From assembly GCA_902826215.1 (NCBI GenBank), contig CADEDY010000016.1, positions 3,109-67,108 of the forward strand: a DNA stretch of 64,000 nucleotides, in the 5' to 3' direction. Below the pieces are notes generated by a model. That model worked only from the letters and a program-made list of their open reading frames with translations, did no database searches and was not told the DNA's origin. Numbering within the stretch: position 1 is the stretch's first letter; each line of letters begins with the position of its first letter. A program made the position numbers and the translations under genes. This stretch comes from an uncultured Bacteroidota bacterium (lineage in GTDB: Bacteria > Bacteroidota > Bacteroidia > Flavobacteriales_F > PHOS-HE28). Shown here in pieces: positions 1 to 64,000 of this stretch.

Positions 1-1055
1 ACTTCCTTGTTCTCGATCGCGAGTTTGATGCGGTCGATGGCCTTCGCGGGATCTTGCGGAAAGAGCATCACATCGTTCCCGGCAAGCAGTGCGCGCAGCT
101 CGATCTCACCCGGCTTGTCGGCATTCGCTACGCCCTTCATGTTGAGCGCATCGGTGAAGACCAGTCCACGGAAACCGAGTTCACGTTCGAGAATGCCCGT
201 CACGATCGGCTCGCTGAGCGTGCTCGGCAATCCCTTCGTACTATCCAACGCAGGCACTTCCAAGTGGCCCACCATCATTGCGCTGAGGCCCTCGTCCACC
301 AATCGTTGGAAGGGATAGAGCTCCAGTGAATCCAAACGCGTGCGACTGTGGGCGATCAAGGGCAGTCCGAAATGTGAATCGGTATCGGTATCACCGTGGC
401 CGGGGAAGTGCTTCGCCGTGGCGATCACACCACCTTCTTGCAGGCCACGCATGTAAGCGATGCCTTTGCGTGCTACGAGTTCACGGTCCTCCCCGAAGCT
501 GCGGTCGTTGATCACCGGGTTCGATGGGTTGTTGTTCACATCCACTACCGGACTGAAGCTCACCTGCACGCCGAGGCGTTTCATTTCACGCGCGATCTCC
601 ATGCCCATGGCCTCGATCAGCGTATCGCTGCGCAGAGCACCCAAGGTCATTTGGCGCGGAAAACGGATGGTGCTATCCAGCCGCATGGCCAACCCCCACT
701 CGAGGTCCATGCCGATGAGCAAGGGCGTTTTGGCTACCTGCTGGAAACGGTTGGTGAGCTTGGCCTGCCGGTGCGGACCGCCTTTGAAGAAGATGAGCCC
801 GCCGATGTTGCGATCGCGCACAAGGTCCTCGACACCTTGCTCGTGCTTCGCGTCCTTATCGCTGTAAACGGCCACCATCATCAGCTGGGCGATGCGCTGA
901 TCCAAGGATAGCGAACTGAACACCGAATCGGCCCACGGCGTGGCGGGCTCCAAGAACGGCGGTGATATGCCCTGGACCGCCAAACGGGTCTGGGCGCTGC
1001 TGAAGGAAAGCACGGCGCCGAGCAGCACCGCGATGATGGAATACCTGCGCTTCAT
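1..1055 (-). CDS. Glycoside hydrolase family 3 N-terminal domain protein (NagZ-like beta-N-acetylhexosaminidase). N-terminal 351 aa present; the C-terminus runs off the window start.
   Basis: I translated the reverse strand from ATG at 1055-1053. It gives MKRRYSIIAVLLG... (signal-like) and contains the GH3/NagZ signature KHFPGHGDTDTDSH and GMDLEWG. The frame stays open to position 1. The gene is absent from the ORF track because no stop lies inside the window. Confidence 0.7.
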   Translation of the reverse strand, partial: MKRRYSIIAVLLGAVLSFSSAQTRLAVQGISPPFLEPATPWADSVFSSLSLDQRIAQLMMVAVYSDKDAKHEQGVEDLVRDRNIGGLIFFKGGPHRQAKLTNRFQQVAKTPLLIGMDLEWGLAMRLDSTIRFPRQMTLGALRSDTLIEAMGMEIAREMKRLGVQVSFSPVVDVNNNPSNPVINDRSFGEDRELVARKGIAYMRGLQEGGVIATAKHFPGHGDTDTDSHFGLPLIAHSRTRLDSLELYPFQRLVDEGLSAMMVGHLEVPALDSTKGLPSTLSEPIVTGILERELGFRGLVFTDALNMKGVANADKPGEIELRALLAGNDVMLFPQDPAKAIDRIKLAIENKE

Positions 1056-1207
1056 ATGATCGTGCGAAGCTATCCCCGTGCCAAGGGCGCATCCGGCTGC
1101 AGCGCATGCAGTTGTGAACAGCGGGGATGGGGATAGTGCGCCTAAATGGAACGTCAAGGAACGTGATCCTGATATCCAAGTTGAGAAGATGAGAAAAGTC
1201 GGAGGAC

Positions 1208-1720
1208 TCAATTGAGCACCAGCCGATAGACCATGCGCATGAAACCGCGTGGGTCGGCATGGTCGCGTTCGGTGGCACGCACGAATCCGAGCCGTTCGTA
1301 CAAACGCTGTGCGGCGAGCATGGTCGGTTGGGTCCACAGAACCAATGCCTGCGCACCATCGGCGATGCTGCGCTCGATGCAGGCGTGCACCAGTGCTTGG
1401 CCAACGCCTTGTCCGCGTGCTGCGGTGCTCACGGCGAGCAGCCGGAATTCGCATTCGCCCGGACCTGCCAGTTGCCGCATCGTGCTCTCGGGATGGAGCA
1501 GTAGGGTGAATCCGAGCACCTCCTCATTCTCACCGACCACGATCAGTCCCTGCCCTTCTGGTTCCAGCACGGTTCTTTGCAAGGTGGTATCCGCCCAGGT
1601 GTCGGCGGAATAGCCTTGTCCGACGTATACCGCTCGAAGCAGCGCCAAGGCTTGATGCCAGTCGGCTTCGGATCGGGCAACATGGATGGTATTCGGCATC
1701 GAACGGCGCAGGGCTTCCAA
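1208..1720 (-). CDS. GNAT family N-acetyltransferase
   Basis: 170-aa ORF. The acetyl-CoA binding motif region RGQGVGQALVHACIERS...LGF is present. Start is TTG at 1720 or a downstream ATG (MPNTIHV). Confidence 0.7.
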   Translation of the reverse strand: MEALRRSMPNTIHVARSEADWHQALALLRAVYVGQGYSADTWADTTLQRTVLEPEGQGLIVVGENEEVLGFTLLLHPESTMRQLAGPGECEFRLLAVSTAARGQGVGQALVHACIERSIADGAQALVLWTQPTMLAAQRLYERLGFVRATERDHADPRGFMRMVYRLVLN

Positions 1721-1735
1721 TGATCCCGGGGCTTT

Positions 1736-2926
1736 CTACTCGCTTACCTCTGCGAACTGCTCCGCCACCTGCCTTGGGAGGATCATCAAGCGTTGTCCCA
1801 CCCGCAAGCGCGCACGCTCGGGCAGGCCGTTGAGGTAGCATACCGCCGGAAGGGGCACCTCGTATTCCGCCGCGATGGCGCTGAGGTATTCGCCCTTGGC
1901 CACGGTGTGGAACCGTGTTCCTTTGGGATAGGCCGCATAGCTGTTGCGCTTGGCCCTGAGCACGATGGACTCGCAGAGCAAGTTGCCCGTGGTGAGGTCG
2001 ATGATGTGTGCAGGATCCAAGGGCACACCACGGAAACGCATTTCGAAATGCAGGTGACTGCCCGTGCTGTGTCCACTACTGCCGCCGAGGCCGACGACTT
2101 GACCAGCTTCCACTTCATCGCCCACGGCCACTTTGAAACGGTGCAAGTGCGCGTAGAAAGTTTCCAAACCGTTGTAGTGGCGCACCACCACCAAGCGACC
2201 GAAGCCACCGTAGGTACCGGCAAAGCGCACCACGCCGGGGAAAGTCGACCGCACGGGATCCCACACTTCGAGATCCAGATCGACCCCATTGTGGTTGCGG
2301 CCATCGCGCCAGCCGAAGCGACTGGTGAGGATCGGAGGAACAGGGATGCTGTAATCGCAGTTGAGTTCCCCTTCGATCAGCCGCAATTGAATCGTGCTGT
2401 CCCCCATCGTCGGCAGACCGGTGTAGGCATTGGGGTTGGTGGTATTCCAGGCGCCGTAGAGTTCAACTCCTGGTTCGAAAGGAGAAAGATCCCACGCAAG
2501 CAACCGGCTACCATCCACTTCGGCCTGACTGGGCAATTGATCCACATACAGGTTGATCTCGTTGATCAAGGCATACGGGACGGTTTCCAATTCGAACAGG
2601 GAGTCGATGAGCACCACCATACCGTGCTCGTCCATGGAACGGATGCGTTGAAAAAGGCGCAGGTCGCGGATCAGATCACCAGGCGCCGGATCCAGTGTGC
2701 ACAGGGAATCCAGCATCAGTGCCAACCGTTCGTCGGTGATGGCCTCTTCGGCTTCGATCAGTTTGGAATCGCCGTAGGTGACCAAGGCTTCAACGAACTC
2801 ACCCGATTGAGCTTTGGCCGCGTTGTAGGGGGAGATCAAGAAAAGCGCGAAAAAGAGCACCAGACCCACACAGAACCTGCTGTCGGAAAAGCACCCGGTA
2901 TGGACCTGCATTGCCTTCACTGCCAC
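1736..2926 (-). CDS. M23 family metallopeptidase with C-terminal LysM domain
   Basis: N-terminal signal/TM. M23 motifs HYNGLETFYAHL and GSSGHSTGSHLHFE. The C-terminal LysM-like segment is YTVAKGEYLSAIAAEYEVPLPAVCYLNGL. Confidence 0.8.
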   Translation of the reverse strand: MAVKAMQVHTGCFSDSRFCVGLVLFFALFLISPYNAAKAQSGEFVEALVTYGDSKLIEAEEAITDERLALMLDSLCTLDPAPGDLIRDLRLFQRIRSMDEHGMVVLIDSLFELETVPYALINEINLYVDQLPSQAEVDGSRLLAWDLSPFEPGVELYGAWNTTNPNAYTGLPTMGDSTIQLRLIEGELNCDYSIPVPPILTSRFGWRDGRNHNGVDLDLEVWDPVRSTFPGVVRFAGTYGGFGRLVVVRHYNGLETFYAHLHRFKVAVGDEVEAGQVVGLGGSSGHSTGSHLHFEMRFRGVPLDPAHIIDLTTGNLLCESIVLRAKRNSYAAYPKGTRFHTVAKGEYLSAIAAEYEVPLPAVCYLNGLPERARLRVGQRLMILPRQVAEQFAEVSE

Positions 2927-3085
2927 CTTATTACGTGAAAAAGGGCGGGAAGGTACATTGAACGGGTCCAGTTCGGTTCCATGGACGTTCTAAACGTCAA
3001 GAACAGCGGCAAGTCCCTGAGACTGAACGACCGATGACCCCGAAGTGGCTACGATCGCCAAGGAACCATTCGCGGCGGGCTAACT

Positions 3086-3400
3086 TTGGCGGCGCCCATG
3101 CAAGCCCCAAAGCTTCCAGCCATGTTCAGCCTCTTCCGTCAGCGCGGACCAAGGGGCTTCGACCTGCCCACCAGGTACTACGATGCGGAGAAGGAGCAGC
3201 GCGAGGAAAGGAAGCGCAGCATTCGGGTTCAAGCCAAGAGCGGTTCCGTGGACCATGAACTCTTTCGCGAGCGGCTCCACCATTCGTGGCACAGAGAGCG
3301 GAGTGGATCGGCTCAATTGCAGCGACTGGTCCTCATCATCGGTATGGTGTCGGTGATCCTATTCTTCATCATCAAGGGCTTCGGGCTTGTGCGGTTCTAG
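3086..3400 (+). CDS. Hypothetical small protein with C-terminal TM helix (start uncertain; alternative ATG at 3122)
   Basis: High-GC3 codon usage consistent with the neighbours. C-terminal hydrophobic stretch LVLIIGMVSVILFFIIKGFGL. Lies immediately upstream of mutL, with 3 nt between its stop and the mutL start. Confidence 0.4.
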   Translation: MAAPMQAPKLPAMFSLFRQRGPRGFDLPTRYYDAEKEQREERKRSIRVQAKSGSVDHELFRERLHHSWHRERSGSAQLQRLVLIIGMVSVILFFIIKGFGLVRF

Positions 3401-3403
3401 AGC

Positions 3404-5218
3404 ATGGCCGACCTGATCCGCTTGCTGCCCGACCACGTCGCGAACCAGATCGCAGCCGGTGAGGTGGTGCAACGTCCTGCCAGCGTGGTGAAGGAACTGT
3501 TGGAGAACAGCGTGGACAGCGGTGCTACCCGCATCATCGTGGTGGTGAAGGATGCCGGAAGAACCTTGGTGCAGGTGACCGACGACGGCCATGGGATGAG
3601 TCCGATGGATGCGCGCGCCTGTTTCGAGCGACATGCAACGAGCAAGATCCGGGAGGCCGATGACCTGAGCTCCTTGCGCACCAAAGGCTTCCGTGGTGAG
3701 GCGTTAGCGAGCATCGCCGCCATCGCGCATGTCGAACTGCGCACCCGCGAGACCGATCAAGAGCTGGGCACCCGCGTGGTGATCGAAGGCAGTCGGGTGC
3801 GCACCCAAGAAGCCATGGCAGGCGCAGCGGGCACAACGATCGCCGTCCGCAACCTCTTCTACAACGTACCTGCTCGTCGGCAGTTCCTCAAGAGCGATGG
3901 GGTGGAGTTGAAGCACGTGTTGGAGGAATTCCATCGCGTGGCCTTGGCACATCCCGAGATCGCCTTCCAGTTCGTCCACAACGACCACGAGGAATTCCAT
4001 ATGCCCGCCGGATCGGAGCGGCAACGGATCGTTCACCTCTTCGGCCGCAAGTACGATGAGCGCTTGGTGCCTGTTGAAGAGCACACCGAGTTCTTGGGCG
4101 TCACGGGCTTCGTTGGCAAACCTGAATTCGCCAAACGATCTCGCGGCGAGCAATACTTCTTCGTGAACCGTCGCTTCATCCGCAGCAACTACCTGGATCA
4201 CGCGGTGCGCAAGGCGTACGACGAATTGGTGTCCCGGGAGAACTACCCTTCGTGGTTCCTCTTCCTGGATCTGGATCCCGCGCAGATCGACATCAACATC
4301 CACCCCACCAAAACGGAGATCAAGTTCCGCGATGACCGGACGGTGTATGCCATCGTGCATGCAGCGGTGCGTCGAGCCTTGGGTCGGTTCAACATCGTGC
4401 CCAGTTTGGACTTCGAACCGGAACCCGCCATCCTCGCTGCCTTCTCGGGGCAACAAGCGCAGGCTGCGCCGCCCCGCGAAACCGTCCCTGCTTGGCGTCC
4501 GCAGGACCTCGGCGCATTCAGCGCGCCGCCACGCCAGAGCAGCGAAGGTTGGCAGCAGCTGTTCGATGTGGACAGCCCCGCTCCTACTGTCGCACCGGAG
4601 TTGGAAGGCACACCGTGCATCATGCCCTCACGTGAGCATGAAGGCATGCCCGGTGAACGGCCGGTCTTCCAACTGCACGGCACTTACATCATGGCCCAGT
4701 TGCGCAGCGGCTTCATGGTGGTCGATCAGCAACGTGCACACGAACGCATTCTGTATGAGCGCAACCTGAAGTTGCTCGAACAAGGTGCAGGACTCAGTCA
4801 AACGGAGCTCTTTCCGCGCCACGTGGAATTGAACAGCGGCGACCTGGCCTTGGTACAGGACGTCCTCCCTGAATTGCGCAGCCTGGGTTTCGATCTGGAA
4901 CTCTTCGGCGGGCATACGGTGCAGGTGAACGGCATGCCGGCCGAAGCATCGGACGAAGACCCGACGAAGTTGCTCGAGGATCTGCTCGAACAGTTGAAGA
5001 ACGAGCGCGGCACCTTGCGTCAAGAGCGTCATCACATTCTTGCACGCAGTATGGCGCGCAGCACCGCGATCCGTCCGGGACGTGTGCTCGCCACTGCAGA
5101 GATGCATGACCTGATCGATCGCCTCTTCGCTTGTGCGATGCCCTATACCACGCCCGGTGGTCGGCCTACGCTGATCACCTACGGGCTCGATGAACTGAAC
5201 CAACGATTTGAACGCTGA
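3404..5218 (+). CDS. mutL: DNA mismatch repair protein MutL
   Basis: N-terminal GHKL ATPase motifs (IAAGEVVQRPASVVKELLENSVDSGAT, DDGHGMS), 604 aa, and a conserved C-terminal dimerisation region. Confidence 0.93.
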   Translation: MADLIRLLPDHVANQIAAGEVVQRPASVVKELLENSVDSGATRIIVVVKDAGRTLVQVTDDGHGMSPMDARACFERHATSKIREADDLSSLRTKGFRGEALASIAAIAHVELRTRETDQELGTRVVIEGSRVRTQEAMAGAAGTTIAVRNLFYNVPARRQFLKSDGVELKHVLEEFHRVALAHPEIAFQFVHNDHEEFHMPAGSERQRIVHLFGRKYDERLVPVEEHTEFLGVTGFVGKPEFAKRSRGEQYFFVNRRFIRSNYLDHAVRKAYDELVSRENYPSWFLFLDLDPAQIDINIHPTKTEIKFRDDRTVYAIVHAAVRRALGRFNIVPSLDFEPEPAILAAFSGQQAQAAPPRETVPAWRPQDLGAFSAPPRQSSEGWQQLFDVDSPAPTVAPELEGTPCIMPSREHEGMPGERPVFQLHGTYIMAQLRSGFMVVDQQRAHERILYERNLKLLEQGAGLSQTELFPRHVELNSGDLALVQDVLPELRSLGFDLELFGGHTVQVNGMPAEASDEDPTKLLEDLLEQLKNERGTLRQERHHILARSMARSTAIRPGRVLATAEMHDLIDRLFACAMPYTTPGGRPTLITYGLDELNQRFER

Positions 5219-5982
5219 TGCGAAGTGGAGCGGATCCATTCTCTGGGTTGCCGGTGGTGGTCAAGAACCTATTGATCATCAATGTGATCTTCTATTTGCT
5301 GAAGCTCACGAGCATGGTTCATTTCAATGGCTTGGACATCGATGATCTCTTGGCCTTGCACTACTACAGCTCACCGCTTTTCCGACCGTGGCAATTGGTC
5401 ACGCACATGTTCATGCATGCGGACTTCGGGCACCTCTTCTTCAACATGCTCGCCCTCTTTATGCTGGCTCCGCGGTTGGAGTACAAGTGGGGATCGCAGC
5501 GCTTCTTGACATTCTACATGATCACCGGGGTTGGTGCGGCGGTGCTCTATTCATTGGTACATGTAGTGGAGTATCAAAGGGTGGTGGAGGTCCTTACATC
5601 GAGTGAAATGGCGACGATACGGAATAACGGCTACGACATTCTGAAAGGTGGACAGAACTACGTCAAACCGAACTGGGCCTCCTACAATTCCCTCCAATAC
5701 GGATACATGCTGGGAGCTTCTGGAGCGATCTATGGCGTCCTCTTGGCGTTCGGTATGACTTTCCCGGATGTGGAATTGATGTTCTTCCCGATCTTCATTC
5801 CGATCAAGGCGAAATACTTCGTTGCGATACTGGGAGCAATTGAGGTGTATGGCAGCATTAAAGCGAACCCGGACGATAACGTGGCCCACATCGCCCACCT
5901 CGGAGGGATGTTGGTGAGCTACGTCCTGATACGGCTCTGGCGCGGTCGCGGCGGTGGAAACCAATTCGGGTGGGATCGCTAG
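5218..5982 (+). CDS. Rhomboid family intramembrane serine protease
   Basis: GASGAIYGVLLAFG (catalytic Ser motif) and HIAHLGGMLVSY (catalytic His). Multiple TM helices. Its ATG overlaps the mutL TGA by 1 nt. Confidence 0.85.
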   Translation: MRSGADPFSGLPVVVKNLLIINVIFYLLKLTSMVHFNGLDIDDLLALHYYSSPLFRPWQLVTHMFMHADFGHLFFNMLALFMLAPRLEYKWGSQRFLTFYMITGVGAAVLYSLVHVVEYQRVVEVLTSSEMATIRNNGYDILKGGQNYVKPNWASYNSLQYGYMLGASGAIYGVLLAFGMTFPDVELMFFPIFIPIKAKYFVAILGAIEVYGSIKANPDDNVAHIAHLGGMLVSYVLIRLWRGRGGGNQFGWDR

Positions 5983-6139
5983 TTGCGTGGCGCTGATCTT
6001 CAGAACCTTCTGCTCGATCAACAGCGCTATCGGTGATCCGATCCACGAACGGCTGTGTATGTCGCACTTCAGGAACGAACTTTGTGCCGTACGCAGCTGT
6101 GCCTCCAACGCGTTGAGGTGTAGTAGACGTTGAACTCGC

Positions 6140-7063
6140 ATGGGACTCCAGAACGATCTTCGAATGCAGTGGCGCACCGGCGGTATGGTGGTGCAGCTGA
6201 TCCTGATCAACGTTGCCGTATTCGTTGCGTTGCTTCTGGCCTATTTGGTCCTACTACCCGTCGGTGGCAGCGGCGCAGGGGCGACCTATCTACGGGACGT
6301 GTACGTTGTGCAATGGCTGCGTTCAACCGCTGACCTCGGCCAGTTGGTCACTCGACCCTGGACGGTATTCACCTATATGTTCGTGCACACTGGTCTTGGG
6401 CACATCTTCTGGAACATGATCCTGTTGTGGTTCGGTGGTCGCATGTTCCAGGATCTGTTGGGCGGCAAGCGTTTGCTCGGCAACTACATCCTTGGTGGGC
6501 TCAGCGGTTTCGCCTTGTTCGCACTGGTTCACAACCTGTTGCCCGGCATGCATGGTGGTGCATCCGCTCCGGGTATTCTTGGTGCATCAGCCGGTGTGCT
6601 CAGTGTCTTCATCGGCATAGCAGCTTACCGACCGGATATGGTGGTGCATCTCATCCTCATTGGCCCGGTGAAACTGATGTACGTTGCTGCGGTATTCCTT
6701 CTGCTTGATCTGGTCGGGATCGGCTCGGGCGATGGTGTTGCGCACGAAGCGCATATCGGCGGTGCTTTGTATGGTTTCCTAGCGGCACGTCAACTCGCAA
6801 GTGGTCGAGACTGGTCGCTGAGTTTCGTCAACTTCCTGGAGAAACTCAGCGCACCGTTCCAACGCAAGCGTGGATCCCGTATGCGGGTGGAGAAGAAGTT
6901 CGCACGAAGCACCGTTTCACAAGATGCAGCCTACAACGCCAGCAAACTGGAGAAGCAAGCGCGAGTGGACCACATCCTCGACAAGATCTCACGAAGCGGA
7001 TACGATAGCTTGAGCAAGGAGGAAAAGGATTTCTTGTTCAAGGCGAGTGATGGGAAGGGTTAG
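6140..7063 (+). CDS. Rhomboid family intramembrane serine protease (second paralog, with a C-terminal soluble extension)
   Basis: GASAGVLSVFIG and HEAHIGGALYGF motifs, 6-7 TM helices, and a C-terminal charged tail. Confidence 0.85.
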   Translation: MGLQNDLRMQWRTGGMVVQLILINVAVFVALLLAYLVLLPVGGSGAGATYLRDVYVVQWLRSTADLGQLVTRPWTVFTYMFVHTGLGHIFWNMILLWFGGRMFQDLLGGKRLLGNYILGGLSGFALFALVHNLLPGMHGGASAPGILGASAGVLSVFIGIAAYRPDMVVHLILIGPVKLMYVAAVFLLLDLVGIGSGDGVAHEAHIGGALYGFLAARQLASGRDWSLSFVNFLEKLSAPFQRKRGSRMRVEKKFARSTVSQDAAYNASKLEKQARVDHILDKISRSGYDSLSKEEKDFLFKASDGKG

Positions 7064-7164
7064 TTGTGAAACACGTGCAACGGCTTCGGCGTGCTAGTGG
7101 AGAACAGAGCATGGAACACGATAACCGGCCTTGGAAGACCCACTAGCACAGTTCGATATTCGAA

Positions 7165-8310
7165 ATGTCAGCACCGCAAACCACGAACTCAACGGAAACC
7201 AAGCGCCCCTCGCGTTGGCATCGGCCGTTGTGGTGGCTGAACGTCTTGGCGGCAGTGGTGTTCTTGATCACCTTCCTCGCTCCCAGTGTGAGTCCTGTGA
7301 TCTCCTGGATACCGGCTTTGTTGGCGATGACCTTCGTCTTCCAGTTGGCGGTCCACGTCGGGTTCCTCGTGTGGTGGTTCTTGTTCCGCCGCAAGCGGAT
7401 GTTGCTCTCGGGGGCCTTGTTGGTGCTGGGCTACGGACACGTGAAGGACCATGTGCAGTTCTTCGGCCGCAGTGGACCGGAACAGCCCACCGTGCAGGAA
7501 ATGAAGGTGCTCTCGTACAACGTGCGCCTCTTCGACCTGTACAATTGGAGCCACAACAAGGTGACACGCGACAGCATTTTCGCGTTGCTCCATCGCGAAG
7601 ATGCCGACGTTCTTTGCCTGCAGGAATTCTTCCAGAGCAACGATGCACGGTTCTTCCCCACGCGATCCAGTCTATTGAAGGACTTCCGCTACAATCAGGC
7701 CCACGAGCACTATACCCATGAAGCGCGCTACGATCAGCATTTCGGGATCGCCACGTTCAGCGCGTTCCCGATCGTCAAGAAGGGCTTCATCGACTTTCCG
7801 GGAACCACGAACAATGTGTGCATCTGGTCGGACATCGCCTTGACGAGCGACACGATCCGTGTGTACAATGCGCACCTGGCCTCCTACCACTTCGGCGATG
7901 AGGACTACAAATTCCTTCAGGACCTCGACACCGATACGCACACCGATAGTTTGAAACTGGGCGGCGAGCGGATCCTGAAACGTTTGCGGCGTGGCTTCCG
8001 ATTGCGCGCAGGTGAAGTGGAGAAGATCGCCGAGCACATGCGAAACAGCCCCCATCCGGTGTTGTACTGCGGCGACATGAACGATGTACCGATGAGCTAC
8101 GGCTATGCTGCCTTGCGATCGGTGCTGGAGGACGCCTTCGTGGAAAGTGGAACCGGGTTGGGTGGCACCTACATCGGCAACTTGCCCAGCCTTCGCATCG
8201 ATCACATTCTTCATGGCCCCGAATTGGAGGCCTGGAATTTCCGCACGCTCCCGAATGAGCTGAGCGACCACCGTGCGATCTCTTCGACCATCGGACTTCG
8301 CGCTCCTTGA
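7165..8310 (+). CDS. Endonuclease/exonuclease/phosphatase (EEP) family membrane protein
   Basis: N-terminal TM helices followed by an EEP fold with DVLCLQEF, the terminal SDHRAI motif, and catalytic Asp/His positions. Confidence 0.75.
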   Translation: MSAPQTTNSTETKRPSRWHRPLWWLNVLAAVVFLITFLAPSVSPVISWIPALLAMTFVFQLAVHVGFLVWWFLFRRKRMLLSGALLVLGYGHVKDHVQFFGRSGPEQPTVQEMKVLSYNVRLFDLYNWSHNKVTRDSIFALLHREDADVLCLQEFFQSNDARFFPTRSSLLKDFRYNQAHEHYTHEARYDQHFGIATFSAFPIVKKGFIDFPGTTNNVCIWSDIALTSDTIRVYNAHLASYHFGDEDYKFLQDLDTDTHTDSLKLGGERILKRLRRGFRLRAGEVEKIAEHMRNSPHPVLYCGDMNDVPMSYGYAALRSVLEDAFVESGTGLGGTYIGNLPSLRIDHILHGPELEAWNFRTLPNELSDHRAISSTIGLRAP

Positions 8311-8401
8311 GCCGAGTGGGATCGAACGGTCCGACCCGTAGCGTGTACGGAGCATCACAATAGCAGGCCACGGCTGCCGTTGTGCCAACTCAACCACCTT
8401 C

Positions 8402-9358
8402 ATGCACCACGCACCACTCCTCACGTACCTGTTCCTCGCCTTGTTGTTCTTGATCGGTTGCAGCCGTTCTGCCGAGAGCGCTCAGGACCTGTTCAAGACA
8501 GATGAAAGCGCAGCGAACGGTGATCTCGAATTTCTTTCCAATGGTGAAAGTGCAGGTCTGGCAAGCCCGAGTAAACCCGAAGAGGCCTTGAGTTCGAGCG
8601 CAGCACGCGCCACCGCTGACACATCGCGACGCTTTCTCCGCACAGGGGATCTGCGCTTTCGGGCCAAGGATGTGGTGCGCACCACCTTTGCGATCGAAGA
8701 GTTGATCGCGGGCCACGGCGGCTACGTAGCCGAAACGCGCCTCAGGACCGAGATCGGGCACCGGTACCTCACACTGATAAGTGCCGACAGCTCGTTGGAG
8801 ACCACCAAATTCACGGTGATCAACAGGCTCACTGTTCGTGTGCCGAGTGCAGCACTGGATACCACGCTCAAGAGTTTGATCGCGCATGTGGACTTCTTGG
8901 ATCACCGCACGCTTTCCGCGACGGATGTACGCTTGCAGTTGCTGCGGGACCAGCTCACACGTTCACGAATCGCAATGCATGAGACACGGCTGTCCGACGC
9001 GATCGACGAACATGGCAACAAGCTGAAGGACGCCGTTGCTGCGGAAGAACAACTGCTCGCACGTCAGGAACAAGCCGACGAGGCCGCGCTGCATACCCTG
9101 GATCTCGAAGACCGCATCGCCTACAGCACGTTGACCCTGGACATTTACCAACGTGAACAGATCCGCCGCGAACTGCTTGCCAATGAGCAGAACATCGAAG
9201 TCTACAAGCCCGGCTTCTTTGCGCGAGCAACAGAAGCCTTAGCCGACGGCTGGTCCTTGCTTGTTCAATTCAGCTTGTTCCTGCTGCGGTCGTGGAGCGT
9301 GATCCTGTTGACGGTGCTGGCCTACGTGCTCTTCCGTCGGTTCATCCGTCGTGCGTGA
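8402..9358 (+). CDS. DUF4349-like lipoprotein (signal + lipobox LIGC, central coiled-coil, C-terminal TM anchor)
   Basis: LFLALLFLIGCS lipobox. Long Q/E/R-rich helical middle. C-terminal hydrophobic LLVQFSLFLLRSWSVILLTVLAYVLF. The architecture matches DUF4349, but the family assignment is from memory only. Confidence 0.5.
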   Translation: MHHAPLLTYLFLALLFLIGCSRSAESAQDLFKTDESAANGDLEFLSNGESAGLASPSKPEEALSSSAARATADTSRRFLRTGDLRFRAKDVVRTTFAIEELIAGHGGYVAETRLRTEIGHRYLTLISADSSLETTKFTVINRLTVRVPSAALDTTLKSLIAHVDFLDHRTLSATDVRLQLLRDQLTRSRIAMHETRLSDAIDEHGNKLKDAVAAEEQLLARQEQADEAALHTLDLEDRIAYSTLTLDIYQREQIRRELLANEQNIEVYKPGFFARATEALADGWSLLVQFSLFLLRSWSVILLTVLAYVLFRRFIRRA

Positions 9359-10249
9359 TCACCGATCCGGCTCTGGATCCTCGGGCTTGCGTGCCGCACT
9401 CATCACCGCTTCCACAGCATACCCTTTGGCCCGTAGGCCGGCGATCAAGCCATCGGCATTGGGCAAATGCGCTGCTCCGATCAAGAAGAAAGCGCTTTCG
9501 CCTGTGCGCAGCAGGCTGTCCATGCGATGGACCATGCGCGCATTGCGATCGGTGAGCAAGGACTTCTCCATCTCGGCGGACATGCCCCCGCTCGTTTCCG
9601 CCGCTTTCAACAGGCCTTGCAGATCCTGTGCAGCATAGCGGTCCAGCATGGTCTCCATTTCTTCGGGGTAGCCCTCGTGGTCGATGTGATCAAGCAACAT
9701 GGCGGCCTGCTCCTTCAAGGAGATCACGTCCATGGCCGACAGTTGCTCATCGATCGTCTCTATCCCGATGACCCGTTGGCCGTTCTCCCTTCCCCGTATC
9801 TGCAGGTATTCATCCAGCACATTCGGCCGATCACCTTCCATTGTGGCTTCGGTGAGCATCGCCACGACGAACATCGGTTTCACGCGATAAAGGAGCGGCG
9901 CGGCCATGCCTAGGCGACCTTTCAGGGCCTGATCCACGCGGGTCCAATCCTTCTTCTTGTACAGGTCCTTCAACTCCTTCCCGTCGGGCATCCACATGCG
10001 TTTGATCAGGGCGATGCCTTGCTGATCCGTGTTCAGGTCCAATTCACCGGCCACGATGCGGCACCGATCCATGGCTGGTAGCACGGAATCACCGAACTGA
10101 AAAGCCCGGTCATCCTTGCTGTGCATGGTGCCATAGAGATAACTACTCGCAGCACCATCGGAAGAGATGCGCCACAGGAGTGTGTGCTCCAGCTCTTGCG
10201 AGAGCAGCAACGTAGGAAACAACGAGAAGACGATCAGGAGCCTGCGCAT
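9359..10249 (-). CDS. TraB/GumN family protein
   Basis: Signal peptide and conserved GTMHSKD...FLIGAAHL motifs typical of TraB/GumN. 296 aa. Confidence 0.75.
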   Translation of the reverse strand: MRRLLIVFSLFPTLLLSQELEHTLLWRISSDGAASSYLYGTMHSKDDRAFQFGDSVLPAMDRCRIVAGELDLNTDQQGIALIKRMWMPDGKELKDLYKKKDWTRVDQALKGRLGMAAPLLYRVKPMFVVAMLTEATMEGDRPNVLDEYLQIRGRENGQRVIGIETIDEQLSAMDVISLKEQAAMLLDHIDHEGYPEEMETMLDRYAAQDLQGLLKAAETSGGMSAEMEKSLLTDRNARMVHRMDSLLRTGESAFFLIGAAHLPNADGLIAGLRAKGYAVEAVMSAARKPEDPEPDR

Positions 10250-10417
10250 GTGCGCAAGTTAAAGCGCGCCCGAAGTGCGGATCAACCGGCCACGCGGGCC
10301 AAAGCGAAGGAGACGATCGCCAGCAGGGAAAAGAGCAACATGCTCACACGGATCAAGTTGGCTCGGTCGGCGGGTCGTGTTCGTTCCATGTTCGGGTCCT
10401 GTCGAGTAGTACCAAGA

Positions 10418-10439
10418 CGAATGGTTGCCGAATGGTTGC
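10418..10439. repeat. 11-bp tandem duplication CGAATGGTTGC x2 in the 3' flank of the paralog array
   Basis: Direct reading of the sequence at 10418-10439. Confidence 0.6.
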
Positions 10440-10449
10440 TTGGATCGAT

Positions 10450-12633
10450 CTACTCCTTCACGAAAGATGCGTACTCCCAACCACCATCGGAACTTCGCAC
10501 CCCGAAATGGTAGACCCCGGCCGGAAACCGCTCAACGTCCAAGTCCAAACGACGGACAGACCCTTTCCATCCATGAACGACCCTGCCATCGATCGTGGTG
10601 ATGCGTGACTCAATGATGAATGTGTTGTTCGGCAGTTCGATGAACACTCGGTTCTTGGCGGGGTTCGGGTAGAGCATTGGGCTTGATCCGATCCGCTCTG
10701 TGATGTCGGTACTGAACTCTGCCACCAGCACGCTGGGCTCGGTGATCACCGGTGGGTTGAAGTCGAAGTAGATGTTGGTGATATTCTGGATCGCCGTACC
10801 AGCCGAAAGCGGCTGTTTTGGGCGGATGCGGAAACTGATGAGGCCATGGCTCATCGGCTCGTTCACATTGCTATCCGGGAGCAGGATGTTGGGGAAGATG
10901 AACTTCAAAGTGCCTTGACCCTGCACACTCCAGATATGGGCATGTGAGGCGCTCACCAACGAGATCGAAGCTGGGTCAAGCGTGGCCGGAAGCGTGTCCG
11001 TGACAACAATGGTGAAAGCCGTGTCCGTTCCCGTATTCTGGTAGCGGATCACATAGTCGATCCACTCATCCTGATCGATGAAGTAGAGTTCATTACTACC
11101 ACGGGTGCTGGTGTAGGCGGTCTTGTCGTTGGGATCAAAACTGCCGGTGACGGTGATCGACGCTGATGCGGTGTTGTTGCTCACGTCCCCATCCGTGTTC
11201 GCGACAGCAATTGTGGCACTTGCCAGCAGTTCAGTACCGATGAGGCCAACATCGGGCGGCACCTGCAGTTGGATCTGGTAGTCGCGGTCCTGGAAAAGGT
11301 CGAGCGCGGATCCGTTCCACGTGATGGTGTTACCGCTGACCGTGCTGGGTGTCGGGGTCGCGCTGATGTAGCTCAACGTTGGATCGAATGTGAGCGTGGT
11401 CGTTGTGGCCCCACTTGAGGAGGAGGATAGATTCTCCACATGCACCGTATGGTGCACTTGGAAACCGGGCCGCGCTGGGCCCGACGCCAGGCTGATGGCA
11501 ACATCCAAGGGGATCGTGGCCTGATGCCCGATATTGGCTATGGTATTGGCGCCGTTCACCGTAGCGCCTGCCGGACAGCTCTGCGCAATGGCCGCAACGC
11601 TGGTGGTCAGTGTGTAACTGCCGTTCGGCACCACCACGGAATAGCCTCCGTTGGATGTGGTATAGATCGGCCCCGGTTGTATCTCCACCACCACGTTCGT
11701 GGCGTTTGCTTCGGTATCGATACAGTCGCTGTTGTAGTCCATGTACGTGCTTCCGGAAATACTGCCGCATGTGGGCCCGAGATCGGGGATCGTCACGAGG
11801 ATGCTATCGGTCGTACATCCCCCTCCCTGAAGCAATGAGTATGTAAGAGCAAGGCGATACAAAAGCCAGTAGTTCCCCGGCTCCAAATAGCCGAATGCGT
11901 ATACGTCCGGAGCGACGGTCTCCAAGTTGGTCTCCCACCCTTCGTACTCTGTGCTCCCCTCTGGCTTCAGGATATAGTACATATCCCCCATCGTCGTGGG
12001 CGTGGTGACGAAGGTGACCTTGCCGGTCCCTTGGCTGGTGCAGGAGCCTTGCACATCCACCACGGTGAAGCTGGGCCACACGGTAATGGGGTAACCGGCC
12101 GTGAAGTTCAAGGTGCCAGAGCATCCGTTCACATCCCAAAAGGTCACCGATTGACTGCTGCCGGGAGCAATGGACCCAGGATCCAGATACCAGTTGTTCG
12201 GACCGGCCGGTGGTGGCACTTGGGCAATGATCCCCAGCGAGGAACTCCAGGGGCTCACGTCGACGGGTATTCCATGTGGCCCTGGAGGAAAGAAGAACTC
12301 GTGATAGTTCTGTCCAGGGCAATATGGGTGGGGATAGTTGTAGTCAAGTGTACCGTAATCCGCGCTGATCACCGTGGCCTGTTCCGTGACCTGCGTGCCA
12401 ACGAAGTCGGTGACAGTGACACTGTACGTGCCCGAGCCCAGGTTGCTTATCCCTTCCGTGGTCTCACCACCGCCCCAGAGGTAGGTGTAGGGTGGTACTC
12501 CACCGGATACCGCCGCGTAAACAGATCCGTCCGCATACGAGCATGTCTCGTTCTGCACCTGCAAGTCCACTGTCAGCGCCCATGCTGTCGTTGATACGAA
12601 GAGGTGCGCGCAACCAAATAGTGCTCTTTTCAT
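10450..12633 (-). CDS. T9SS type-A sorting-domain protein with N-terminal SprB repeat (array paralog 1)
   Basis: Signal peptide. SprB-type repeat CSYADGSVYAAVSGGVPPYTYLWGGG...GTYSVTVTD. CG-ISG...DC SdrD-B/Cna-B-like module. GSFDPNDK, WIDYVIRYQNTGTDTAF, ILLPDSNVNEP and FDFNPPVITEPSVLVAEFST motifs. C-terminal LYPNPAKNRVFIEL...YHFGV tail typical of Por_Secre_tail. Confidence 0.85.
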   Translation of the reverse strand: MKRALFGCAHLFVSTTAWALTVDLQVQNETCSYADGSVYAAVSGGVPPYTYLWGGGETTEGISNLGSGTYSVTVTDFVGTQVTEQATVISADYGTLDYNYPHPYCPGQNYHEFFFPPGPHGIPVDVSPWSSSLGIIAQVPPPAGPNNWYLDPGSIAPGSSQSVTFWDVNGCSGTLNFTAGYPITVWPSFTVVDVQGSCTSQGTGKVTFVTTPTTMGDMYYILKPEGSTEYEGWETNLETVAPDVYAFGYLEPGNYWLLYRLALTYSLLQGGGCTTDSILVTIPDLGPTCGSISGSTYMDYNSDCIDTEANATNVVVEIQPGPIYTTSNGGYSVVVPNGSYTLTTSVAAIAQSCPAGATVNGANTIANIGHQATIPLDVAISLASGPARPGFQVHHTVHVENLSSSSSGATTTTLTFDPTLSYISATPTPSTVSGNTITWNGSALDLFQDRDYQIQLQVPPDVGLIGTELLASATIAVANTDGDVSNNTASASITVTGSFDPNDKTAYTSTRGSNELYFIDQDEWIDYVIRYQNTGTDTAFTIVVTDTLPATLDPASISLVSASHAHIWSVQGQGTLKFIFPNILLPDSNVNEPMSHGLISFRIRPKQPLSAGTAIQNITNIYFDFNPPVITEPSVLVAEFSTDITERIGSSPMLYPNPAKNRVFIELPNNTFIIESRITTIDGRVVHGWKGSVRRLDLDVERFPAGVYHFGVRSSDGGWEYASFVKE

Positions 12634-12639
12634 GGTGTG

Positions 12640-14907
12640 TCAGTTCTTGATGAAGCGCTCGCGTGCGGTTGTTCCATTGGTCAGGTCCGCGATAAGCAGG
12701 TAGGCTCCGCTCATCAGGTTGTTCACATCCACCCTAGCGCTGCTCGTGCGCAGGTTCGAACGAAGGACCTCCCGTCCATCCGCAGCAACGATCCTTATCG
12801 AAATGATCCCCGTATTGGAGGTCACAGTCAAAAGATCGGTAGCCGGATTCGGCAGCAGGTTCAACTGTCGTGGAGATGTCGTCGAACCTTGACCGATCGA
12901 AGTACTGAACTCCGCCACCAGCACGCTCGGCTCCGTGATCACTGGCGGGTTGAAGTCGAAGAAGATGTTGGCGATGTTGGAGATCTCATCGCCCGGCAAC
13001 AAGGGCAGACGCGGACGGATGCGGAAGCCCACGAAACCGTGACTGCGTGGCTCATTGATGTTGCTGTCCGGAAGCTGGATGTTCGGGAAGTAGAACTTCA
13101 GGGTGCCGGAATCACGCAGTTCCCAGGAGAACGTGTGCGAAGCCGCACCCATGACGATGCTTCCAGGATCCAGGTTCGCCGGCAATGTGTCGGTGATCAC
13201 CACGTTGAAGGCGGTGTCCGTACCTGTGTTCTGGAAGCGGATGGTGTAGTCGATCCACTCGTCGGCACCGAGGAGCCACGCGTTGGTGTTGCCGGTGCTG
13301 GTGGTAGCTAGCTTGTCATTGGGGTCGTAGGCGCCGGTAATGGTGCGCTGCAACAGGTAACTATTGTTGGGAAGGTCAGCATCGGTATTGCTGGTGCTCA
13401 CCGTGGCCGTGGTGAGCAAGTCCGTTCCGAGCAGGCCCACGTCAGGTGGCACTTGGAAACGTAGTTGGACGGTGCGCGATTGAAAAGCGTTGGTGAAAGA
13501 AAAGTCTGCACCCGTCCAGGTGAGTACGTTGCCGGCCGTGGTGGTGGGCGCCGGTGTGGCGAAAACCAACCCCAGCAGCGCATCATGCTCCAACATCAGC
13601 GATACCGTGCCCGCAGCATCGGCGGTCAGGTTGTTCACCTGCACAGCTACCTGATACTCGAATCCAGGCCGCGCCGCACCATCGCTCATCGTCACCTGCA
13701 TATCCAGTTGCGCGCCCACCTCCATGGGCACATGCACATTGTTGTTCACGGCTTGCTGCACCACCTGCACCACCGGGCACGATTGCTCCAGCACGGGGTG
13801 CTCGGCGAAGACCTCGTAGGTACCATAAGGCACCTGCACGCTGTACTGGCCGCTGCTGTTGGTGTTGCCGAAATAGGGACCGGGCTCCAACCGCACCACC
13901 GTGGCCGGCACGTTGTTCTCGCTGGTGTTCGTCGCGCAGTTGGAGTTATTATCCATGAACACGCGACCGCTCACCACACCACAATCGCCGGGCAATGCGG
14001 GCACCAACACTTGGATGGAATCGCGGCACTGGTAGTCGTACCAGTCCGTGAAATCGAAGTTGAAGGTCTGCCCGGAGACATGCACCCAGTAGTTCCCCGG
14101 CGCAAGACCGGTGAAGGTGTAGGGTGTACCGATGAAACCTGCGGGTTCGATCCCGGTCTGGGAACAACCGCCCGCTACGACCTCCCCCGCGCTGTTCTTC
14201 AGCCGGGTCACCACCTGCGGATAGAGCCCAAAACCGCCAAAGGACATGGTGATGCTACCGCTCGCCCCGTTGCTGCACGAACCCGCTACATCCACCACTT
14301 GCATCACAGGGAGCGTCTCCGGGCCATTGAGGCCGACCCAGGCATCCAGGATACAGCCGTTCTGATCCTCGAACTGCAGTGGATAGGAACCGTAGCCCGG
14401 GAACATCAGGGCCCGATAGGTGAACTGCCCGCACTCATCCAGTTGCTGCGAGGAGTCGATCACATCGGGACCCCAGATGTCCACGATCCCGTTCTCGAAC
14501 ATGTTCACCACGGCGATGGGTGGCTCACCGGGACATGTGGCGATCGCTTGTATGGCCAGGTTGACCGCACCATCGATGACCACCTCGATCGGACCGGTAC
14601 TGGCCATGTCCATCTGGGAATCGACCACGGTGAGGGAATAAACACCAGGATAAAGACCCTCCAGTGCCAGGTTGGCGACCGACGAACTGCTTTCTTGGAA
14701 CACCTCACCCCCGGCATCATACCAGGTCACGGTGAACGGGGGCAGGCCGCCCACCACATCCACGTAGATGGAACCATCCGGTCCACCACAAAGGGACGGC
14801 CCCACAGCAGCCACAAAGAGCTCGATGGCGTGGAGTGGCGCCATACCGAGCAAGATGCCCACCAGTGCGGTCGACGCGCGCAGCCAGTATGTATCGATGG
14901 ATGTCAT
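12640..14907 (-). CDS. T9SS type-A sorting-domain protein with N-terminal SprB repeat (array paralog 2). Start trimmed to ATG 14907; the ORF track extends to 14949.
   Basis: Same architecture as paralog 1. MTSIDTYWLRASTALVGILLG is signal-like. C-terminal LLPNPATDLLTV...GAYLLIADL CTD. Confidence 0.8.
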   Translation of the reverse strand: MTSIDTYWLRASTALVGILLGMAPLHAIELFVAAVGPSLCGGPDGSIYVDVVGGLPPFTVTWYDAGGEVFQESSSSVANLALEGLYPGVYSLTVVDSQMDMASTGPIEVVIDGAVNLAIQAIATCPGEPPIAVVNMFENGIVDIWGPDVIDSSQQLDECGQFTYRALMFPGYGSYPLQFEDQNGCILDAWVGLNGPETLPVMQVVDVAGSCSNGASGSITMSFGGFGLYPQVVTRLKNSAGEVVAGGCSQTGIEPAGFIGTPYTFTGLAPGNYWVHVSGQTFNFDFTDWYDYQCRDSIQVLVPALPGDCGVVSGRVFMDNNSNCATNTSENNVPATVVRLEPGPYFGNTNSSGQYSVQVPYGTYEVFAEHPVLEQSCPVVQVVQQAVNNNVHVPMEVGAQLDMQVTMSDGAARPGFEYQVAVQVNNLTADAAGTVSLMLEHDALLGLVFATPAPTTTAGNVLTWTGADFSFTNAFQSRTVQLRFQVPPDVGLLGTDLLTTATVSTSNTDADLPNNSYLLQRTITGAYDPNDKLATTSTGNTNAWLLGADEWIDYTIRFQNTGTDTAFNVVITDTLPANLDPGSIVMGAASHTFSWELRDSGTLKFYFPNIQLPDSNINEPRSHGFVGFRIRPRLPLLPGDEISNIANIFFDFNPPVITEPSVLVAEFSTSIGQGSTTSPRQLNLLPNPATDLLTVTSNTGIISIRIVAADGREVLRSNLRTSSARVDVNNLMSGAYLLIADLTNGTTARERFIKN

Positions 14908-14945
14908 TGTCCTATGTTCTGTTCGTTGGTCCTGCATTCGGTCGC

Positions 14946-17171
14946 TCATCGTTTCACGAAGCGCACTGTGCTGCGGCTCCCATCGTCGGTCAGAAGCTCC
15001 AGCATATAGACCCCGGTGGACAAGGCCTCCACGTTAATTGTCGCACTGGTGCCCGGCATGCGCTGTTCCAACATCGATCGGCCATCAATACCCCGAACGA
15101 TCAACATGCCTGTGTGCAGGTCATCGCCACTCCTTCGAACCATGAGCCAACCTTCGGTCGGGTTCGGCGTCACCAGCAGTTGTGCAAGGCTCTCCGGTTC
15201 CTCCACACCCGTACTGAACTCCGCCACCAACACGCTCGGCTCCGTGATCACCGGCGGATTGAAGTCGAAGAAGATGTTGGCGATGTTCTCGATGCTCGTT
15301 GTTGCAGCAAGTGGAAGTCGTGGCTTGATTCGGAAGGAGACAAAGCCATGGCTAAGAGGCTCGTTCACGTTGCTATCCGGCAGTTGGATGTTGTAGAAGG
15401 CCCAGCGCAACACGTTGCCATCGCGAATGGATAGCGCATGCGCATGTGATGATGCACCTGCTTGGAAGGTGCCCAGATCGAGCTCCGTTGGGATGGTGTC
15501 GGTCACCACGATGTTGAATGCGGTGTCGCTGCCCGTATTCTGGAATCGTATGGTGTAGTCGATCCATTCATCCACATCCATATAGTACAGGTCGTTGCTT
15601 GAGCCACTGCTCGTGCGTGCCGTCTTGTCGTTCGGATCGTAGCTGCCGGTCACCGTGGTGGTGAGTGCGGCGGCATTGTTCGCAGGTACCGCATCGACAT
15701 TGCCTGTGGTGAGGCTCGCGTTGAAGACCAGGTCCGTCCCGAGCAGGTTGATGTCCGGCGGAACCTGTAACTGCACATGCACTGTTCGTTCTTGGAAGGA
15801 ACTGAATGCAGCGATGTTCCACGTGAGCGTATTGCCGGACACGTTCGGTGCCGGGAAGGCGGAAACGAAGGAGAGCACCGGGTCGAAGGTGATGGTGAGC
15901 GTGCTGGCTCCGGTGCTGGACAAGGTGTTGTTCGCCACTCGAGCTGTGAGGGCCATTTGGAACCCGGGCCGTGCAGCACCGCTCGCTAGCGATACGCTGG
16001 CATCCATCGGCACGAGTGCGGTATCGGCCACATTCACCGTTTGGAACGGAACACCCGAAGACAAGGTGAACGGTGCGGGTGCTGAAATGCAATGATCCTC
16101 CAGAACGGCACTCTGCTGTTGTATGGTGTAAGAGCCCAATGGCAGGTTGATGCCGTACAGACCACCGCCGGTGATCGTATAGATCGGGCCGGGGAGTATC
16201 TCAAGCACCACACCGCTAGCTCCGGGCTCGTTGCCTTGCCGAACGCAGTCCTCGTTGTCGTCCATGAACACGGTGCCACTGATGTTGCCGCAACCGGGGC
16301 CGAGGTCCGGTATGGTGAAGGGAGTGCTCACCCGGCACCCGCTGCTCGCCAAGAATGTGCTCTCGCTCATGAATTGGATGAGCAGGTAGTCTCCGGGCGG
16401 CAGAGCGTATGAGTTCGTGCTCACCGCGTTCCCTGCTCCGAAGGAGGTGATGTACTGGTTGTTGATGGTTTCGATCTTCACTTGGGTGAACTGGCTGTGG
16501 CCTTCAAGCCCCGTTTGGAAGGTGATGGACCCGTTGTTACCACCGGAGCATGCACCTTGTATCTCCAGGATGGTCAGGTCGGGCCATTCGATCGGGTAAC
16601 CGATGTATTCGTTCAAGGTGCCCGTACATCCGGCGCCGTCGCTGAACGTGTAAGTCTGCCAACCACCGAACTGTGGTGCGGGCCAACTGGCGGCATAGAA
16701 GGTATCGACCGGGAAGAGCCACTCGTAATAGATGGTCTCTTGCATGGTCTGTCCGTTCACGGTGTAGGGCAACGGACCCATATACTGACCTAAACCCGTG
16801 TTCCCATTCCCCGGTCCGTCCAGCAGCACATCCGTGAACGTGTTGCACAGTCCGGTCGTCCCGCCGTCGGCGATGTCCGAGAGCGCGTAGGGTTGACCTG
16901 AAAGAACGATCTCACCTGTCGCCTGATCATTGTTGAAGTCGGTCACTGTCACCGAATAGGTACCCGGTGGTAGATCGGAAACAACAGCGGTGGTGGCTCC
17001 GGTGCTCCACAAATAGGCATACGGGCCCACACCACCAGTGGCATTGGCTTGGATGTTGCCGCTGGGATAATTGCACGTTGGGTATCGGTTCACCCAAATG
17101 TTGACCGTTACGGCTTGTGCTGCGATATGCACAGCGAAAAGTAGGGGCAGAAGGATGCTTCTCATGGTCAT
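14946..17171 (-). CDS. T9SS type-A sorting-domain protein with N-terminal SprB repeat (array paralog 3)
   Basis: Same architecture, 741 aa. Its start overlaps the paralog 4 stop (ATGA). Confidence 0.85.
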   Translation of the reverse strand: MTMRSILLPLLFAVHIAAQAVTVNIWVNRYPTCNYPSGNIQANATGGVGPYAYLWSTGATTAVVSDLPPGTYSVTVTDFNNDQATGEIVLSGQPYALSDIADGGTTGLCNTFTDVLLDGPGNGNTGLGQYMGPLPYTVNGQTMQETIYYEWLFPVDTFYAASWPAPQFGGWQTYTFSDGAGCTGTLNEYIGYPIEWPDLTILEIQGACSGGNNGSITFQTGLEGHSQFTQVKIETINNQYITSFGAGNAVSTNSYALPPGDYLLIQFMSESTFLASSGCRVSTPFTIPDLGPGCGNISGTVFMDDNEDCVRQGNEPGASGVVLEILPGPIYTITGGGLYGINLPLGSYTIQQQSAVLEDHCISAPAPFTLSSGVPFQTVNVADTALVPMDASVSLASGAARPGFQMALTARVANNTLSSTGASTLTITFDPVLSFVSAFPAPNVSGNTLTWNIAAFSSFQERTVHVQLQVPPDINLLGTDLVFNASLTTGNVDAVPANNAAALTTTVTGSYDPNDKTARTSSGSSNDLYYMDVDEWIDYTIRFQNTGSDTAFNIVVTDTIPTELDLGTFQAGASSHAHALSIRDGNVLRWAFYNIQLPDSNVNEPLSHGFVSFRIKPRLPLAATTSIENIANIFFDFNPPVITEPSVLVAEFSTGVEEPESLAQLLVTPNPTEGWLMVRRSGDDLHTGMLIVRGIDGRSMLEQRMPGTSATINVEALSTGVYMLELLTDDGSRSTVRFVKR

Positions 17172-19453
17172 TGCTTCAACAGTGAAGTACGTATGGTCCT
17201 GCCTTCAGTGGTATGAACCACGAGCGTGTAGCTGCCGGCAGCTAAACCACCGATATCGAATGAGGCGCTCGTTCCGATGCATTGGATCTCGGCTACCACA
17301 CGGCCATCCAACGCTGTAAGTACGAGCCGTTGCAACGCGTTGCTATCCACCCGGACCGTGACCGCGTCCTTGGCCGGATTCGGATACACGGACAGTGCGG
17401 CGGCCGTCTCTGGAACCCCGCTCACCCCCGTACTGAACTCAGCCACCAGCGCGCTCGGCTCGGTGATCACGGGTGGGTTGAAGTCGAAGTAGATATTGGC
17501 GATGTTGGAGATCTCATCGCCCGTCAACAAGGGCAGACGCGGACGGATGCGGAAGCCCACGAAACCGTGACTGCGTGGCTCATTGATGTTGCTATCCGGC
17601 AGCAGGATGTTGGGGTAATAGAACTTCAACGTGCCTTGGTCGCGGAGTTCCCATGTGAAGGTGTGCGAGGAAGCGCCCATGATGATGCTTCCGGGATCCA
17701 GGTTGGATGGAAGGGTATCCGTGATAACCACCGTGAAGGCGGTATCGGTGCCGGTGTTCTGGAAGCGGATGGTGTAGTCGATCCATTCATCCGCGCCAAG
17801 CTGCCACAGGTCCGTGTTACCGCTGCTGGTAACGGCCAGCTTATCGTTGGGGTCATAGCTACCCGTCACGACCACACCGTACACAGCGGTGTTGTTGGAG
17901 AGGTCGGCATCCACATTCGCTGTGATCAAGGTGGCTGTGGATTGAAGCGTGGTGCCCAGCAGACCCACATCGGGTGGCACCTGGAACCGCACTTGGAAGG
18001 TCCGCTCTTGGAAAGGCTGCGTAAGGGTGAAGGCCGGTGCCGTCCAGGTCAGTACGTTTCCCGTGATGGATGTTGGGACATACGTGGATGAAAGAAAGCT
18101 GAGCACAGGGTCCACCTCCAGTGTAAGCGTCACGGTGCCGGTGCTGGAAGGGGTCAGGTTGCGCGCATGGATGCCGTATTGTAGTTCGAACCCGGGGCGG
18201 GCTGCACCGCTGGTCAGGCTCACCATCGCATCCATCGGAACCCCGCCGGAGCAGGCCGTGTTCGCTTGTTGCATGGCTGTGGAACTGATCGTGAAAGCCG
18301 CCGGACAACTCTGCTCGAACAGCGGATGCTCCTCGGTGATGGTGTAGGAGCCAAAAGGCAGGGTGGCAGCATACGAGCCGAATTGATCGCTTAGCAGGTA
18401 GATGGGTCCGGGATCGACCCGCACAATGCTGTTGGGGATGTGGTTCTCGGAACCGAGGATGCAGTTGGCATCGTCGTCGATGAACAGCCTGCCGGTCAGG
18501 TTGCCGCAATCCTGGGAGACCACTGGTATGGTGAATGGGATGACGCCTTCGCACGCCGTGACCAGTGAACCGATCTGCTGGCCGTAACCGCTCGGATCGG
18601 TGGTCCAGACCAGTTCGAAGTCGCCTGGCGGCAGGTTCGCGAAGGTCCTCACGCCCGCATCGCTCGGTTGTCCGAATAGGATGGGGTCCATACTGGCCAC
18701 GCAGTCCACCGATTGCCCTACTGGCCGAATGTAAAGACCGAACGTGTTGAACGAATTGATGCCTACCGCAACGCGTAAGGTCCCTGCAGCACTGTTCTGG
18801 CAACTCGGGGTGATGTTCATGATCTGCAAGCTGGGTGGTTCGAAGGGTGCGGGAACGGTCACGGTCGCGGTACCTGCACATCCGTTCGCATCGCTGTAAT
18901 TCACGGTCACATCGGATCCTGGAGGTGCATCGATGAATATCACGTCGTAGACGATGTATCCTGACGGGTCGCTGCAGTTAAGGACCTGTCCGTAGTTCGA
19001 TACGGCATCGCCCCAATACGAGTAAGGTCCAGGTCCGTAGGGTGAGGAGGGATCGTAGGGTTCCACAAGGCTGTTGCCGGAATACCTGATCAATTGGGGT
19101 AGCCCACCAATACAATAGCTGGCACCGATCCCGAACCCACCGAACGGTTCCCAGGAGGAACCATAGCCATCGATCTCATCGATCACCACCTCCGCCGTAG
19201 CCTCCTCCATGGCGGCATCGGTCACGATCACCGTGTAGGTGCCCGGTGATAGTCCGATCACTGAATTCCCAATGGGCAGCCCATCGCTCCATGCATAGCT
19301 GTAGGGCATCACGCCATCGGTAGCGATCGCGTAGGCCCTGCCGTTCGCCCGACCGCAGTTGCTGTGCGCCTGCACACTGGTGGTGACGCTCAGTGCAGCG
19401 GAAGCATGAACGCTGAACAAAAGCAAAGAGGCGAGCAGTAGTTGCTTGTTCAT
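17168..19453 (-). CDS. T9SS type-A sorting-domain protein with N-terminal SprB repeat (array paralog 4). Start trimmed to ATG 19453 (MNKQLLLASLLLFSVHASA).
   Basis: Same architecture. The C-terminal half is near-identical to paralog 2 at the protein level and, in places, at the nucleotide level. Confidence 0.8.
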   Translation of the reverse strand: MNKQLLLASLLLFSVHASAALSVTTSVQAHSNCGRANGRAYAIATDGVMPYSYAWSDGLPIGNSVIGLSPGTYTVIVTDAAMEEATAEVVIDEIDGYGSSWEPFGGFGIGASYCIGGLPQLIRYSGNSLVEPYDPSSPYGPGPYSYWGDAVSNYGQVLNCSDPSGYIVYDVIFIDAPPGSDVTVNYSDANGCAGTATVTVPAPFEPPSLQIMNITPSCQNSAAGTLRVAVGINSFNTFGLYIRPVGQSVDCVASMDPILFGQPSDAGVRTFANLPPGDFELVWTTDPSGYGQQIGSLVTACEGVIPFTIPVVSQDCGNLTGRLFIDDDANCILGSENHIPNSIVRVDPGPIYLLSDQFGSYAATLPFGSYTITEEHPLFEQSCPAAFTISSTAMQQANTACSGGVPMDAMVSLTSGAARPGFELQYGIHARNLTPSSTGTVTLTLEVDPVLSFLSSTYVPTSITGNVLTWTAPAFTLTQPFQERTFQVRFQVPPDVGLLGTTLQSTATLITANVDADLSNNTAVYGVVVTGSYDPNDKLAVTSSGNTDLWQLGADEWIDYTIRFQNTGTDTAFTVVITDTLPSNLDPGSIIMGASSHTFTWELRDQGTLKFYYPNILLPDSNINEPRSHGFVGFRIRPRLPLLTGDEISNIANIYFDFNPPVITEPSALVAEFSTGVSGVPETAAALSVYPNPAKDAVTVRVDSNALQRLVLTALDGRVVAEIQCIGTSASFDIGGLAAGSYTLVVHTTEGRTIRTSLLKQ

Positions 19454-19457
19454 CCGC

Positions 19458-21632
19458 TCAAGGGTTGATGATATGAACGACCGATCGGAAGGTGCTGCCC
19501 GAAGTGGACATGGCCTCCACGATGTAGGTGCCACTGGCGAGTCCTGCGGTGTCCACCCAAATTCGCTCGTTCGGGACGGAGACGACCCTCACCACCCTTC
19601 CATGCAGGTCTCGGAGACCGAGCTGTGCGGTCCTTTGCCCGGAAAGTGACACATGGAAGCCAGTTGTGGTGGGGTTGGGGCTGATGAGCATCGCTTCGGA
19701 CGAATGCGTGCCCACCCCCGTACTGAATTCGGCTACCAGCACGCTCGGTTCCGTGATCACCGGCGGGTTATAGTCGAAGTAGATGTTGGCGATGTTCTCG
19801 ATCACGGTGCCTGGAAGGAGCGGCAGCTTGGGCCGCATCCGGAACTTCACGAGGCCATGACTGCCCAGTTCGTTGCTGGCGCTGTCAGGAAGTTGGATAT
19901 CGTCAAAGCGCCACTCGATAACACGGCCGTGTTTGAAAGAAACGCTGAAGGGATGGGATGCCGCACCTTGCTCGAAGGAGAGCATATCCAACTCAGGAGC
20001 GATGGTGTCCGTGATCACCACGAACTCCGCTGGGAAGGTGCCGGTGTTCTGGAAACGGATCGTGTAATCGATCCATTGGTCCTGGTCGATGAAGTAGAGA
20101 TCCTCGCTGGCTCTGGTACTCGTTACTGCGCGCTTGTCGTTGGGGTCGTAACTGCCCACCACGATGTTCTGTTCATCGGCCGTGTTGTTCAGTAGGGTCG
20201 ATTCGGCGAGCGGGTTGGAAAGCCCAGCGGTCGTGTACAAGACAAGTCCCAACGGGGTTCCCACAGGCACTTGAACGTCGATCAAAAGGGTCTGGATCGC
20301 GAAACTCTCCAAGGCCGACAGGTCCCAAATGAGTGTCTGACCGGCAACGGAGGTCGGTGCCACACTCGCAGCGAGGAAGGTCAAGGTCGGGTCCAATTGC
20401 ACGGTGAGTTCCAACGGCCCGCTTATCTGCGGCGAGAGGTTGCGGGCGTATACGGCGTAGGATGTTTGGAACCCAGGTCTGAATACACCGCTGGCGAGAT
20501 CGACGGAAAGGTCCAATGGCACCGTTGACCCATTGGCCAGGTCGATCGTTTGTTGATCGCCAGACACCGTGAACGGGACAGGTTGCACAGCAGGGCAGAT
20601 CGGGGCCAAGGTGGGGTCGGTCTGTTCCAAGGTGTAAGAACCATCCGCCACTCCGAAGAGGAAATGACCGGTTCCATCCGTGATGGCGATCTCGCTACCA
20701 GGTTCGATCAGTAGCGTGCTATAGGGCACGCCGACCTCATTCGGACCATGCACACAATCTCCATCCATATCGAACCAACTGGTACCGCTCACACTACCGC
20801 AGAAAGGGCTGAGGTCAGGGACGTTCACCCATAGGGTATCGTAGGTGCATAGGCCCGGATCCGCCGCCTCGCCCGTATGTCCCAACCACCAATGCACGCC
20901 ATAGTAGCCGGGTTCCAGTCCGGTGAAGAGGACATTGCCGTCCAGATCAGGCTGTTCGGCCTGGAACTGGTCCACGCCGTCGCTGCGTATCAAATGGATC
21001 CATGTTGAGAAGGCCGGTGGGGGGCCAGTGGAGTGAACGGTGATAGCCCCATCGGCCACAAGGTCGCAGGCCGGTCCAACATCCGCAATGGAGAGGGCCG
21101 GCCAATTCCCTGCGTAACTGACCCCAAAGGTGGTGATGGTACCCGCACAACCATCGCCATCGCTTACCGTGTACACTTCACCAGAGCTTGCTCCGGTGGT
21201 GAAAACATAACGATTAGAAGCGTCGGGAAGGAGCATGGCGGGCAACCCATCCACATACCATGGAGCGTGAGGCTCACCGTCGAACAGGGGATCATCGAGG
21301 ATATTGGTGGGGCCTGTGCAGAACGCATAGCCTCCGCCGCCTTGCAACTGGTAGGGCTGTGCCAGGATCGTTACGCTCTCCATCACCTCTTCGGCCAGCG
21401 CGTCGACCACGGTCACCGAATAGGTACCCGCAGGAACATCCAGGATCCCGGTGCCCGTCGCCCCGTTGGACCATTGGTAGGTATACGGCGGTGCGCCCCC
21501 GGAAGCGATGGCGAAGGCTGATCCGGTAGCGTACGTGCAGACGGCATCGGTATGTTGTATCGTCACCGTAAGGACCGCGGTCGCTGCCATGGGCGAAGCA
21601 ACGATCAAGAGGGCTAACAGCTGGCGTGTCAT
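19458..21632 (-). CDS. T9SS type-A sorting-domain protein with N-terminal SprB repeat (array paralog 5)
   Basis: Same architecture, 724 aa. SprB repeat CTYATGSAFAIASGGAPPYTYQWSNG. CTD ISPNPTTTGFHVSL... Confidence 0.85.
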   Translation of the reverse strand: MTRQLLALLIVASPMAATAVLTVTIQHTDAVCTYATGSAFAIASGGAPPYTYQWSNGATGTGILDVPAGTYSVTVVDALAEEVMESVTILAQPYQLQGGGGYAFCTGPTNILDDPLFDGEPHAPWYVDGLPAMLLPDASNRYVFTTGASSGEVYTVSDGDGCAGTITTFGVSYAGNWPALSIADVGPACDLVADGAITVHSTGPPPAFSTWIHLIRSDGVDQFQAEQPDLDGNVLFTGLEPGYYGVHWWLGHTGEAADPGLCTYDTLWVNVPDLSPFCGSVSGTSWFDMDGDCVHGPNEVGVPYSTLLIEPGSEIAITDGTGHFLFGVADGSYTLEQTDPTLAPICPAVQPVPFTVSGDQQTIDLANGSTVPLDLSVDLASGVFRPGFQTSYAVYARNLSPQISGPLELTVQLDPTLTFLAASVAPTSVAGQTLIWDLSALESFAIQTLLIDVQVPVGTPLGLVLYTTAGLSNPLAESTLLNNTADEQNIVVGSYDPNDKRAVTSTRASEDLYFIDQDQWIDYTIRFQNTGTFPAEFVVITDTIAPELDMLSFEQGAASHPFSVSFKHGRVIEWRFDDIQLPDSASNELGSHGLVKFRMRPKLPLLPGTVIENIANIYFDYNPPVITEPSVLVAEFSTGVGTHSSEAMLISPNPTTTGFHVSLSGQRTAQLGLRDLHGRVVRVVSVPNERIWVDTAGLASGTYIVEAMSTSGSTFRSVVHIINP

Positions 21633-23884
21633 TCTTGGATGATGAAGCGTTGGCGGGACTCGGTACCTTCCGTGTATCGTACCACAAGGAGATAGGCTCC
21701 TGGTTGTAGACCGGACACATCCAGACTTGAAAAGGCTGTCCGGGTGTAGGGGATGTCGACCTCACGACCATCGCTGGCGACCACGCGCAAGCTGGAGATC
21801 GATGAAGTCGCTGTGATGTTCAGCCGATCTTTCGCGGGGACAGGCCAGACCTGAAAAGTATTCACCGGATATCCTGCCACCCCCGTACTGAACTCCGCCA
21901 CCAGCGCGCTCGGTTCGGTGATCACGGGTGAGTTGAAGTCGAAGTAGATGGCCGCCGTGTTCTCCAAGGCATCGCCGGGCAAAAGGCCCACTCGTGGTTT
22001 CAAGCGGAAGGCCACGAAGCCCTGGCTGCCGAGCAGATCGGTGGTGCTATCGGGAAGCAGTATGTCGGAGAAGGTGAACACCAGTTCGCGGGCGCCGCCG
22101 AAGGAAGGTGTGTAAGGATGTGAAGCGCCGAGGATCTCCAGGCTTTCAATGTCCAGGTCCGCTTCCAGTTCATCGCGGATGACCACCGTGAACGCAGTGT
22201 CCGTGCCGGTGTTCTGGAACCGGACGAGGTAATCCACCCACTGGTCCTGGTCCAGGAAGAACTGCGTGCTGCTGCCACTGACGTTGGCGATACCCTGCTT
22301 GTCGTTGGGGTCGTAGCTGGATACGATGGCATGGGTGATGGCATACGTGTTGTTCGTCGTGTTCGGCTCTGCGGTGCTGCTGGCCACAGTCGCTGTTGCG
22401 GTATGCAGAGTTCCCAGCAAGCCCGGGTCCGGCGGCACTTGCAGATCCACATTCAACCACCTTTGCTCAAATGGCCCAAGCACTGGAATGCTCCATTCCA
22501 CCTGACCTGGCACGCTGGTGTTGGCACCCGATGAAGCGCTGATGAGCGGGAAGAGCGGATCGTATGCCAAGGAAACGCTGACGTTTTCGCTGGGGTGCCC
22601 GGTACTGTTGATCACTCGAACGGAATAGCGGAATGGAAAGCCTACCCGCGAGGTGCCTGAATAGAGGTACGCGCGCATGTCGAAGGGTGTCAGGAGCGAA
22701 TCGGCGAGGTCCAGGACCACGTTGGTTCCGCTGCTCACGGTGATGGGGACCGGTGCGGTTCCCGGACAGAGTTGAACAGCATCCGTGTTGAGCTGCTCCA
22801 GGTCATAGCCGCCGTATGGCAGCGCGATGGAATAGGTACCATCGCTCGCAGTAATGCCGTAAAGCGGCCCCGGGGTCACACGCATCAACTGGTTGGGCAT
22901 ACCCACCTCAAGACCATCCTGAACGCAATCTTCGTCCGTTTCGAAGTGCAGTGTACCACTCACGGTGGCGCAGGCCGTGCCCAGATCCGGAACGGTCACA
23001 GGCACTTCGTAAATGCAAGGTGATTGACCAGAACCCACCGATTCGATCGTGGTGAACCGCAAGGTCCAATCGCCAGGATGCAGGTTGAAGAACTGGAGAT
23101 CGTCGGTGCCCATGCTGTACAAGATGTTCGGCGATGGCACGACGACAGCTCCCTGGTCGTCCACGGCCCGCAGGATCCAGGAGTCCTCGCTCATAGGAGG
23201 ATCGGTCACAATGGTGACCTGTCCCGAGATGGTACCATCGTCCGCACTGCTGCAACTGCCCGTCACTTCATCCAAGGTCACAACGGGTTCATACAAAGTG
23301 GGTATCGTTATGCTTGTACTTCCGGACCCACATCCATTGATCACAGACAACTCGATCGTTTGCCCGGCGCAGGCACCTAGGATCTCGTAGCGGTGGTAGT
23401 AGCTCAGGTTATCCGGCTCATCGTTATCAACCTCCACGACCGAGAGCGTCGGGGTGGTGCTAATGCTATAGCCACCTGCCTGCTGGAACAGGTACAAGCG
23501 GAAACCGCCATTGCATTCGCCTGTGCAAGGGGCCAGACCCCCGTAACCGATATCAGCAAGCAGCATGGCTCCTGTTCCCGGTGCTCCACCCACATAGACC
23601 TCGCCGGTCGCACTGTTCTGTGAGCCAGTGTCGTCAGTGACGGTCACCGTATAGAAACCGGGGGCAAGGTTAAAGATCTCCGGGTCGGTGATCCCGCCGC
23701 CCCAGTCGTAGGTATAGGGTGCGACCCCACCAGTGGCAGAGGCAAAAATGGCGCCGTCATCCCCATTGCACGAAGTCGCATAAACGTCGAGAAGGACTTG
23801 GAACGCCGATGCCTCCATCGCCACCACCGAGAGGGCGATGGACAAGGCCGTGGTGCGCATAGCGCTCGTGGGAGGCAGCTTCAT
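21629..23884 (-). CDS. T9SS type-A sorting-domain protein with N-terminal SprB repeat (array paralog 6)
   Basis: Same architecture, 751 aa. ATGA overlap with paralog 5. Confidence 0.85.
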   Translation of the reverse strand: MKLPPTSAMRTTALSIALSVVAMEASAFQVLLDVYATSCNGDDGAIFASATGGVAPYTYDWGGGITDPEIFNLAPGFYTVTVTDDTGSQNSATGEVYVGGAPGTGAMLLADIGYGGLAPCTGECNGGFRLYLFQQAGGYSISTTPTLSVVEVDNDEPDNLSYYHRYEILGACAGQTIELSVINGCGSGSTSITIPTLYEPVVTLDEVTGSCSSADDGTISGQVTIVTDPPMSEDSWILRAVDDQGAVVVPSPNILYSMGTDDLQFFNLHPGDWTLRFTTIESVGSGQSPCIYEVPVTVPDLGTACATVSGTLHFETDEDCVQDGLEVGMPNQLMRVTPGPLYGITASDGTYSIALPYGGYDLEQLNTDAVQLCPGTAPVPITVSSGTNVVLDLADSLLTPFDMRAYLYSGTSRVGFPFRYSVRVINSTGHPSENVSVSLAYDPLFPLISASSGANTSVPGQVEWSIPVLGPFEQRWLNVDLQVPPDPGLLGTLHTATATVASSTAEPNTTNNTYAITHAIVSSYDPNDKQGIANVSGSSTQFFLDQDQWVDYLVRFQNTGTDTAFTVVIRDELEADLDIESLEILGASHPYTPSFGGARELVFTFSDILLPDSTTDLLGSQGFVAFRLKPRVGLLPGDALENTAAIYFDFNSPVITEPSALVAEFSTGVAGYPVNTFQVWPVPAKDRLNITATSSISSLRVVASDGREVDIPYTRTAFSSLDVSGLQPGAYLLVVRYTEGTESRQRFIIQE

Positions 23885-26136
23885 CGTGTCGTGTGGTTGA
23901 GCATGGAGTGGTGAAGCGTCCCATCCGTGAAGGTCGCTTGCAGCAGGTAACTCCCTGCGGCCAGGGATGCGATATCGAGCTTGGTCGTTCTTCCGCTCAC
24001 CGGTGTGCGCAGTACTTCTCGTCCATGGAGGTCAAGAAGCCTAAGGTGTTTGATCATGCCTTGGATCGATCTCACCTCCACATCATCAAAAGCCGGGTTG
24101 GGGAATACGAGCAACGGTTGCTGCTCCAGCGCTCGCACCCCCGTACTGAACTCCGCCACCAGCACGCTCGGCTCGGTGATCACCGGTGGGTTGAAGTCGA
24201 AGTAGATGGCCGCCTCGTTGCTGATCTCCGTTCCAGGAAGCAGGCTGCTCACCGGGCGTATGCGGAAAGTGATCACCCCATGGCTGGCCGCCTCGTTCGT
24301 TCCGCTATCCGGTAACAGAATATTGTCGAAATGCCACTCCACCTTGCGACCGGGCATCAAGTTCAAGGTGAAGGGATGTGAACCCGGACCTTGCTCGAAA
24401 GTGCCCATATCCAGTTCCGCCGGAAGCACGTCACGCACGACCACGGTGAACGCGGTGTCCGTGCCTGTATTCTGGAAACGGATCGTGTAGTCGATCCATT
24501 CGTCCGTGTCCAATAAGTAGAGGCTTTCACTTGATCGGCTGCTGGTGAGTGCAGTCTTGTCATTGGGGTCATAGCTGCCCGTTATGGTGCCCCAACTAAC
24601 AGCGGTGTTGTTGGCAAGATCGATCTCTGCGATCGGTTGCGAGATAGAGAACGAATGCGAGAACGGTTGCCCGATCAGGAGCACATCAGCAGGTACTTGC
24701 ACTTGAATGTGCAAGTTGGTCCGTCCGAAATCCGGAACAGCAGGAAGCCCGATCCATGAGACCACGTTACCAGTCACACTCGTTGGCGTAGGTGTGGCAT
24801 CGATGTAACTCATTTGCGGGTCGAAGGTCAACGTGGCATCCATGAGGCCAGCGGCCATGCCCGACGGCTTCTCCACGAGGGCCCATAAGTTCTGGACGAA
24901 TCCCGGGCGTGCAGCGTTGGAGTAGAGTTCCGCTTCAAGGTCCAACGGGATCAAACTGCTATCCGCCACGTTCACCATCTGGTTCACGCCACTGACGGTC
25001 ACCGGTATTGGTTGCACCGGCGGACAAACCGGGTAAAGATCGGATCCTGTTCCCGACACGTTCATGGTGTAACTGCCATTCGCCAGGTAGCACCCATAGG
25101 TCCCGCTGGGGTTGGCCACGGCGTAGTACGGGCCAGGCAGGAACTCGATCAGCCGGAAGCCAAGGCCGGAATCACCGGGATCCTGTGCGCAATCCTGATC
25201 GTGGTCCAGAAATAGGGATCCGCTCACGAGCGCGCATTGACCGAGCAGATCCGGCACTTCCACGTACATGGAATCCACGCAGAAGAGCGGATACAGGGGA
25301 TCGTTCGGTTCGGTGCCGAGCTGGTCCGGATCGGTGATGACCCAATACGCACCAGCAGCAAGGTTGGGGAAGGTGAATGTCGAGTTGTTCGATACCAGTC
25401 GGCTCCCATATGTTCCAGCAAGATTTGGAGGGATCTGTCCATCCAGCGTGCGCACATTCACGCGGAAAGCCTGGTTGGCGTCAGCCCCACTAACAGCCAT
25501 GTTGATGCGGCCGTTGCTACCACCGCAGGCACCTTGTACACTCACGATCGAAACATTCGGTTCCACCCATTCCGTGGAGAACTGAAGCGTGGTAGAACCA
25601 GGGCACCCAGCAGCATCGGTCCAGTTGATCGTGTTGTATGTACCCGGTGTTACATCCATCCACACACCGATGTAGCTATATAGGAAAGCGTTGAAATGAT
25701 CACTGAAATTCCCGAAGAGGATCGCCGGAGATGTTACGTTGTGCGGCTCCGGTCCATTGTGCGGATCCTCCAAGTGCAAGTAGGTGTATGGATAATCGCC
25801 CGGACAATGGACCAAGCCACCGAAACCTGGGACATTTACCTCTTGGTGCGAAGTCGTGACCAGTATCTCACCACTTCCCGTTGCCATATCGCCGATGCCA
25901 TCAGTGACGGTCACGGTATACATTCCTGCAGAAAGGAATTCGATGTACTCCGTGGTGGCGCCATTGCTCCATTGAATGGTATACGGCGGCGTCCCACCCA
26001 TCACCACGGCGTTCAACGTCCCCAGCGCTTGTCCGCAAGCCGCATCGGAATATTTCTCGACGACCACTGTAACGGCTGCACATTCCGTGGCTAGGAATAA
26101 GGACATCAGAGCGGTAAGGGCAGTTGCACGGATCAT
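23881..26136 (-). CDS. T9SS type-A sorting-domain protein with N-terminal SprB repeat (array paralog 7)
   Basis: Same architecture, 751 aa. ATGA overlap with paralog 6. Confidence 0.85.
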   Translation of the reverse strand: MIRATALTALMSLFLATECAAVTVVVEKYSDAACGQALGTLNAVVMGGTPPYTIQWSNGATTEYIEFLSAGMYTVTVTDGIGDMATGSGEILVTTSHQEVNVPGFGGLVHCPGDYPYTYLHLEDPHNGPEPHNVTSPAILFGNFSDHFNAFLYSYIGVWMDVTPGTYNTINWTDAAGCPGSTTLQFSTEWVEPNVSIVSVQGACGGSNGRINMAVSGADANQAFRVNVRTLDGQIPPNLAGTYGSRLVSNNSTFTFPNLAAGAYWVITDPDQLGTEPNDPLYPLFCVDSMYVEVPDLLGQCALVSGSLFLDHDQDCAQDPGDSGLGFRLIEFLPGPYYAVANPSGTYGCYLANGSYTMNVSGTGSDLYPVCPPVQPIPVTVSGVNQMVNVADSSLIPLDLEAELYSNAARPGFVQNLWALVEKPSGMAAGLMDATLTFDPQMSYIDATPTPTSVTGNVVSWIGLPAVPDFGRTNLHIQVQVPADVLLIGQPFSHSFSISQPIAEIDLANNTAVSWGTITGSYDPNDKTALTSSRSSESLYLLDTDEWIDYTIRFQNTGTDTAFTVVVRDVLPAELDMGTFEQGPGSHPFTLNLMPGRKVEWHFDNILLPDSGTNEAASHGVITFRIRPVSSLLPGTEISNEAAIYFDFNPPVITEPSVLVAEFSTGVRALEQQPLLVFPNPAFDDVEVRSIQGMIKHLRLLDLHGREVLRTPVSGRTTKLDIASLAAGSYLLQATFTDGTLHHSMLNHTTR

Positions 26137-28355
26137 GGGTGAGTGGTTTTGACGAAGGTGGTGGTAAGCGTTCGATCGGTGGATAGGAGGCGCAACAAAT
26201 AGGTTCCAGAAGCCAACGAACTGATGTCAACGGTCGGGTGGTCGGCGCTCACGTTCCCGGTGGACACCATGCGCCCATCCAAAGCAAGAATGACCCACTG
26301 CGAATTCGCCAAGACGCCCTTCTTGAAAATTCGGATGTGATCGCTAGCCGGGTTCGGGACCAAACTCAATTGGCTTTGGTCCTGCTGTTGCATCCCCGTA
26401 CTGAACTCCGCCACCAGCACGCTCGGATCGGTGATCACAGGGTCATTGAAGTCGAAGTAGATGTTGGCGGTATTCTCGATCACCGTGCCTGCAAGCAATG
26501 GCTGCACAGGCTTGATCCTGAACTTCACGAAGCCCTGACTTCCGGCAAGGTCCGTCGTGCTGTCCGGAAGGTTGATGGCATCGAACAACCACTCCACCAC
26601 GCGACCGGGTTTGAAGGTGTAGGTGTGTGCATGCGAAGCCAAGGCCATCTGGAACGTTGTCATGTCCAGTTCCTCTGGCAACGTGTCGGTAACGGTGACG
26701 AAGAAGGCCTCGGCCGTTCCGGTGTTCTGGAAGCGGATGGTGTAGTCGATCCACTCGTCCTCGTCGATGTAGTACAGAACATCGCTCTGCTGCGAGCTGG
26801 TCGTTGCGGTCTTGTCGTTGGGGTCGTAGCTGCCCGATACCACTCTTGTCTCGCTATCCGTGTTGTTCGCCAGGTAGGTGTCGGTGTTCGCGCTGGAAAC
26901 ACTGATGCTGTGGCTGAGCATGGTGCCCAGCGGCGTGCCGACTGGCACAGTGGTATAGATGACGAAGCCTTGCGAGCTGAAGTAGTCCAATTCAGCGATC
27001 TGCCAGGTGAACACGTTTCCGGTGATCGTAGTTGGTGTTGGCGAAACACTCCCGATGACTACTGTTGGGTCGATGGTGACGATCACCTCCACGGCTCCCG
27101 TGGCCTGCACCGTGTTGTTGGCCGCACCGCCAGAGATCCTGTGCGAGAAACCCGGCCGTGCCCATGTGGAGTTGATGTTCGCGCGCAGATCGAGCGATGC
27201 TGTGCTGTTGTTGGCGAAGTCAATGTTGGCGATGGGCCCGTTCACCGTGAAGGGCACCGGTTGCGTGACCGGGCAATAGGGAACGAGCGTTGGGTTGGTC
27301 TGTGCAATGGTGTAATTGCCCGCTGCCAGATTGAAACTGAAGTGCCCATTGCCTCCCGATATCGCGTACTGCGTTCCGGGCTGGATCACCATCACGCTTC
27401 CCGGCACGCCCATCTCGCCACCATCCCACACGCAGTCGCCGTCCTGATCGAACCACGCATTGCCTTCAACCTGCGTGCAGCCGGGGCCGAGATCGGGCAC
27501 TTCGAAGTTGTCATTGAACATGCACTGGCCGAGCATGGGATAGGCGTTCAGCGTGTAGATCCCCGCCGCCAATCCATCGTAGGTCGCGGTTGAGAACTCG
27601 AACAAAGTCGTATCCGGCACTACGATGTTCCCGATGCCATCGGTGACGGAGTACCTTACCGGATAGCCCGTTTGCAACGAAACGCTCCCGATCTCCGAGC
27701 CGACGCATGCACCTTCCATATCGGTTACAGTAGGCATCTGGGTTTCGTCGATCGTCGATACGGTGAAAATGCTGGAACCCTGGCAGCCCAGCGCATCCGT
27801 GATGGTATAGGTCACGAGATCGCCGCCACAGAAACCGGAGTAGTAAGGGAAGCCATAAGTATCCAAGCCCTCATAGTTCGCAGCCACACTGAAATCAACA
27901 GTGAACGGTGGCGTGCCGCCCAAGGAGACCATGGGCATGCCGACCATGCCATTGCATAGGCCGCCACATGCGCCGCCAGCGAATCCGGTGATGTCGTAGA
28001 ACGAAACGTAGCTCGGATAGTAATTGATGTTCCCATCAAAGGGCAAGGCGCTGAAGCTCTCCACGGTCGCGTTCGCGCTGTATGGGGTGCCCACCGCATC
28101 AGTGATCGTAACGGAGTAGCTGCCTCCCGGCACACCGGTCACCGTCTCCGTGGTGGCACCATTGCTCCACAAATAGGTGTATGGCGGGACGGACCCGCTT
28201 CCACTGATGTACGCGTACATCTCACCGTTGGAATTGCCGCAGGTCTCGGGCTTCCCCACATTGATGTATGCCGTGGCAGCATTCGAGACGAACGCGAAGC
28301 AGATAGCGGCCATGGCGGCGGCGCTTCGGGTCCGTTGCAAGTTCATGATCCTCAT
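26133..28355 (-). CDS. T9SS type-A sorting-domain protein with N-terminal SprB repeat (array paralog 8)
   Basis: Same architecture, 740 aa. ATGA overlap with paralog 7. Confidence 0.85.
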   Translation of the reverse strand: MRIMNLQRTRSAAAMAAICFAFVSNAATAYINVGKPETCGNSNGEMYAYISGSGSVPPYTYLWSNGATTETVTGVPGGSYSVTITDAVGTPYSANATVESFSALPFDGNINYYPSYVSFYDITGFAGGACGGLCNGMVGMPMVSLGGTPPFTVDFSVAANYEGLDTYGFPYYSGFCGGDLVTYTITDALGCQGSSIFTVSTIDETQMPTVTDMEGACVGSEIGSVSLQTGYPVRYSVTDGIGNIVVPDTTLFEFSTATYDGLAAGIYTLNAYPMLGQCMFNDNFEVPDLGPGCTQVEGNAWFDQDGDCVWDGGEMGVPGSVMVIQPGTQYAISGGNGHFSFNLAAGNYTIAQTNPTLVPYCPVTQPVPFTVNGPIANIDFANNSTASLDLRANINSTWARPGFSHRISGGAANNTVQATGAVEVIVTIDPTVVIGSVSPTPTTITGNVFTWQIAELDYFSSQGFVIYTTVPVGTPLGTMLSHSISVSSANTDTYLANNTDSETRVVSGSYDPNDKTATTSSQQSDVLYYIDEDEWIDYTIRFQNTGTAEAFFVTVTDTLPEELDMTTFQMALASHAHTYTFKPGRVVEWLFDAINLPDSTTDLAGSQGFVKFRIKPVQPLLAGTVIENTANIYFDFNDPVITDPSVLVAEFSTGMQQQDQSQLSLVPNPASDHIRIFKKGVLANSQWVILALDGRMVSTGNVSADHPTVDISSLASGTYLLRLLSTDRTLTTTFVKTTHP

Positions 28356-30598
28356 TGTTTGATGAAGCGCTCGCGCGCCGTGTTTCCATTCTCCAGTTCA
28401 GCGATGAGCAGGTAGGCCCCGCTCTTCAAACCGTTCAGGTCGATGCGTAGTTGTGTTGATCGAGTGCTCATGCGCATCACCTCACGGCCATCGGCGGCCA
28501 GGATCCACACGTTCGACATTGCATCGCCACTGGTCATGATCAACTCATCGCTCGCAGGCACCGGTGCCAAGGAGATCGCACTGCTCCGCTGCTGTGCCAC
28601 CCCCGTACTGAACTCCGCCACCAGCACGCTCGGCGTTGTGATCACAGGCGGATTGAAGTCGAAGTAGATGTTGGCGACATTCTCGATCACGGTGCCGGGC
28701 GCGATCGGCTGGTGCGGCTTGATCCGGAATTGCACCAGTCCGTGCGACGCGGCCTCGTTCACATTACTGTCCGGCAACTGGATGTTGTTGAAGATGTAGC
28801 GCAGGACACCTTGCCCGCCCATTTGGGTGATACAGCTATGCGAGCGTGGACCTAGCTCGAAGGTCGCGGGATCCAATGACGGGGGAAGCGTGTCGGTGAT
28901 CACCACGTTGAAGGCCGTGTCCGTTCCCGTGTTCTGGAAGCGGATGGTGTAGTCGATCCACTCGTCCTCATCGATGAAGTATAGTGCGTCGCTCAACTGA
29001 CTGCTGGTGGTGGCCAGCTTGTCGTTGGGGTCGTAACTGCCGGTCACGGTGCGCAAATGCACCGCGCTGTTGTTGGTCAGGTTCGTTTCGGGCTGCGCGA
29101 TGCTCGCCGTGGCGCTGTGCATGAGTTCGTTGCCGATCAAGGCCGGGTTGGACGGCACCAGCAGGTTCACGTTGATGTGCCGATTGCCGAATGAGGTGAG
29201 CTGCGCGAGCGTCCAGGTGAGGGTGTTGCCGTTCACCACGGGCGTCGGGCTGGCACTGGTGAAAGTGAGCGTCGGATCGAAGGTGCAGGACACGGTGAGC
29301 GTGCCGGTTCCGCCGAGCGTCTCATGATGAACGTGCAAGACCAGCTGATGATTGAAGCCAGGGCGTGCCGGACCTGAACCGATGAACAGCTCAATGTCAC
29401 GCGGCACCAATACCGTATCGCCCATGTTCTGCGTCACGGATTGCCCGTTGCTTCCAAGGTTGAATGGGATCGGCCCGCCGATGCAATGCTCATCGAGCAC
29501 GGCTGAAGCTTGCTCGACCGTGTAGGACCCGGTGGGCAGGTTGACCTGGTAGTATCCATTGGCGCCGGACATGGCCGTGTAGCCGCCCGGTTCGATCAGC
29601 ATCACCTCGTTCGGCACGCGCGTCTCGAGGCCGGCCATGATGCAATCCTGGTTATCGTCCATATGGACCGTGCCCTTCAGCGTGCCACAGGGTCCCGGCA
29701 TCTCAGGCACGGTGAACCACACGGTGTCCGTGCAGAAATCCTCAGATACAAAGAAGTACCCTTCAAGCCATTCATACGCGGAGTCCTCGAATCTCGGCGA
29801 CGATACCAGCGCGTATCCGCCCGGTGCGAGGTCCTGCCGGAGGATGGTGTGCGGGATCTGGCCGAACATCTGGCCGACCGTGGACTGAGTCTGGAGATCA
29901 CCTGCGTCCGCACCATCGCGAATGAGCCGCAACAGGTAGGGATCATCGTTGGGTGATCCGTCCACTTGGACCAAGGCGCTCCCGTTGTACCCGGCAGCAC
30001 ACGCCTCATCCACCATCAGCACTTGCCGTTGAGGGTGCGCAGGCGGCTGCGGCACCTGCCCGTAGATCGTTCCCGGACAACCATTGGCATCGGTGAAAGC
30101 GATGGAGAGCGAGGTGCCAGCAGGAGGCCAGATATCGAAGTTGCCCACATATAAGGCGGAGTAGCCATTCGGACCATTGATCACATCGGAGACATAATTC
30201 CCCGATAGGGTCAATGGAGGAACTCCCGTATTGTAAATGCCAGCCTGTCCGAGCATCCGGAATGGAGGGCCGAGCATTTGGTCAGGGCAGCCCACCATTC
30301 CGTCCACATACGCTTCGAGGGGAAAGGGCGAGAGCGTGAAATCAGCAGTGGCCTGTTCCAGATTGGCGTCGGTCACTGTGACACTGTAGGTGCCCGCTAC
30401 CAGATCGTTCAGCCAAGAGTCCGTTGAGCCCGTGCTCCAGGAACAGGTGTACGGCTCCGTCCCGCCTTGTGGCTGCGCGTAGATCGACCCGGTCGGGTAG
30501 GTGCAGAATGCCGGTATGTACATCTGTATGCTCACCGTGACGGAAAGCGCGGGTGAACTGATCAGCGCGCAGAAGACGAATGCGTTGAGGTGTTTCAT
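28352..30598 (-). CDS. T9SS type-A sorting-domain protein with N-terminal SprB repeat (array paralog 9)
   Basis: Same architecture, 748 aa. ATGA overlap with paralog 8. Confidence 0.85.
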   Translation of the reverse strand: MKHLNAFVFCALISSPALSVTVSIQMYIPAFCTYPTGSIYAQPQGGTEPYTCSWSTGSTDSWLNDLVAGTYSVTVTDANLEQATADFTLSPFPLEAYVDGMVGCPDQMLGPPFRMLGQAGIYNTGVPPLTLSGNYVSDVINGPNGYSALYVGNFDIWPPAGTSLSIAFTDANGCPGTIYGQVPQPPAHPQRQVLMVDEACAAGYNGSALVQVDGSPNDDPYLLRLIRDGADAGDLQTQSTVGQMFGQIPHTILRQDLAPGGYALVSSPRFEDSAYEWLEGYFFVSEDFCTDTVWFTVPEMPGPCGTLKGTVHMDDNQDCIMAGLETRVPNEVMLIEPGGYTAMSGANGYYQVNLPTGSYTVEQASAVLDEHCIGGPIPFNLGSNGQSVTQNMGDTVLVPRDIELFIGSGPARPGFNHQLVLHVHHETLGGTGTLTVSCTFDPTLTFTSASPTPVVNGNTLTWTLAQLTSFGNRHINVNLLVPSNPALIGNELMHSATASIAQPETNLTNNSAVHLRTVTGSYDPNDKLATTSSQLSDALYFIDEDEWIDYTIRFQNTGTDTAFNVVITDTLPPSLDPATFELGPRSHSCITQMGGQGVLRYIFNNIQLPDSNVNEAASHGLVQFRIKPHQPIAPGTVIENVANIYFDFNPPVITTPSVLVAEFSTGVAQQRSSAISLAPVPASDELIMTSGDAMSNVWILAADGREVMRMSTRSTQLRIDLNGLKSGAYLLIAELENGNTARERFIKQ

Positions 30599-30606
30599 GG
30601 CGGCGG

Positions 30607-32853
30607 TTATTCGTGCTCGATGAGGAATGGATGGTACAACTGGTTGCCTTCAGTGTCCATGACCCGGAGGAGGTAGGCGCCCGAAGGAAGCCCTTGCAGA
30701 CCCACCAAGGCGCGGTGTCCTTGTATCGGCTCTTCGCGGACCATGCGCCCATCCAAGGTCAGGATCGACAGCCGCATCAGCAGTGTGGTCGAATGAACGT
30801 TCAATTGCTCTCGCGTCGGAACCGGGAAGACATGTAGTTGATCAGGGCTCTCCACTCCCACCCCGGTGCTGAACTCCGCGACTAGCACACTCGGCTCGGT
30901 GATCACCGGCGGGTTGAAGTCGAAGAAGATGTTGGCGATGTTCTCGATCAGCGTACCGGGTAGAATGGGTTGATGCGGCTTGATGCTGAAGTTCACGAAA
31001 CCGTGGCTGCGTGGCTCGTTGGCGTTGATGTCCGGAAGCAGGATATTGGCGAACATGAACCGCAACACGTTGTCGCGCATCAGCATGGTCATGGGGTGCG
31101 ATGCCGCGCCGAGCTGGAAGGTGGCCGGGTCCAAGGTGGACTGGAGCGTATCGGTGATCACCACCGAAAAGGCCGTATCCGTACCGGTGTTCTGGAAGCG
31201 GATGGTGTACTCCAAGCGATCATCGACGTCTATCAGGTAGAGACCCTCGGCCCCACTTTCCGTGCGCACTGTCTTATCATTCGGATCATAGGAGCCGGTC
31301 ACTATCACGGTATGCGCCACCGTGTTGTTGGAGAGTTCAGTTTCGGCACCCGCAACACTTACCGTCGCCGAACCCGATAGAACTTGGCCGAGCAAGGAGA
31401 TATCCGGTGGCACTTGGAATTGCGCGTAGAAGTCACGGTCTGCAAAGGCCCCCATGCTGCTCAAGTTCCACGTGATCACATTGCCGCTGACGTTCGTGGG
31501 GGTGGTCCCGATGTTGAGATACACCAGCGCTGGATCGAAGGTGAAAGTGACCGTACCAGCACCACTGAGCACACCGGTCAGGTTGTCCACATCGATGCCA
31601 TAGCCGATCTCGAAACCAGGCCGAGCTGCACCACTTTCCATGCTGATCCGAACATCAAGCCCGGTGAGGCTCGTGTCGGCCAAATTCCGTGTCACGTTCG
31701 TTTGCCCGGTGGAAACGGTGAATGCCGTGCCTTCAACGCCGCAGTGCTCTTGGAACAGGGCATTCTGGTCCGCCACGGTGTACGACCCGTATGGGAGGTT
31801 CATGGTGTACTGGCCGCTGGAATTGGTAATGGCGAAATGGTCGCCGGGTTGCACCTCCACCACCGTATTCGGCAGGTTCGCATCGGTGCTGCCATAGCTG
31901 CAGTTCTCGTTCGCGTCCACGAAGACCTTACCGCTCAACGTTCCACATGGATAGCCCAGATCGGGCACCTCGATCACGAGGGTATCGCGGCACAGGTCAT
32001 CGATGCCCGTGTAAACGTTATCCAATAGACCTTGCAAGCCTTCCCAGTAGATCGTCTGTACCACGTGATAGGTCCCGTTAGGCAATCCTGAGGCTTCGAG
32101 CGTCATGTTCGACAATCCTGTGGCGCTGCTCCCACTGGGCGAGGTCCATCCGAATTCCGAACCAGCGTCATTGAAGATCTTCATGGTGGAGGCCCAGCCG
32201 TTCGGTTCGGCCGGGATGAAAAGAGTGAACGCTCCATTGCTACCGCCACTACATGCACCGTTAACATCCAGTACTTGGGGCACCAACCATTGTGGGTTCG
32301 GCGGTGCTACACCCTGGGCCAAGGTCTGGCAGCCATTGGCATCGGTAATGGTGAAATTGAATGCCTGGCCCGGCTGGTAGGGATCGGCACCCACATAGAT
32401 GAACTGCATGCCTTGGTCTTGTACGGTGTTCATTGCACCCCACTCCGTCGAAGTGAACGGCGCCATACCCACTGCGGAAGGCCAACCGCTGAGAAGCAGA
32501 CGCCTGCCCGGCTCGCCGGATTCTCCCCCATCCGGGCAACCCGGAAGCCATAGGATGTCCGGTCCATACAAGGGTTGGGAAGTAAGGGTGATCTGATCGG
32601 TGGCTTGCGCACCCATGAAGTCGGTCACCGTGACCGAATACGTCCCGGGCAGGAGTTGCTGGATCTGGGGTTCAGTGGATCCCGTGCTCCACAGATAGGT
32701 ATATGGACCAACGCCGCCGGCGGCGTTAGCGCTGAGGGCTCCGTAGGCGTATACACAAAGCGGAAACTCCTGGACCACGATGTCCACGGTCACTGCGTGC
32801 GCTAATGTGCCAAATCCACACAGCGGCAGGACAAGGAATAACACACTTTTCAT
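30607..32853 (-). CDS. T9SS type-A sorting-domain protein with N-terminal SprB repeat (array paralog 10, promoter-proximal)
   Basis: Same architecture, 748 aa. First gene of the array relative to the divergent intergenic region 32854-33014. Confidence 0.85.
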   Translation of the reverse strand: MKSVLFLVLPLCGFGTLAHAVTVDIVVQEFPLCVYAYGALSANAAGGVGPYTYLWSTGSTEPQIQQLLPGTYSVTVTDFMGAQATDQITLTSQPLYGPDILWLPGCPDGGESGEPGRRLLLSGWPSAVGMAPFTSTEWGAMNTVQDQGMQFIYVGADPYQPGQAFNFTITDANGCQTLAQGVAPPNPQWLVPQVLDVNGACSGGSNGAFTLFIPAEPNGWASTMKIFNDAGSEFGWTSPSGSSATGLSNMTLEASGLPNGTYHVVQTIYWEGLQGLLDNVYTGIDDLCRDTLVIEVPDLGYPCGTLSGKVFVDANENCSYGSTDANLPNTVVEVQPGDHFAITNSSGQYTMNLPYGSYTVADQNALFQEHCGVEGTAFTVSTGQTNVTRNLADTSLTGLDVRISMESGAARPGFEIGYGIDVDNLTGVLSGAGTVTFTFDPALVYLNIGTTPTNVSGNVITWNLSSMGAFADRDFYAQFQVPPDISLLGQVLSGSATVSVAGAETELSNNTVAHTVIVTGSYDPNDKTVRTESGAEGLYLIDVDDRLEYTIRFQNTGTDTAFSVVITDTLQSTLDPATFQLGAASHPMTMLMRDNVLRFMFANILLPDINANEPRSHGFVNFSIKPHQPILPGTLIENIANIFFDFNPPVITEPSVLVAEFSTGVGVESPDQLHVFPVPTREQLNVHSTTLLMRLSILTLDGRMVREEPIQGHRALVGLQGLPSGAYLLRVMDTEGNQLYHPFLIEHE

Positions 32854-33014
32854 GGAAAGGCGGTTAGGTGACGTCTTGACGAACAGACGAGTAGACCGAA
32901 AAGGGATGCCTGAAACTAACTGAATATCCGCGAACTACCGGTTGTTCACGACCCGTTACCTTTGCGGCGGCTTGCTCCGGGTCATCACCCATTTTCGCGT
33001 GAGTACATGGCCAC
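32854..33014. promoter_or_regulatory. Divergent intergenic region, candidate promoter for the 10-gene array (minus strand) and for mtaB (plus strand)
   Basis: This is the only sizeable non-coding gap bordering the array. A TAGTTTCA element (partial match to the Bacteroidota -7 TAnnTTTG motif) lies on the minus strand about 57 nt upstream of the paralog 10 ATG. I verified no -33 element. Confidence 0.3.
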
Positions 33015-34355
33015 ATGAGGCATTCAAACACCGTCGCCTTCCACACCTTGGGCTGCAAGCTCAACTTCAGCGAGACCAGCACCCTGGCCCGTTCGCTGGA
33101 GGATGCCGGCTATGCGCGTGTGAAGGTGGAGGAACGTCCGGATGTGTTCGTATTGAACACCTGCAGTGTTACGGAGAATGCCGACAAGGAATGCCGCCGC
33201 CACGTGCGCCGTTTCCAAGGCATCAACCCGGAAGCGTTCATCGCTGTGGTGGGTTGCTATGCACAATTGAAGCCCGAGGAGATCGCCGCGATACCCGGTG
33301 TGGACATGGTGCTTGGCGCGAATGAGAAGTTCGACTTGGCCGCATTTCTTGACCGTCATGCCAGGGCCGACACGGCATCTCGTCAAGGTCATGCGCACTA
33401 TTCCCCCATCAAGGACCTCAAGCACTTCGTCCCAAGTTACAACGCGAACGACCGCACCCGCACCTTCCTGAAAGTGCAGGATGGGTGCGACTACTTCTGC
33501 TCCTTCTGCACCATTCCCTTGGCCCGTGGGCGCAGCCGCAGCGGCACCATCGCCGAGACCGTGGAGCAGGCCGAAATGATCGCCCGGTCGGGCGTGAAGG
33601 AGATCGTGCTCACGGGTGTGAACACCGGCGATTTCGGTCGGCAGCATGATCAGAATTTCCTTCAATTGATCGAAGCGCTCGACGAGGTCGAAGGCATCGA
33701 ACGGTTCAGGATCAGCAGCATCGAACCTAACCTGTGCCACGACGGTGTGATCGACTTCGTGGCAAGCAGCAAGCGCTTCGCGCCGCACTTCCACATGCCC
33801 TTGCAAAGCGGAAGCGATGTGATACTGGAACGCATGCGTCGTCGGTATGATACAGCGTTGTATCGCGAACGCGTGCTGCGCATCAAGGAGCGCATGCCAC
33901 ATGCGTGCATCGGTGTGGATGTGATCACCGGAACGCCGGGTGAGACCGAGGAAGAGTTCGTGAATACTCATGAGTTCTTACGGAGCATACCAGTCGACTA
34001 CCTGCACGTATTCACATACAGCGAGCGCGCCAACACCACGGCCGTGCGCATGGACGAAAGCGTACCCATGGAGACGCGCCGCGAACGAACAAAGCAGCTT
34101 CGCATACTCAGCAACAAGTTGCAGCGAGCGTTCTATGAGCGCCACATCGGATCATCGCGTCTCGTTCTTGTGGAAGCAGAAGAGCAAGAAGGACAAGTGC
34201 ACGGCTACACCGACAACTACATCCGCGTGGCCCTTCTTTTCGACCCGTCGATCATCAATAAGGTAATCCCCATGGAACTCGGCCGGATCAACGGAGACGG
34301 TCATGTTCAAGCCACCATTCCGGCATTCCAATTAGCTAATTGCGCCATCAGCTAA
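33015..34355 (+). CDS. mtaB: Radical-SAM tRNA methylthiotransferase, MtaB-like (MiaB/RimO family)
   Basis: N-terminal MTTase motif VAFHTLGCKLNFSE. Radical-SAM CDYFCSFC cluster. 446 aa. Confidence 0.8.
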   Translation: MRHSNTVAFHTLGCKLNFSETSTLARSLEDAGYARVKVEERPDVFVLNTCSVTENADKECRRHVRRFQGINPEAFIAVVGCYAQLKPEEIAAIPGVDMVLGANEKFDLAAFLDRHARADTASRQGHAHYSPIKDLKHFVPSYNANDRTRTFLKVQDGCDYFCSFCTIPLARGRSRSGTIAETVEQAEMIARSGVKEIVLTGVNTGDFGRQHDQNFLQLIEALDEVEGIERFRISSIEPNLCHDGVIDFVASSKRFAPHFHMPLQSGSDVILERMRRRYDTALYRERVLRIKERMPHACIGVDVITGTPGETEEEFVNTHEFLRSIPVDYLHVFTYSERANTTAVRMDESVPMETRRERTKQLRILSNKLQRAFYERHIGSSRLVLVEAEEQEGQVHGYTDNYIRVALLFDPSIINKVIPMELGRINGDGHVQATIPAFQLANCAIS

Positions 34356-34369
34356 TTTGCTAATTCATT

Positions 34370-35542
34370 ATGTACCCTACCCTTTACCACGCCCTGCTCG
34401 ACCTCACCGGCATTGACCTTCCCGGGCTGCGGTTCTTGAACAGCTTCGGCTTCTTCGTGGCCCTCGCCTTCCTCTTCGCGAGTTGGACCTTGGGGCTGGA
34501 ATTGCGTCGTAAGGAAGGGCTCGGCCTGCTGCAACCCGTCATGCGGAAGGTCACCATCGGCCTACCCGCATCACCTTGGGAATTGATCAGCACCGGCTTG
34601 ATCGGCTTTCTGATCGGGTGGAAGGGCATTCACCTGCTCTTGCATTTCGAGGCTTCCACCGCCGATCCGCAAGGCTTCCTCTTGAGCGGACAAGGAAATT
34701 TCATTGGCGGTCTCGCGGTGGGCGCTCTGCTTGCTTCGAACAAATGGCGCGAGAAACAGAAGGCCAGGCTGGCTGAACCGAAGACCGAAGAAGTTCGGAT
34801 GCAAGCGCACGAACACGGTGGCAACATCACCATGGTGGCCGCGCTGTGGGGCCTCATCGGCGCCAAGCTCTTCCATTGGTTGGAGAACCCCGATGAGTTC
34901 GTCGCCTTCATCAAGAACCCCGGTGGCGATGGCGTCTTCAGTGGTCTTACGATGTACGGTGGCTTGATCCTCGCGGGCTTCATGGTGATCCGGTACTTCA
35001 AGAAGAACGGCATTCCCGCTTGGCATGGCATGGATGCAGCAGCACCCGGAGTGATGCTCGCCTACGGCATTGGTCGCATAGGCTGCCAAGTGAGCGGCGA
35101 CGGGGATTGGGGCATCGTGAACAACACACCAGCGCCGAGTTGGATCCCCAACTGGCTGTGGTCCTATTCCTACCCGAACAACGTGAACGGTGTAGGTGTT
35201 CCGTTCACCGGCGAACCCTGCTTCCCCGGCTATTGCACGGTACTTCCGGAACCCGTTTACCCCACCCCGATCTACGAGACCCTCATGTGCGTGGGCTTGT
35301 TCTTCGTGCTCTGGGCATTGCGAAAACACGTCACTACGGGTGGCATCGTTTTCTTCGCCTTTCTGCTCTTCAATGGCATCGAACGCTTCTTCATCGAGAA
35401 GATCCGTGTGAACGTTCCCTTCGCTGGAACGTGGACGCAAGCCGAGGTGATCTCCTTGATCCTGATACTCGTGGGCATCGCCGGCATCGTCTGGCTACGC
35501 TCCAAAAAGACCCCTGACCATGGACCTCAAGAAACTGACTGA
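34370..35542 (+). CDS. lgt: Prolipoprotein diacylglyceryl transferase (long Bacteroidota form)
   Basis: Polytopic membrane protein with the Lgt signature region YGIGRIGCQVSGDGDWG and a conserved N-terminal region. 390 aa. Confidence 0.8.
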   Translation: MYPTLYHALLDLTGIDLPGLRFLNSFGFFVALAFLFASWTLGLELRRKEGLGLLQPVMRKVTIGLPASPWELISTGLIGFLIGWKGIHLLLHFEASTADPQGFLLSGQGNFIGGLAVGALLASNKWREKQKARLAEPKTEEVRMQAHEHGGNITMVAALWGLIGAKLFHWLENPDEFVAFIKNPGGDGVFSGLTMYGGLILAGFMVIRYFKKNGIPAWHGMDAAAPGVMLAYGIGRIGCQVSGDGDWGIVNNTPAPSWIPNWLWSYSYPNNVNGVGVPFTGEPCFPGYCTVLPEPVYPTPIYETLMCVGLFFVLWALRKHVTTGGIVFFAFLLFNGIERFFIEKIRVNVPFAGTWTQAEVISLILILVGIAGIVWLRSKKTPDHGPQETD

Positions 35543-36317
35543 ACAGGTCGAAGCATTGTGCATCGAGATCGCTGCCTTCATCCGTGAAGAAGCGCCGAAG
35601 CTCACCGAGGCGGGCGTTTCCAGCAAGAGCGCGAATAACCTGGTGACGCACGTGGACCACACCGCCGAGGACCGCTTGGTGGAAGCACTGGAGAAGATCC
35701 TGCCGGAAGCAGGCTTCATCGCCGAAGAAGGCAGTGGTGAGCGTGGCGAAGGGCTCAACTGGATCATCGATCCGCTGGATGGCACCACCAACTTCGTTCA
35801 CGGCGTGCCTTGCTACTGCATCAGCATCGCCTTGGTGGATGGCACCGAGCCCCTGCTTGGTGTGGTGCACGAGGTCACCCGTGACGAACGCTTCACTGCA
35901 TGGAAGGATGGCGGCGCTTTCATGAACGGCAAACCGATCCGGGTATCGCCGCGCAAGGAACTGGTGGATAGTCTCCTTGCAACAGGCTTCCCCTATGACG
36001 ACTTCGGCTACGAGGCCGAGTACATGGATCTGCTCCGCGAACTCATGCACCGCACACGCGGCATCCGTCGTTTGGGCAGTGCCGCTGCGGACTTGGCCTA
36101 TGTGGCTTGCGGACGCTTCGAGGCGTTCTACGAGTACGGATTGAACAGCTGGGATGTAGCAGCAGGTGTGCTGCTCGTGCGCGAGGCCGGTGGCAAGGTC
36201 AGCGGATTCGCGCCCAGCAAGGACCCGGTGTTCGACGAGGAGATCGTGGCCACCAACAGCGCTGTCCACGACGAGTTACTGGAAGCGATCGAGCGCAACT
36301 GGCAAAGGCAGGACTGA
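35520..36317 (+). CDS. Inositol monophosphatase family protein (SuhB-like)
   Basis: IMPase motifs WIIDPLDGTTNF and WDVAAG. 265 aa. Overlaps the lgt end by 23 nt. Confidence 0.85.
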   Translation: MDLKKLTEQVEALCIEIAAFIREEAPKLTEAGVSSKSANNLVTHVDHTAEDRLVEALEKILPEAGFIAEEGSGERGEGLNWIIDPLDGTTNFVHGVPCYCISIALVDGTEPLLGVVHEVTRDERFTAWKDGGAFMNGKPIRVSPRKELVDSLLATGFPYDDFGYEAEYMDLLRELMHRTRGIRRLGSAAADLAYVACGRFEAFYEYGLNSWDVAAGVLLVREAGGKVSGFAPSKDPVFDEEIVATNSAVHDELLEAIERNWQRQD

Positions 36318-36429
36318 ACCTGGCCTCAAAGGTTCTTAGCCCCAACCTGTGGAAGGAACCCTACCCTGCGGCAGAACGTAGAACGCGACGCATCGCACCT
36401 TTACAGCGATCGTCTCCTCGACCCGTTCG

Positions 36430-37545
36430 ATGAACCAGGAACTCATTCGCCCGCTTACCGCTCTGCGGTTCTATGCGGCCTTCATCGTCTTTTCGCTGCA
36501 CGCCAGCATGCTGCCGGGTCTGGAATGGTTGGGGCATGAACATGCTGAGCTGCAAGGCCGCATCGGTGTCTCGGTCTTCTTCGTACTCAGTGGCTTCATC
36601 ATGACCTACGTCTACTACGGCGAGGATCGGTATGACCCGACACGCGCCAATGCCGGTCGGTTCATGATCGCGCGCATCACCCGGATCTTCCCGCTGCACC
36701 TGATCACCATGATCATCTGCTTGCCGCTTGGTTTGAACAGCAGCACCTCGCCCATCCAAGTGGAGAACCTACCGATCCACATCGCCTTGTTGCAGGAGTG
36801 GAATCCCTTCGGCCCCGGCCCTGGTCCCGGCCCAAACAAAGTGTCGTGGACGTTGAGCTGCGAGATGCTCTTCTACGTGTGCACCCCCCTGCTCTTTGCC
36901 TTGATGCTGAGGGCGAGGAAGAACAAAGGGTTGGTGCTTGGTGCGATCGTACTTGTTCTAGTCGTGATCACGTCGGTCTACTGGGCCCCTTGGGGCGATC
37001 CATCGTCCGTTGTGCATGTGGAACGAGCACCGTTCCGGTTAGCGGATTATGTGCTCGGGATCATGGTCTTCCTATTCTTCCAGCGCTTCAAGAGCTTTGA
37101 CAAGGCGTGGATGCAGGCCCTCTTGCCCTTGGGCATTCTGTGGTTCTGTGGCCTGATGGCCGTTGAGTACTACCGCAACGAATCGACCCCGGAGAGCACG
37201 TGGCTTCTACCGGGCTGCGTGCTGGTGGTGCTGGGCACAGCGTTCAAGAAGAACACCAAGAGTTGGTTCCTCTCCTCGGATCGAATGGTCTTTCTCGGTG
37301 AGGCGAGCTTCACCTTCTACATGATCCACGAATTCATGCTGCGTTACAGCAGGCAGATCCTGCTGAAGCTCGGCTTCGAGATCCACTGGTTGTTGTACAT
37401 CCCGTGGTTCATCCTCGTGTTCACGCTGATCCAGTTGGCGGCCAACCAAGTGCACCTGCGTTTCGAGGCGCCGGTTCACTACAAAGCCCGCAAGTGGCTT
37501 ACGAAAAGGTTCGGTTTGGAGAAGAAGAAGGCTTCCGTCGCTTGA
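36430..37545 (+). CDS. Acyltransferase family 3 (OafA-like) membrane protein
   Basis: About 10 TM helices and the acyltransferase_3 N-terminal motif FYAAFIVFSLHAS...SVFFVLSGF. Contains a GPGPGPGP tract. Confidence 0.75.
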   Translation: MNQELIRPLTALRFYAAFIVFSLHASMLPGLEWLGHEHAELQGRIGVSVFFVLSGFIMTYVYYGEDRYDPTRANAGRFMIARITRIFPLHLITMIICLPLGLNSSTSPIQVENLPIHIALLQEWNPFGPGPGPGPNKVSWTLSCEMLFYVCTPLLFALMLRARKNKGLVLGAIVLVLVVITSVYWAPWGDPSSVVHVERAPFRLADYVLGIMVFLFFQRFKSFDKAWMQALLPLGILWFCGLMAVEYYRNESTPESTWLLPGCVLVVLGTAFKKNTKSWFLSSDRMVFLGEASFTFYMIHEFMLRYSRQILLKLGFEIHWLLYIPWFILVFTLIQLAANQVHLRFEAPVHYKARKWLTKRFGLEKKKASVA

Positions 37546-37557
37546 TCCATTGCGTGT

Positions 37558-38505
37558 TCACAACCCATCCAGGGCCGTTTCGAAATCGGCCAACGTGGTA
37601 GGCTGGAAGGTCAAAGGAATGGTCATGTCCGGGGTGACGGTAACGGTGCTGAATGCCGACTGATAGTCCGTGCCGTTGCGCGAGAGCCCGACCACGATCA
37701 TCTGAAAACCGATAGGGACCACTTGGTAGGTAAGGTAAATATTGGGGTCCTGCCAACCGGAGCCCATGACCGCATTCTCCGATGGGAAAGCGAACCAGAT
37801 CATGGTGCTATCCCTCGGCATATCCAAGGGAGTAGTTGCACGACAAATCGATGTATTCGAGAAACCAGCGAAATAGTCGCAATTGATCCATTGGAAAGAT
37901 GGAGCTGTGAACTGGTAGTAGAATGGCGTTGGCCCGGGCTCTCCGGTCCAACCAGTTCCCGTGGTATCCACGGCGATCGAATCCGCTAAGCTCCAGATCA
38001 TGTTCTGTTCGGTCATTCCGTTGGACAAGAAGACCTGCATGTTCGGGTCGGGTTGCGCAGTTGGCACGTTCACCCGCATGCCCTGTGGGCCCAATTCGAG
38101 TTGCTCCTGACCTTGGGTGGCGGTCACGCGGATCTCTCCACCACTCCGTAACAGGCGAAGTATACCGTTGTCGTTGCCCACGGTCTGCTTATTGAAACGG
38201 ATCATATCGCCGATCGCCAAGGCTTCCACGAGCTTCACTTGCACAGGCCCGGAGACCACTTGCCCGGCACTGTTGCGAAATGCTCCCGGACCGAACAGCA
38301 CTTGCACGCCATCCTCGCCGGTTATCACTCCACCGGTCGTGGCGTTCACGGTGAAGGTCTGCGCGGCGTTCTCCACACGCTGCTCGAAGAGTGCGTTCAG
38401 ATCCCCGCCCTGTGCACCGGGACCGATACCCGTGCCTTTGTGGCAACCCGATAACATCAGGAGTGAGCAAGCAGCTGCTGCCAAGGTCGATGTAGTGCGC
38501 ATCAT
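37558..38505 (-). CDS. Hypothetical lipoprotein (start trimmed to MMRTTSTLAAAACSLLMLSGC; the ORF track extends to 38625)
   Basis: Signal peptide plus lipobox LSGC. Beta-rich secreted protein. No recognised family. Confidence 0.55.
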   Translation of the reverse strand: MMRTTSTLAAAACSLLMLSGCHKGTGIGPGAQGGDLNALFEQRVENAAQTFTVNATTGGVITGEDGVQVLFGPGAFRNSAGQVVSGPVQVKLVEALAIGDMIRFNKQTVGNDNGILRLLRSGGEIRVTATQGQEQLELGPQGMRVNVPTAQPDPNMQVFLSNGMTEQNMIWSLADSIAVDTTGTGWTGEPGPTPFYYQFTAPSFQWINCDYFAGFSNTSICRATTPLDMPRDSTMIWFAFPSENAVMGSGWQDPNIYLTYQVVPIGFQMIVVGLSRNGTDYQSAFSTVTVTPDMTIPLTFQPTTLADFETALDGL

Positions 38506-38603
38506 GATAATTGGTTTCAGGTCAAGTGAAAGGTCTCCGAACACATACACGTAAAGAACGTGAAGAAGGTTGGGTACCTTCCCTATGACGACAATAACGC
38601 GCT

Positions 38604-40061
38604 TTACGCTGCCTGCGTATGCCACCGACCGATCAACGCCAAGCCGAGCATGGTGATCGCCCCGTTCACCAGCAGCAGTTCGAAGCCGAACGTGTAACCG
38701 CCAAAGAGTTCCACGGAGTACAGATCAAGCACGAAGGTCACGACCGGTGAAAGCACAGCGACCAGCGGCACCCAGCGATCATTCACAGCCATGCGTGTGA
38801 GCATGCCGAAAGCAAAGAGCCCTAACAAAGGCCCGTAGGTAAAACCGGCTACTTTGAACACGGTCTTGATCACACTGTCGTCGTTGAACAAGCGGAACAA
38901 GAGGATCAGCACCACCATGGCCGCACTGATGATGAGATGGACGCGCAACCGCAACGGCACTCGCTCCGCCTCCGGTCGCTTCTCGATCTCCAACACATCA
39001 ACGCACACGCTGGTGGTGAGTGCAGTGAGGGCGCTATCCGCACTGGAATACGCCGCTGCGATGAGCCCAAGGATGAAGAGCAGACCCACGATCACCGGTA
39101 GACTTCCGTCGGTAGCCAGCATCGGATAGAGCTGATCGGGCTTTGCTGGTAATGCGACACCAGCTTGTTCCACGTAGGTGTACAGCAAGGCCCCCAGCGC
39201 GAGAAAAGCCATATTGACCAAGACGAGCACCAAGCTGAACGAGACCATGTTCTTCTGCGCCTCACGGATGTTGCGGCAGCTGAGGTTCTTCTGCATCATG
39301 TCCTGATCCAGGCCCGTCATGGCGATAGCGATGAACATGCCACCGAGGAACTGCTTCCAGAAATACGTGCCGGGTTTCGGATCATCGAAGAAGAACACGC
39401 GCGAAAGCGGACTTTCCCGCAGCTGTGCGAACACCTCGCCGAGGCTCCAGCCCATCTTCTGGCCGAGCAGGACCACTGTCAGGCCCACGGCCAACAGCAT
39501 GAACAAGGTCTGCAACGTGTCCGTCCAGATGATGGTGCGGATGCCGCCCTTGTGCGTGTAGAGCCAGATGAGGGCGATGGTGATGACCACCGTGACCACG
39601 AACGGCACACCCATTCGTTCGAAGATGAGGAACTGCAACACCTCCGCCACGAGGTAGAGCCGGGCAGCGCTGCCCAAGCTTCGACTGAGCAGAAAGAACC
39701 ACGCACCGGTGAGGTAGCTGTTGCGACCGAAACGTTCGCCCAAGTAACCATAGATCGACGTGAGCTGCAGCCGGTAATACAAAGGCAACAGCACGAAAGC
39801 GATCACCGCGTAGCCCGGCAGGTAGCCCAGCACCATCTGCAGGTAGCTGAACTGGTCCGCCCCTACCATGCCCGGCACGCTGATGAATGTGACCCCGCTC
39901 AAGGATGATCCGATCATGCCGAAGGCGACGATGTACCATGGCGACTGTCGCTCGCCAACGAAGAATGCATCGTTCCCAGCTCCACGAGAAGTGACTACCG
40001 AGATGCCGTAGAGAAGCGCGAAATACGCGGTGATCGATGTGAGGATGAGGGCCGGGTGCAT
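38604..40061 (-). CDS. Sodium:solute symporter family (SSF) transporter (start trimmed to ATG 40061)
   Basis: About 13 TM helices and SSF-typical segments. 485 aa after trimming. Confidence 0.7.
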   Translation of the reverse strand: MHPALILTSITAYFALLYGISVVTSRGAGNDAFFVGERQSPWYIVAFGMIGSSLSGVTFISVPGMVGADQFSYLQMVLGYLPGYAVIAFVLLPLYYRLQLTSIYGYLGERFGRNSYLTGAWFFLLSRSLGSAARLYLVAEVLQFLIFERMGVPFVVTVVITIALIWLYTHKGGIRTIIWTDTLQTLFMLLAVGLTVVLLGQKMGWSLGEVFAQLRESPLSRVFFFDDPKPGTYFWKQFLGGMFIAIAMTGLDQDMMQKNLSCRNIREAQKNMVSFSLVLVLVNMAFLALGALLYTYVEQAGVALPAKPDQLYPMLATDGSLPVIVGLLFILGLIAAAYSSADSALTALTTSVCVDVLEIEKRPEAERVPLRLRVHLIISAAMVVLILLFRLFNDDSVIKTVFKVAGFTYGPLLGLFAFGMLTRMAVNDRWVPLVAVLSPVVTFVLDLYSVELFGGYTFGFELLLVNGAITMLGLALIGRWHTQAA

Positions 40062-40210
40062 GGCGACAGATGGCGCAAGTTGGGCATGGCATGGGGTTCG
40101 GTCAGCAACTCGCACATCGAGTTGTCAACGGCTGATGGAGCATTCACACACGAACTTCCGAACCAGGCCTTCCGACGAGGATCCATTAGTTTCACCCCAA
40201 CAACCAACGC

Positions 40211-41323
40211 ATGCTTGTCCGTTCGACCCTCCTTGTTGCTGCCCTGTGCGCAGGCCTTCACCTATCCGCACAGAAACCGGATGCCGCCCTGATCAAAGTG
40301 CATGAGGGTGTAGCCCTGCACGACAAGGGCGACTTCAAGAAAGCGCTGAAGAAGTACGACGATGCGCTGGCCTTGGACACGGACAACGCGATGGCCATGG
40401 CCGAGAAGGCGATGACGTTGAATTCCATGGGCGAGTTCGAGAAAAGTGCGGCCCTGTGCCAAGAGGTGATCACCAAGCACAACGGTGCCCGGGAGATGCC
40501 CATGGTATACGTGACCTACGGCAACTGCATGGACCAGCTCGGTCGCCCGGAAGCTTCGTTGCGCGTCTATGACCAAGGCATTTCCGTACTTCCGGAAATG
40601 GCCATGCTGCACTTCAACAAGGGCGTCACGCTCTTCGGCATGGACAGCTTGGCCGCTGCCCAGGTGGCCTTGCAGGAAAGTGCGCGCCTCGACCCGTACC
40701 ACCCCGGCACACAAGGGCTCATGGCGCGCTTGCTGGAACGCCAGGTGAACACCGTCCCTGCCATACTGGCGCTCTGCCGTTTCCTGATCCTGGAGCCGGA
40801 AGGGGCGCGTGCCGAAGAATGCCTTGCCCAACTCCAGCGCCTCACAATGTCCAATGTGAAGTCCGACAAGAAGGGCAACACCACCATTTACCTCGACCCG
40901 AGCAAAATAGGGCAGTTGGAGGATACGGTCATCCACGAGAACGATTTCCGCATGGCGGAGACCTCGATGCAACTATTGGGCAGCTTGAACCTTGCAGCCT
41001 TGATCGGCGGGGCCTTGAAAGAACAGGGCATCGAGAGCGAAGCACCGAACCCCGCAACCAACTTGAAGATGCAACTGGATCTGCTGGCCGGTAACCTCAA
41101 GGACAACCGCTCGAAGAACTTCGGATTCTATTGGGACTACCACGCCGCCTGGATCATCGCTGTGCGCGATGCGGAGCACATGGAGGCGCTATCGTACATC
41201 GCCAATGCCAGCAGTGGGGACAAGGCGGTGAAGAATTGGCTCAGCGCGAACGGTGATAAGGTGGGCGCCTACTACGATTGGGAGAAGGAATACACCGCGC
41301 AGTTCTTGAAGGCGAAGCAGTAG
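40211..41323 (+). CDS. Secreted tetratricopeptide-repeat protein
   Basis: Signal peptide MLVRSTLLVAALCAGLHLSAQ. TPR-like helical repeats (ALHDKGDFKKALKKYDDALALD...). Confidence 0.65.
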   Translation: MLVRSTLLVAALCAGLHLSAQKPDAALIKVHEGVALHDKGDFKKALKKYDDALALDTDNAMAMAEKAMTLNSMGEFEKSAALCQEVITKHNGAREMPMVYVTYGNCMDQLGRPEASLRVYDQGISVLPEMAMLHFNKGVTLFGMDSLAAAQVALQESARLDPYHPGTQGLMARLLERQVNTVPAILALCRFLILEPEGARAEECLAQLQRLTMSNVKSDKKGNTTIYLDPSKIGQLEDTVIHENDFRMAETSMQLLGSLNLAALIGGALKEQGIESEAPNPATNLKMQLDLLAGNLKDNRSKNFGFYWDYHAAWIIAVRDAEHMEALSYIANASSGDKAVKNWLSANGDKVGAYYDWEKEYTAQFLKAKQ

Positions 41324-41368
41324 AACGTAGACGGTGCGGATCACTGGATCCAGAAGCTTGAGCACCTC

Positions 41369-42325
41369 CTACCCCAACCACGCCTCCAGCGCATTCTGGA
41401 TCCGACCGTTCATGTCGTCCGTGGGTGCGGGAGCAAGGCGTTGGCCGGTGATGCGTTCGTAGAGTTCGGTATAGCGATCGGTGACGCTTTGCACGAAGGC
41501 ATCATCCATGTCCGGTACCTGCTCCCCTTCCTTGCCCATGAAGTGGTGGGCGATGAGCCATTCGCGCACGAATTCCTTGCTCAACTGCCGCTGCGGCTCG
41601 TTGCGGTCCTGGCGTTCTTGATAGCCTTCGGCGTAGAAATAGCGTGAACTGTCGGGCGTGTGGACCTCGTCGATCAGCAGGATCTCGCCGTTCCACGTGC
41701 GACCGAACTCGTATTTGGTATCCACGAGGATGAGGCCCCGTTCCGCAGCCAGTCGTGTGCCCTCCGCGAAGAGTGCGCGGGCATAGCGGCACATGGTATC
41801 CCACTCGAACCGGGAACAGATTCCTTGCTCCAGGATCTCCGCTGGTGTGATGTCCTCGTCGTGGCCCTCCTCGGCCTTGGTGCTTGGCGTGATCAGCGGT
41901 ACAGGGAAACGATCGTTCTCCTTCAATCCATCGGGCATCTCGGCACCGCACAGCATTCGTTCACCGGCCTTGTACCGACGCCAAGCATGCCCTGCGAGGT
42001 AGCCGCGTACCACCATCTCCACACGCACGGTCTTCGCGGTATACCCGATCACCACGTTGGGGTCGGGCGCAGCGATGGACCAATTGGGGGCGACATGTGC
42101 CGTGGACTGCAACATGAACCAGCTGAGCTGACTGAGCACTTGGCCCTTGTGCGGAATGCCACGCGGCAACACCACATCGAACGCACTGATGCGGTCGGTG
42201 GCCACCAGGATCGTACGGCCATCAGTGAGGTGGTACACATCGCGCACCTTGCCGCGGTAGATCTTCTCCACGTGTGGCAAGTACAGGTCCGAATGCATCA
42301 ACGTGCCGGCCATTCCCATGCTCAT
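41369..42325 (-). CDS. purC: Phosphoribosylaminoimidazole-succinocarboxamide synthase
   Basis: SAICAR synthetase motifs YRGKVRDVY, TDRISAFD and LILVDTKYEFG. 318 aa. Confidence 0.9.
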   Translation of the reverse strand: MSMGMAGTLMHSDLYLPHVEKIYRGKVRDVYHLTDGRTILVATDRISAFDVVLPRGIPHKGQVLSQLSWFMLQSTAHVAPNWSIAAPDPNVVIGYTAKTVRVEMVVRGYLAGHAWRRYKAGERMLCGAEMPDGLKENDRFPVPLITPSTKAEEGHDEDITPAEILEQGICSRFEWDTMCRYARALFAEGTRLAAERGLILVDTKYEFGRTWNGEILLIDEVHTPDSSRYFYAEGYQERQDRNEPQRQLSKEFVREWLIAHHFMGKEGEQVPDMDDAFVQSVTDRYTELYERITGQRLAPAPTDDMNGRIQNALEAWLG

Positions 42326-43284
42326 TGCTTCGGTTTGTTCTTTTCCTCCAGCTCCCGGAATGCTTTCAGCACCTTGATCACGAGCTCGTGTCGGATCACA
42401 TCCTTCTCGTCCAGTTCGATCACGTTGACGCCTTCCACGTTGCGCAGCATGCTCACCGTCGGCAAGAGCCCCGATGGCATGCGATCCGGAAGATCCACCT
42501 GCGTCATGTCCCCGGTGATCACGAATTTAGCGTTGCGCCCCATCCGGGTCAGGAACATCTTCAGCTGCGGCAAAGTGGCGTTCTGGGCCTCGTCCAGGAT
42601 CACGAAAGCGTGATCGAGGGTTCGACCGCGCATGAAGGCCAGTGGTGCGATCTGGATCACCCCTTCGTCCAAGTGATCGGCCAGCTTGCTCGCCGGGATC
42701 ATCTCGCGCAGGGCGTCGTAGAGCGGCTGCAGGTACGGGTCGAGCTTCTCGCGCAGGTCGCCGGGCAGGAAACCGAGGTTCTCCCCCGCTTCCACCGCCG
42801 GACGGGTAAGGATGATGCGGCGCACCTTCCGTTCCTTCAGTGCCTTCACGGCAAGGGCCACCGCGGTGTAGGTCTTCCCTGTTCCCGCCGGGCCGATGGC
42901 GAAGACCATGTCGTTGGCTTCCACGGCCTCCACGAGCCTCTCCTGATTGCGGGTGCGGGCTTTCACGCGCAGGCCGGCGTTGCCGTATACGAGCACACCG
43001 GCTTCATCCGGATTTTCGCGCTCACCAGGTCCACTGGTGCCCATGATGTCGTCCAGCACCTTGCGGGGCAGTTCGTTGTACTTCGCAACATGGTCCACCA
43101 GTTGCTGGAACCGGCCCTCGAAGGCAAGGATGTCCGCCTCGGCACCGCTCACCTTGAGCGTATCGCCGCGAGCGATCAGGCTCAGCTTCGGAAAGTGGGT
43201 ACGGATCAGGCGAAGGTTGGCGTCGTTAGCCCCTAGAACCTCCACAGGGTCCACGCCAGATAGGGTGATGAGCTTCTCGATCAA
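42322..43284 (-). CDS. phoH: PhoH family ATPase
   Basis: Walker A GPAGTGKTY, Walker B FVILDEAQN, and a C-terminal PhoH region. 4-nt overlap with purC. Confidence 0.9.
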   Translation of the reverse strand: MIEKLITLSGVDPVEVLGANDANLRLIRTHFPKLSLIARGDTLKVSGAEADILAFEGRFQQLVDHVAKYNELPRKVLDDIMGTSGPGERENPDEAGVLVYGNAGLRVKARTRNQERLVEAVEANDMVFAIGPAGTGKTYTAVALAVKALKERKVRRIILTRPAVEAGENLGFLPGDLREKLDPYLQPLYDALREMIPASKLADHLDEGVIQIAPLAFMRGRTLDHAFVILDEAQNATLPQLKMFLTRMGRNAKFVITGDMTQVDLPDRMPSGLLPTVSMLRNVEGVNVIELDEKDVIRHELVIKVLKAFRELEEKNKPKQ

Positions 43285-43388
43285 AGTAACAATCGGTTGT
43301 TGATCAATTCAGCCGAAGTCCGCTAGAGGACCTCGATAGTTTTGAGCGCCGAAGGTAGTCCGCCATTGGCCTTCGTTCGTCTTCCGTC

Positions 43389-44201
43389 ATGTCCATCATC
43401 ACGCTCACCACCGATATGGGGCTGAAGGACCACTATGTGGCCACGGTGAAGGGTGCGATCTGGACCCAATACCCGGAGGCGCGGATCGTGGATGTGAGCC
43501 ATTCGATCAAGCCTTTCGACAATGGGCAGGCTGCTTTCGTGCTTCGGCAAGCCTACCCGGTGTTCCCGCGCGGCACCATCCACATCATCGGGGTGAATCC
43601 GGAGGCCGATGGGCAAACGCCGCACCTCGTTGTGCGTCACGATGGGCACTTCTTCATCGGCGCGGACAACGGCATCTTCAGCCTGCTTTTCGATGGCATG
43701 CCGCACGAGGCCTTCGAGATCACGATGAAGTTGGACGACGACCACGTGGCCTTCCCCACGCGGAGTGTCTTCGTGAAGGTGGCCTGCCACATCGCACGCG
43801 GCGGCACTATGGATGTGATCGGCCGCAAGGTGGTGCACATCAAGGAGCAGATCGGTTTCCAGCCCGCAGTGGACCCTGCAGCCATTCGCGGCAAGGTGCT
43901 CTACATCGACTCCTACGGCAACCTGGTCACCAACGTGCGCAAGCAGCTTTTCGACGATGTGGGCAAAGGGCGCACCTTCCGCATCGGCTTCGGTCTATCG
44001 GCCGACGACATCACCCGCATACACGCCACGTATGGCGATGTGCCACAAGGAGAACGGCTCGCCTTCTTCAACGCTACCGGACTGCTGGAGATCGCCGTGA
44101 ACAAAGGCGTGGAAGGATCCGGAGGTGGCGCAGCGCGCTTGTTCGGTGTGAAGTACAACGATGCCGTACGGGTCGAGTTCGGGGATTGGACGAGGAAGTA
44201 G
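43389..44201 (+). CDS. SAM hydroxide adenosyltransferase family protein (DUF62/COG1912)
   Basis: N-terminal TLTTDMGLKDHYVATVKG and the conserved YIDSYGNLVTN motif. 270 aa. Confidence 0.75.
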   Translation: MSIITLTTDMGLKDHYVATVKGAIWTQYPEARIVDVSHSIKPFDNGQAAFVLRQAYPVFPRGTIHIIGVNPEADGQTPHLVVRHDGHFFIGADNGIFSLLFDGMPHEAFEITMKLDDDHVAFPTRSVFVKVACHIARGGTMDVIGRKVVHIKEQIGFQPAVDPAAIRGKVLYIDSYGNLVTNVRKQLFDDVGKGRTFRIGFGLSADDITRIHATYGDVPQGERLAFFNATGLLEIAVNKGVEGSGGGAARLFGVKYNDAVRVEFGDWTRK

Positions 44202-44326
44202 TTGGGTGCCCGTTCGCACTGGATGGTCGCCCGAGTCCTTGATGCACGAATACGCCAAGGCATTCTGGACCACGGATCCTCGCTGGCAAAGGATGTCCAA
44301 CAACTGACACCGATCAACCAAGGCCC

Positions 44327-44623
44327 ATGCTCATCCGCATCGTCAAAATGACCTTCCGCCCAGAGGAGACCGGGTACTTCCAGGATCTGTTCGAGGCCTG
44401 GAAACCGAAGATCCGCGCCTTCCCTGGATGCAGGCACCTGGAGCTGCTGCACGATGTGGACGACCCGCGCATCTTCTTCACCTACAGCCATTGGGACGGT
44501 CCTGCTGATCTGGAAGCGTACCGTGTTTCGGAGGTCTTTGCTTCGGTATGGCCTGTGGTGAAGGCCTTGTTCGTTGCACCGGCCGAAGCCTGGAGCGTGG
44601 AGAGGGAGCATCATTTGCCTTGA
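44327..44623 (+). CDS. Antibiotic-biosynthesis-monooxygenase (ABM)-like small protein
   Basis: 98 aa with a ferredoxin-like ABM fold signature (IVKMTFRPEE...HLELLHD...FTYSHWDGPADLEAYRVSE). Confidence 0.6.
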   Translation: MLIRIVKMTFRPEETGYFQDLFEAWKPKIRAFPGCRHLELLHDVDDPRIFFTYSHWDGPADLEAYRVSEVFASVWPVVKALFVAPAEAWSVEREHHLP

Positions 44624-44714
44624 CCATTGGTATTCGGTTGTTGGACGTTCGTTGATGGACGGCGACCACGGTGCCTTGGGTTCAGGTTGACTACCCTCGC
44701 TACGTTCGAAAACC

Positions 44715-44890
44715 AAGGAGCTTTCTGCGACCCCGCTAGGGTCGGAACACGCGCAACTGGAACTACAACAATGCTCGCCGACCCCGCTGGGTCCCGGATA
44801 CGTGTAACATCAATGCTCGACCATGACCCCGTCGGGGTCACAGAAACTAGAACAATAGGTCGCGCACCATTGACCCCAGCGGGGTCGCAG
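44715..44890. repeat. Four tandem hairpin-bearing repeat units of about 47 nt. The hairpins are GACCCC-N3-5-GGGGTC at 44728-44744, 44780-44793, 44824-44840 and 44872-44886.
   Basis: Direct reading. The palindromes are cGACCCcgctaGGGTCg, GACCCcgctGGGTC, TGACCCCgtcGGGGTCA and GACCCCagcGGGGTC. The spacers also share motifs (aac..caatgctcg / caataggtcgcg). Confidence 0.7.
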
Positions 44891-44929
44891 AGGATCAGCC
44901 GGTCCGAGACGTAGCGCTAACCGCTTTCT

Positions 44930-45586
<657 letters not shown>

Positions 45587-45653
45587 GGGTTGCGAGGTCG
45601 GCAAGCAACTCAAGAGTTGGCGCTCCGTCTCCGGTGTATAAACGAGGTATTGG

Positions 45654-48617
45654 ATGATCACGTTGCAGAGAATCATTCTTAGTGCAGGGTTGGCCACATC
45701 GGCCGGGCTACTTACGGCTCAGGAAGGGGCGCTCGATCCCACGTTCAATACTAACGATGTGGGTTTCGGACAAGGCATGGGGGTGCTCGGCACGCCGATC
45801 CTCACCCTGCAACCTGACGGCATGATCCTGATCGGCGGGACCGCCCTGTACAATGGCAGAAGCGCTCCCGGTCTGGCTCGAGCGAATGCGAACGGCTCAT
45901 TCGATGCGGGCTTCAACATAGGAACGGGGGCCAACAGCAATGTATGGGATGTGGCCGTTCAAGCGGATGGGAAGATCCTGATCGGCGGATCATTCACCCT
46001 CTTCAATGGCGTATCGCGAAATGGCATTGCCCGCTTGAACACGGACGGATCACTGGACACCGGTTTCGACCCCGGTAGCGGCGTGGTCGGCACGGTCTAC
46101 AGCTTGAACATACAGGCCGATGGCAAGATCATCCTCACTGGGAATTTTCTGACCTATAATGGTATCGTGCGCAACAACCTGGCACGGGTAAATTCGAACG
46201 GTAGCCTTGATACGAGCTTTGACCCCGGTACAGGAGCCAACTTCGAGATCGCGGATGCTGTGCTACAACCGGACGGTAAATTGCTGATCGGGGGGAGCTT
46301 CACCACGTACGGTGGAGTTTCTCGAAACCGCGTCGCGCGCGTCTTGGCGAACGGGATGTTGGACTCAGGATTCAACCCTGGAACCGGTGCATCGGATCCG
46401 GTAAGTTGCATCGCCTTGCGTTCGGATGGACGTGTAATGATCGGCGGTTCTTTCATCAATTACAATTCCACTGCGTGCGGCCGTATCGCTCGATTGAACA
46501 GCAACGGCAGCCTCGACGCCACGTTCAACACTGGGACCGGGGCCAACGGAGCTATCGATGAAATTTCGATACAACCCGATGGCAAGATCGTTCTGGGCGG
46601 CAGTTATACCGATTTCAACGGCACCGCTCAACCCTATCTGGTACGCGTGAATACGAACGGCACGTTCGACACCGGATTCGCACCGGCCGGGGATGGTGGA
46701 ATTTCCAGTATCGCGCTGCGCGCCGACGGGTCCATGTTTATTGGCGGAGTGTTCACCACCATGGGCGGATATGGTTACAACGGGCTCGCCCACCTCAACA
46801 CCGATGGGAATACGGACCTTACGTTCAACCCGGGATCGGGTGTGAACAGCTACCCGACCGCTTTGGCCGTGCAACAGGATGGAAAGGTGCTGCTGGGAGG
46901 TGGTTTCAGCGGGTTCAATGGTCCGGCAAGAAAGTTCCTGGCCAGGCTGCTTCCGGACGGATCACTCGATGCTTCCTACGATGCCCGGTTCACATCCGGG
47001 ATCTGGACCAGTGCGATCACCGTACAACCTGATGGCAAAGCGCTCGTAGGGGGAGTGTTCTGGACGGTCAACGGTATCACCCGCAACGGTCTGGTCCGCC
47101 TCGGCACCGACGGGAGCGTTGACACCGGATTCGATCCGGGATCGGGGACCTCGGGATCCGTGGATGGCATCATCGTTCAGCCCGATGGAAAGATCCTGAT
47201 CTGCGGCCAGTTCACTACGTTCAATGGTGCGCCACGGAACAGGATCGCACGTCTGTTACCGAACGGTAACGTGGATAGCGGATTCGATCCCGGAAGCGGT
47301 GCGAACCAGGCCGTACGGAACATCCTTCTGCGACCGGATGGTAAGATCGTCGCGGTCGGGGCCTTCACCACATTCAATGGCTTACCCCGCAACGGGGTCG
47401 TGCAATTGAACCCAGACGGAAGCGTCGATCAGCTGGTGGACTTCGGTGCTGGAGCCGACGCCAGCCTCAATGAAGCCGCGCTACAGGCCGATGGCAAAGT
47501 CCTCATCTCAGGCTGGTTCACGACGGTCAATGGCACACCCCGCAACAAGATCGCCCGTTTGAACGTGGATGGCACATTGGACAGCAGCTTCGATCCCGGG
47601 ACGGGGCTGGACATGCCTCCGACCTCCATCGTTGTTCAACCGGACAGCAAGATCATGATCGGTGGGTTCTTCACCACTTACAACGGCACCACAAGGAATA
47701 GGATGGCCATGCTGATGCCCAATGGGGATCTGGACCCGAACTTCGACCCTGGGACGGGACCCAGTGGCGCGGTTCTCGCAATTACTCCGCTTCCCGATGG
47801 GAAACACGTGTTGGGTGGTCAGTTCATTTCATACAACGGGATCGGCCGGAACAACATCGCCCGCATCAACGGAACCCCTCGTGCAAGCATTAGGCTGATG
47901 CTCGAAGGACCCTACAGCGCCACATTGATGAATGACGCCTTGCGCACCCTCCCCACCTTCCCGCTCACCCAGCCCTTCACGGCAATGGGCTATGCGCACC
48001 CGACGTTCACCGCAGGCAGCACGATCCCAACTTCGATCTTGAGCACCACCGGTAATAACGCCATCGTGGATTGGGTGATCGTGGAAATGCGACCGGCCGC
48101 GACGCCGGGCACCGTTGCGGCTTCACGTGCAGTTCTCTTGCAGCGCGATGGCGATGTGGTGGACCTCGATGGCGTGAGCACCGTCGGTTTCCCCGGCCTG
48201 GCTGCTGGCAGTTATTGCGTGGCGATCCGATCACGGAACCACCTGCCTGTAATGCTTTCAACGGCAACACCTGTTACCTACGGTTCGGGCATTGCCTTTG
48301 TGGACTTCACGTTACCGACCACACAGGTTTACGATGGTGGAGCGAGGGTAGCTACCGACGGTGTAATGGTGTTGGCGGCGGGCGATGTGAACTTCAATGG
48401 AACGGTGCGTTATACCGGAGATGCAAGCGACCGTGACCTCGTGCTTCTACGCATTGGCGGTGTGGTACCCACCGCCACCCTAGCGGGCTACTGGCCAGAG
48501 GACGCGAACATGGATGGGGCTGTTAAATACACCGGTCCAGAGAATGACCGCGATGTCGTCTTGCGCAGTATTGGTGGTGTCGTCCCAACGAACACGCGCA
48601 GTGCCGCGCTCCCATGA
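45654..48617 (+). CDS. Secreted delta-60 / SBBP beta-propeller repeat protein (about 17 repeats) with a C-terminal duplicated dockerin-like Ca-binding motif
   Basis: Signal peptide. Repeats of about 50 aa with the pattern NGSLDxxFDPGTG...DGKILIGGxFTxxNG..RNxIARL. The C-terminus carries DVNFNGTVRYTGDASDRDLVLLRIGGVVPT and DANMDGAVKYTGPENDRDVVLRSIGGVVPT. Confidence 0.75.
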   Translation: MITLQRIILSAGLATSAGLLTAQEGALDPTFNTNDVGFGQGMGVLGTPILTLQPDGMILIGGTALYNGRSAPGLARANANGSFDAGFNIGTGANSNVWDVAVQADGKILIGGSFTLFNGVSRNGIARLNTDGSLDTGFDPGSGVVGTVYSLNIQADGKIILTGNFLTYNGIVRNNLARVNSNGSLDTSFDPGTGANFEIADAVLQPDGKLLIGGSFTTYGGVSRNRVARVLANGMLDSGFNPGTGASDPVSCIALRSDGRVMIGGSFINYNSTACGRIARLNSNGSLDATFNTGTGANGAIDEISIQPDGKIVLGGSYTDFNGTAQPYLVRVNTNGTFDTGFAPAGDGGISSIALRADGSMFIGGVFTTMGGYGYNGLAHLNTDGNTDLTFNPGSGVNSYPTALAVQQDGKVLLGGGFSGFNGPARKFLARLLPDGSLDASYDARFTSGIWTSAITVQPDGKALVGGVFWTVNGITRNGLVRLGTDGSVDTGFDPGSGTSGSVDGIIVQPDGKILICGQFTTFNGAPRNRIARLLPNGNVDSGFDPGSGANQAVRNILLRPDGKIVAVGAFTTFNGLPRNGVVQLNPDGSVDQLVDFGAGADASLNEAALQADGKVLISGWFTTVNGTPRNKIARLNVDGTLDSSFDPGTGLDMPPTSIVVQPDSKIMIGGFFTTYNGTTRNRMAMLMPNGDLDPNFDPGTGPSGAVLAITPLPDGKHVLGGQFISYNGIGRNNIARINGTPRASIRLMLEGPYSATLMNDALRTLPTFPLTQPFTAMGYAHPTFTAGSTIPTSILSTTGNNAIVDWVIVEMRPAATPGTVAASRAVLLQRDGDVVDLDGVSTVGFPGLAAGSYCVAIRSRNHLPVMLSTATPVTYGSGIAFVDFTLPTTQVYDGGARVATDGVMVLAAGDVNFNGTVRYTGDASDRDLVLLRIGGVVPTATLAGYWPEDANMDGAVKYTGPENDRDVVLRSIGGVVPTNTRSAALP

Positions 48618-48625
48618 TGTTCAAC

Positions 48626-48688
48626 CATAGTGCGGAGTTGGCGGACATGGCGGATCGACGGTTGGTGATGCGGGATGGGGTGATCTGA
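48626..48688 (+). pseudogene. Degenerate relic of a lolD-type gene 3' end ([20 protein letters not shown])
   Basis: About 80% nt identity (45 of 56) to 45531-45586, the 3' end of the intact lolD-like gene ([20 protein letters not shown]). It ends at the same in-frame TGA context GGGGTGATCTGAGG. Confidence 0.7.
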
Positions 48689-48714
48689 GGACCAAGCAAA
48701 CCGTGATACGCACG

Positions 48715-49161
48715 ATGCGAAAGATCTTGACCCCATTCCTCTGCCTCTTCATGGTCGCATGCGGGACCGGTCCAGCTCCGGGCACACCCACTTCGGCCGA
48801 GCGTGCACCGCAAGAGACCATCGTCCTTCAGGATCAAGGAACATGCGCGCTATGCGGTTCTTGGAGTGCGACCAAGGTCACCATCAACGGCCTTTCGGAC
48901 CCGGACATGGACCCCACTGGCAAAGTGGATTGGATCATTCGGCCGGATAGTACGCTGACCATGCGCGACGCCACGGAAGGGGAATTGGAAACAATGGATG
49001 GGAAATGGCGCGCTGGCGAGAAAGGAAGGCTCACGTTGATCGACCCGGAAGGCAACGAGTTCACTGAATTCCTGGTGACCCGATTGAACAACGGTGAGTT
49101 GGTCATGCAAGTGCTCGAAGAAGACCAAGCAGAGGTCCTTCTGTATTTCTCGCGGCAGTGA
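48715..49161 (+). CDS. Hypothetical lipoprotein (start at ATG 48715; a GTG at 48703 is also possible)
   Basis: MRKILTPFLCLFMVACG lipobox. 148 aa beta-rich (lipocalin-like guess). No recognised family. Confidence 0.55.
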   Translation: MRKILTPFLCLFMVACGTGPAPGTPTSAERAPQETIVLQDQGTCALCGSWSATKVTINGLSDPDMDPTGKVDWIIRPDSTLTMRDATEGELETMDGKWRAGEKGRLTLIDPEGNEFTEFLVTRLNNGELVMQVLEEDQAEVLLYFSRQ

Positions 49162-49227
49162 CGGTGAAGGCTTGATCCCGGCCCGTTTCTTGCTCAAGCG
49201 CGCGCGCTTCGAACCGATCTTCGCACC

Positions 49228-50892
49228 ATGCGCTTAACAGCACTTTGTCTTCTCCTTATCACCAGCGCCAGCACAGCCTTCGCCCAACCCGAACTCGCAG
49301 GCGACTTGAACACGCTGCCCGGTTGGATGCAACAGGTGATCTCCACCGAGAAGACACAGTCCTGTATCCTACCGAAGCGCGCCCCCTTGCACACCAACGC
49401 CTTCATCGGCACATGGAGCATCGCGAAGAAGAACGGATCGCGCTACGATTTCTGGAGCGACAAGTATCGTGTGGTGATCAAAGAGATCGACCGGAAAGGC
49501 GAACAACGGCGAACCTATTACATCGACCTGGAGGCGAACCTGCGCATGAACGCAAGCACGCACGAGGATGGAAACTTCTTCGCTGTAGAGGATCTGGAGA
49601 TCCCGCAGGCCGGTTACTTCCGAGAGCTTTGGAACGATTCGGTGCAAGCGACCGGTCGTGTGGAGGACATCCTGGGAGCATCTTGCAAGGAGCTGCGCGG
49701 CATCGACGGCAACAAGGACACGACCTACTACTGGAGCACCAACAAGCACCCCAAGCTCTTCGCCGACCTGCTGGTGTGGGCGCAGTGGCTGTGCCGCGAA
49801 GGCGACCTGAAATTCCTGAGCGCACTCAGCGACAGGAACGCTGGCGGATCGATGCGTGTGGACTGGCCGAAGCGCCGCTTTGGGCTAGAAGCCGGGAGTA
49901 TCGCCTTCCTGTCGATCACGCCCGGCGCCACGCCCATGCCTGTGCTGGAGCATAGGCCATACAAGGTGGTGGAGCAGCGTTTCCAGTGGTTGAACAACTC
50001 GGGCATCGGCCGCCTGCCGGATTGGATGCGCAGCTCCATCACTTCGCTCGAGCCCCATCCATTACCAGTGCAATTCACACCCGCACCCGTGGATCGCGGC
50101 ATCGCGGACAATGCCTTCATCGGCACCTTCACGGCGGAAACGCCTACGCGCTATGTTGATGAGAGGAAGGACACCACCATCCGGCTTGCGAAATACAGCT
50201 ACTGGGCCGATGCACGCCGTGCTGTCCTCACCCTCAACGACCCGGACGATGAAGGCACCGTGATCTACATGGTCGATCTCGATGCAGACGTGGCCATCGT
50301 AGCGACCAACGAAGGACACAGCTATGTGATCCCCAAGCTCTACATCGGCACGCTGGAGGACGCTGGACTTACCGAGTTCGGGCGTGGTGTGGAAATGGAC
50401 TTCCAACCACAAGGCCAATACAAGACAATTCTAGGCCGTAAATGCGAACTGCACACTTCGGCGGAAAGGTTCCTCCATTTCTACCTGTTCCCGAAGGAGG
50501 AAGTGCAGAACCCCATCTTCGACATGGCCCGGTGGATGGAACCACGCCCTTCGCAGAAGTTCAAGGACATCATGTTCTTCGGTGTCGCCGATAGGCCGAT
50601 GCCGATGGCCGTAATGAGCACGCAATTGACCAGTTACAAGCCCGGCAGCACCAAGCCACCGATCATCGACCTGAGCAATTACAGCGTGCGGGATCAGCGG
50701 CTCGAGCGTCGCCGGAATCGGGAGGAGCGACCGATGATCGAAGAACGCATCATTTCCATGGATGACCTGGAGAACGACAATTTGGTGGCACCAACTGAAG
50801 AGCCACCGGTATACATGATCGCAGAACCGCGGATTGAAATACCCGAACCACCACCGGTTGCGCCACCGCCACCGCCCGTGGCCCCGCGATGA
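49228..50892 (+). CDS. Secreted protein with two homologous internal domains and a Pro-rich C-terminal tail (paralog family member A)
   Basis: Signal peptide MRLTALCLLLITSASTAFAQ. Domains at about 30-270 and 280-520 share FIGTW / FIGTF and ILGASCKEL / ILGRKCEL motifs. The tail is EPPPVAPPPPPVAPR. Confidence 0.65.
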   Translation: MRLTALCLLLITSASTAFAQPELAGDLNTLPGWMQQVISTEKTQSCILPKRAPLHTNAFIGTWSIAKKNGSRYDFWSDKYRVVIKEIDRKGEQRRTYYIDLEANLRMNASTHEDGNFFAVEDLEIPQAGYFRELWNDSVQATGRVEDILGASCKELRGIDGNKDTTYYWSTNKHPKLFADLLVWAQWLCREGDLKFLSALSDRNAGGSMRVDWPKRRFGLEAGSIAFLSITPGATPMPVLEHRPYKVVEQRFQWLNNSGIGRLPDWMRSSITSLEPHPLPVQFTPAPVDRGIADNAFIGTFTAETPTRYVDERKDTTIRLAKYSYWADARRAVLTLNDPDDEGTVIYMVDLDADVAIVATNEGHSYVIPKLYIGTLEDAGLTEFGRGVEMDFQPQGQYKTILGRKCELHTSAERFLHFYLFPKEEVQNPIFDMARWMEPRPSQKFKDIMFFGVADRPMPMAVMSTQLTSYKPGSTKPPIIDLSNYSVRDQRLERRRNREERPMIEERIISMDDLENDNLVAPTEEPPVYMIAEPRIEIPEPPPVAPPPPPVAPR

Positions 50893-51689
50893 GCAACACG
50901 ACACACCACTGTTACATGCGGCATCCAGCGCTATTGCTCGTTCTTGTTCTGGCCACCTGCACACACGCACAATCCATCGCGCTTCCCGAATGGATCCATG
51001 GGTCCTTTGCACCCGAAGCCTCCACCGTGCTCACGGACCAGCCGACGCATAGCGCCTTGCGCAACACCTTCATCGGCAGCTACATGGTGCGCATCACCAT
51101 CCGGCACGATGGCATCACCCAACAACTCTATGTGAGCCAATGGTCCGACACCACACGCGGGGTGGTGCAGGTGCAGATGATACCGGGCTTCCCGCACACC
51201 ACCTACTTCGCCGACTTCAGCAGCAATACGGCCGTGATCGCCAACATCATCGAGCGCAAGGCGCGCGTGGGCGAGTTGAATGCGGTGCTGCTCACCGATC
51301 GCTTGGGTTCACCCGGCGCAGGCGCGCAGTTCGCTCCCTTCGGATCGATCAACGCCAAGCAGACCGAGAACATCGCTGGTATCGATTGCACGGAACACCT
51401 GCTCGTGGAAGGCGCCGACACCATGCACATGTGGCTCGCTGACATTTCGCCATCGCCCTTTGCCGAAGCTCCCGCTTGGATCCCGTTGAATGAAGGGCCA
51501 TTGAAAGCATTCCGTTTGCTGTACAAACTCGGTGATCGCGTTGCGTTCAAGTTCGTGTTGGCGCCGATGATCGAACTGGAGGTGATGGACTACACACCCG
51601 GCAGTGCACCTCCACCCTCCATCGACCTCAGCAGCTACACGTTGGAACGCATGCCAGCTGGGTCATTGGCGAGTCCCAAGCGCCCGTAG
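50889..51689 (+). CDS. Secreted single-domain paralog (family member B)
   Basis: Signal peptide. FIGSYMVRI and NIAGIDCTEHL motifs homologous to the domains of 49228-50892. ATGA overlap with the preceding gene. Confidence 0.65.
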   Translation: MSNTTHHCYMRHPALLLVLVLATCTHAQSIALPEWIHGSFAPEASTVLTDQPTHSALRNTFIGSYMVRITIRHDGITQQLYVSQWSDTTRGVVQVQMIPGFPHTTYFADFSSNTAVIANIIERKARVGELNAVLLTDRLGSPGAGAQFAPFGSINAKQTENIAGIDCTEHLLVEGADTMHMWLADISPSPFAEAPAWIPLNEGPLKAFRLLYKLGDRVAFKFVLAPMIELEVMDYTPGSAPPPSIDLSSYTLERMPAGSLASPKRP

Positions 51690-51716
51690 CAAGCGAAGAT
51701 ACAAGGCTTCATTATC

Positions 51717-52541
51717 TTGTCGTCCCTACCATCCCTGATCATGAGAACCGCACTCCTCCTCTCCCTGCTCGTTGTTTCCGTTGGCCAGAACACCCACGCC
51801 CAATCGCTCGAAGAGCTGATGAAGAGGGCGATGGAGCAAAGTCAGCAGAGTGCCGGCGGTGGTGCTGGAAGTGTCACCATCGAAGAGAACAACGACCCTT
51901 TCGAGCCGTTGGGTTTCACCGGTTCCTACAAGATGGAGGTGCATAATTACAAGAGCGGGAAAGAGGACAAGGACAGCCCGATGTTCGTGGACCTGGCATT
52001 CACCGACGATAAGATGGCCATTGCACCGCACAGCAGCTCTGCTGCCAAGCAGGACATGCGCATGATCTATGACCTCAAGAACAAATTCACGTACACGTTG
52101 ACGACGGATGAGAACGGAAAGCGCACCGGCATGAAGATGAAAATGATGAAGGTGAACGTGGATGAGAAGGAAGGCAAGGCCTCGTCCGATAAGACCAAGG
52201 TCGTGCGAACCGATGAGACCAGGACCATTGCCGGGCACACCTGCCGCAAATACACGTTCAGCGATGAGACCGGTAGCGGCGAAGCCTGGATCGCGGAGGA
52301 TGTCAAGTTCGATCCATCGAAGGCCATGGGCACCATGGTGGGCGGCAAGAAAGTGGAGAACTGGCAGAAGACGCCCTATACCGGCCTGGTGATGGAGACC
52401 ACGTGGAACGATGCCAATGGCAAGGACAAAATGGTCATGTACTGCAAGGACCTCGTGGTGGGCAAGGTGGATGAAGCCGCCTTCAGCACATCGGGCTACG
52501 AGATCATGGACATGAGCAACATGCCGATGTTCGGGAAGTGA
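51717..52541 (+). CDS. Secreted single-domain paralog (family member C; possibly DUF4412-like)
   Basis: Signal peptide MRTALLLSLLVVSVGQNTHAQ. FTGSYKMEV and RTIAGHTCRKY motifs in the same order as in members A and B. Lys-rich and lower in GC. The DUF4412 attribution is from memory only. Confidence 0.6.
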   Translation: MSSLPSLIMRTALLLSLLVVSVGQNTHAQSLEELMKRAMEQSQQSAGGGAGSVTIEENNDPFEPLGFTGSYKMEVHNYKSGKEDKDSPMFVDLAFTDDKMAIAPHSSSAAKQDMRMIYDLKNKFTYTLTTDENGKRTGMKMKMMKVNVDEKEGKASSDKTKVVRTDETRTIAGHTCRKYTFSDETGSGEAWIAEDVKFDPSKAMGTMVGGKKVENWQKTPYTGLVMETTWNDANGKDKMVMYCKDLVVGKVDEAAFSTSGYEIMDMSNMPMFGK

Positions 52542-52978
52542 TCATGCAAATCCATCCGGGGCTCATCGTAGCGGGCGGGATCGGCCAGATCTTCACCGCA
52601 TTGATCTACCCGTATATCCGCCATCGGGTATTCGATTGGTACACGGATGTGCGGAAGTTGAAACCGTTGAACCAAGAGATCGCCAAGACCTACGGACGGT
52701 ACATCGTTGGACTCAACTTCGGCTTCGGGCTTATGGCCGTTCTGATCCCGAACGACCTGATGAACGGGACTCCTCTTGCCGTTGCCATCACCGGCTTGAT
52801 CGCCGCCTATTGGATCGGTAAAGTGATCACGCAGTTCGCATACTATCCGATGTACACCATACCTCCCGGGGCGATCTTCAAATGGGGAGGCTACGGCATG
52901 AACATCCTTTTTTGCTCCTTCGCCGTGCTGTATGCAATGCTCGTGTATCATAACATAGCCTTGTTGACCGCTTCATGA
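52538..52978 (+). CDS. Hypothetical small integral membrane protein (GTG 52538 or ATG 52544 start)
   Basis: Four predicted TM segments in 146 aa. Overlaps the stop of the preceding gene. Confidence 0.5.
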   Translation: MIMQIHPGLIVAGGIGQIFTALIYPYIRHRVFDWYTDVRKLKPLNQEIAKTYGRYIVGLNFGFGLMAVLIPNDLMNGTPLAVAITGLIAAYWIGKVITQFAYYPMYTIPPGAIFKWGGYGMNILFCSFAVLYAMLVYHNIALLTAS

Positions 52979-53580
52979 CCCCTACGGGCAAACCCAGCAA
53001 GCTCGATTCTTTGGAGCGTGTGGAGGTGTGCAGCCGTGCGGAATGGCGTGCGTGGTTGAGAAAGCATCACACCCGAAAGGCCGGAATTTGGCTCGTGTAC
53101 TGGAAGAAGGGTCATCCCGACAAGCACATCGGTTATGTGCCGATCGTGGAAGAGGCCCTTTGTTTCGGGTGGATCGATAGCACGGCGCGCACTCTGGATG
53201 CCGACCGGTCCATGCTCCACGTCTGTCCGCGCAAGCCGAAAAGCATGTGGAGCAAGGTGAACAAAGGCCACGTGGACAGGCTGATCGCGAGCAAACGCAT
53301 GATGCCTGCCGGCATGAAGGCCATCGAGGTGGCCAAGGCCAATGGTTCATGGACCACACTCGATGCAGTGGACACCTTGGAAGTTCCGAAGGATCTGGCC
53401 AAGGCGTTGGCCATGGACCGTACCGCGAAGAAGCATTTCGATGCCTTCCCCGCCAGTGCGCGCAAGTACATCCTCTACTGGATCAGCAGTGCACGGACGG
53501 ACGGCACACGAGCCAAGCGCATCGCCCAGACCGTTGACCAAGCGGCACAGAACATCCGCGCTGGGATGCAACGACCATGA
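52975..53580 (+). CDS. YdeI/OmpD-associated family protein (DUF1801-like)
   Basis: Conserved LCFGWIDS and YILYWISSAKT-type motifs (here YILYWISSARTDGTRAKRI). 201 aa. Confidence 0.65.
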   Translation: MTPTGKPSKLDSLERVEVCSRAEWRAWLRKHHTRKAGIWLVYWKKGHPDKHIGYVPIVEEALCFGWIDSTARTLDADRSMLHVCPRKPKSMWSKVNKGHVDRLIASKRMMPAGMKAIEVAKANGSWTTLDAVDTLEVPKDLAKALAMDRTAKKHFDAFPASARKYILYWISSARTDGTRAKRIAQTVDQAAQNIRAGMQRP

Positions 53581-54398
53581 ACGCGACAGCAGTGAAGGGG
53601 GTATTGAACGAGGCCTACGAACGCTACGCGCAACCCTCCTTCATCGACCTCGACCCCATCCACATCCCGCGCTCCTTCGCACGACGCGCCGACGCGGAGG
53701 TGATCGGCTTCCTCACGGCCACCATCGCGTGGGGCCAACGCGTCACCATCATCAACAACGCGAAGAAGCTGGTGCAACTGATGGACGAAGCACCACACGA
53801 CTTCGTAATGAACGCTACGGACAGCGAACTCGATCGCCTCGCCCCTTTCATCCACCGCACCTTCAACGGCACCGACCTGCGGCATTTCGTGCTCGGTCTT
53901 CGCCACCTGTACAACGCCTACGGCGGTTTGGAGAACGCATTCCTTCCGGAAGCGAACGGAGCTTCGAGCCGCGAGCCACGAGCTGGCGCAAGCAAGCTCA
54001 AGGCTCGAAGCTCGTGGCTCGCAAGTGAAGGCATTCCCCTCTTCAAGCAACGCTTCTTCGAGCCCACCCACCAGCCACGCACGCAAAAGCACGTCGCCGA
54101 TCCCGGCAAGGGCAGCAATGCCAAACGCATCAACATGTACCTGCGCTGGATGGTGCGCCCCAACGACCGCGGCGTGGATCTCGGCCTGTGGAAGAAGATC
54201 ACACCCGCCGACCTGATGGTGCCGCTGGATGTCCACACCGGCCGTGTAGGCCGCGAGCTGGGCCTCTTGCAACGTACCCAGGACGATTGGAAGGCCGTGG
54301 AGGAACTCACCGCCAGCCTACGCATGTTCGATCCGGCAGACCCGGTGAAGTACGACATCGCGTTGTTCGGTATCGGGGTGAATACGGAACGCAGATGA
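53577..54398 (+). CDS. TIGR02757/DUF2400 family protein
   Basis: Conserved segments YLRWMVRPNDRGVDLGLW and VPLDVHTGRVGRELGLL typical of this Bacteroidota-enriched family. Assignment from memory. Confidence 0.5.
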   Translation: MNATAVKGVLNEAYERYAQPSFIDLDPIHIPRSFARRADAEVIGFLTATIAWGQRVTIINNAKKLVQLMDEAPHDFVMNATDSELDRLAPFIHRTFNGTDLRHFVLGLRHLYNAYGGLENAFLPEANGASSREPRAGASKLKARSSWLASEGIPLFKQRFFEPTHQPRTQKHVADPGKGSNAKRINMYLRWMVRPNDRGVDLGLWKKITPADLMVPLDVHTGRVGRELGLLQRTQDDWKAVEELTASLRMFDPADPVKYDIALFGIGVNTERR

Positions 54399-54640
54399 CG
54401 CGGATCTTGCTGATGAACGCTGATCAAAGCTCAGGCATTGGGGGGAGCTATGGAACGCAGAGGACGCGGATCCAGCTGACGAGCACTGATCCTTCGTCAT
54501 GAAGCAATGGGTGGCATTCATCTGTGTCGATCCCCCCATCTGTGTCATCAGCGTTCCAACCCCATCCCATCCGCATTCCACCGCCACCATCTGCATAATC
54601 CGCGTCGATCCGCCCCATCTGCGTCCTCTGCGTTCCAACA
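54385..54640. repeat. Cluster of degenerate direct and inverted repeats (motif GGAACGCAGAKGACGCGGATC and its reverse complement; CATCTGYG sub-repeats) upstream of the BatA-domain gene
   Basis: Direct copies at 54385-54432 and 54451-54496 (about 75% identical). Inverted partial copy at 54605-54634 (reverse complement GGAACGCAGAGGACGC...CGGATC). CATCTGTGTC at 54519 and 54538. CATCTGC at 54588 and 54616. GTCGATCC at 54525 and 54603. Confidence 0.6.
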
Positions 54641-54664
54641 CCCACCCGACTATCTTCGCACCCA

Positions 54665-56701
54665 ATGTCCTTCCTACACCCGGCATTCCTCTGGGCCCTT
54701 ACCGCCCTGGCGATCCCGGTGCTCATCCACCTCTTCCAGCTTCGGCGCTTCAAGCGCATCGACTTTCCGAACGTTCGGTTCTTGGCGGAGATCTCGCAGC
54801 AGACGCGTGCTCGGAAGAAGGTGCAGCATTGGCTCGTGCTCTTGGCTCGCTTGCTCGCCCTGGCCTGTTTGGTATTGGCCTTCGCGCAACCCTACTTGCC
54901 CAGCAAAAGCGGCGCGGTGCAGGCCGGACAGCGGGCGGTATCGCTCTTCTTGGACGACTCCTTCAGCATGGACGGTCGCAACGCGCAAGGGCGCTTGTTG
55001 GATCAAGCCCGTAAAGGCGCACAGGATGCCGTGATGGCCTACAGTGCCACCGACCGTTTCCAAGTACTCACCGGCCAGTTCGGTGGCAAAGAGCAGATCC
55101 TGCTCGGGCGCGACGAAGCCCTCGATGCATCGGCACAAGCAGAGGTCGGTCCGTACTCCCGTTTGCTCAGCAAAGTGCTGTTGCGCCAACGTGAAGCCCT
55201 GGCCAGCAGCGAGGCACGGACCAAGCGGTCCATCCTCTTCACCGACCTGCAACGCTCCATCACCGATGTGGAAAGTTGGACCAACGACAGCCTCGTCCCC
55301 ACCGTGATCGTGCCGCTCACCGCCAGCACGCCGGACAACCTCAGCATCGACAGCGCCTGGTTCGGCAGCCCCGTTCGCCGCGCCGGACAGGATGAAGAAC
55401 TGCATGTCCGGATCCGCAACTACGGCGACCAAGAACTGGTGAATGTGCCATTGCGCTTGGATGTGGACGGACGACAACGCGCCGTGGCCTCCTTCAGCGT
55501 GGGTGGCGGTGCTGTGGTGGATACCACCTTGCGTTTCCTAGGCGATGGCCCCGGCAACCACTGGGGCGTGGTGAGCGTGACCGATCAACCCGTGGTGTTC
55601 GATGACCGCCTTTACATCGCGTACCAAGTGACCGACCGATTGCGCGTGCTGCTCGTGAGCGGTGGCGATGCAACCGGCGACCGCGCCGTCACCAGTGTTT
55701 TCGCAGGTGATAGCACGCACACCTTCACCACCCAACCCTACCGTGCGCTCGACCTCGCCGGACTTGCGGCGCAGGACCTCGTGGTGCTGAACGCCCTGCC
55801 CGATGTGCCCGGCGGACTGCTCAACGCGCTCACCGATTTCGTCGCCAATGGCGGCAGCATGGTCGTGTTCCCGCCGAGCCAAGGCGATGCCAGCCGCTAC
55901 ACCGAACTCTTCGGGGCCATGGGTGCGGCTGCTCCCACCCGTCTCGATACCGGCACCGTGCGCGTGGACCGCATCGACCTGGAAGAACCCTTCTACCGCG
56001 CCATCTTCCAGACCATGCCCCGCAACGTGGAACTGCCCGTGGTGCGCGAACGCTGGAACGTGCGCCCTGCTCCGGGCAGCGATGTTCTGCTGCGCTTGCA
56101 GGACGGCAGCCCCTTCCTCGCGCGCAGCATGCGGGGCAAGGGCACCGTGTACCTCTGCGCGGCGCCCTTGGCCGAAAGCGCAAGCAACCTCACCCGTCAC
56201 TCGCTCTTCGCCACGTCGCTGCTGCGCATGGCCGAACTGAGCCGCCCCATGGGCGCCCTCTACCACACCATCGGCGACGAGGCCAGCATTCCGTTGGAGA
56301 CCGCCACACCCACCGACGAGCCTCCACATTTGAAAGGTCCCGAAGGCCTGGATCTGGTGCCCGAAGTGCGTCGCACCGCCAGCCGCACCGAGCTGCTGTT
56401 GCACGATCAGGACCTGCCCGACGGCCCCTACTTCATCACCAGCGGCACCGACACCTTGAGCGCCGTTGCGCTGAACCTCGCCCGCCGCGAGAGCGACCTG
56501 CAAGCCTTCACCGGCGACGAGCTGCGCGCCCTCCTCACCGAGCGCGGGCTCACCACCTTCTCGGTGCTCGAAGGCGGCTCCGAGGATCTTTCGTTACGTT
56601 TGAATGAACTCGACCAGGGGCGCAAACTGTGGAAGTGGTTCATCCTCTTCGCCCTGCTCTTCCTGGCCGCTGAAGTGTTCCTGATCCGCTACGTCCGATG
56701 A
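54665..56701 (+). CDS. BatA-domain protein (N-terminal double-transmembrane domain), large periplasmic region, C-terminal TM anchor
   Basis: N-terminal FLHPAFLWALTALAIPVLIHLFQLRRFKRIDFPNVRFL matches the BatA/N-terminal double-TM domain. C-terminal helix WFILFALLFLAAEVFLI. 678 aa. Confidence 0.7.
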   Translation: MSFLHPAFLWALTALAIPVLIHLFQLRRFKRIDFPNVRFLAEISQQTRARKKVQHWLVLLARLLALACLVLAFAQPYLPSKSGAVQAGQRAVSLFLDDSFSMDGRNAQGRLLDQARKGAQDAVMAYSATDRFQVLTGQFGGKEQILLGRDEALDASAQAEVGPYSRLLSKVLLRQREALASSEARTKRSILFTDLQRSITDVESWTNDSLVPTVIVPLTASTPDNLSIDSAWFGSPVRRAGQDEELHVRIRNYGDQELVNVPLRLDVDGRQRAVASFSVGGGAVVDTTLRFLGDGPGNHWGVVSVTDQPVVFDDRLYIAYQVTDRLRVLLVSGGDATGDRAVTSVFAGDSTHTFTTQPYRALDLAGLAAQDLVVLNALPDVPGGLLNALTDFVANGGSMVVFPPSQGDASRYTELFGAMGAAAPTRLDTGTVRVDRIDLEEPFYRAIFQTMPRNVELPVVRERWNVRPAPGSDVLLRLQDGSPFLARSMRGKGTVYLCAAPLAESASNLTRHSLFATSLLRMAELSRPMGALYHTIGDEASIPLETATPTDEPPHLKGPEGLDLVPEVRRTASRTELLLHDQDLPDGPYFITSGTDTLSAVALNLARRESDLQAFTGDELRALLTERGLTTFSVLEGGSEDLSLRLNELDQGRKLWKWFILFALLFLAAEVFLIRYVR

Positions 56702-57999
56702 ACGAGATCGTACTTCGCAAGGTGAAGGTGGTGGACCCCGGTGGTCCGCACCACGACAGCATCGTGGACATCCTCATCCGCGATGGCCGCATCGAGAAGA
56801 TCGGCGAACGCATCGCCCGCGGCGACACCCCCGTGGTGAAGATCGACGGGGCGCATGCCAGTCCCGGTTGGGTGGATCTGCGCGCGCACTTCCGCGATCC
56901 CGGCGAAGAGTGGAAGGCCGGCATCACCAACGGCCTCGATGCCGCCGCTGCCGGTGGCTTCACTGCGGTGGCTGTGCTGCCCAGCACCAAACCCGTCACC
57001 GACGACCGCGCGGGTATCGGCTACCTGCTGCGCCAAGCCGAGGGCCACCCCGTGCAACTGCTGCCGCTGGGCGCCATCACCCAAGGCCTCAAGGGCGAAC
57101 AGCTCGCCGAACTGCACGACCAGCAACAGGCCGGTGCGGTGGGCTTCAGCGACGACCAGCACACCATCCGCAATGCGCGGCTGATGCTCCTTGCCCTGCA
57201 ATACGCCGCTGGTCTCGGGGCCAAGGGACTGCCCGTGATGGTGTTCCCGAACGACCCGGACCTGGCCCGCAACGGGCAGATGCACGAAGGCGCCATGAGC
57301 ACCCGCCTCGGCCTCAAGGGCCTGCCCCCGCTGGCCGAAACACTTCAGCTGCAACGCGACCTCGCGATCCTGGCATACACCGGTGGGCACCTGCACGTAT
57401 CAACGATCAGCACCGCCGAAAGCGTGGAACTGGTGCGCCAAGCGAAGGCGAAGAAGTTGCACATCACCGCCAGCGTGGCCACTCACAACCTGCTGCTGGA
57501 CGATGGCTGCCTGCGCGGCTTTGAGACCTGCTACAAGGTGCTGCCGCCACTGCGCGACCTGGAACACATCGATGCCCTGCGCGAAGGCGTGAAGGACGGC
57601 ACCATCGACGCCATCGTGAGCGACCACCGCCCTGAGGACCGCGAACACAAGGTGCTGGAATACGGCCCCGCCGCCTTCGGCATCATCGGGCTGGAGACCG
57701 CCTTCGGAGTGGCCAACACCGCCCTGAAAGGCCGCATGCCCTTGCGCCGCACCATCGAACGTTTCACCCACGGCCCGCGCGCCGTGCTGGGCCTGCCCCG
57801 CGTACACATCGCCGAGGGCACCGCCGCCAACATCACCCTCTTCGACCCCGAAGTGGACTGGACCTGCACCGAAGCCGACCTCGTGAGCAAGAGCCACAAC
57901 ACCCCTTTCTTGGGGCAACGGCTTACCGGCCGGCCGCTGGGCATTGTGGTTGGGAAGGTGGTGAGGATGGTGCCGGCGATGAAGGGCGAAGTAGCATAA
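56698..57999 (+). CDS. pyrC: Dihydroorotase (amidohydrolase superfamily, multifunctional-complex type)
   Basis: WVDLRAHFRDPG (metal-binding His pair context), FSDD, ITASVATHNL and DHRPED motifs. 433 aa. 4-nt overlap with the upstream gene. Confidence 0.85.
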   Translation: MNEIVLRKVKVVDPGGPHHDSIVDILIRDGRIEKIGERIARGDTPVVKIDGAHASPGWVDLRAHFRDPGEEWKAGITNGLDAAAAGGFTAVAVLPSTKPVTDDRAGIGYLLRQAEGHPVQLLPLGAITQGLKGEQLAELHDQQQAGAVGFSDDQHTIRNARLMLLALQYAAGLGAKGLPVMVFPNDPDLARNGQMHEGAMSTRLGLKGLPPLAETLQLQRDLAILAYTGGHLHVSTISTAESVELVRQAKAKKLHITASVATHNLLLDDGCLRGFETCYKVLPPLRDLEHIDALREGVKDGTIDAIVSDHRPEDREHKVLEYGPAAFGIIGLETAFGVANTALKGRMPLRRTIERFTHGPRAVLGLPRVHIAEGTAANITLFDPEVDWTCTEADLVSKSHNTPFLGQRLTGRPLGIVVGKVVRMVPAMKGEVA

Positions 58000-58129
58000 G
58001 TTGCTCCGTTAAGGAAGCTCCATCATTACGCCAAGACCTCTAATTGGCATCATAAGTTCGCGAAGAACGGAACAGCCACAAGCACACTTGGCAATCTCGA
58101 AATGCCGTTAGGTCTCCACACTGGGTGAA

Positions 58130-58888
58130 TTGGACAAGCGCTTGAAATATCTCTTGATCGTCTCGATCCTCTTGAACGGGATTCTGCTCTACTTGCTCTT
58201 CCGACCCGAGGCGATCGATCGAATCCCCCCTTGGCATCCATTCCAATTGAACTCGGACCTCACCTTGGGATCGATCGTGGACGATGGATATCGCTTCGCA
58301 AGTATGCCGTGTGGTCAAGTGCAATACACCAAGCAATTAGGCGATACCATCATTCAATATGAAGTTGAAGTCGATTGCAGATCCTATCATGGCAAGCATG
58401 AACCGAACTTCGAGTTCGGGGGTGATGAAGTGATCCCGGATTTGAATGAAGGCGAAAGAACGCAGGAGGAGATTGAACAGGAGAAGCTCAGCGCTAGAAA
58501 TTGGGAAGCGGCGGTCAAGTCGAACGCGTATTACCCGTGGACCCCAAATGAGATCGAAGGTTGCTATCAGAACATCAATTGGCGGGTATTCACCATAGTC
58601 CTCGGTCAAACGATCGATAGCCTCTTCATTGAGGACTACATCAGGAGCAAAGACGGCGTAGTGAATGAACACTTGAGCGATTGGAACGCACGCGATGGCG
58701 GAAATATCGTTGTCTATTACCCTGCGACATCGATCTACTTTCAATGTTCGCTGAGCCGCGACTGGTCCAGCGAAGAATCCGAACAATGGGAATTCAGGAT
58801 CGTAAGGACAATTCCTGACCTTGACCAGCGGGCGAGAGAAGCCAGACAGGAGCGCTCGAAGATGATCGGGAAGTACTATGGACGCTGA
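58130..58888 (+). CDS. Hypothetical membrane-anchored protein (TTG start at 58130; N-terminal TM helix). First gene of the low-GC islet.
   Basis: N-terminal LKYLLIVSILLNGILLYLLF helix. GC about 50-52% versus about 65-70% in the flanking genes. No recognised family. Confidence 0.5.
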   Translation: MDKRLKYLLIVSILLNGILLYLLFRPEAIDRIPPWHPFQLNSDLTLGSIVDDGYRFASMPCGQVQYTKQLGDTIIQYEVEVDCRSYHGKHEPNFEFGGDEVIPDLNEGERTQEEIEQEKLSARNWEAAVKSNAYYPWTPNEIEGCYQNINWRVFTIVLGQTIDSLFIEDYIRSKDGVVNEHLSDWNARDGGNIVVYYPATSIYFQCSLSRDWSSEESEQWEFRIVRTIPDLDQRAREARQERSKMIGKYYGR

Positions 58889-59016
58889 ATCGACGCAAGG
58901 TCCTCGATCTTCTACATCCTATTGAACCATACCGTTATCGGTTCCATGAAGTCGATCTCCGATCAAACCACGGAGGTCAACAGTTCGGTGATATCTTCGA
59001 ACAGTAACCTCACCCT

Positions 59017-59412
59017 ATGCGGAAGATCGCTGGCCTTTCCCTTCTCGTTTCCCTTCTCACAAGTTGCGGGCCTGTTGACCACAGGTGTGCTGAGGATGGA
59101 AAGCGGATCGCCGAACTGGACAGTGCTTATGTCATGGGTCTGCGACGAGGCGGGGAACAGATGGACCCAATGCATCTCGGTGAGCAGAAATACGATCTCA
59201 TGACCGTGCGTATGATGGCCGACCAAGAACACGTGCCTGTTGCCGATATCGCACTGGGCTATCAGGAACGATTGTTCTGCAGCGAAGACTGCGCGAGTTC
59301 AACTTTGGCCCAATTGAACAGTAAAGTGGACAGCTTGGTGAACCATAGAAGGCAGTTGCACATCTTGGACTCGCTTGTCATGGACAGCATACATCGGGGG
59401 TTGATCAGGTAG
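59017..59412 (+). CDS. Hypothetical small lipoprotein
   Basis: MRKIAGLSLLVSLLTSCG lipobox. 131 aa. Lies on the low-GC islet. Confidence 0.5.
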   Translation: MRKIAGLSLLVSLLTSCGPVDHRCAEDGKRIAELDSAYVMGLRRGGEQMDPMHLGEQKYDLMTVRMMADQEHVPVADIALGYQERLFCSEDCASSTLAQLNSKVDSLVNHRRQLHILDSLVMDSIHRGLIR

Positions 59413-59432
59413 CAGCGGAATTGAACTGATCC

Positions 59433-60356
59433 ATGGATTCCAATCCCGCCATCCTCTTCTGCAAGAACCCTGTTGATCCCAGCACGGTGGATCCGGATTT
59501 CGCGGCTGAGATGAATGCAGCAACGCAGGCTGGGTTCTCGACCGTACTCCTCGACTACGAAAGCCTCACCACAACGGACGATCCCGATCGTGCGCTGCGA
59601 AGTGTAAAGCAAGCAGCGCAGCGTACCAGGCTGATCTATCGAGGCTGGATGCTAACTCCACAGGAGTATACGAGGTTGTTCGTAGCCCTTGGAGCGAAGG
59701 GCTACGACCTGGTGAATAGCCCCACAGAGTACCAGAACTGCCACTATCTGCCCGATAGTTTGAAGTACATCAAGACCAGAACACCACGGGCCGTTTTCGC
59801 TCCCATCAACGACCAAAGCGATATTGAAAGCTTGGTGCAGATGGCCCATGTGTTCGGGAACTCGCCGGTCGTTATCAAGGATTACGTGAAGTCCGAAAAG
59901 CACGATTGGGAGCAGGCATGCTACGTTGCGAATGCCTTCGACAGTGTTTCACTAGAACGATCCATCGGCAACCTTTTGAAGCTTCGCGACAAGTACTTGA
60001 ACGTGGGTGTTGTGGTCCGTGAATTCGTGGAGTTGAACCTGTTGACCAACCATTCGAAAAGCGGGATGCCGTTGGCGGAGGAGTACCGGCTGTTCTTCTT
60101 CAACAACGAATTGCTATCCGCAGCTGCCTATTGGGAAGAGGGAACTTATGCGACCACACCAGTTGACACGAAGGAATTCGAGGCCGTCGCACGAACGGTC
60201 GAGAGCAACTTCTTCTGCATGGACATCGCTCGTAAGAAGAATGGTGAGCTCATCATCATCGAGCTTGGCGACGGACAAGTGGCAGGGTTACCAGAGCGGA
60301 TGGAGTGCCTCGAGTTCTATCGAACATTGTGGGCTAGGTACAAAGTCAGCTCGTAG
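59433..60356 (+). CDS. ATP-grasp fold protein (possibly R2K-clade / DUF4343-like)
   Basis: 307 aa. ATP-grasp-like segments VVIKDYVKSEKHDWEQACYV, VVVREFVEL and the C-terminal ELIIIELGDGQVAGLP resemble the Mg/ATP-binding strands of ATP-grasp enzymes. Assignment by eye; needs HMM confirmation. Confidence 0.55.
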   Translation: MDSNPAILFCKNPVDPSTVDPDFAAEMNAATQAGFSTVLLDYESLTTTDDPDRALRSVKQAAQRTRLIYRGWMLTPQEYTRLFVALGAKGYDLVNSPTEYQNCHYLPDSLKYIKTRTPRAVFAPINDQSDIESLVQMAHVFGNSPVVIKDYVKSEKHDWEQACYVANAFDSVSLERSIGNLLKLRDKYLNVGVVVREFVELNLLTNHSKSGMPLAEEYRLFFFNNELLSAAAYWEEGTYATTPVDTKEFEAVARTVESNFFCMDIARKKNGELIIIELGDGQVAGLPERMECLEFYRTLWARYKVSS

Positions 60357-60404
60357 TTCCAGACTATGTTGGAAACTGGGCAGAATAGAATTAACCACCA
60401 TACA

Positions 60405-61010
60405 ATGAAATACCAGATCCGTGCTCGGTTTACGGACACCACTATACGTGTATATCAGGCGTACAGTCCTGCCATTGCTAGACCTGCACTTGAGGCGGGC
60501 GAGTTCGTCGCGCCTTTCAAAATGGGGCGCATGACCTGGATCAAACCCTCATTCAATTGGATGATGTACCGATGCGGATACGGCCAGAAAGAAGGGCAAG
60601 AATTCGTTCTTGCCATCGACATTTCGCGAGAAGGTTTCGAGTGGGCATTGGCGAACGCTGTGCTTTCCCATCCCCTGCCTGGGCTATACCCATCGCACGA
60701 GGCATGGAAAACCGAATTGGTGAACAGTTCCGTTCGGGTGCAATGGGACCCAGAGCGCAATTGGGCGCTTCAAGAGATACCGAATATCCGCTCCATTCAG
60801 ATCGGCCTGTCCGGGGAAGCAGTGGAACGCTATGTCAATGAATGGATCACAGGCATCACCGATGTATCCGCCATAGCTGCTCAACAGGCGGAATCACCTT
60901 CGGTCATGATCAACGAACATCCTCAAACCCAAGAGCAGCCTTATCCATTGCCCATTTCGATCGCAGAGAAACTCATCCCCACCGGAGAGAGCGAGCAAGC
61001 CGGGTTGTAG
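60405..61010 (+). CDS. DUF4291-like protein (start at MKYQIRA; the ORF track begins at 60366)
   Basis: IRVYQAY...WIKPSFNWMMYRCGYGQKEGQEFVLAIDI segment matches my recollection of DUF4291. 202 aa. Lies 9 nt after the ATP-grasp gene (48 nt if the ATG 60405 start is used). Confidence 0.5.
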   Translation: MKYQIRARFTDTTIRVYQAYSPAIARPALEAGEFVAPFKMGRMTWIKPSFNWMMYRCGYGQKEGQEFVLAIDISREGFEWALANAVLSHPLPGLYPSHEAWKTELVNSSVRVQWDPERNWALQEIPNIRSIQIGLSGEAVERYVNEWITGITDVSAIAAQQAESPSVMINEHPQTQEQPYPLPISIAEKLIPTGESEQAGL

Positions 61011-61084
61011 TAGAGTCCCTTGACCAGCACAGGGTCTTCCATCTTCGTAGACCCCGCCCGCATTTTGACTTACCCCTCACGTCC

Positions 61085-61348
61085 ATGAAGATCACCCTCG
61101 ACATCCCCGACCATGACCCCGACCGTGGTTTGCAACACACCTGGGTCGACGGATTCACCATCCAAGTTTCAGTGGCGGATGGCGAAGTGCTGATCGAAGC
61201 GAACGATGCGGGCTTGATGTCGTTGGCGAACCACTTGGTGATGCTGGCACAGCAGGGCACACCGGATAGCAGCCACATCCATTTGGACGAGCACAATGCG
61301 TTGGAGGATGGGTCAACGGCACTCGTGATCGGGAAGTTGGCTGGGTAG
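61085..61348 (+). CDS. Hypothetical 87-aa protein (MKITLDIPDHD...); last ORF of the low-GC islet
   Basis: ORF with an ATG at 61085 inside the longer track ORF 60842-61348. The size and acidic character are reminiscent of small immunity-type proteins, but no family was recognised. Confidence 0.35.
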   Translation: MKITLDIPDHDPDRGLQHTWVDGFTIQVSVADGEVLIEANDAGLMSLANHLVMLAQQGTPDSSHIHLDEHNALEDGSTALVIGKLAG

Positions 61349-61425
61349 GCTCGGACCCACGGCGACCCGAAATGCACCACGCACCTTGTCGATGACTTGC
61401 TAACCGACCCTCTCAAGTGTTCAGG

Positions 61426-62232
61426 TCAGATGGGGCCGGGTGCAGGTGGAACGGGTTCGAGGAACGGATGCGCCGAGGGATCCTGCACGACAGCGTCCAA
61501 CCAGGCGCTGAATTGCGAGACGCGCACGAAGTGCTCCACGGCACCATAGCTGCACGGACCATCGTTACCCGGTTCGCCCATGGAACTGATACCGGCCAGG
61601 CGAAGGCTGCCATCGGTTCCGATCAGGGCTGGTCCACCGCTATCGCCCGGTCCGCTGGTACCTTCCTTATCCGTCGCATCCGGTCCGGGTGCGTCGTAGT
61701 CGAAGAGGAGGTGCGTGTCGTCCACCGCATCCACCACATTGGTGTAGGTGCGCAACTTCCCGTCGCGCAACCAGGTACCGTCCGGGTTGCGGCGGTCGCC
61801 GTGGCCGGCAAGAATGATCATGCGGCCCAACTCGTCGTTCCCTGTGTAATACGGGACCGGTTCCACGTGTGGCACGCTCTCCTTCAACTGAAGGAGCGCG
61901 ATGTCGTACCGCCCCATCGGTGTGAACCGCGGATGCAGGTACACCTTGTCAACTGACCTGATCGTTCCGTCGTCGAAGTACACGTTGAGCGCGCCTTCAC
62001 TCCTCCGGTACAAGCCATAGGCGACATGCGCGGCGGTGAGCACCCATTGCGGGGCGATCAAGGTGCCATCGCCTCCCTGTTGCCCCACTTTGCACACGGC
62101 GTTGATGCTCGTTACACCATTCATCGGGTCGGTGTGCTGCGGGCGCTCGAAACCGATCTCCTTTCCACCACAACCGGACCGCATGGTGGTGATGACCACA
62201 CTGGCGAGTACGAAGGCGATCGGATTATTCAT
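61426..62232 (-). CDS. Secreted trypsin-like (S1 family) serine protease
   Basis: Signal peptide. Catalytic triad contexts TAAHV (His), DIALL (Asp) and GDSGGP (Ser). 268 aa. Confidence 0.8.
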   Translation of the reverse strand: MNNPIAFVLASVVITTMRSGCGGKEIGFERPQHTDPMNGVTSINAVCKVGQQGGDGTLIAPQWVLTAAHVAYGLYRRSEGALNVYFDDGTIRSVDKVYLHPRFTPMGRYDIALLQLKESVPHVEPVPYYTGNDELGRMIILAGHGDRRNPDGTWLRDGKLRTYTNVVDAVDDTHLLFDYDAPGPDATDKEGTSGPGDSGGPALIGTDGSLRLAGISSMGEPGNDGPCSYGAVEHFVRVSQFSAWLDAVVQDPSAHPFLEPVPPAPGPI

Positions 62233-62674
62233 CGCAATTGGAGATCAACTTGTCCAACGTCACTTTCAACGCAGCCACCTCTGTTGCGGAGACGCCTTTG
62301 AGAGCTTTGCTCCGGTAGTCCTTCACCACGGGTGCGAGCAGGGTGAGCTGCTTCGCGCCTTTGCGGGTCAGCGCCAAGCTGACACTGCGCCGGTCCTCCT
62401 GCGGGATCGTACGCGTGACCAATTGTGCTTCCACGAGCAGATCGATCATCCGAGCGATCGAGGCTTTGTCCTTGAAGACCATTTCGGCCACCGTGCCCTG
62501 CTGGATACCGGGTTCCGCCTCGATCGCATTCAACACCAGCCACTGGTCCACAGTAATGGACGAACCGGCAGCGACCAAACGGCGCTGCGCGAACTGACGG
62601 TACATCTTTATGGCGCGTTCGATCGTGTAGAAGGGGGTCTTGCCGATGTCGCTCATGACGGGATCACGATACAA
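62225..62674 (-). CDS. MarR family transcriptional regulator
   Basis: Winged-helix MarR pattern (ITVDQWLVLNAI...GTVAEM...DKASIARMIDLLVEAQLV.R..DRR). 8-nt overlap with the protease gene start. Confidence 0.75.
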   Translation of the reverse strand: MYRDPVMSDIGKTPFYTIERAIKMYRQFAQRRLVAAGSSITVDQWLVLNAIEAEPGIQQGTVAEMVFKDKASIARMIDLLVEAQLVTRTIPQEDRRSVSLALTRKGAKQLTLLAPVVKDYRSKALKGVSATEVAALKVTLDKLISNCDE

Positions 62675-62813
62675 TGATACAACAACTGTTGATGTATCAT
62701 CTATTAAAGAAGGTTAGAACGAGGAACGGTGACCTCTTCGCCCCTGTTCTGCATTCCACCTTTCTGAATGACAGGAATGATCCGATGTGTCGCGGACCTT
62801 CTCCTCGCCCGGC

Positions 62814-63749
62814 TCAATTATCCAGGATCAACCGATACCCCACGCCACGGATGTTGGCGATGCGCACCTTCGGGTCGGCTTCCAGCTTCTTGCGCAGTTT
62901 GGAGATGAAGACATCCAGGGTCCTACCGACGTAGTCGCTTTCGTTGCCCCACACTTCCTTCAGCATCACCTCCCGTGCGACCGTTTCATTCGCGCGGGCA
63001 TGGAGCAAGTCCAGCAGGTCGGCTTCTTTGCCGGAGAGTTCCACCTTTCGGTCCTGGATGCTCAATTCCAACTTGCCTTTGTCGAAGTGGAAGGCACCTA
63101 TCGGCACGCCGGAACCGTTGTCGGTGTAAACCGGAACAGCCTTCTTCCGGAAGACCGCGAACGCGAGGAGTGTGAGGAGCAGACCGAGACCGACAGCGAG
63201 GATCCATCCCTTGGGGCCTTGAAAGGTCGTGGGCACCGTGACCGGCATCCCAGCCAGTTGCTTCTCGGGTGCTGCGGCATCCAGTAGGGTGATGCGTAAG
63301 GCGTAGCACGCACGGGGCAACGCACGCGAAAGGCAGGGCATGATGGCGAGCGTATCGACGGCGCGGTGCTCGTAGCTGTGCACCACGTCGCGCGTTCCGC
63401 AGCGCTCCACCTCCACCACGTAATTCGCGGATAGCCGTGTCGCCTTCATCACACTGTCCACGGTGGCGGCCAACTTCTCGGGAACGAACCCGAATTCCGT
63501 ACCGAAGGAGACCAGGTAGGTATCAGCATCGCGCTCGACGGGAAGTACCAAGGACGTGGTATCGCCGACCGACAACAGCACCGCGTGCCCGATCATGCGC
63601 ACGCCGACATGCAGGTGTGGGGGACCCACTTCACTGCGCTGTGCACGCACCGGCGCGAGCAGCAACAAGGCCCCGAAGAAGCATAGAAAGGGCCGAGGAA
63701 GCCTGCCGAACATGCCCCGAAGGTATTGCGCTAAGACGTTGGTCCACAA
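62814..63749 (-). CDS. Membrane-anchored ToxR/CadC-like transcriptional regulator with C-terminal OmpR/PhoB-type winged-helix domain (trans_reg_C)
   Basis: C-terminal LSGKEADLLDLL...VWG...RTLDVFISKLRKKLE...IRGVGYRL is a trans_reg_C domain. One internal TM helix (WILAVGLGLLLTLLAFAVF). N-terminal signal and periplasmic region. Confidence 0.7.
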   Translation of the reverse strand: MWTNVLAQYLRGMFGRLPRPFLCFFGALLLLAPVRAQRSEVGPPHLHVGVRMIGHAVLLSVGDTTSLVLPVERDADTYLVSFGTEFGFVPEKLAATVDSVMKATRLSANYVVEVERCGTRDVVHSYEHRAVDTLAIMPCLSRALPRACYALRITLLDAAAPEKQLAGMPVTVPTTFQGPKGWILAVGLGLLLTLLAFAVFRKKAVPVYTDNGSGVPIGAFHFDKGKLELSIQDRKVELSGKEADLLDLLHARANETVAREVMLKEVWGNESDYVGRTLDVFISKLRKKLEADPKVRIANIRGVGYRLILDN

Positions 63750-63839
63750 TGATTCACAGAGGGTTTACACTATTTTACATTGCGTAGCACTCTTCGGCGT
63801 ACGATGGCCTCACCTTTAGCGTATCAAAGCAACAACGCC

Positions 63840-64000
63840 ATGAAACGCTCCCTCAAGATCCCCGTCCTTGCGCTCGTTCTGCTCACCGCGATCGTCTCGG
63901 TGGAATGCACGGTGGTCGACCCGCCGAAGAGGCTCGGGTGCCGCCCGGCTCCGGTACAGTCGTTCGATCCGCTGAGCCTTCCGCAAGATAGCATCTTGCG
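63840..64000 (+). CDS. Hypothetical secreted protein, N-terminal fragment (continues past the window end)
   Basis: MKRSLKIPVLALVLLTAIVSVEC signal/lipobox-like N-terminus. Open to the window end. Confidence 0.4.
   Translation, partial: MKRSLKIPVLALVLLTAIVSVECTVVDPPKRLGCRPAPVQSFDPLSLPQDSIL

Follow-up and report, generated by a model that had tools for sequence, protein, structure and literature searches.

What is the low-GC stretch that follows pyrC in an uncultured Flavobacteriales genome, and do the genes that it carries act together? A preliminary description of the 64,000-nt window (the whole stretch of DNA analysed here) had proposed an islet at 58000-61350, inserted between pyrC and an S1 protease gene, with five genes (here g1 to g5) on one strand, and had argued that it was acquired horizontally. 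We found a genuine but ordinary small genomic islet, and no new system is defined by it. On the whole we favour the explanation that it is a hotspot islet with a mosaic of accessory genes, possibly protecting against toxins.

A low-GC block begins at the end of pyrC

The reported fall in GC content over 58000-61350, with recovery near the protease gene, was confirmed by several measures. In 300-nt windows the GC content passed from 0.68 (57650-57949) to 0.49-0.56 (57950-60949) and then to 0.61-0.64 (61250-61849), and the three 1-kb bins spanning 58001-61000 (0.497, 0.534 and 0.525) were the lowest of all 64 bins. The GC content of 58000-61350 was 0.525 against 0.585 for the window (z = -4.9 relative to non-overlapping 3.35-kb windows; mean 0.5845, sd 0.012, minimum 0.556), and its tetranucleotide distance also deviated (z = 4.2). 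An interval likelihood scan placed the maximum-likelihood low-GC segment at 57989-60976 (GC about 0.52), with an LLR of 31.1; 300 block shuffles gave at most 11.6. At the codon level, the GC3 values of g1 (0.63), g2 (0.63), g3 (0.68) and g4 (0.58) all lay below the window mean of 0.73 (sd 0.058). The BatA and pyrC pair upstream (54909-57942, GC 0.65) is a high-GC outlier of equal strength (LLR 31.4), a state that is conserved in relatives, and the GC step at the islet looks larger because of it. Binary GC segmentation detected no change point, the islet lying directly against this high-GC segment.

The extent first proposed was correct for the low-GC part, but not for its right end. The Imm32 cassette located there (GC 0.579, GC3 0.76) has a native composition and is not part of the low-GC block, while the block holding g1 to g4 (57989-61021) has a GC content of 0.518. 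The GC content of the MarR and S1 peptidase stretch that follows (61426-62674) is 0.593. The features are collected in Table 1.

Table 1. Features of the pyrC locus, in window coordinates
Feature	Position	Strand	Basis
pyrC (dihydroorotase), conserved left flank	56698-57999	+	TIGR00857, 325 bits
Strain-specific low-GC block with g1 to g4	57989-61021	.	Maximum-likelihood segment; no DNA homology in the sister strain; missing in 59 related loci
g1, 252 aa, N-terminal TM anchor	58130-58888	+	Homologue alignment
g2, 131-aa Cys-rich lipoprotein	59017-59412	+	Signal peptide ending LLTSC
g3, R2K.3 ATP-grasp, predicted ATP-dependent amide/peptide ligase	59433-60356	+	PF14243, motif, lysines
g4, DUF4291 protein	60405-61010	+	PF14124
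Imm32 cassette: spacer plus 87-aa gene (g5) at 61085-61348	61022-61349	+	PF15566
S1/trypsin-like peptidase, lipoprotein signal	61426-62232	-	Pfam Trypsin
MarR regulator	62225-62674	-	Pfam MarR; 8-nt overlap with the S1 peptidase
Trans_reg_C (OmpR-type winged-helix), first conserved right-flank gene	62814-63749	-	Orthologue in L006

The site after pyrC differs between strains

The BatA-pyrC order is conserved in about 50 related MAGs, and 59 related BatA-pyrC loci were compared with the window over 10 kb. None of the 59 carried g1 to g4 within this distance. Among them is the Flavobacteriales MAG contig JADJLR010000001 (hereafter the sister strain), which was 98.1% identical to the window over 11,293 nt and the right junction of which lies beyond the compared span. 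Its homology with the window ended at 57988, 11 nt ahead of the pyrC stop, and the compositional edge at 57989 coincides with this break to the nucleotide. Beyond it the DNA of the sister strain is entirely different, sharing with the window only diverged Imm32 copies and fragments. Its 8.5 kb of cargo includes MORN_2 (YwqK-like), Imm32, PIN and T9SS proteins, and after it comes a CUB/PKD gene; the same gene lies directly 3′ of pyrC in another related locus, L006. Low-GC cargo follows pyrC in a third locus, L009, as well.

The insertion between pyrC and the S1 protease gene was upheld on the left flank only. The protease and MarR genes had no match in the 59 related loci, and synteny resumed at 62814 with the Trans_reg_C gene, the L006 orthologue of which is 74% identical, lies 2.7 kb after pyrC and precedes the same pair of TonB_C genes. 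The protease and MarR genes belong to the variable region despite their native GC content, and not to the ancestral right flank. When the Trans_reg_C protein was searched for by exact match, all contigs recovered carried the islet.

Since the sister strain carries different cargo and all 59 loci lack g1 to g4, the site after pyrC is very probably a strain-variable hotspot at which g1 to g4 were gained horizontally. The nearest homologues of the islet genes were 44-75% identical, and for each of g1 to g4 the homologues were scattered and rare in other orders. Horizontal acquisition withstood the refutation test set for it in the preliminary description. It holds for g1 to g4 (57989-61021) but not for the Imm32 cassette, which has native GC content and is also present in the sister strain.

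Chromosomal hotspots of gene transfer include small islets between conserved core genes that lack an integrase. The islet described here resembles them in being small (about 3-5 kb), in its deviating GC content and codon usage, core-gene flanks, cargo that differs between near-identical strains and the lack of mobility genes, and we saw no essential difference; its one particular feature is the Imm32 debris that recurs through the sister strain's version. This debris suggests repeated recombination at the Imm32 cassette. In the scenario that we propose, the host, an uncultured GC-rich wastewater Flavobacteriales lineage, would have a recombination hotspot 3′ of pyrC, which here holds a foreign 3.0-kb block of four mutually unrelated genes, then an older resident orphan Imm32 gene and then the MarR and S1 peptidase pair. 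The block would have entered by homologous or illegitimate recombination, and not through a site-specific integrase, using the conserved DNA on either side: pyrC at its left, and at its right the Imm32 cassette or sequence next to it. Its donor may have been an unsampled member of the Bacteroidota of about 50% GC, or the block may be partly ameliorated.

The block might instead be what is left of a mobile element, whether integrative element, transposon cargo or prophage fragment, after decay that removed its integrase and ends. Such a remnant would fit the left breakpoint, which is sharp and falls in the 3′-terminal part of a housekeeping gene, the other cargo that the sister strain has at this site, and the IS66 genes that adjoin a DUF4291 gene on a Burkholderia plasmid. 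We consider it unlikely. The absence of an integrase, tRNA and flanking direct repeats noted in the preliminary description was borne out: no integrase or transposase was found among the window ORFs or Pfam matches, the window has no tRNA genes, the 54-64 kb region gave no Rfam matches, and there were neither flanking direct or inverted terminal repeats nor an att-like copy of the pyrC 3′ end. The islet showed no DNA similarity to phages, the sole match to plasmid DNA was the conserved DUF4291 gene, no protein had a significant match among the PHROGs (phage families), and g1 and g4 had no relatives in viral contigs.

The islet genes belong to poorly known families

All five genes are present on the + strand at the places first given, and a paralogue search found no copies elsewhere in the window. 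Their spacers measure 128 nt (g1-g2), 20 nt (g2-g3), about 48 nt (g3-g4) and 74 nt (g4-g5); the short spacers from g2 to g4 are also compatible with a true operon. Promoter and terminator scans gave fewer matches than in shuffled sequence, and these scans are not informative for Bacteroidota. None of the five proteins matched PADLOC models of known and candidate anti-phage defence systems at E ≤ 0.1, and none matched NCBIfam.

The description of g1 as a TM-anchored protein of 252 aa with a TTG start proved sound. The start is forced by a stop at 58109-58111 and the lack of any ATG or GTG ahead of the conserved N-terminus, and two homologues also use a non-ATG start codon. The family shares conserved Cys residues and a WHPF...PCGQVQ motif, and g1 had no match in Pfam. 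Among 5.8 billion proteins we found only 11 homologues, all at ≤52% identity except P0241, a 248-aa call of g1 itself (99% identical). The named homologues come from Tenacibaculum and Salibacteraceae, the nearest are in genomes of 28-38% GC (g1 itself is 50% GC), and they sit in long same-strand arrays of unrelated small genes without Pfam matches. The AF2 model of g1 (pLDDT 58) was of unusable quality.

The signal peptide of g2 agrees with its initial designation as a 131-aa lipoprotein. Its family is also rare (15 cluster representatives in 1.84 billion), with Cys24, Cys88 and Cys92 invariant and a C-terminal DSLvxDSIxRG motif. The AF2 model (pLDDT 85) matched no PDB fold (best E 0.12). Profile searches of g1 and g2 against the PDB were empty or spurious, g2 having no profile match there, and neither protein could be assigned to a Pfam or NCBIfam family.

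The g3 product, first called ATP-grasp-like, matches PF14243 (R2K_3; E 7.9e-29, 101.4 bits; gathering cut-off 26.3 bits). The R2K.3 family is recognised by a last strand with ExGD instead of ExN and by conserved RAGNYA-domain lysines (Burroughs, Zhang & Aravind 2015, PMC4431377). The g3 protein likewise has ExGD (E277-L-G-D280) and lysines K149, K153 and K156, all invariant across an alignment of 12 sequences (mean column identity 71%), and is predicted from its sequence to be an ATP-dependent amide/peptide ligase. It had 747 homologues at ≤57% identity; among viral contigs the R2K relatives numbered just three, all distant and on contigs of very large size. The sporadic distribution and occasional GNAT neighbour described for the family (PMC4431377) are further likenesses. 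A Pfam census of 149 neighbour proteins from 42 R2K.3 loci recovered scattered GNAT (4) and RlaP (3) proteins and no Imm families, and clustering the neighbours of close homologues revealed no recurrent partner.

The DUF4291 assignment of g4 was likewise sustained, by a full-length match to PF14124 (E 1.7e-66, 224 bits). Translation probably starts at Met14 (60405) of an ORF that is open from 60366, and the source contigs are annotated with a protein of 201 aa here. DUF4291 has been predicted to have an ADP-ribosyltransferase-like fold, with its QA[YF], WIK and [AS]IQ motifs aligned to ART motifs I-III (PMC12522546). The g4 protein has QAY (31-33), WIK (58-60) and SIQ and shares with the family the stand-alone length of about 200 aa, and by this likeness an ART fold and NAD-dependent transfer activity are predicted for it. 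It carries neither a trafficking domain nor an N-terminal toxin-delivery domain and has no sequence relative in the PDB. The best 120 DUF4291 matches were 54-75% identical. The two closest homologues examined (75% and 65%) lie in unrelated gene contexts with no ATP-grasp neighbour, and six independent annotated plasmid copies have heterogeneous contexts, none (0/6) with an ATP-grasp neighbour. One DUF4291 gene of Treponema is the first of a same-strand array that includes a SMI1/KNR4 (SUKH) immunity-type gene. The neighbours named for the family, TetR, NUDIX, Macro, ARG and KptA (PMC12522546), are all absent beside g4.

The 87-aa acidic protein, g5, exists as an ORF as described but is no longer without a family, since it matches Imm32 (PF15566; E 4.7e-14, 52.5 bits; gathering cut-off 27 bits). 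The partner toxins given for Imm32 are Ntox12, Ntox37 and Ntox7 (PMC3482391). Pfam identified no cognate toxin beside g5, the neighbours being the DUF4291 gene and the S1 peptidase gene, and g5 is therefore an orphan immunity gene. The sister strain carries two Imm32 copies (86-87% DNA identity to the window's cassette) and a 37-nt fragment. Imm32 is a cassette separate from g1 to g4 and is common, in diverged form, to the sister strain.

The islet genes do not form a conserved cassette

DUF4291, g1, g2 and Imm32 were each absent within 3-6 kb of all 83 other R2K.3 loci (3 genomic/metagenomic and 80 metagenomic), and the association of R2K.3 with DUF4291 and Imm32 is unreported in PMC4431377. 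We therefore rejected the reading of g1 to g5 as a conserved functional cassette; their homologues occur in unrelated contexts.

Each gene is likely to have a task of its own and not to be part of a common machine. Imm32 would neutralise incoming RNase toxins of the BECR type (Ntox7/12/37) by binding them, g3 would be an ATP-dependent amide ligase with a protein or peptide as substrate, the reaction of g4 would be NAD-dependent and of the ADP-ribosyl type, and g1 and g2 would be envelope proteins. The selective value would most likely be protective, as a small heterogeneous array of the polyimmunity type. Acquired interbacterial defence islands of Bacteroidales lie on mobile elements or with a recombinase and carry T6SS immunity genes. 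The islet is like them in its Bacteroidota host, orphan immunity gene and variation between strains, but has no mobile element, recombinase or T6SS immunity genes.

The likeness to polyimmunity loci (Zhang et al. 2012, PMC3482391) extends to closely spaced, unrelated small genes on one strand, the lack of a toxin, content that varies between the window and the sister strain, and a bona fide Imm32; the Imm32 copies and MORN_2/YwqK-like gene of the sister strain add to it. The islet differs in having one recognised immunity gene of five, two conserved enzymes and no adjacent recombinase, and is shorter than the 'extended' polyimmunity loci with four or more recognised immunity genes. That the islet functions as a protective array is, in our view, possible but somewhat doubtful. 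Several observations point away from it: just one of the five genes is in a recognised immunity family, the R2K.3 neighbourhoods lack Imm families and the DUF4291 neighbourhood survey named no immunity genes (PMC12522546), and g3 and g4 show a high level of conservation between genera and between phyla, whereas conflict proteins evolve fast. The locus places five poorly known families (two of them very rare, and two of them large DUFs with predictions from computation only) in a defined accessory, probably conflict-related context.

A bolder version of the protective array, which we regard as improbable, would have R2K.3 ligases and DUF4291 as enzymatic immunity or antidote proteins beside Imm32, reversing or pre-empting modifications made by incoming toxins, with g1 and g2 as new envelope-located immunity families. 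If true, polymorphic-toxin biology would gain enzyme-type immunity families, and DUF4291, with thousands of members, fungi included, would receive its first functional context.

Alternatively, g1 to g5, or at least g2 to g5, might form one functional module, a new toxin-immunity or anti-phage system in which the ATP-grasp ligase and the ART-fold enzyme jointly modify a target protein and Imm32 is the antidote. The co-oriented genes, their short spacers and the Imm-family gene 3′ of g4 are consistent with this, and for both enzyme families a role in biological conflicts or in ADP-ribosylation signalling has been put forward, each being linked elsewhere to ADP-ribosylglycohydrolases (PMC4431377, PMC12522546). 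However, the missing co-occurrence, seen in the R2K.3 loci and again beside the DUF4291 homologues and plasmid copies, largely refutes this very improbable reading. The sister strain moreover has Imm32 without g1 to g4, the GC content of Imm32 differs from that of the block, the PADLOC search was negative, and g4 lacks the domains of a delivered toxin.

In the least probable reading the region is an ancestral one that relatives have lost, and its low GC content reflects local mutational or expression effects and not a foreign origin: the GC3 of 0.58-0.68 is just moderately under the host mean, and a g1 richer in GC than its homologues' genomes could mean long residence in a GC-rich genome (or a donor of about 50% GC), but the absence of g1 to g4 from all 59 loci, including outgroups with other genes directly after pyrC, would need many independent losses, and the scattered homologues and the coincidence of compositional edge and homology break also argue against it.

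The locus provides a clear strain-level exchange point just after pyrC that is useful for strain tracking, and it informs accessory-gene flux in activated-sludge communities.

Base composition after pyrC

In 300-nt windows, GC fell from 0.68 (57650-57949) to 0.49-0.56 (57950-60949) and had returned to 0.61-0.64 by 61250-61849. The three 1-kb bins of 58001-61000 (GC 0.497, 0.534 and 0.525) were the lowest of the window's 64. Across 58000-61350, which a preliminary description had marked as a low-GC islet of five ORFs, GC was 0.525 compared with 0.585 for the window, 4.9 sd under equal-size non-overlapping windows, and the tetranucleotide distance from the window average was the second largest (z = 4.2). 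An interval likelihood scan placed the low-GC segment at 57989-60976 (LLR 31.1; the top LLR in 300 block shuffles was 11.6). For the first four genes, g1-g4, GC3 was 0.58-0.68; the mean for the window was 0.73 (sd 0.058). The described drop in GC was confirmed.

The contrast with flanking DNA of 65-72% GC had nevertheless been inflated by the neighbouring genes. The BatA-like gene and pyrC (54909-57942) formed a high-GC outlier (GC 0.65, LLR 31.4) as strong as the islet; GC3 was highest in pyrC (0.84), whose codon-usage distance was also atypical. This high GC was kept in L042, a sister-strain MAG contig (JADJLR010000001), and in L006, the pyrC locus of a more distant relative. The outlier is therefore intrinsic rather than foreign.

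Features of the islet, its right flank and the corresponding site in L042
Feature	Position	Strand	Description
g1	58130-58888	+	N-terminal TM helix
g2	59017-59412	+	Lipoprotein; family as rare as that of g1
g3	59433-60356	+	R2K.3 ATP-grasp enzyme (PF14243, 101 bits)
g4	ORF opens 60366; probable start 60405; end 61010	+	Full-length DUF4291 (224 bits)
g5	61085-61348	+	Imm32 (52.5 bits)
S1 (trypsin-like) peptidase and MarR	61426-62674	-	MarR overlaps peptidase by 8 nt
L042 cargo	L042 11289-19800		516-aa secreted protein; MORN_2 (YwqK-like) and 295-aa genes; 259-aa gene upstream of PIN gene, as a pair; two T9SS-tailed proteins, one an M28 peptidase

Strain comparison at the pyrC site

Short contigs of four metagenome runs also carried the window locus, which belongs to an uncultured Flavobacteriales lineage, and BatA-pyrC synteny was kept in about 50 related MAG species. 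L042 matched the window at 98.1% identity across 11,293 nt up to position 57988, with unrelated DNA beyond; this homology ended 11 nt short of the pyrC stop, and the break coincided with the compositional edge at 57989. The cargo that follows pyrC in L042 is different from that of the window, 8.5 kb long and partly low in GC. After it comes a CUB/PKD gene, which in L006 lies directly after pyrC. In L009, another relative (pyrC 80% identical), low-GC DNA (0.48-0.53) begins right after pyrC (L009 11293-17119) and encodes proteins of 356 and 1471 aa, while deeper relatives have a lipoprotein gene and def there. The L009 cargo is independent evidence for variability of the site after pyrC, and this site is a recurrent breakpoint.

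Genes g1-g4 were absent from all 59 related loci, L042 included. Horizontal acquisition, as first proposed for the islet, is supported with corrected boundaries: the block g1-g4 (57989-61021) was gained, and the Imm32 cassette (61022-61349), previously counted with it, is resident. A hotspot at the pyrC site combined with horizontal gene transfer is very probably the correct reading.

The S1 peptidase/MarR pair was also missing from all 59 related loci, though its GC is native; this, too, is a variable region. The peptidase has a lipoprotein-type signal (...MRSGC) and gave a weak PADLOC match to the LmuA-type protease (5.5e-10). Conserved synteny returned at 62814 with a Trans_reg_C gene and two TonB_C genes, as in L006.

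The Imm32 cassette

The only sequence common to the cargoes of the window and L042 was the Imm32 cassette. At 86-87% identity, L042 carried it three times, as an almost complete copy, a 5' fragment and a piece of 37 nt, scattered among the cargo genes (L042 11349-11385, 13064-13251 and 15406-15672). The composition of the window cassette was native (GC 0.579, GC3 0.76). Since it is shared with L042 and native in composition, the cassette was at the site earlier than g1-g4, which is the newly gained unit. The debris in L042 suggests that recombination occurred at this cassette more than once.

In the spacer after the truncated L042 copy, two 28-nt arms separated by 130 nt form an inverted repeat with 89% complementarity (L042 13573-13600 and 13731-13758); it may be a small element, either mobile or structured. 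In sample SRR29782968, the assembly broke between Imm32 and the trypsin gene: of the contigs L001 and L168, one ended just past Imm32 and the other inside the peptidase. Strain heterogeneity at this junction could account for the break.

The five genes

All five ORFs were present as described, and none had a paralogue elsewhere in the window, also in agreement with the preliminary description. The TTG start of g1 was confirmed and is forced by an in-frame stop upstream. Non-ATG starts were seen in three family members (window 58130, TTG; L074 2836 and L076 4621, both on other retrieved contigs and translated L at position 1), and may be a trait of the family. No match to g1 was obtained in Pfam, NCBIfam or PADLOC. 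Only 11 homologues were found among 5.8 billion proteins, at most 52% identical once a shorter prediction of g1 itself (99% identical) is set aside, and just two carried names (Tenacibaculum and Salibacteraceae). In the family alignment the WHPF...PCGQVQ...IQYE region was strongly conserved, and three Cys residues were common to the members; the predicted structure of g1 was too low in quality for use. The g2 family comprised 15 cluster representatives in 1.84 billion, which share invariant cysteines and, at the C terminus, a DSLvxDSIxRG motif. The structure of g2 was predicted confidently, and a fold search of the PDB gave no match.

The ATP-grasp and DUF4291 assignments held. The g3 product carries the ExGD motif and conserved lysines that define R2K.3, a group predicted to ligate peptides onto proteins in an ATP-dependent manner and to act in biological conflict (Burroughs et al. 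2015, PMC4431377). The QAY, WIK and SIQ motifs were all present in g4; a 2025 survey aligned these DUF4291 motifs to ART motifs I-III, ART activity being a prediction (PMC12522546). Imm32 is an immunity family whose partners in polymorphic toxin systems are Ntox12, Ntox37 and Ntox7 (PMC3482391). Because no toxin gene adjoins g5, it is an orphan immunity gene.

Gene contexts and proposed function

There was no evidence that g1-g5 form a single system. None of the other islet genes occurred in three R2K.3 contexts (Elizabethkingia, Taibaiella and a metagenome contig) or in 80 metagenome R2K.3 loci (454 kb covered), and close R2K.3 homologues had no recurrent neighbour. A Pfam census of 149 neighbours from 42 R2K.3 loci returned only scattered GNAT (4) and RlaP (3) genes. 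Homologues of g1 lay within long same-strand arrays of unrelated, Pfam-less genes, and PADLOC gave no match for g1-g5. The two closest DUF4291 homologues examined adjoined a restriction enzyme or housekeeping genes, and annotated plasmid copies had varied contexts. We regard the islet as a mosaic of accessory genes acting independently.

Among the plasmid copies, DUF4291 bordered a cdiAIB-like hemagglutinin locus on a Ralstonia megaplasmid and adjoined a 14.7-kb gene on a Burkholderia megaplasmid. On Treponema saccharophilum pTS1 (L164 3980-8453) it was first in a row of nine small genes sharing one strand, one of which encodes an SMI1/KNR4 (SUKH-type immunity) protein. These plasmids offer a first hint that DUF4291 genes may often lie near toxin-immunity loci.

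The islet resembles small heterogeneous polyimmunity loci (Zhang et al. 2012, PMC3482391) in its mutually unrelated same-strand genes with short spacers, its freedom from toxins and its variable content between strains. It differs from them in that only one gene belongs to a recognised immunity family and in that g3 and g4 encode enzymes with strong sequence conservation. Protection in interbacterial conflict is a tentative proposal for the benefit of the islet, one we hold at somewhat less than even odds. Imm32 would bind incoming RNase toxins, g3 would work as an ATP-dependent ligase and g4 as an NAD-using ART-fold enzyme, and g1 and g2 would work in the envelope.

Mode of arrival

As had been noted from the sequence, no integrase, tRNA or flanking direct repeats were found; nor were a transposase, inverted terminal repeats or a duplicated pyrC 3' end. 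An Rfam search revealed no element. There was no DNA similarity to phages, the only plasmid similarity was to the conserved DUF4291 gene, and viral contigs held no relatives of g1 or g4. With no mobility genes, repeats, att-like copy or phage match, we infer import by recombination over site-specific integration; the block would enter via flanking conserved DNA. The islet belongs to a known kind, small genomic islets that lack an integrase and occupy a hotspot. The nearest homologues were 44-52% (g1), 43-47% (g2), at most 57% (g3) and 75% (g4) identical, in genomes of 28-61% GC. The donor of g1-g4 is unsampled.

Other features of the window

Ten paralogous genes (724-788 aa) lie head-to-tail on the minus strand at 10450-32853. 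All three of those tested contained a SprB repeat, DUF11, DUF7619 and a T9SS C-terminal sorting domain; the ten form a large tandem family, predicted to encode proteins secreted to the cell surface. On the plus strand, 45654-48617 encodes a 987-aa protein in which the DUF5122 beta-propeller repeat occurs 14 times (556 bits).

Follow-up and report, generated by a model that had tools for sequence, protein, structure and literature searches.

Two adjacent genes in a 64,000-nucleotide stretch of DNA from an uncultured Bacteroidota bacterium (hereafter 'the window') encode an R2K.3-family ATP-grasp protein and a DUF4291 protein, and comparison with related strains indicates that members of a single Flavobacteriales MAG lineage gain or lose both together, as a unit of ~1.6 kb. 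They do not represent an obligate, conserved two-component system, since the two families were found together nowhere outside that lineage. The explanation that we favor, with moderate confidence, is that two separately distributed and mostly solo accessory families have been joined in one lineage, each enzyme acting on its own substrate in the same broad process.

Organization of the locus and strain comparison

Both open reading frames of the pair were confirmed at the coordinates given in Table 1. The GC content of the four islet genes (0.50–0.53), and of the variable region as a whole (0.50–0.58), falls well below the values of 0.64–0.66 found in the flanking BatA and dihydroorotase genes; within the pair the two values are alike (0.534 and 0.524). 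One relative (L108) is 99.0% identical to the window across positions 50711–57988, and synteny is lost beyond that point, exactly at the end of the dihydroorotase gene. A second (L111) is 98% identical across positions 54587–57978 and carries a different segment thereafter. The initial annotation, made from sequence only, had described a tightly linked, co-directional pair on a horizontally acquired islet; the low GC content and the break in synteny support that description. Its account of the neighboring genes also held: the 'small acidic protein' that follows (pI 4.3) belongs to the Imm32 immunity family, and the secreted or membrane proteins that precede the pair correspond to two products, the first of 252 aa, whose N-terminal region contains a transmembrane helix, and the second of 131 aa, which bears an LLTSC signal. 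The former gave no match in Pfam, NCBIfam, PADLOC or PHROGs.

Table 1. Features of the strain-variable region, in window coordinates
Feature	Position	Strand	Evidence or remark
Strain-variable low-GC mosaic region (hypervariable locus), 3' of dihydroorotase	57989..61349	.	Synteny loss and GC content
252-aa membrane-anchored protein, no family assigned	58130..58888	+	N-terminal hydrophobic helix, KD19 = 2.14
131-aa predicted lipoprotein, conserved left flank of cassette	59017..59412	+	Lipoprotein-type signal ...LLTSC
Presence/absence cassette of ~1.6 kb, exactly R2K.3 and DUF4291	59413..61030	+	Strain comparison
R2K.3-family ATP-grasp enzyme, predicted ATP-dependent amide/peptide ligase, 307 aa	59433..60356	+	Pfam, motifs, AF2, Foldseek
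DUF4291 protein, ADP-ribosyltransferase-like fold, 214 aa	60366..61010	+	Pfam, motifs, AF2, Foldseek; probable start ATG 60405
Conserved leader 5' of Imm32, right flank of cassette	61031..61084	+	Repeated with Imm32 in related strains
Orphan Imm32 immunity-family gene, 87 aa, pI 4.3	61085..61348	+	Pfam PF15566, E = 4.4e-14

The behavior of the pair as a cassette is evident from the strain comparison. In L111, as in the window, the R2K.3 and DUF4291 genes sit between the 131-aa gene and Imm32. Exactly these two genes are missing from L109, where the stop codon of the 131-aa gene is followed by 71 nt and then by Imm32; the pair is likewise missing from L108, which carries two to three diverged copies of Imm32. 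The surrounding genes vary as well. The pair and Imm32 are found among different neighbors in L111, the 252-aa gene is replaced in L109 and L111 by DUF6896 and 145-aa genes, and the 131-aa lipoprotein gene is present in L109, L110 and L111 at 93–99% nucleotide identity. A leader-like sequence precedes Imm32 in the L109 and L108 copies (window positions 61022–61211 are 86.8% identical to L108 positions 9066–9253). The joints of the cassette are ~20 nt. Flanking repeats around the islet or the cassette did not exceed those expected by chance, and nothing therefore points to site-specific insertion. This joint gain or loss may reflect perhaps one evolutionary event; together with a spacing of 9–48 nt, it would also fit a true but rare functional pair.

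The spacing of the genes suggests that the pair is probably co-transcribed with its neighbors. A promoter and terminator scan of the locus, of a kind ill-suited to Bacteroidota promoters, gave results at chance level. A trypsin-like peptidase gene lies convergent to DUF4291 in both the window and L115; the two have catalytic motifs alone in common, and we regard the arrangement as coincidental.

The R2K.3 ATP-grasp protein

The 307-aa protein matched Pfam R2K_3 (PF14243; E = 7.9e-29, 101.4 bits, cutoff 26.3, residues 143–299) and also R2K_2 (E = 2.5e-18), which confirms the assignment to the R2K clade of ATP-grasp proteins made in the initial annotation. The R2K.3 family was placed in that clade (CDC123-type) by Burroughs, Zhang and Aravind in 2015, who also proposed conflict roles for it and noted its linkage to ADP-ribosylglycohydrolase (ARG) genes (PMC4431377). 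Across 25–26 aligned R2K.3 homologs, three lysines of the KDYVKSEK segment (K149, K153 and K156) are invariant, and the signature of the R2K clade, a pair of conserved lysines in the RAGNYA domain, is present. The residues E277-L-G279-D280 (in ELGDGQV) are invariant in the same homologs and form the ExGD of the final strand, a replacement of ExN that is specific to R2K.3 (PMC4431377).

The AF2 model of the protein (pLDDT 88.8) displays the ATP-grasp fold including the pre-ATP-grasp domain, and Foldseek aligned ~310–350 columns to ArgX, LysX, PsnB, RimK and Ddl with E values of 1e-11 to 1e-9. From its superfamily, the enzyme is predicted to be an ATP-dependent amide or peptide ligase, and may use a protein or peptide carboxylate as the acceptor for an amino acid or peptide. 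Extra N- or C-terminal regions found in some R2K.3 and DUF4291 homologs contained no recognizable Pfam domain, and NCBIfam and PHROGs returned nothing useful for the pair.

The DUF4291 protein

The downstream protein matched Pfam DUF4291 (PF14124; E = 1.7e-66, 224 bits, cutoff 27), again in agreement with the family named in the initial annotation; the Pfam scores of both proteins lie well outside what chance would produce. The distance of 9 nt from R2K.3 given there applies if translation starts at ATG 60366; a start at ATG 60405 leaves a gap of 48 nt. Most DUF4291 homologs begin at the residue corresponding to M14, and a 201-aa product is annotated in the source record; the second start (201 aa) is therefore the likelier one.

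The motifs RVYQAY, TWIKPS and SIQIGL are intact, with Q31, W58, K60 and Q145 invariant in 27 sequences; the active-site motifs proposed for the family are QA[YF], WIK and [AS]IQ (PMC12522546). The canonical triad of ADP-ribosyltransferases (ARTs), H-Y-E or R-S-E, is replaced in DUF4291 by Q/Y, W/K and Q. A sequence-level search of the PDB gave no match. The AF2 model (pLDDT 87.2, pTM 0.86), searched against the PDB with Foldseek, identified the RhsP2 toxin domain as its closest match (7RT7; E = 1.9e-5, probability 1.0, TM 0.66 on target), with exotoxin A, ParT, TreTu and PARP4 ranked next. The model has the ART fold, which was already predicted for this family in 2025 (PMC12522546) and was independently reproduced here by the model and PDB search, so that DUF4291 now has a predicted function. 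Structures of KptA/Tpt1 were absent from the best 50 structural matches, and any 'KptA-like chemistry' would therefore follow from ART superfamily membership and gene context only. We infer that DUF4291 may be an NAD+-using transferase whose substrate is conserved and of nucleic-acid or nucleotide type.

Distribution of the pair

DUF4291 was present in none of ~88 independent R2K.3 loci, drawn from relatives at 35% identity or above (85 loci at first and 91 in the end, all lacking DUF4291; in 64 of the first 85, the sequence extended 700 bp or more downstream), and R2K.3 was present in none of 13 independent DUF4291 contexts, a small sample that together with plasmids makes up the DUF4291 side of the comparison. 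Among 72,556 plasmids, none carried both families; the 59 with DUF4291 and the 14 with R2K.3 had no accession in common. A concatenated R2K.3 and DUF4291 sequence, used as a query against 1.84e9 representatives, produced 3583 matches, the best 150 of which included no fusion, each covering one half only. Single-protein searching of genome contigs returned one locus (Deinococcaceae), without DUF4291, and viral contigs searched with a DUF4291 alignment yielded 4 loci only. The sole second occurrence of the pair is that in L111, a strain variant of the same lineage. Both families are mostly solo and reside in variable or mobile contexts (with integrases, IS6, restriction-modification genes or a serine recombinase), and a published survey of DUF4291 neighbors lists TetR, NUDIX, Macro, ARG and KptA, with no mention of ATP-grasp (PMC12522546). 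R2K.3, DUF4291 and three other islet genes had no match in PADLOC-DB v2, and the pair is therefore not a described defense system.

The proposal that these genes form a two-component ligase module is disfavored by these surveys, a lack of co-localization elsewhere being an outcome that the initial annotation itself had named as counting against it. As a unit, the pair retains its joint gain and loss within one lineage and the occurrence of both families near RNA-repair or ADP-ribose enzymes; what it lacks is conservation of the pairing.

RNA-repair and ADP-ribose contexts

R2K.3 homologs are embedded in RNA-repair operons at two loci. The gene order in L064 is RNA ligase, HD/PNK, RlaP, R2K.3, RlaP, and that in L028 is RNA ligase, R2K.3, KptA, with KptA located 8 nt 3' of R2K.3. 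RlaP overlaps R2K.3 downstream in L030, L065 and L079, and KptA is found nearby in L073. A macro-domain gene adjoins R2K.3 on a Deinococcus plasmid, and ARG is one further R2K.3 neighbor. The RNA-repair contexts (RlaP, KptA and RNA ligase) are not mentioned in the paper that linked R2K.3 with ARG (PMC4431377), and DUF4291 has been linked in the literature with KptA, Macro, ARG and NUDIX (PMC12522546). Since the neighbors of R2K.3 elsewhere are the kinds of partners published for DUF4291, a loose link between the two families through RNA and ADP-ribose chemistry is plausible but unproven. The islet genes of the window gave no match to the Pfam families for RNA_ligase, RlaP, PNK-like kinase or KptA.

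Interpretation of the pairing

We consider that R2K.3 and DUF4291 were probably joined into a two-gene cassette, beside an orphan Imm32 gene, in this low-GC mosaic locus, and that each enzyme most likely acts on a substrate of its own within an NAD+/ADP-ribose and RNA-damage/repair 'conflict' network. The first alternative, credible but rather unlikely in our estimation, is pure juxtaposition, whereby a hypervariable locus gathers unrelated accessory genes by recombination and the two genes share nothing beyond a transcript. The lack of the pairing elsewhere, the heterogeneous neighbors of both families, and a mosaic locus whose segments are interchangeable between the window, L108, L109 and L111 all fit such a process. 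It accounts less readily for the presence or absence of both genes together, with ~20-nt joints, for their similar GC content, and for the independent occurrence of both families near KptA, macro-domain and ARG-type genes (PMC4431377, PMC12522546), which would be an odd coincidence if they were unrelated.

A further reading, which we put forward tentatively and regard as unlikely, is that the two genes form a minimal module for RNA damage or RNA modification in which DUF4291 is NAD+-dependent and RNA-directed. DUF4291 might then do the job of KptA/Tpt1, or might make or counter RNA ADP-ribosylation of the RhsP2 type, and R2K.3 might be a previously unrecognized ATP-dependent ligase component of bacterial RNA-repair systems. 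If true, this would provide the first functional context for two large uncharacterized families at once.

Less probable still is a dedicated modification, tagging or anti-phage module of obligate partners, along the lines suggested in the initial annotation, with DUF4291 ADP-ribosylating a target and R2K.3 ligating a peptide or amino acid to the same target or product. Tight co-directional spacing, inheritance as a single cassette, the conflict roles and ARG linkage proposed for R2K.3 (PMC4431377), and the presence in L028 of KptA, another ART-fold enzyme, in the slot that DUF4291 occupies here would be expected of such a module; the failure to find co-localization or fusion in the surveys described above and the lack of a PADLOC match would not, and each protein shares 55–60% identity with homologs that work in the absence of its partner.

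Finally, we consider it highly improbable that DUF4291 is an ART toxin for which either the downstream Imm32 or the ATP-grasp protein provides neutralization: an immunity-family gene does lie directly 3' of DUF4291, a SUKH-1 immunity-family gene lies near DUF4291 in L087, and the best structural match (7RT7) is the ART toxin domain of an Rhs protein, whose structure was determined together with that of its immunity protein, ParT and TreTu ranking behind it, but DUF4291 is a standalone protein of ~200 aa without a trafficking or Rhs domain, mostly occurs alone, lacking a conserved small partner, and is unusually conserved across phyla (55–65% identity), unlike fast-evolving toxins, while Imm32 is missing at every other DUF4291 locus, persists in L109 and L108 where DUF4291 is lacking, and has the predicted nuclease toxins Ntox12, Ntox37 and Ntox7 as its reported partners (PMC3482391).

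On the favored explanation, the cassette is an ordinary strain-specific accessory unit of two catalogued but biochemically uncharacterized families, and the pair reveals no new conserved system. The joining of R2K.3 to an ART-fold enzyme and the RNA-repair contexts of R2K.3 nevertheless suggest a testable idea, that both families participate in RNA and ADP-ribose chemistry. Natural variants with the cassette (the window and L111) and without it (L109 and L108) offer a clean comparison in wastewater-type Flavobacteriales populations.

Comparison with known systems

The ATP-grasp protein resembles the described R2K.3 family (PMC4431377, PF14243) in its Pfam match, two conserved lysines, ExGD and conserved pre-ATP-grasp region, as well as in its patchy distribution and predicted peptide/amide ligase role in conflict contexts; its partner here is DUF4291, unlike the published linkages to GNAT, R2K.2 and ARG. 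Its nearest solved structures, RimK, LysX/ArgX and PsnB/MdnC (E ~1e-11, TM 0.55–0.69), are all ligases that act on carboxylates of protein or peptide substrates. The protein is, however, only 12–15% identical to them, and the cassette contains no gene for a carrier protein (LysW), precursor peptide or S6-type substrate.

The DUF4291 protein agrees with surveyed members of its family (PMC12522546) in its strong Pfam match, three motifs, ART fold and mostly single-domain, solo occurrence. The authors of that survey draw an analogy with diphtheria-like toxins and favor a protein as the target, whereas the best structural match found here is the RNA-targeting RhsP2, a C-terminal ART toxin of Pseudomonas aeruginosa that carries out NAD+-dependent ADP-ribosylation of the 2'-OH in structured RNA (PMC12340436, PMC11833690). 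RhsP2 is the closest solved fold, yet it is only 16–17% identical to DUF4291 and sits at the tip of a large Rhs protein that is secreted and has a cognate immunity gene; the DUF4291 protein is standalone, highly conserved, of cytoplasmic type and without a conserved partner.

The locus also differs from the heterogeneous polyimmunity loci described for polymorphic toxin systems (Zhang et al. 2012, PMC3482391) in that it contains one recognized immunity family only, the other cassette genes encoding enzymes or envelope proteins without an assigned family, and in that a toxin gene was not found nearby; it resembles them in its orphan Imm32, the diverged repeat copies in a relative, and its strain mosaicism. 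With respect to the RNA-repair operons, in which R2K.3 homologs are embedded (L064 and L028) or adjoin RlaP or KptA (four further loci), the window cassette lacks genes for RNA ligase, RlaP, kinase and phosphatase, and DUF4291 is not KptA; relative to L028, it nevertheless places an ART-fold gene in the slot of KptA.

Two intact enzymes in a low-GC islet

Both open reading frames lie on the forward strand where the initial annotation had placed them, and Pfam bears out its recognition of an ATP-grasp ligase followed by a DUF4291 protein (see the table). An ATG occurs 9 nt past the TAG stop codon of the ATP-grasp gene (60354–60356), as had been noted, and the two ORFs share a common reading frame with this one TAG between them. 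The DUF4291 ORF contains two in-frame ATGs, at 60366 and 60405; because an alignment places the start of most homologs at the second, and the source record annotates a 201-aa product, the true gap is probably 48 nt rather than 9. The small acidic protein predicted downstream proved to be an Imm32 family member, while the secreted or membrane proteins predicted upstream correspond to two proteins, one of 252 aa whose N-terminus forms a transmembrane helix and one of 131 aa bearing a lipoprotein-type signal, neither of which had a match in any library searched. The short gaps from the 131-aa gene through Imm32 (20, 9–48 and 74 nt), and a scan (itself uninformative) that found no forward-strand terminator, suggest that these four genes would be co-transcribed.

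Coordinates of the genes, operons and segments described in the text
Feature	Locus	Coordinates	Strand	Description
R2K.3 ATP-grasp ORF	window	59433–60356	+	307 aa; Pfam R2K_3 PF14243 (E=7.9e-29); weaker R2K_2 match
DUF4291 ORF	window	60366–61010	+	214 aa; Pfam PF14124 (E=1.7e-66)
Imm32 family gene	window	start ATG 61085	+	87 aa; pI 4.3; Pfam E=4.4e-14
Trypsin-like peptidase	window	61426–62232	-	
Trypsin-like peptidase	L115	4103–6183	-	
Mosaic region	window	57989–61349		
Mosaic region	L108	7292–13302		
Dihydroorotase segment	L111	2103–3451		
DUF4291 context	L087	2045–5393		
DUF4291 context	L091	59–2260		
DUF4291 context	L099	1–4642		
RNA-repair operon	L064	1182–5634		RNA ligase > HD phosphohydrolase + AAA_33 kinase (Pnkp-like) > RlaP > R2K.3 > RlaP
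RNA-repair operon	L028	897–3713		OB + RNA ligase > R2K.3 > KptA, 8-nt gap
R2K.3 plasmid context	L101	2077–5666		

The ATP-grasp protein has hundreds of homologs, the named ones among its closest matches being mostly from Bacteroidota at ~55% identity. Three lysines (K149, K153 and K156) and the motif E277-L-G279-D280 are invariant in the alignment; they correspond to the two-lysine signature of R2K proteins and to the ExGD variant, R2K.3-specific according to Burroughs et al. (PMC4431377). A comparison with PDB sequences identified no relative at the sequence level. The AlphaFold model (pLDDT 88.8) matches ArgX, LysX, PsnB, MdnC, RimK, DcsG and Ddl (E ~1e-11 to 1e-9), and the enzymes nearest to it in structure ligate to carboxylates of proteins or peptides. 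We infer that R2K.3 would catalyse ATP-dependent amide-bond formation on a carboxylate of this kind.

The DUF4291 family is very large (>7,800 clusters found) and conserved to an unusual degree. Relatives at 55–65% identity include one from a Verrucomicrobiota and one from a Gemmatimonadales MAG, and further homologs are carried on plasmids of Pseudomonadota, Actinomycetota and Bacteroidota. The window protein retains every invariant family residue in the alignment, including the motifs RVYQAY, TWIKPS and SIQIGL, proposed in a 2025 survey to form an atypical ART active site (PMC12522546). No PDB sequence matched the protein; its model (pLDDT 87.2, pTM 0.86) reproduces the ART fold, with the RNA-targeting Rhs toxin domain RhsP2 as the best PDB match (7RT7, E=1.9e-5, probability 1.0); exotoxin A, ParT, TreTu and PARP catalytic domains rank next. 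The best 50 structural matches include no Tpt1/KptA structure. DUF4291 may use NAD+ to modify a conserved substrate, probably of a nucleic-acid or nucleotide type.

A trypsin-like peptidase gene is convergent to DUF4291 both in the window and at another DUF4291 locus (L115). Since the two peptidases share only catalytic motifs (BLASTP E=0.006–0.016), this arrangement looks coincidental.

The pair is a strain-variable cassette

BatA and dihydroorotase, the flanking proteins, appear by name in a large number of 'Flavobacteriales bacterium' MAGs; only 2–5 records contain the islet proteins. One related strain locus (L108, on a 2.3 Mb contig) is 99.0% identical to window positions 50711–57988, with synteny stopping exactly past dihydroorotase, where other genes and two or three diverged copies of the Imm32 segment (86–92% identical to the window) are found instead. 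A second (L109) carries the 131-aa gene, 71 nt, and then Imm32, trypsin-like, MarR and wHTH regulator genes (93–95% identity), and is missing exactly R2K.3 and DUF4291. The third (L111) has the 131-aa, R2K.3, DUF4291 and Imm32 genes at 98.8% identity, preceded by DUF6896 and 145-aa genes as in L109 and followed by 259-aa, 171-aa and M28 genes as in L108. The region past dihydroorotase is therefore a mosaic of interchangeable segments, and strain comparison defines the pair as a single presence/absence cassette of ~1.6 kb (about 59413–61030), with joints of ~20 nt at which there are no flanking repeats. The GC content of the two genes (0.534 and 0.524, versus 0.64–0.66 in flanking core genes), together with the abrupt loss of synteny, agrees with the initial annotation of an acquired islet.

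The L108 copies of Imm32 come with a ~65-nt leader, and these multiple diverged copies suggest a polyimmunity-like array in which Imm32 repeats serve to anchor recombination. Separately, where L111 matches the dihydroorotase gene of the window at 98% DNA identity, the called products are of 198 aa (-) and 231 aa (+) in place of the 433-aa enzyme, a possible sign of a frameshift or pseudogene.

The window thus contains two intact enzymes of known families in a cassette that one lineage has co-inherited, perhaps through a single event; co-inheritance does not imply functional dependence. We lean towards regarding them as loosely related accessory enzymes in a common cassette. Pure juxtaposition of the two genes is a weaker, rather unlikely reading.

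The pairing is not conserved

R2K.3 was sampled at 80 metagenomic loci (relatives at 35–56% identity), one Deinococcaceae genome locus, Elizabethkingia genomes and six plasmid loci; none of these yielded a DUF4291 ORF in a search with an HMM based on 120 members of that family. Among the first 85 loci, at least 700 bp of flank was present downstream in 64 and upstream in 50. Neither R2K.3 nor Imm32 was found in a small sample of 13 independent DUF4291 contexts (37–75% identity), and none of 72,556 plasmids carried both families (DUF4291 on 59, R2K.3 on 14). A concatenated query against 1.84 billion representative proteins gave 3,583 matches, the best 150 of which each cover one half only and contain no fusion, and the 2025 survey of DUF4291 neighbourhoods does not mention ATP-grasp genes (PMC12522546). 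In these samples the two families were therefore never co-localised elsewhere, which speaks against the two-component module of ligase and partner that had been proposed, and a dedicated, obligate pair is improbable. Both families are already catalogued; their pairing is undescribed and appears to be a one-lineage event.

A toxin-immunity role for DUF4291 with the downstream Imm32, as the structural matches to RhsP2, ParT and TreTu and the gene order might suggest, is more improbable still, since DUF4291 is standalone, strongly conserved and usually a solo gene, no other sampled DUF4291 locus has Imm32, Imm32 is kept where the pair is missing (L108 and L109), and its reported partners are the predicted nuclease toxins Ntox12, Ntox37 and Ntox7 (PMC3482391). 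In the window, Imm32 seems to be an orphan immunity gene that serves the hypervariable locus as a recombination anchor.

Elsewhere, the closest DUF4291 relative (75% identity) adjoins an NgoMIV-type restriction enzyme gene, and another follows DNA methylase, HATPase_c_3 and PP_RS20740-family genes (L091 and L099); DUF4291 is therefore sometimes located in restriction or defence islands. On an IMG/VR contig (L087), another conflict-type context, a SUKH-1 (SMI1_KNR4) immunity-family gene lies two genes upstream of DUF4291 and a serine recombinase directly downstream.

A possible shared link to RNA repair

No partner dominates among 115 immediate neighbours of R2K.3 at 82 loci: RlaP is the commonest family (5 ORFs), there are two R2K paralogs and two integrases, and KptA, ARG, GmrSD_N, PIN_8 and DUF2357/PDDEXK_7 appear once each. 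Where the neighbour is RlaP or KptA, the arrangement is that of an operon. Canonical RNA-repair operons include an R2K.3 homolog at L064, where stop and start codons overlap throughout, and at L028; RlaP overlaps the R2K.3 stop at three further loci (L030, L065 and L079), and KptA lies two genes downstream at another (L073). The family-defining 2015 paper does not mention a link to RNA repair, and reports that in Firmicutes ARG can lie between an R2K.2 and an R2K.3 gene (PMC4431377); a 2016 survey of RNA repair may already describe the link.

On a Deinococcus taeanensis plasmid (L101, NZ_CP083457.1), R2K.3 is divergent from a macro-domain gene, both being bracketed by two identical IS6 transposase genes in a composite-transposon-like arrangement, with an AbiE toxin-antitoxin pair nearby. 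On two different Paenibacillus plasmids (L100 and L105), a gene for a 'reverse transcriptase-like' (RNase H-like) protein of ~146 aa precedes R2K.3.

Neighbours of DUF4291 in the 2025 survey include NUDIX (18%), Macro and ARG (9–10%) and KptA (10%) (PMC12522546). Some 6% of the R2K.3 lineages sampled here, and a similar share of published DUF4291 neighbourhoods, point to NAD+/ADP-ribose and RNA-repair enzymes. For the favoured reading of loosely related accessory enzymes, these contexts suggest that both families may belong to the same enzyme network, a second-order association that we treat as a lead only. The window's DUF4291 holds the slot occupied in the L028 operon by KptA, another ART-fold enzyme.
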